Shown here one piece after another: positions 1 to 10,472 of a DNA stretch of 10,472 nt; the first letter of the stretch is position 1; the number at the start of each line of letters is the position of its first letter. The stretch is taken from positions 1 to 10,472 of the forward strand of contig JBHLLG010000099.1 of NCBI GenBank assembly GCA_048885925.1. Direction: 5' to 3'. The stretch is from Candidatus Hermodarchaeota archaeon (lineage in GTDB: Archaea > Asgardarchaeota > Lokiarchaeia > Sigyniarchaeales > SOKP01). The notes below the pieces were generated by a model. It searched no databases, had not been told where the DNA came from, and worked only from the letters and a program-made list of their open reading frames with translations. The position numbers and the translations under genes are program-made.

Positions 1-2
1 AT

Positions 3-386
3 TTAGTTAACAATTTATCTAATTATCTTGAACCTCTAGGACTCCAAGTTAGATTCAATCCATTGAATTCTTATTGGTATATTTCTTTCGATCCGGAAAC
101 AACAGAAATAATCTCAGCAAATCCGTTTGAAGGAAACCCCAGATTAGCCGCAACATTATATTGCACAATGATTTGTTGTTTTACTACTTCTGGACAAACT
201 ACAATTCAAAAAATAAAAGAAATTAGGAAAAAGAAGGGAGTTATTGAAGATATTAAAGAATTAGAAAAAATGGGATTTGTCATTCTTGATAAAAAATTAA
301 ATATAGTTAAATTAACTCCTTTAATTGGATATTTATTAGATCTGGAAAAACTTTTTTTAAAAATTGCTTTAAAATTGAAAAATTAG
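3..386 (+). CDS. Winged-helix protein resembling ScpB/KITE-family SMC accessory subunits; 5'-truncated by the window edge
   Basis: The frame of ORF 63..386 is open back to position 3 (LVNNLSNYLEPLGLQVRFNPLNSYWYISF...), so the TTG at 63 is probably internal. The segments 'YLEPLGLQV...WYI' and 'TTIQKIKEIRKKKGVIEDIKELEKMGFV...VKLTP' resemble the tandem winged-helix pattern of ScpB (IT..EI..IRG....I..L.E.GLI). Confidence 0.55.
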   Translation, partial: LVNNLSNYLEPLGLQVRFNPLNSYWYISFDPETTEIISANPFEGNPRLAATLYCTMICCFTTSGQTTIQKIKEIRKKKGVIEDIKELEKMGFVILDKKLNIVKLTPLIGYLLDLEKLFLKIALKLKN

Positions 387-551
387 GATCAAAATGCTAA
401 TTATCTTTTAATTAATAAAAAAATGATGGTTGATATTCTCACATATTAATTTTTATTATAAAAAAGTTTTTCTACATTATGAGAGCGTATTTTAATATAG
501 TGAATAAAATGGAATATGCTATTCTTGAAAGTACAAAGAGAAGAATAAGTA

Positions 552-1376
552 TTAAATAGGATTATTGATTTCTCCTTTTTTTTTTTTAATAAAAATTAGA
601 TAAATAAATATCAAACAAGCAATGCAAATTCCAACAATGCTTATAATTAATAATATGATATATAAAAAATCCCAACTGAATTGTATATATGATTTTCCAG
701 TTTGTTCTGAGTCTCCGATAGTTAATGTTGCCCAAGTATTCATGTCTAGGGGATCTGCATTTTTTGGGTAAGTATTATAAATCGGTACATTTGCATCAAA
801 AGGACCACCATATACAAAAAATCCAATTTGTTCTGTTTCATTTATTCCAAGAATAGAGAAAGGGATTTGCATTTCATAAATCTGATGGTTTTGGTTGGAA
901 TTAGGACTAACTGAATAGCTTGTATCTCCTTTTAATTTAGAGTCACAAATAAAAGAACAATGACTAACATATTCATGAGGAGTTCCTGTAATATTTAAAA
1001 TATAATGAGTACCTCCGCTAAACATTCCAGAATAATATGCAAAGCTATCCTCTTCCCCAGCGGACCAAACTTTATCATTATTGGTATCAAAATGTATCCT
1101 AAAAAAATCTCCATCATCTAAAGTCATATCTCCAATCGCATCTAAGCAAAGATAAATACAATCATTATCATTTTTAAAATATAAAAATGATACTTCATTA
1201 ATTTGAATCTTCGAAGCATCTGACCATTCAGAGTTATTAGTGAATATTCCATCTATAGAAACATCTTCTATCTTCCAACCACTATCTAATGAAAAAAATT
1301 GTGGTTCAGATAAATTAAGACCGATTATAGAAATAATAAGTAGACTTATGAAACCTATAAGACTAATAATTACCAT
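552..1376 (-). CDS. Secreted, C-terminally membrane-anchored DOMON-like/CBM9-like beta-sandwich protein (true start may be ATT at 1400)
   Basis: It has an N-terminal hydrophobic signal segment. The motifs 'IDG....SEWSDA', 'LYFKNDNDCIYL', 'D.FRIHFDTNND' and 'YEMQIPFSILG' are typical of DOMON-like/CBM9-like domains. It ends in a TM helix followed by KKKK. Confidence 0.75.
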   Translation of the reverse strand: MVIISLIGFISLLIISIIGLNLSEPQFFSLDSGWKIEDVSIDGIFTNNSEWSDASKIQINEVSFLYFKNDNDCIYLCLDAIGDMTLDDGDFFRIHFDTNNDKVWSAGEEDSFAYYSGMFSGGTHYILNITGTPHEYVSHCSFICDSKLKGDTSYSVSPNSNQNHQIYEMQIPFSILGINETEQIGFFVYGGPFDANVPIYNTYPKNADPLDMNTWATLTIGDSEQTGKSYIQFSWDFLYIILLIISIVGICIACLIFIYLIFIKKKKGEINNPI

Positions 1377-1450
1377 TGTTACTTTTTTTTTCTTTTTAAT
1401 TTATAACACCATTTTTATTGAGTTAATTCTAAAATAAACTTAAAAGTATT

Positions 1451-4400
1451 TTAAAAATGATACCAATGAAACCTACCATCTGCATGACGAACTAAAGTGA
1501 ATCCATCGGTTCTTGCGGCGATATACAGAATTTGCGTTGGATGAGTATCAAGAATGCAATAAAGTCCTAAATTATTACCAAAATTATAAAAATCAACTGT
1601 TCGATCTTCATAATAAACATTTCCAAAAAGATCCTTATAATAATCCCTAATAACACATGTATCCCACTCCCAATCATTTCCATTCCATGAGAATGCTGCT
1701 TTATCAAACACCCAATCATCAAAACTATTATCACCATTGGAATCTTCATTAATTATTGAGACATAACCAACATTATCCTCAGCAAGAAAACCTGCTTGCC
1801 AGGTATCTTTTGCTCCAGAATCAGCCTTGATATATCCCGGTCTTGAAAAAGGATCTTTTGCAGCTTGAAGAGAATACCAAGGACCATTTTGAGTAGGACC
1901 AACTAATGCATATTTTTTATCACCAACTCCCTGATAATCCATTCCTCCATCAGTATTAATGTGTACCGTTACCGCTTCTCTGGTTCTTGAATAAGGGTTA
2001 TCATTTTCCAAATAATTAATGAATTCCTGAATATTATCTGGATAAACAGGAAAATCCAAATCTAAAGGTATATAATAATAACAAGCCCCACTTATTCCAT
2101 CATCATAAAATTGATATTTAATTTGCAAAATAGCATCTACTCTTGGTCCCCATGTGTTACAAGTATCTCTCAATGTTACTCGTTGAGCAGGATATCCTAT
2201 TCCAAATATGTTATCATTCCAATAAGTATTTTCAGGATTTCTTAATCCATATGAATTGTCTCCAAAGGTTAATTTTGATTCATGTTCTTGTATGTATGCC
2301 TCATCACTTATATCTGGATCGTCATAAACATAAAAATGATAAGACAATGTTATTCCACATCCTATTTCAGGTGATAATGTAAAGAAAATATCTTCTTGAG
2401 TTTTGGTATCAAATTCTATTTCAGGGGCTTTTTCACCTTCGGTAACCATTCTTAAAGACGGTGTATCATAATCTGGAACATTATTTTGTCCAAATATAAT
2501 CAAAAGCCATCCAATTAATAATATAATTAATGAAATTGCAAAAATTGCTAATCCTACCCATACACTAATCGGATTAGTAGACAAGACTCCCGCTAGTATT
2601 AAACCAGAAATAACAATATCAATAACTGCCATCGTAATAGAAATTACAGAAGAGATTATAATTAATATAGCTCCTATTGAAATGGCAACCCCAGGCCAAT
2701 AAAATTCTCCCCCCAAACTCATCAATTCGATCCCTATATGATAGATTTCAACCGCCTCTATAATTGCATATGTTGAAGATATAATAGTTATGATGGACAT
2801 AATGATATTAAATATTTGAAGTCCTATTTGCAATTTCGTGAGTTTTTTTAAAGGTTGTTCTAACGTCTCATCAAGATCATATACTTGTTCCTCGGGAATG
2901 TCAATCCAATCTTGCTTAATTCTCCTTTCTTTATAAACCAAATTACCATTTGCATCAGTATGTCTAAAGTATTCAATAATTTGATATTGATCAGTATCAG
3001 GATTTACATATATCCTTGTTTCTATAACATCTATACCACCATCTGATGGAAAATTAGTTCTAGTTGCTCGATAACTCCATGTTCCATCAACTAGATCAAT
3101 AGTTGTTTTCGATTTTTTATTAAATATTAGAACCCATTCATCTAACTCATTTTTTTCAAAAACTGCTGTAACTGAAATTCTTTTGATTATATCTTCATCA
3201 GCAAGATTAAATCCATAAGATTTTCCAAAAGTAAACTTTTCTGCTAAAATAGCATTATTAATTTTTTTAACTCTTATACCAATAGTAGTTTTAAGAAGGT
3301 ATTTCATACTTTTATCAATTATTCTATTTAAAAATGCATCAGTAGAAATCGTCTTATTAAATTCAGTAACCAAAACAAAAAAATCTCCATCTACAAAATC
3401 AGAAATATTTTCAACTGTATTGAAAATTGCATTTTTTAATTGACCAGGTTTAACATCGTAAAAATATGCAATACCTCCATTTAGATATTCTGGTATATTA
3501 TTTATTTGATAATTTGTTTCATATCCCCATTGACTTTCAAAAATATAGCTTGCATATACATAATCTTGTTGATCACTTGAGGGAACTCGGAGTAGAGCAC
3601 CTCTTAGAGAAGAAAAGTGATATAAATTAAGACCTTGGATAATAAGATCATCTGGATGAGGCCAAATATGGAGCATTTGCTTTCCTCCAGTACAATTTGT
3701 TAAAAGCGCGCCCCAGACGAGATCAAATGTGAATTCTAAGGATTTATCGTCAAATGCTGGATGAATATTAGTCTCATTACTATAATAGGTAAAATATGTC
3801 TGATAGCTATATTCAGTTATATTAGTAAAAGGGGCTAATGCAATATAATTTGAACTGTTATCAGTTATGTCATTTGGTAAATAATCACCTTTCAACCCTT
3901 CATAAGTATATGGTCCGATAATTCTTAGTAAAGGGATGATGTCAATATAACCATCATCTATCCATGATAATCCTGTTCTTTCATATAAAGAATCGTCTAA
4001 TGGTCTTTGAATTTGGATATCAATTCTTAAGTTTTGAGTGATTAACTCTTCAGATAGGGTAAAAATATAATTATACAAGCTATTACCAGGTAAAATATCG
4101 TAATTCTTTTCCGAAATATCCAAACCATCAAATAACAAATCTGCGTCATAATCGGGATTATAAGGATCTAGATCTTGATTAATTTCATTTGAATCACATA
4201 ATCCATCTCCATCTGAATCTGAATAAAGATTATTTTCTACTATTATTGGCTTTATAAATCTCCCATTTTTATTCAAAATTATTTCAATATCAAAAAATCC
4301 ATCTCCTACTTGTTCGATAAAATCAAAATAAATTGTATAGGTCCCAGATTCTATATATTGTTCAAGTAAATAACTTCCTACTGATAGTATCTCATCATAG

Positions 4401-7387
4401 ATCTTTATATCGATTATTTTTATATCCTTAATATAATCATAGGCAGAAAGACTATTAATTTGTAAATATAATTCTGAATAATTAAAGGAAGAAGGGATTA
4501 CGAGCATTAATTTCCCAAGATACGAATATTTTAAATTATTTCCCGCTTGTTTTGATTCTGAAATACTAAATCTTTGATGAAGTGATTCCCAAAATATCCA
4601 ACAATTTTGTTGATAAATCGGGCTCTTTAATATTAATTCATTACCAGAACTGAGTTCATCTCCGTCGCAATCCACTTCACTAATTATGGTAACATTTTCA
4701 ATAATTAGATTAACACCCATGATTTTTAAAAAATGTGAACCACCTTCAAGAATAAAATCTAAGTTAAATTGAGGTTCACTATCATCTAAAGGAAGATTAT
4801 TACATAATAGATTGCCATCTAAAGATATCGTAATTGTATCTCCTTGACAATTGGAATGTAATTTTAAATAACCAGATCCTTTAAAACCAATCTCAAGTGT
4901 ATTTTGAGGATTTTTAAATTCTTGGTGAATCAAGCATAATTTTTGAATATATAAGGATTTAATCTTAAATCCATCAAAATAATCTAAGTATTGATTAACT
5001 TTAATTATTATTTCATGATATAGCGTAGTAAAATTAAAATAAAAATCTGTAAAATTTAAGTATGGATCTAAATTCCTAATTTCTTCCCCATCAATAAAAA
5101 TAATGCCTTCAAATGGCTCAACATCTTTAGTAATAATTGAAATAATAGATTCTCCAATAGCAATAAAATTATAACTAATTTCCAAATTTTCATGATTCAA
5201 CTCAACTTCACTCAAGGATTCAAATTGTATCATCCTATAACATGCAGCACGTAATATATTAATCCATAAATCAGTATCTATATTTAATAAACTTAGTAGT
5301 CCTATATCAAACGTAAAATAAATAGCTCTTCCAGAACCATAAAAGTTTAAGATAATTGATGGTAATTCCTCAGTTAAAACTAGATGCGCGAATTCTTCTG
5401 AAAGGTACGGATCAGGTACTTCAAAATCCTTATTTGAAGCTATAATGGGGGTTTTATTTGTAAAACTTAACCATTTCAATGAATTAATAGCTAATTGAAT
5501 CCATGCTGAGCTATTATAACCCCTAAATGCAGAACGCCCAATATCCATCGAAAAATAGACTCCTCGACCTTTTTCATAATTGGATGATATAATTGCGGGT
5601 TGATTTAAATCTAAAATTTCATCTTTACACCATAAAGGTCTATAATAATATGCTAATACCTCTGGAATTCCAATATTATTACAAAATTTTTGATTTAAAA
5701 ATGGATAAAAATTAATTTCAAAAGCCCAAGATTTTGACTTTAAGATGGCTCCTAAAAAAGCTTCTGTGATTGAATGATTATTACTTATTCCAATTTTATG
5801 ATACCAGTCCCATTCTATTCTTTTTTCACAATACCATGTAGTACCAGCAGAAATACAATCCCACTGGTGATCATGGTTAAACTCATCACAATCCAAATCA
5901 CATTCAATATCAAAAAATATAGGTGGAATTCCTCCTAGGCATTTTACTCCAAAAATGTCTGAAATTCCATTTTGATAATTATTTAATGACCAATCTGAAC
6001 ATATTATTTTTCCTCCCATTTTAACCCAATTATTAATAATTTGAGCACAAGTTTCATTAAAATCCATATAGAATTTAATAATTTCATTCAGCCAATCACA
6101 AAAAGATTTAAATGTTAGATTTACAGGAAAATCTATCCATCCAAAATTCATTAACCATAAAATATCATACTTACTATTGATAAGATTAGTTAAAAGATCC
6201 TGAATTTTGCTTACTATATTATAAGAACATCGTCCATCTAGAACTTCATTTATCAAAAATAAATCACTACTGTCGTCACACCATGCTAGTACATTAGCTA
6301 AACAAACCTCGATAGTAACAATAGGAGGCAAAATTAATTGTCCATAATAATTTAATAATGTTGTATCTGGATAAGCGTACTTTCTATCTCTATTATCAAA
6401 ATATTCTATTTTTGATAAAAGTTCAAATTCGTGAATAAAATCAACAGGTGGGGCTTTGCAATCATAATATAAGAGAAAACTCTGATCTGGTTCTAAATAT
6501 TCTATGGTCCAATTTACACCATCTTCTTTAGCAGTAAAATTCAAATTACTCCTTAATATTGAAAAACAATTTAAATATTCTTCAATTTTTATTTTGTATG
6601 CTGTTCCATTCCCAAGATTAGAAATCTCTAAAAAAATTCTGATATCATTACCACTACTGACTTCAGAAACGTTTGAATGCTTACTCATTCCAATCAAAGG
6701 AGGATTCCAAACACTATGTTTTGCTAAAACCATAGTGTCTGATGATGTTGTTATAGCGTATCCATCTCTTCCAATTTTAGAATTATTATTTAAATAGTGG
6801 CTAACTAAATAAAAATCGGAAGATATATACATATCTGGGAGGTAAGGGGTATAATGAAATTGTTCAATACCTACAATATCGCAAAGTTGGGGATTATAAT
6901 TTATTATATGATCGGAACAAATTAAAATTCCTCCACTTTTTACAAACTCAGATATCAATTTCAATTGGTTAGAATCAAATACTAGATTTTCGGAGTTATT
7001 TAATTCAAAATTCCTAAAACTAATTAATATTAATGCATCATATATTCTTAAACCCAATTCATAAAATAAATCCACTTGATTATTGACAATTGTAATTTCT
7101 GACGACCAATTAATTGCCAACTGTTCAATTATATATTCGTTTGATGGATTATCAACCCAAGCTAAAATATTTAATCCAATTATCTCAATTTTATTGGTAC
7201 CTAGATCCGAACTGAAATATTTCATCTCTGGATTTCTATTACTTTCTTCAAAATTGTCATCAACAACTTTTAATTGAGATTCGATAAAAATAGAACCGTA
7301 TAATTGGATTACACGGATATTGGCTATTAAGATTATAAAAATTAAAAGGTAAGATTGAATTCTTTTTAAATTATTAGATCCTCTCAT
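1451..7387 (-). CDS. Giant (1978 aa) secreted/surface multidomain protein: signal peptide, two GATase1-like domains plus a DUF11-like Ig domain, beta-sandwiches, DxDGDG Ca-binding motifs, internal hydrophobic helices, PLAT-like C-terminus
   Basis: This is a 5.9-kb uninterrupted ORF in AT-rich DNA with an ATG start, an upstream GAGG and an N-terminal basic plus hydrophobic segment. Duplicated motifs: NILAWVD/NVLAWCD, YDALIL/YDILWL, FVKSGGILICSD/WVKMGGKIICSD, YEKGRGVYFSMDIG/YGSGRAIYFTFDIG. Other motifs: DUF11-like 'SK...VSSGNDIRIFLEISNLGNGTAYKIKIEEYL...VNWTIEYLEPDQS' and DSDGDGLCDSNE. The CDS is secure but its function is uncertain. Confidence 0.9.
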   Translation of the reverse strand: MRGSNNLKRIQSYLLIFIILIANIRVIQLYGSIFIESQLKVVDDNFEESNRNPEMKYFSSDLGTNKIEIIGLNILAWVDNPSNEYIIEQLAINWSSEITIVNNQVDLFYELGLRIYDALILISFRNFELNNSENLVFDSNQLKLISEFVKSGGILICSDHIINYNPQLCDIVGIEQFHYTPYLPDMYISSDFYLVSHYLNNNSKIGRDGYAITTSSDTMVLAKHSVWNPPLIGMSKHSNVSEVSSGNDIRIFLEISNLGNGTAYKIKIEEYLNCFSILRSNLNFTAKEDGVNWTIEYLEPDQSFLLYYDCKAPPVDFIHEFELLSKIEYFDNRDRKYAYPDTTLLNYYGQLILPPIVTIEVCLANVLAWCDDSSDLFLINEVLDGRCSYNIVSKIQDLLTNLINSKYDILWLMNFGWIDFPVNLTFKSFCDWLNEIIKFYMDFNETCAQIINNWVKMGGKIICSDWSLNNYQNGISDIFGVKCLGGIPPIFFDIECDLDCDEFNHDHQWDCISAGTTWYCEKRIEWDWYHKIGISNNHSITEAFLGAILKSKSWAFEINFYPFLNQKFCNNIGIPEVLAYYYRPLWCKDEILDLNQPAIISSNYEKGRGVYFSMDIGRSAFRGYNSSAWIQLAINSLKWLSFTNKTPIIASNKDFEVPDPYLSEEFAHLVLTEELPSIILNFYGSGRAIYFTFDIGLLSLLNIDTDLWINILRAACYRMIQFESLSEVELNHENLEISYNFIAIGESIISIITKDVEPFEGIIFIDGEEIRNLDPYLNFTDFYFNFTTLYHEIIIKVNQYLDYFDGFKIKSLYIQKLCLIHQEFKNPQNTLEIGFKGSGYLKLHSNCQGDTITISLDGNLLCNNLPLDDSEPQFNLDFILEGGSHFLKIMGVNLIIENVTIISEVDCDGDELSSGNELILKSPIYQQNCWIFWESLHQRFSISESKQAGNNLKYSYLGKLMLVIPSSFNYSELYLQINSLSAYDYIKDIKIIDIKIYDEILSVGSYLLEQYIESGTYTIYFDFIEQVGDGFFDIEIILNKNGRFIKPIIVENNLYSDSDGDGLCDSNEINQDLDPYNPDYDADLLFDGLDISEKNYDILPGNSLYNYIFTLSEELITQNLRIDIQIQRPLDDSLYERTGLSWIDDGYIDIIPLLRIIGPYTYEGLKGDYLPNDITDNSSNYIALAPFTNITEYSYQTYFTYYSNETNIHPAFDDKSLEFTFDLVWGALLTNCTGGKQMLHIWPHPDDLIIQGLNLYHFSSLRGALLRVPSSDQQDYVYASYIFESQWGYETNYQINNIPEYLNGGIAYFYDVKPGQLKNAIFNTVENISDFVDGDFFVLVTEFNKTISTDAFLNRIIDKSMKYLLKTTIGIRVKKINNAILAEKFTFGKSYGFNLADEDIIKRISVTAVFEKNELDEWVLIFNKKSKTTIDLVDGTWSYRATRTNFPSDGGIDVIETRIYVNPDTDQYQIIEYFRHTDANGNLVYKERRIKQDWIDIPEEQVYDLDETLEQPLKKLTKLQIGLQIFNIIMSIITIISSTYAIIEAVEIYHIGIELMSLGGEFYWPGVAISIGAILIIISSVISITMAVIDIVISGLILAGVLSTNPISVWVGLAIFAISLIILLIGWLLIIFGQNNVPDYDTPSLRMVTEGEKAPEIEFDTKTQEDIFFTLSPEIGCGITLSYHFYVYDDPDISDEAYIQEHESKLTFGDNSYGLRNPENTYWNDNIFGIGYPAQRVTLRDTCNTWGPRVDAILQIKYQFYDDGISGACYYYIPLDLDFPVYPDNIQEFINYLENDNPYSRTREAVTVHINTDGGMDYQGVGDKKYALVGPTQNGPWYSLQAAKDPFSRPGYIKADSGAKDTWQAGFLAEDNVGYVSIINEDSNGDNSFDDWVFDKAAFSWNGNDWEWDTCVIRDYYKDLFGNVYYEDRTVDFYNFGNNLGLYCILDTHPTQILYIAARTDGFTLVRHADGRFHWYHF
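4117..4220 (-). repeat. Ca2+-binding acidic repeats (bacterial/archaeal TSP3-like DxDGDG) within the giant protein; a further degenerate copy at about 4637-4673
   Basis: The translation contains DSDGDGLCDSNEINQDLDPYNPDYDADLLFDGLD and DCDGDELSSGNE, matching the D.D.DGL.D..E.....DP...D.D.D consensus. Confidence 0.75.
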
Positions 7388-7451
7388 TTTAAATGAATGC
7401 CCTCTTATTTCAAAATATTTAGAAAAAATTAAGAAATAATTAAGATATATT

Positions 7452-7469
7452 TTTATATAAATCTTGTTA
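7452..7469 (-). promoter_or_regulatory. Putative archaeal TATA box with BRE-like element for the giant gene
   Basis: TTTATATAAA at 7452-7461 is a perfect palindrome. On the minus strand it is preceded by purine-rich AACAAGA and lies about 65 nt upstream of the ATG at 7387. The AT-rich background lowers its specificity. Confidence 0.5.
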
Positions 7470-7585
7470 AATATTAATTGGATCCGATAAGGTTTGTAAT
7501 GTTGATTATCATAAGGAAACCCTATAATTTTTAAGAAAAGAAGAAATCTGTATATTAGGAATATCTAATTATATATAATAGGATA

Positions 7586-8131
7586 ATGAGAAAGAAGAAA
7601 ATCAAGAGATTCGAAGTTATAAATGAATCTTCAATGGAATTGAAAATAAAGTTAAATCATCGAGAAAATGTTGGTATGTTTGTTTTTGTTATAATAGTAT
7701 TTTTAGGTACATATTTTTTTCTTCTTTTTGATATTTATTATTTCAACATAATTTTTCGAGATATTGATTCGACAATACTTCCAACTTTTTTATTTTCAAT
7801 TATAATGCTGCCTCTAACTAGTTTTTTTACTGTTCTACTTATAAGGAGTCTATTTTTTACAATTATTTTAAGAATTGATAAAGAAAAGAATCTTCTTTTT
7901 CTAATTTATAATTATATGGGTTATAAAAGAAGAAAAATCATTCGAATTAATGAAATTATAGAGATCTATATAAAAGAAAATAAAACGCATACTACTTATG
8001 GGCTTAAGATGTCTAATTTTACTTTAAATATTGACTTAACTAGTGGAAAAATTATTAGAGTAATTGGATCTTTAATCCCTACTGAATTAAGAAGACTTAA
8101 AAACTTAATAACTAAAAATATTAACCTTTAG
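7586..8131 (+). CDS. Membrane protein with 2 TM helices and a probable bacterial PH-like soluble C-terminal domain
   Basis: Two long hydrophobic stretches are followed by 'LRIDKEKNLL...KRRKIIRINEIIEIYI...LNIDLTSGKIIRV...ELRRLKNLI'. This beta-meander plus terminal helix pattern is typical of bPH-like domains. Confidence 0.7.
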   Translation: MRKKKIKRFEVINESSMELKIKLNHRENVGMFVFVIIVFLGTYFFLLFDIYYFNIIFRDIDSTILPTFLFSIIMLPLTSFFTVLLIRSLFFTIILRIDKEKNLLFLIYNYMGYKRRKIIRINEIIEIYIKENKTHTTYGLKMSNFTLNIDLTSGKIIRVIGSLIPTELRRLKNLITKNINL

Positions 8132-8134
8132 AAA

Positions 8135-8368
8135 TTGAAGACATACGTAAGAAATACCAAGAATAATTTAGATTTAATTATTATCTTTTTTTCTCTATTA
8201 TTTTCAATATTAGCGATAATAATGTTAGCGATTTTAATAAAAATGTATAATATGAATCCAACCACTCTAAATTCTATAGTTCCTTTTCTTGTATTATGCT
8301 TCATTCTATTACTTATTTCTTTCTTTTTAAGATATTTTGTTTATAAGCGAAAAAAAGCATCTTATTAG
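8135..8368 (+). CDS. Small 2-TM membrane protein, hypothetical
   Basis: The TTG start lies 3 nt after the previous stop. Two hydrophobic helices are flanked by basic termini (KRKK), consistent with the positive-inside rule. Confidence 0.65.
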   Translation: MKTYVRNTKNNLDLIIIFFSLLFSILAIIMLAILIKMYNMNPTTLNSIVPFLVLCFILLLISFFLRYFVYKRKKASY

Positions 8369-8472
8369 GAATTTGGGAATAAAACTGTTATACATAAAGG
8401 AACTTAAGTTAATTTTAAAATTTAAGTAAAGAAATTAAAAGATTTTATTAATTTATAAAAAATGAAGAAATT

Positions 8473-8841
8473 ATGGATAAATTTGAAAATGAGAAAAAAA
8501 AGATTTGTAAAGAGATAGAGGTTTTTATTACTAAAGCCGCTGAAGAGAATGAAATGAATATAGTAAAGAAATTGATATATTTGAAAAAAATTATCTTTAC
8601 AAATGAAACTCATTTAGAATTTATAACTGAACATTTGGAGGAAAATGTAATAAATATAAGAATAAGAAAATATTAATTTGTTTTATTTAATCCGAGTATT
8701 TATTTGCTCAATAATAACTTAATCTTAGAAATTACTGAAGAGTATTTAAAACTTCATGGATTAGATAAGAGTATTTTTGACGGAAATGATATTGATCAAA
8801 TTATAGGATTAAGATTTAAGAAGCCCAAAAAAACTAAATAA
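8473..8841 (+). pseudogene. Hypothetical ORF of about 122 codons interrupted by a single in-frame TAA (8674-8676)
   Basis: After the stop of ORF 8473..8676 the same frame continues for 54 sense codons (FVLFNPSIYLLNNNLILEITEEYLKLHGLDKSIFDGNDIDQIIGLRFKKPKKTK) to TAA at 8839-8841. Confidence 0.5.
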
Positions 8842-8915
8842 TTTGAGATGAGATAATAACCAACTTCAAATTAAAATTGAAAATGAATAAATTTCTTAAA
8901 ATAAAAGATAAAAAT

Positions 8916-9551
8916 TCAATGTTTGGTTGTTATTTCTAAAATCATTTCAGCAACTCGGTCGTTATATGTTTCCACATCTTCAAAACCTTCAACAGTTTCG
9001 CCACATGTTATAAATACTTCATTTATTGCTATTTTTCTTTTGCTGAAAAAATCAGCTATTTTTACCTTCACATCTTCAAGTTTTTTCTCTTTATTACCTT
9101 CTACTAAATCAATTTTATTTATACATACATATATTTTATCGGGGAAGAACCTAACATCATTAAAAAATTCAAATTGAGGTTTTAGGTCCCTATCAAGCGA
9201 GAAAACAGCTATAATCTGTGTGGCGATACGAGAAATTGTTATGATGCCCATTTTCACTACGGCTCTAGCCCTATCACCTCCTGGAGCGAAAATTGTATGC
9301 GCTTTGTTACTAGAATCTTCCCGAAACACAATTCGGTTAGGGTGAATTGTCTTTGTTTCCTTTTCATCAAGTGCATCTTCTTTATCGCCACCAGGAACAG
9401 TTGCTTCTCCCGAGAAATCTGCCTTAACAACTGAGCATTTTATACCTCCTTTTACTTTCTCAATATCTCCTTTTTTTAGATATCTTACGAATAATCGAAG
9501 AATACTGGTTTTTCCAACACTAACATCACCTAGTAGACCTATGTTGACCAC
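8916..9551 (-). CDS. Atypical small GTPase (Ras-like superfamily, MglA/Arf/Rag-like)
   Basis: G1 is GDVSVGKTS, the putative G2 Thr lies in ETKTI, the G3 region is FAPGG (no Asp), G4 is NKID and the G5 region is ITCG. It has a GTG start with GGTGA upstream. Confidence 0.88.
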   Translation of the reverse strand: MVNIGLLGDVSVGKTSILRLFVRYLKKGDIEKVKGGIKCSVVKADFSGEATVPGGDKEDALDEKETKTIHPNRIVFREDSSNKAHTIFAPGGDRARAVVKMGIITISRIATQIIAVFSLDRDLKPQFEFFNDVRFFPDKIYVCINKIDLVEGNKEKKLEDVKVKIADFFSKRKIAINEVFITCGETVEGFEDVETYNDRVAEMILEITTKH

Positions 9552-9554
9552 TTT

Positions 9555-10367
9555 TTACGCTTCACCTTCTAATAATTTATTTAATAATAATTCATAATCA
9601 GGTATGAGAAATTGTTCAAGCAAAGCATTATTATGAGCGTGGATTAGTGCTATTAATATTTCTTTAACATTTTTTGCGCTTTTGGAGTATTTTATTAAAT
9701 TTTCTCCGGTTGGATCTTGATTAAAATCTCTTGCATGTTCCTCGAATCCAAATTTTGTAAGCTCTGGTAATGCATTAAAAAAGCCAAAAGCTGAATAACC
9801 TTGGTATTGGAAGAATACAAAGAATCTAGTTTTAATATTCTTAATAATTTGAGATAAATATGCTGATGGGTATATCTCTCCTAGCGTAAGTTCTTCATCT
9901 TGTTGAATTATAAAGTAGGGGGAGATTGGGGAAACTTGAGATCCATACATTTCTTTTGGAGGTATTGAAATAAAAGGTAACTTTTCTGAGACGATTGTCC
10001 AGAGGTCTTCTCTTTTTTTTTCTAATAATATCTCTTTTATTTCATCATAAGCAAAATAAAAATCGGATTGAAGCGCTAATAATGAGCTTAAATAGACAGA
10101 TATTGAAGCAAAAGTAGCCTCTAAAACAGGTCGTCTTCCTCCATTAGATTCTGAAGGTTTAACGGCACCTTTCCAAGCTCTTAATCCAGAATAGGCAAAA
10201 GATTTAACATCAAAAAAAGCTCCTGAAAGAAAAAGAAAAGAAGGAGGGTCGCCTTTTTCTCCAGTTAAAAATTCTATTGATTTTTCAATTAATACACTCT
10301 CAAGTAATTCATCATGAAATTTTGAGTGGACTATGGGCATTTGTAGCCAAGATTTTTTCTTTGCCAA
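9555..10367 (-). CDS. Hypothetical protein, possibly a divergent roadblock/longin (profilin-like fold) GTPase partner
   Basis: This 270-aa ORF has a TTG start with GGGAGTG upstream, and its stop lies 3 nt before the GTPase start. The apparent helix-beta-beta-helix(VLEATFASI)-beta-beta-beta-helix order resembles roadblock/MglB with insertions. The fold call is tentative. Confidence 0.7.
   Translation of the reverse strand: MAKKKSWLQMPIVHSKFHDELLESVLIEKSIEFLTGEKGDPPSFLFLSGAFFDVKSFAYSGLRAWKGAVKPSESNGGRRPVLEATFASISVYLSSLLALQSDFYFAYDEIKEILLEKKREDLWTIVSEKLPFISIPPKEMYGSQVSPISPYFIIQQDEELTLGEIYPSAYLSQIIKNIKTRFFVFFQYQGYSAFGFFNALPELTKFGFEEHARDFNQDPTGENLIKYSKSAKNVKEILIALIHAHNNALLEQFLIPDYELLLNKLLEGEA
9562..9569 (-). 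promoter_or_regulatory. Shine-Dalgarno-like site for the GTPase, embedded in the last codons of the upstream gene
   Basis: The minus strand reads GAAGGTGAAGCGTAAAAAGTG: GGTGA about 10 nt before the GTG start, with the upstream TAA in between. Confidence 0.6.
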
Positions 10368-10472
10368 AATAATTACACTCCCTAGGGTAATAATTTTAAA
10401 ATAAATAAGAATTGCTGTATAATTAATTTTTGCTATTTTAATTAAACAATATAATATGCTAATATAATTGTT

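Follow-up and report, generated by a model that had tools for sequence, protein, structure and literature searches.

A candidate giant cell-surface protein with an internal hydrophobic block, encoded beside a small membrane partner in a strain-variable cassette of a Lokiarchaeia-type Asgard archaeon

The window, by which we mean the whole stretch of 10,472 nucleotides that was analysed, contains a single uninterrupted frame, P0001 (1451..7387, reverse strand; 1978 amino acids plus stop), whose product is best read as a giant membrane-anchored cell-surface protein of a Lokiarchaeia-type Asgard archaeon. All parts of the layout given in a preliminary description are present: an N-terminal signal or anchor, an acidic ectodomain of ~1480 residues, ~115 residues of hydrophobic helices and a 339-residue tail. 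We infer that the protein is a strain-variable surface adhesin or contact protein, anchored by an internal helical hairpin and acting with a type-I membrane protein encoded directly downstream; we give this reading, including its topology and its function in adhesion or contact, a probability of about 0.55. An adhesin for partner cells, one of several options raised earlier, is thus the one that we favour. The preliminary description had set its own view against that of an S-layer or adhesin family with an ordinary polytopic anchor: what we find comes close to an ordinary anchor, but no described S-layer or adhesin family was matched.

P0001 is a real gene, and more than a chance reading frame. 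The orthologues P0002 (55% identity, 100% coverage) and P0013 (35% identity, full length) come from two other Asgard lineages and are colinear with P0001 end to end. A metagenome from a different study (X5) spans the gene with no indels, and the 16 variants listed within the gene from independent metagenomes comprise 10 synonymous and 6 non-synonymous changes and no indel; 225 more variants occur across the window beyond these 16. Sediment metagenomes from 8 studies carry the gene, and none of the 24 runs listed is an RNA data set with it. The family is very rare and restricted to Asgard archaea: a profile search of 1.84 billion representatives returned three real relatives. Where family members were compared, they had a colinear head, stalk, hydrophobic block and C-terminal domain (CTD), and a neighbouring gene for a type-I membrane protein of 270-280 residues. 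Searches of P0001 against Pfam, NCBIfam and PDB sequences gave nothing significant, with no family covering either its head or its tail, which bears out the earlier remark that this combination of domains belongs to no described family; a PADLOC search with P0001, P0013 and the partner protein reached no anti-phage defence family at E<=0.01. Related-locus searches of genome contigs with the giant protein or with the partner yielded nothing. We found no description of the giant-protein family in the literature on Asgard surface proteins and adhesins (CC-licensed PMC and bioRxiv), and it is absent among the matches listed from the Lokiarchaeum ossiferum literature on surface proteins and glycosylation. 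The initial proposal of an uncharacterised archaeal (Asgard) membrane-associated giant protein is one that we support.

The proposed anchor lies in the C-terminal third of the protein. Residues 1345-1517 (2837..3355, reverse strand) form a basic juxtamembrane region (K+R 15.0%, no sequon) that varies between lineages; comparison with the same region of P0013 gave a best E of 0.25 in a non-colinear alignment, which is no significant similarity. Three hydrophobic helices follow (residues 1518-1635; 2483..2836, reverse strand): H1 (about 1519-1558) is amphipathic, H2 (about 1563-1603; 36-41 residues long among relatives, 37-45% of them small) is rich in small residues, and H3 (about 1607-1634) is the most hydrophobic. 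The block is also drawn by AF2 as three helices (1518-1558, 1560-1598 and 1607-1633), with ten-residue pLDDT means of 68-83 over residues 1520-1599 and of 53-57 over the third helix. Membrane spanning is predicted for H2 and H3 in 4/4 relatives; their summed dG values are about +0.3 to -2.6 for H2 and -5.7 to -6.3 for H3 on a Hessa-type scale that, like the other hydrophobicity scales used here, is rough. H1 has 2-4 charged residues and a higher hydrophobic moment, and is marginal or not predicted to span: its value on this scale is +0.6 in P0001 (marginal), and spanning is not predicted in P0002 or P0003. By these predictions, only H2 and H3 are robustly transmembrane across all relatives.

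We calibrated residue composition on the same genome, using crude ORF classes: median K+R is 13.2% in 1590 ORFs without a hydrophobic segment versus 7.3% in 93 ORFs with an N-terminal one. By this measure the juxtamembrane region looks cytoplasmic, which counts against the hairpin model: its 15.0% K+R is reached by 2.2% of 173-residue windows in signal-bearing ORFs, compared with 26.7% in ORFs without a hydrophobic segment. Between this region and the preceding arm, neither P0001 nor P0002 has a hydrophobic segment. Lys residues directly precede H1; the positive-inside rule would put them in the cytoplasm.

The CTD (residues 1640-1978, 339 amino acids; 1454..2470, reverse strand) has no recognised fold and is the best conserved part of the protein, at 56-84% identity to P0002 in 50-residue windows and 66-84% from residue 1701 onwards. 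Its composition (D 11.2%, Y 8.6%, W 2.7%) is rich in Asp and aromatic residues, but not in Cys as an earlier account of the tail had it: there are five, only one of which is kept in 3/4 of the aligned relatives that cover the CTD, P0001 included. The calibrated K+R composition suggests that the CTD is probably outside the cell. Its K+R content of 7.1% is matched or undercut in 0.4% of the whole ORFs that lack a hydrophobic segment, and 339-residue windows are as K+R-poor as the CTD in 71% of cases from signal-bearing ORFs versus 0.6% from ORFs without a hydrophobic segment. Sequons were also considered as a marker of topology and set aside as too weak: the CTDs of P0013 and P0003 contain three each, but those of P0001 and P0002 none, where 2.2 and 2.8 would be expected (P 0.08 and 0.05, respectively). 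Such counts carry little weight, since according to the highlights of PMC11284389 a single protein was highly glycosylated in an Asgard archaeon in culture.

The fold of the CTD gave few leads. An AF2 model of residues 1500-1978 (3 sequences) has a mean pLDDT of 38.8, falling below 35 in the CTD, so the CTD model is unusable, and the protein language-model atlas gave no usable match to the same residues. There is no Pfam match to the CTD, nor did we find internal repeats in it. The lipid-binding tip of the preliminary description finds no support: PLAT/LH2 (PF01477) gave no match at E<=10 in a six-frame search of the genome and none by hmmscan at E<=1. A resemblance to PLAT around residues 1880-1910 was judged by eye only. 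A CARDB-like first half of the CTD was another candidate; it was rejected, as hhalign against the CARDB region of P0001 itself returned a probability of 0.1%.

We hypothesize that the N-terminal signal or anchor would start Sec-type export of the 1480-residue acidic arm, that H2 would stop transfer and that H3 would re-start export, now of the 339-residue CTD, with H1 probably at the membrane interface. This stop and re-start would leave an internal helical hairpin in the producer's own membrane and both large parts outside. The arm would consist of a head, comprising two nested α/β units and a CARDB Ig-like insert, and a β-sandwich stalk stiffened by a TSP3-type calcium site. The CTD and the partner's ectodomain would build a membrane-proximal base, and the variable head would bind an external target: a partner cell, a polymer or a surface. 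That the two genes constitute a strain-variable accessory cassette would be usual for exposed surface proteins. Counting against an adhesin are the lack of any family match to head and CTD, the lack of a known adhesin head, and the low confidence of the fold models.

Alternatively, all three helices may span the membrane, in which case the CTD would be cytoplasmic and the protein might be a signal-transducing surface receptor whose CTD relays what the arm senses. We consider this unlikely, though several features are consistent with it: the three long helices in the AF2 model, the Lys residues just ahead of H1, an H1 that in P0001 is marginally hydrophobic enough to span, the absence of sequons from the P0001 and P0002 CTDs, and a level of CTD conservation that would be expected of a domain docking on conserved machinery. 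However, few ORFs that lack a hydrophobic segment are as low in K+R as the CTD, the predictions for P0002 and P0003 do not have H1 spanning, sequons do occur in the CTDs of P0013 and P0003, and Pfam and NCBIfam detected no signalling domains. Moreover, with three spanning helices the positive-inside rule would also put the K-rich side of H1 outside. Polycystin-1 and the adhesion receptors combine a giant modular ectodomain with a polytopic block that has a conserved membrane-proximal domain, and they would be a working analogy for P0001 if its CTD were cytoplasmic; P0001 differs in that no PLAT (E<=10), GAIN/GPS, channel or 7TM domain was detected in it, and in having two or three helices only.

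In the favoured reading, the hairpin-anchored adhesin would act with a second component, the product of the partner gene (552..1376, reverse strand). This 274-residue type-I membrane protein begins with a hydrophobic segment and continues with a ~210-residue ectodomain that matches no known family; a TM helix and a KKKK tail form its C-terminal end. Its homologues (53-78% identity) adjoin giant-gene homologues in other MAGs, and the giant gene is paired with the partner gene in at least two other lineages. P0033 (partner) and P0002 (giant) have consecutive accessions and contigs both of 67,885 bases; the locus tags of P0032 (partner) and P0019 (the tail fragment of one giant homologue) are likewise consecutive, and their contigs both measure 9201 bases. 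For P0027 and P0021, the sign of adjacency is an equal length of the longest listed contig, 2389 bases in both cases. We infer that the giant protein and its partner form a physical complex; a complex prediction for the CTD and the partner ectodomain scored 0.00 without control runs, and counts neither way.

At the opposite end of the protein, residues 1-35 (7283..7387, reverse strand) resemble a signal peptide or anchor: a K/R-rich start precedes a hydrophobic segment at residues 13-35, a pattern that is repeated in P0002, P0013 and the partial relatives L029 and L030. The arm that follows (residues 36-1344) is acidic (net charge -102, K+R 6.2%) and contains 21 N-X-S/T sequons where shuffling predicts 12.5 (P for >=21 = 0.006). 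Its head contains a duplication. The first half of α/β unit 1 (residues 67-178; 6854..7189, reverse strand) is duplicated in residues 359-485 (hhalign probability 98%, E 3e-14), which lie within α/β unit 2 (residues 355-640; 5468..6325, reverse strand), a unit that carries a Trp/Cys-rich insertion. Residues 666-715 (5243..5392, reverse strand) in turn duplicate the C-terminal strands of unit 2, residues 587-636 (hhalign probability 95.5%, E 1.6e-8), and probably complete unit 1; unit 2 and the CARDB insert would then be nested inside unit 1. The most conserved motifs of the head sit in unit 2 (WLMNFGWIDF, GGKII.SDW, EWDWYH, KSKSWAF). WLMNFGWIDF, EWDWYH, KSKSWAF and G.G.YFS.DIG are invariant across three orthologues whose overall identity is 35-55%.

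The putative CARDB/DUF11-type Ig-like insert (residues 226-320; 6428..6712, reverse strand) was assigned through the aligned stretch of P0013, residues 224-313 of which exceed the Pfam cut-offs for DUF11 (PF01345; 29.3 versus 24.6 bits) and CARDB (PF07705; 24.3 versus 22.7 bits). The corresponding score in P0002 is 17.4 bits, under threshold, and P0001 itself has no match at E<=1, but its residues 226-320 align to the orthologues with many invariant columns. The insert is missing from the relative L030. In the protein language-model atlas, residues 40-740 gave leads below 0.9 only, to CARDB, DUF11 and Ig-like surface proteins. The β-rich stalk (residues 735-1050; 4238..5185, reverse strand) appears to consist of jelly-roll or Ig-like sandwiches, and AF2 places β-sandwich modules there in a model of residues 321-1520 (14 sequences) with a mean pLDDT of 43.9. 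The DUF11/CARDB score of P0013, the TSP3-type motif described below, these β-sandwiches and the excess of sequons in the arm all speak for extracellular modules. Foldseek and VIA searches with this model returned generic β-sandwich and flavodoxin-like matches only, at noise level.

Trp-rich and strongly conserved, the α/β head could be catalytic or carbohydrate-binding, with the rest of the protein serving as spacer and anchor for a surface-tethered enzyme or polymer binder. The invariance of the head motifs in three orthologues would suit such a role, as would a weak match of the head to the GH42 β-galactosidase trimerisation domain, which has a GATase1-like fold (E 0.12), and matches of the stalk model to jelly-roll and CBM35-like domains. 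We nevertheless think it improbable, since the GH42 and CBM35-like matches are all at noise level, no catalytic family was detected, and catalytic residues are not assignable without a fold.

Beyond the stalk, residues 1057-1095 (4103..4219, reverse strand) contain putative TSP3-type acidic calcium-binding motifs, which we recognized by regular expression and by subthreshold model matches. There is a single canonical D.D.DG..D motif, at residue 1057, and three looser D.D.D motifs at 497, 906 and 1079; the Ca2+ repeats of the preliminary description thus shrink to one canonical TSP3-type motif, with no GGxGxD nonapeptide and no RTX array. The NCBIfam CglD model matches this stretch at E 6.3e-4, far under its cut-off; P0002 reaches E 0.0033 against TSP3_bac (PF18884; 17.7 bits versus a cut-off of 25), and P0001 has no Pfam match at E<=1. 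Matches of ~40 residues to the TSP3 stretch occur in many Asgard genomes. Next comes a conserved β-rich middle module (residues 1100-1350; 3338..4090, reverse strand), for which AF2 block means of pLDDT are 39-79. Residues ~870-1350 are matched at 28-32% identity in 6/52 genomes of the same genus, in G264 (same family) and in G127 (same class), mostly in open frames of 1605-4063 residues, with one of 666. The same-genus giant ORFs (L003-L006, L009 and L010) and those of more distant genomes (L007, L008 and L011) have the TSP3 stretch and the middle module in common with P0001; with the queries used, they do not match its head, hydrophobic block or CTD.

This arrangement invites comparison with giants that combine CARDB/DUF11 and TSP3 modules. 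The 'Dockerin-type' giants of Omnitrophota (bioRxiv 10.1101/2023.11.21.568195) are surface proteins of this kind, and these together with Myxococcus CglD and MtsD have the same long extracellular Ig-like or β-sandwich N-terminal region, the same TSP3-type calcium sites, TM segments only near the C-terminal end and, likewise, a proposed role in attachment. P0001 is distinguished by one canonical TSP3 motif in place of an array, by a head and a 339-residue tail that match no family, by an internal helical block as anchor, after which comes another large domain that is probably extracellular, and by its small, conserved partner gene. P0001 scores far under the cut-offs of the CglD and MtsD models (17.6 versus 400 bits).

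The preliminary description had likened the protein to toxins and fusogens, an analogy that our results do not support. RTX toxins, colicin-type pore formers and large clostridial toxins are likewise large and multi-domain, with acidic calcium-type motifs and an internal hydrophobic stretch, but P0001 matches none of their domains: neither GG.G.D nor G.G.D occurs in P0001 by regular expression, HemolysinCabind gave no match at E<=1, and no pore-forming, colicin-like or glucosyltransferase toxin family was matched. RTX toxins carry a C-terminal T1SS signal, whereas that of P0001 is N-terminal and of Sec type; the window holds no type I secretion genes or acyltransferase. Foldseek searches with the AF2 model did list Cry protoxins, which we reject given TM-scores of 0.07-0.08 (rmsd > 30 Å) on a low-confidence model (pLDDT 44); they reflect stacked β-sandwiches alone. 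Colicin-, diphtheria-T- and Cry-type pore formers have no sequence match. Class II fusogens of the Fsx1/HAP2 type have a signal peptide, a β-rich ectodomain and several C-terminal TM helices, and in archaea are encoded by accessory genes, in all of which they are like P0001; P0001 differs in being ~3x longer and in having a large conserved domain after the helices. Class II fusogen chains are absent among the Foldseek and VIA matches listed, though the confidence of the model is too low for this to count against such a fold.

We consider it very unlikely that the protein is a weapon or fusogen (a pore former, contact-dependent effector or cell-fusion protein) whose arm would attach to an adjacent cell so that the hairpin, the CTD or both could enter or disturb the target membrane. 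The N-out/C-out hairpin would also be the topology of toxin hairpins that enter a membrane from outside, as those of colicin and diphtheria-toxin T domains do; the length of H2 and its wealth of small residues would fit, weapons often reside in strain-variable cassettes, and a CTD without a known fold could have an activity. On the other side, similarity to toxin, pore-forming or fusogen families is lacking in Pfam, NCBIfam, PADLOC and PDB sequences, RTX repeats are absent, and the Foldseek matches to Cry and CDTb have TM-scores of 0.07 on a low-confidence model. The internal bundle, once thought toxin-like, includes two strongly hydrophobic helices, such as become integrated in the course of translocation, and is not a soluble amphipathic bundle: H2 and H3 are constitutively membrane-like, too hydrophobic to stay soluble, and there are no amphipathic helices to shield them. 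The vicinity has no secretion system, nor any gene recognisable as conferring immunity; next to the giant gene is that of the conserved type-I membrane protein, whose ectodomain is large.

Another key observation is that the giant gene and its partner form an accessory block of ~7 kb (390..7556) that varies between strains within natural populations. In the closest related genome, G223, the flanking genes are 69 bp apart at the same site. Some metagenome contigs of the same population also lack the cassette: in X11 a contig runs from 588 directly to 7457 (its shorter side measures 138 bases), and in X6 one runs from 383 to 7502. In X6, depth is 11-55 in bins outside the cassette, compared with 0-2.5 in all giant-gene bins but one. 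In the X11 deletion the final 12 partner codons survive, a remnant more in keeping with loss of the cassette than with its insertion. The N-terminal module was found in none of 133 other genomes of the same family, and the partner in one of the 133, weakly. Other ORFs of the window encode small membrane proteins, a GTPase-like protein and proteins of unknown function. The presence or absence of a 7-kb two-gene block between conserved flanks, and its patchy spread across Asgard lineages, might suggest that a mobile element or virus carries it as cargo, perhaps to change virus adsorption through a surface protein, but this is very improbable: the cassette lacks an integrase, a tRNA target and, at its borders, any convincing terminal repeats or target-site duplication (AT-rich chance matches only), GC and tetranucleotide composition of the contig is typical of the genome with no sign of foreign origin, pattern scans of IMG/VR viral contigs gave no relative of either protein, and the partner remnant in X11 speaks for loss.

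Cultured Asgard archaea live attached to syntrophic partners; to our knowledge, they show no regular S-layer, and we know of little that has been established about Asgard surface and contact proteins. Anchoring by an internal helical hairpin, which would probably leave the large domains on one side of the membrane, would be unusual, and the family joins to it a strongly conserved tail domain without a recognised fold, a conserved partner, and presence or absence at the level of strains. It is a long shot that the arm grips a partner cell and that the hairpin, rich in small residues, the CTD and the partner protein then engage or remodel the apposed membrane by trans-insertion, tethering or fusion, as an Asgard-specific cell-contact machine; if true, this would be an activity long sought in the archaeal relatives of eukaryotes. 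Any action of the tail or hairpin on other membranes would, if it occurred, make the importance much higher. As they stand, the giant protein and its partner are a candidate pair for Asgard cell-surface biology and strain-level ecology.

The window is one entire contig of 10,472 bases, and the completeness of its source genome is 95%. The giant ORF (P0001; window 1451-7387, minus strand) runs uninterrupted for 1978 codons and is a genuine gene from a very rare family. When 5.8 billion clusters were searched with a word index, the sole matches were P0001 itself and P0002, a 1977-aa protein from a Thorarchaeota MAG that is 55% identical over 100% of its length and that NCBI names 'thrombospondin type 3 repeat-containing protein'. 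A profile built from the C-terminal 479 residues of P0001 and run against all 1.84 billion representatives gave five matches at E<=0.001, three of them genuine (P0003, P0004 and P0005); the other two were discarded as repetitive proteins. A member of the P0005 cluster, P0013 (1964 aa, Helarchaeota MAG), is colinear with P0001 from the signal to the last residue at 35% identity. The relatives carry the lineage labels Thorarchaeota, Helarchaeota and Promethearchaeota, and further N-terminal parts lie in two metagenome contigs, L029 and L030. Among 399 Asgard genomes, the hydrophobic block plus tail was found in G175 alone (35% identity, E 1.6e-31; contig cut at its 5' end), and the head had no match in any other genome of this set. 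Wider relatives exist solely for residues 870-1350 (the TSP3 stretch and a beta-rich module): at 28-32% identity, this part is found again in further giant ORFs of 6/52 same-genus genomes and two more distant ones. In run X5, from another study, two contigs span 391-7958 and show 53 differences, none of them an indel; the best-supported 16 variants within the giant gene (225 more across the window are not among them) comprise 10 synonymous and 6 non-synonymous changes.

Two of these relatives have local peculiarities. On the G175 contig (L002, G175:C126, 1-1674), some 130 aa of strongly basic, apparently helical sequence (net charge +20) precede the hydrophobic block, unlike in P0001, and a SAM-methyltransferase-like ORF lies downstream where the partner gene would be; the cut contig does not cover the N-terminus. 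In one Helarchaeota MAG, the P0005-cluster orthologue occupies adjacent ORFs, P0009 (430 aa) and P0005 (967 aa), whose locus tags follow directly on each other on one contig; in another MAG it is a single 1964-aa ORF. A frameshift, a pseudogene or a misassembly could account for the split. The MAG with the split also has a second, closer paralogue tail fragment, P0019, adjoining a partner homologue.

The layout that the preliminary description claimed is present in P0001: a K/R-rich start and then a hydrophobic segment (residues 13-35), a long acidic ectodomain-like region (residues 36-1344; net charge -102, 25 Cys), a hydrophobic block (residues 1518-1635) and a 339-aa tail (Asp 11.2%, Tyr 8.6%, Trp 2.7%). 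N-X-S/T sequons are enriched in residues 36-1344 (21 versus 12.5 expected, P 0.006). The tail is the best conserved part: in 50-residue windows it is 66-84% identical to P0002 from residue 1701 onward, compared with 32-58% across the first 600 residues. It had been called Cys-rich, a label that we withdraw: it holds five Cys, of which one is kept beyond the closest orthologue, in 3/4 aligned relatives (P0001 counted). No internal repeats were found in the tail, and AF2 gave no usable model of it (pLDDT below 35).

AF2 renders the hydrophobic block as three helices, H1-H3. A rough Hessa-type scale predicts a membrane span for both H2 and H3 in each of the four relatives; the value for H1 is borderline in P0001 (+0.6) and P0013 (-0.2), and in P0002 and P0003 no span is predicted for it. 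H1 carries 2-4 charged residues and the highest hydrophobic moment of the helices. We calibrated K+R content on ORFs of the source genome: the median is 13.2% in ORFs without a hydrophobic segment (n=1590) versus 7.3% in those with an N-terminal one (n=93), and the arm and tail of P0001 have 6.2% and 7.1%. Windows of 339 aa as K+R-poor as the tail make up 71% in signal-bearing ORFs versus 0.6% in ORFs without a hydrophobic segment. By this measure the tail appears to lie outside the cell, and the chain must then cross the membrane an even number of times; the simplest such topology would be a hairpin of H2 and H3, with H1 lying at the membrane interface. One region does not fit the hairpin model: the 173 residues preceding H1 have 15.0% K+R, a level reached by 2.2% of windows in signal-bearing ORFs versus 26.7% in ORFs without a hydrophobic segment, and nothing hydrophobic separates them from the arm in P0001 or P0002. 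The pre-H1 region of P0013 has no detectable homology to that of P0001 (the best BLASTP match, at E 0.25, is not colinear) and is more basic (+13). An extra hydrophobic segment (1313-1331) lies ahead of it, and the H1 that comes after it is more hydrophobic. Judged by these segments, P0013 may make four passes with a cytoplasmic loop, its tail again outside. A receptor with a cytoplasmic tail, against which the low K+R content of the tail counts, is unlikely.

Neither Pfam nor NCBIfam gave a significant match to P0001, and a search of PDB sequences with it found none. In P0013, the stretch aligned to positions 226-320 of P0001 exceeds the Pfam thresholds of both DUF11 and CARDB, and this P0013 stretch is thus an Ig-like domain of cell-surface type. 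Profile-profile comparison revealed a duplication in the head (residues 67-178 versus 359-485; probability 98%, E 3e-14) and a second duplicated pair (residues 587-636 versus 666-715; probability 95.5%, E 1.6e-8). We infer a head of two alpha/beta units, in which unit 2 and the CARDB insert would be nested within unit 1. A tethered enzyme or polymer binder seems quite improbable. In L030 (737-2146, plus strand), unit 1 runs directly into unit 2 without the ~130-aa CARDB/DUF11 insert, so the Ig-like insert is optional in the family. The AF2 model of the stalk (14-row alignment) has a mean pLDDT of 43.9, with block means of 52-79 only in beta-sandwich stretches (831-900, 951-1050 and parts of 1100-1260). 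Cry protoxins and GH2 enzymes were rejected as Foldseek relatives: TM-scores of 0.06-0.09 signify merely 'several stacked beta-sandwiches'.

The preliminary description had read the layout as toxin- or fusogen-like, with Ca2+ repeats and a lipid-binding tip. Of the repeats, a single canonical TSP3-type motif remains (D.D.DG..D at 1057), along with three D.D.D motifs of looser form; RTX-type GGxGxD is absent. The lipid-binding tip is not borne out, a PLAT profile having no match at E<=10, and a weapon or fusogen is very improbable. The accompanying claim, that the domain combination lies outside described families, holds: P0001 could be assigned to no named family tested, and we regard it as a member of none. 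Only the CARDB/DUF11 insert gave a match above a family cut-off, and in an orthologue (P0013).

The partner gene (552-1376, minus strand) lies 74 bases downstream of the giant gene and encodes a 274-aa protein with an N-terminal hydrophobic segment, a ~210-aa ectodomain, a C-terminal TM helix and a KKKK tail; no family matched. Its homologues are 53-78% identical (BLASTP), an alignment of eight sequences has 82 invariant columns, and several homologues adjoin giant-gene homologues: P0033 and the giant P0002 have consecutive accession numbers and contigs of 67,885 bases; P0032 and the giant tail fragment P0019 have consecutive locus tags and contigs of 9201 bases; for P0027 and the giant-gene homologue P0021 alike, 2389 bases is given as the length of the longest contig. 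Pattern scans found neither protein in other species-representative genomes.

The two-gene cassette is conserved and strain-variable. In G223, of the same genus, the left (window 1-389) and right (7557-8160) flanks, each 83% identical, lie 69 bp apart. One contig of run X11 joins 588 to 7457, and other X11 contigs cover the giant gene; since this junction retains the partner gene's final 12 codons, the X11 allele looks like a deletion. A contig of run X6 joins 383 to 7502, and X6 depth is 11-55 in bins beyond the cassette versus 0-2.5 in all but one giant-gene bin. DNA of the window was detected in 20 runs, which belong to 8 sediment and soil studies. Such polymorphism might also mark mobile-element cargo, which is most improbable: we found no integrase and no convincing repeats at the cassette, GC is 28.0% (genome value 29.0%), and the tetranucleotide distance falls at the 71st percentile of genome windows.

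The flanks have features of their own. Divergent from the giant gene, a 181-aa small membrane protein (7586-8131, plus strand) also adjoins it in the P0002-like contig L029 (476-1025, minus strand), there split by an X; it is 75% identical in G223 (G223:C4:114171-114710), where the cassette is absent, and is rare in the genus (matches in 5/52 other genomes). The left-flank ORF (3-386, plus strand; 127 aa, truncated at the contig end) matches no Pfam family significantly and is conserved in 48/52 other same-genus genomes at 49-91% identity. A 211-aa small-GTPase-like ORF (8916-9551, minus strand; GTP_EFTU at a sub-threshold E of 3.4e-4; TIGR00231 small_GTP at 21.3 bits, cut-off 42.5) follows, after a gap of 3 bases, a 270-aa ORF without a family (9555-10367, minus strand); the pair may be an Asgard GTPase with its partner gene. 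Between them, at 9552, one base is missing in contigs of 3/4 runs (X5, X8 and X11).

The giant protein resembles giant surface proteins with TSP3 and Ig modules described in bacteria. It shares TM segments only at the C-terminal end with Dockerin-type giant proteins of Omnitrophota, for which attachment to other cells has been proposed (10.1101/2023.11.21.568195). A search of CC-licensed PMC papers and bioRxiv found no description of the giant-protein family. What is new is the putative head of nested alpha/beta units, the placing of a large, conserved and probably extracellular tail after the helical block, the conserved small partner gene and the presence/absence polymorphism.

We favour, at a probability of roughly 0.55, a large surface protein anchored in the cell's own membrane for attachment or cell contact; the evidence for anchoring and surface exposure is much stronger than that for a role in adhesion. 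A variable binding head would sit on a calcium-stiffened stalk, and the tail and partner protein would form a conserved membrane-proximal base. Exposed surface proteins are often kept or lost between strains, as this cassette is.
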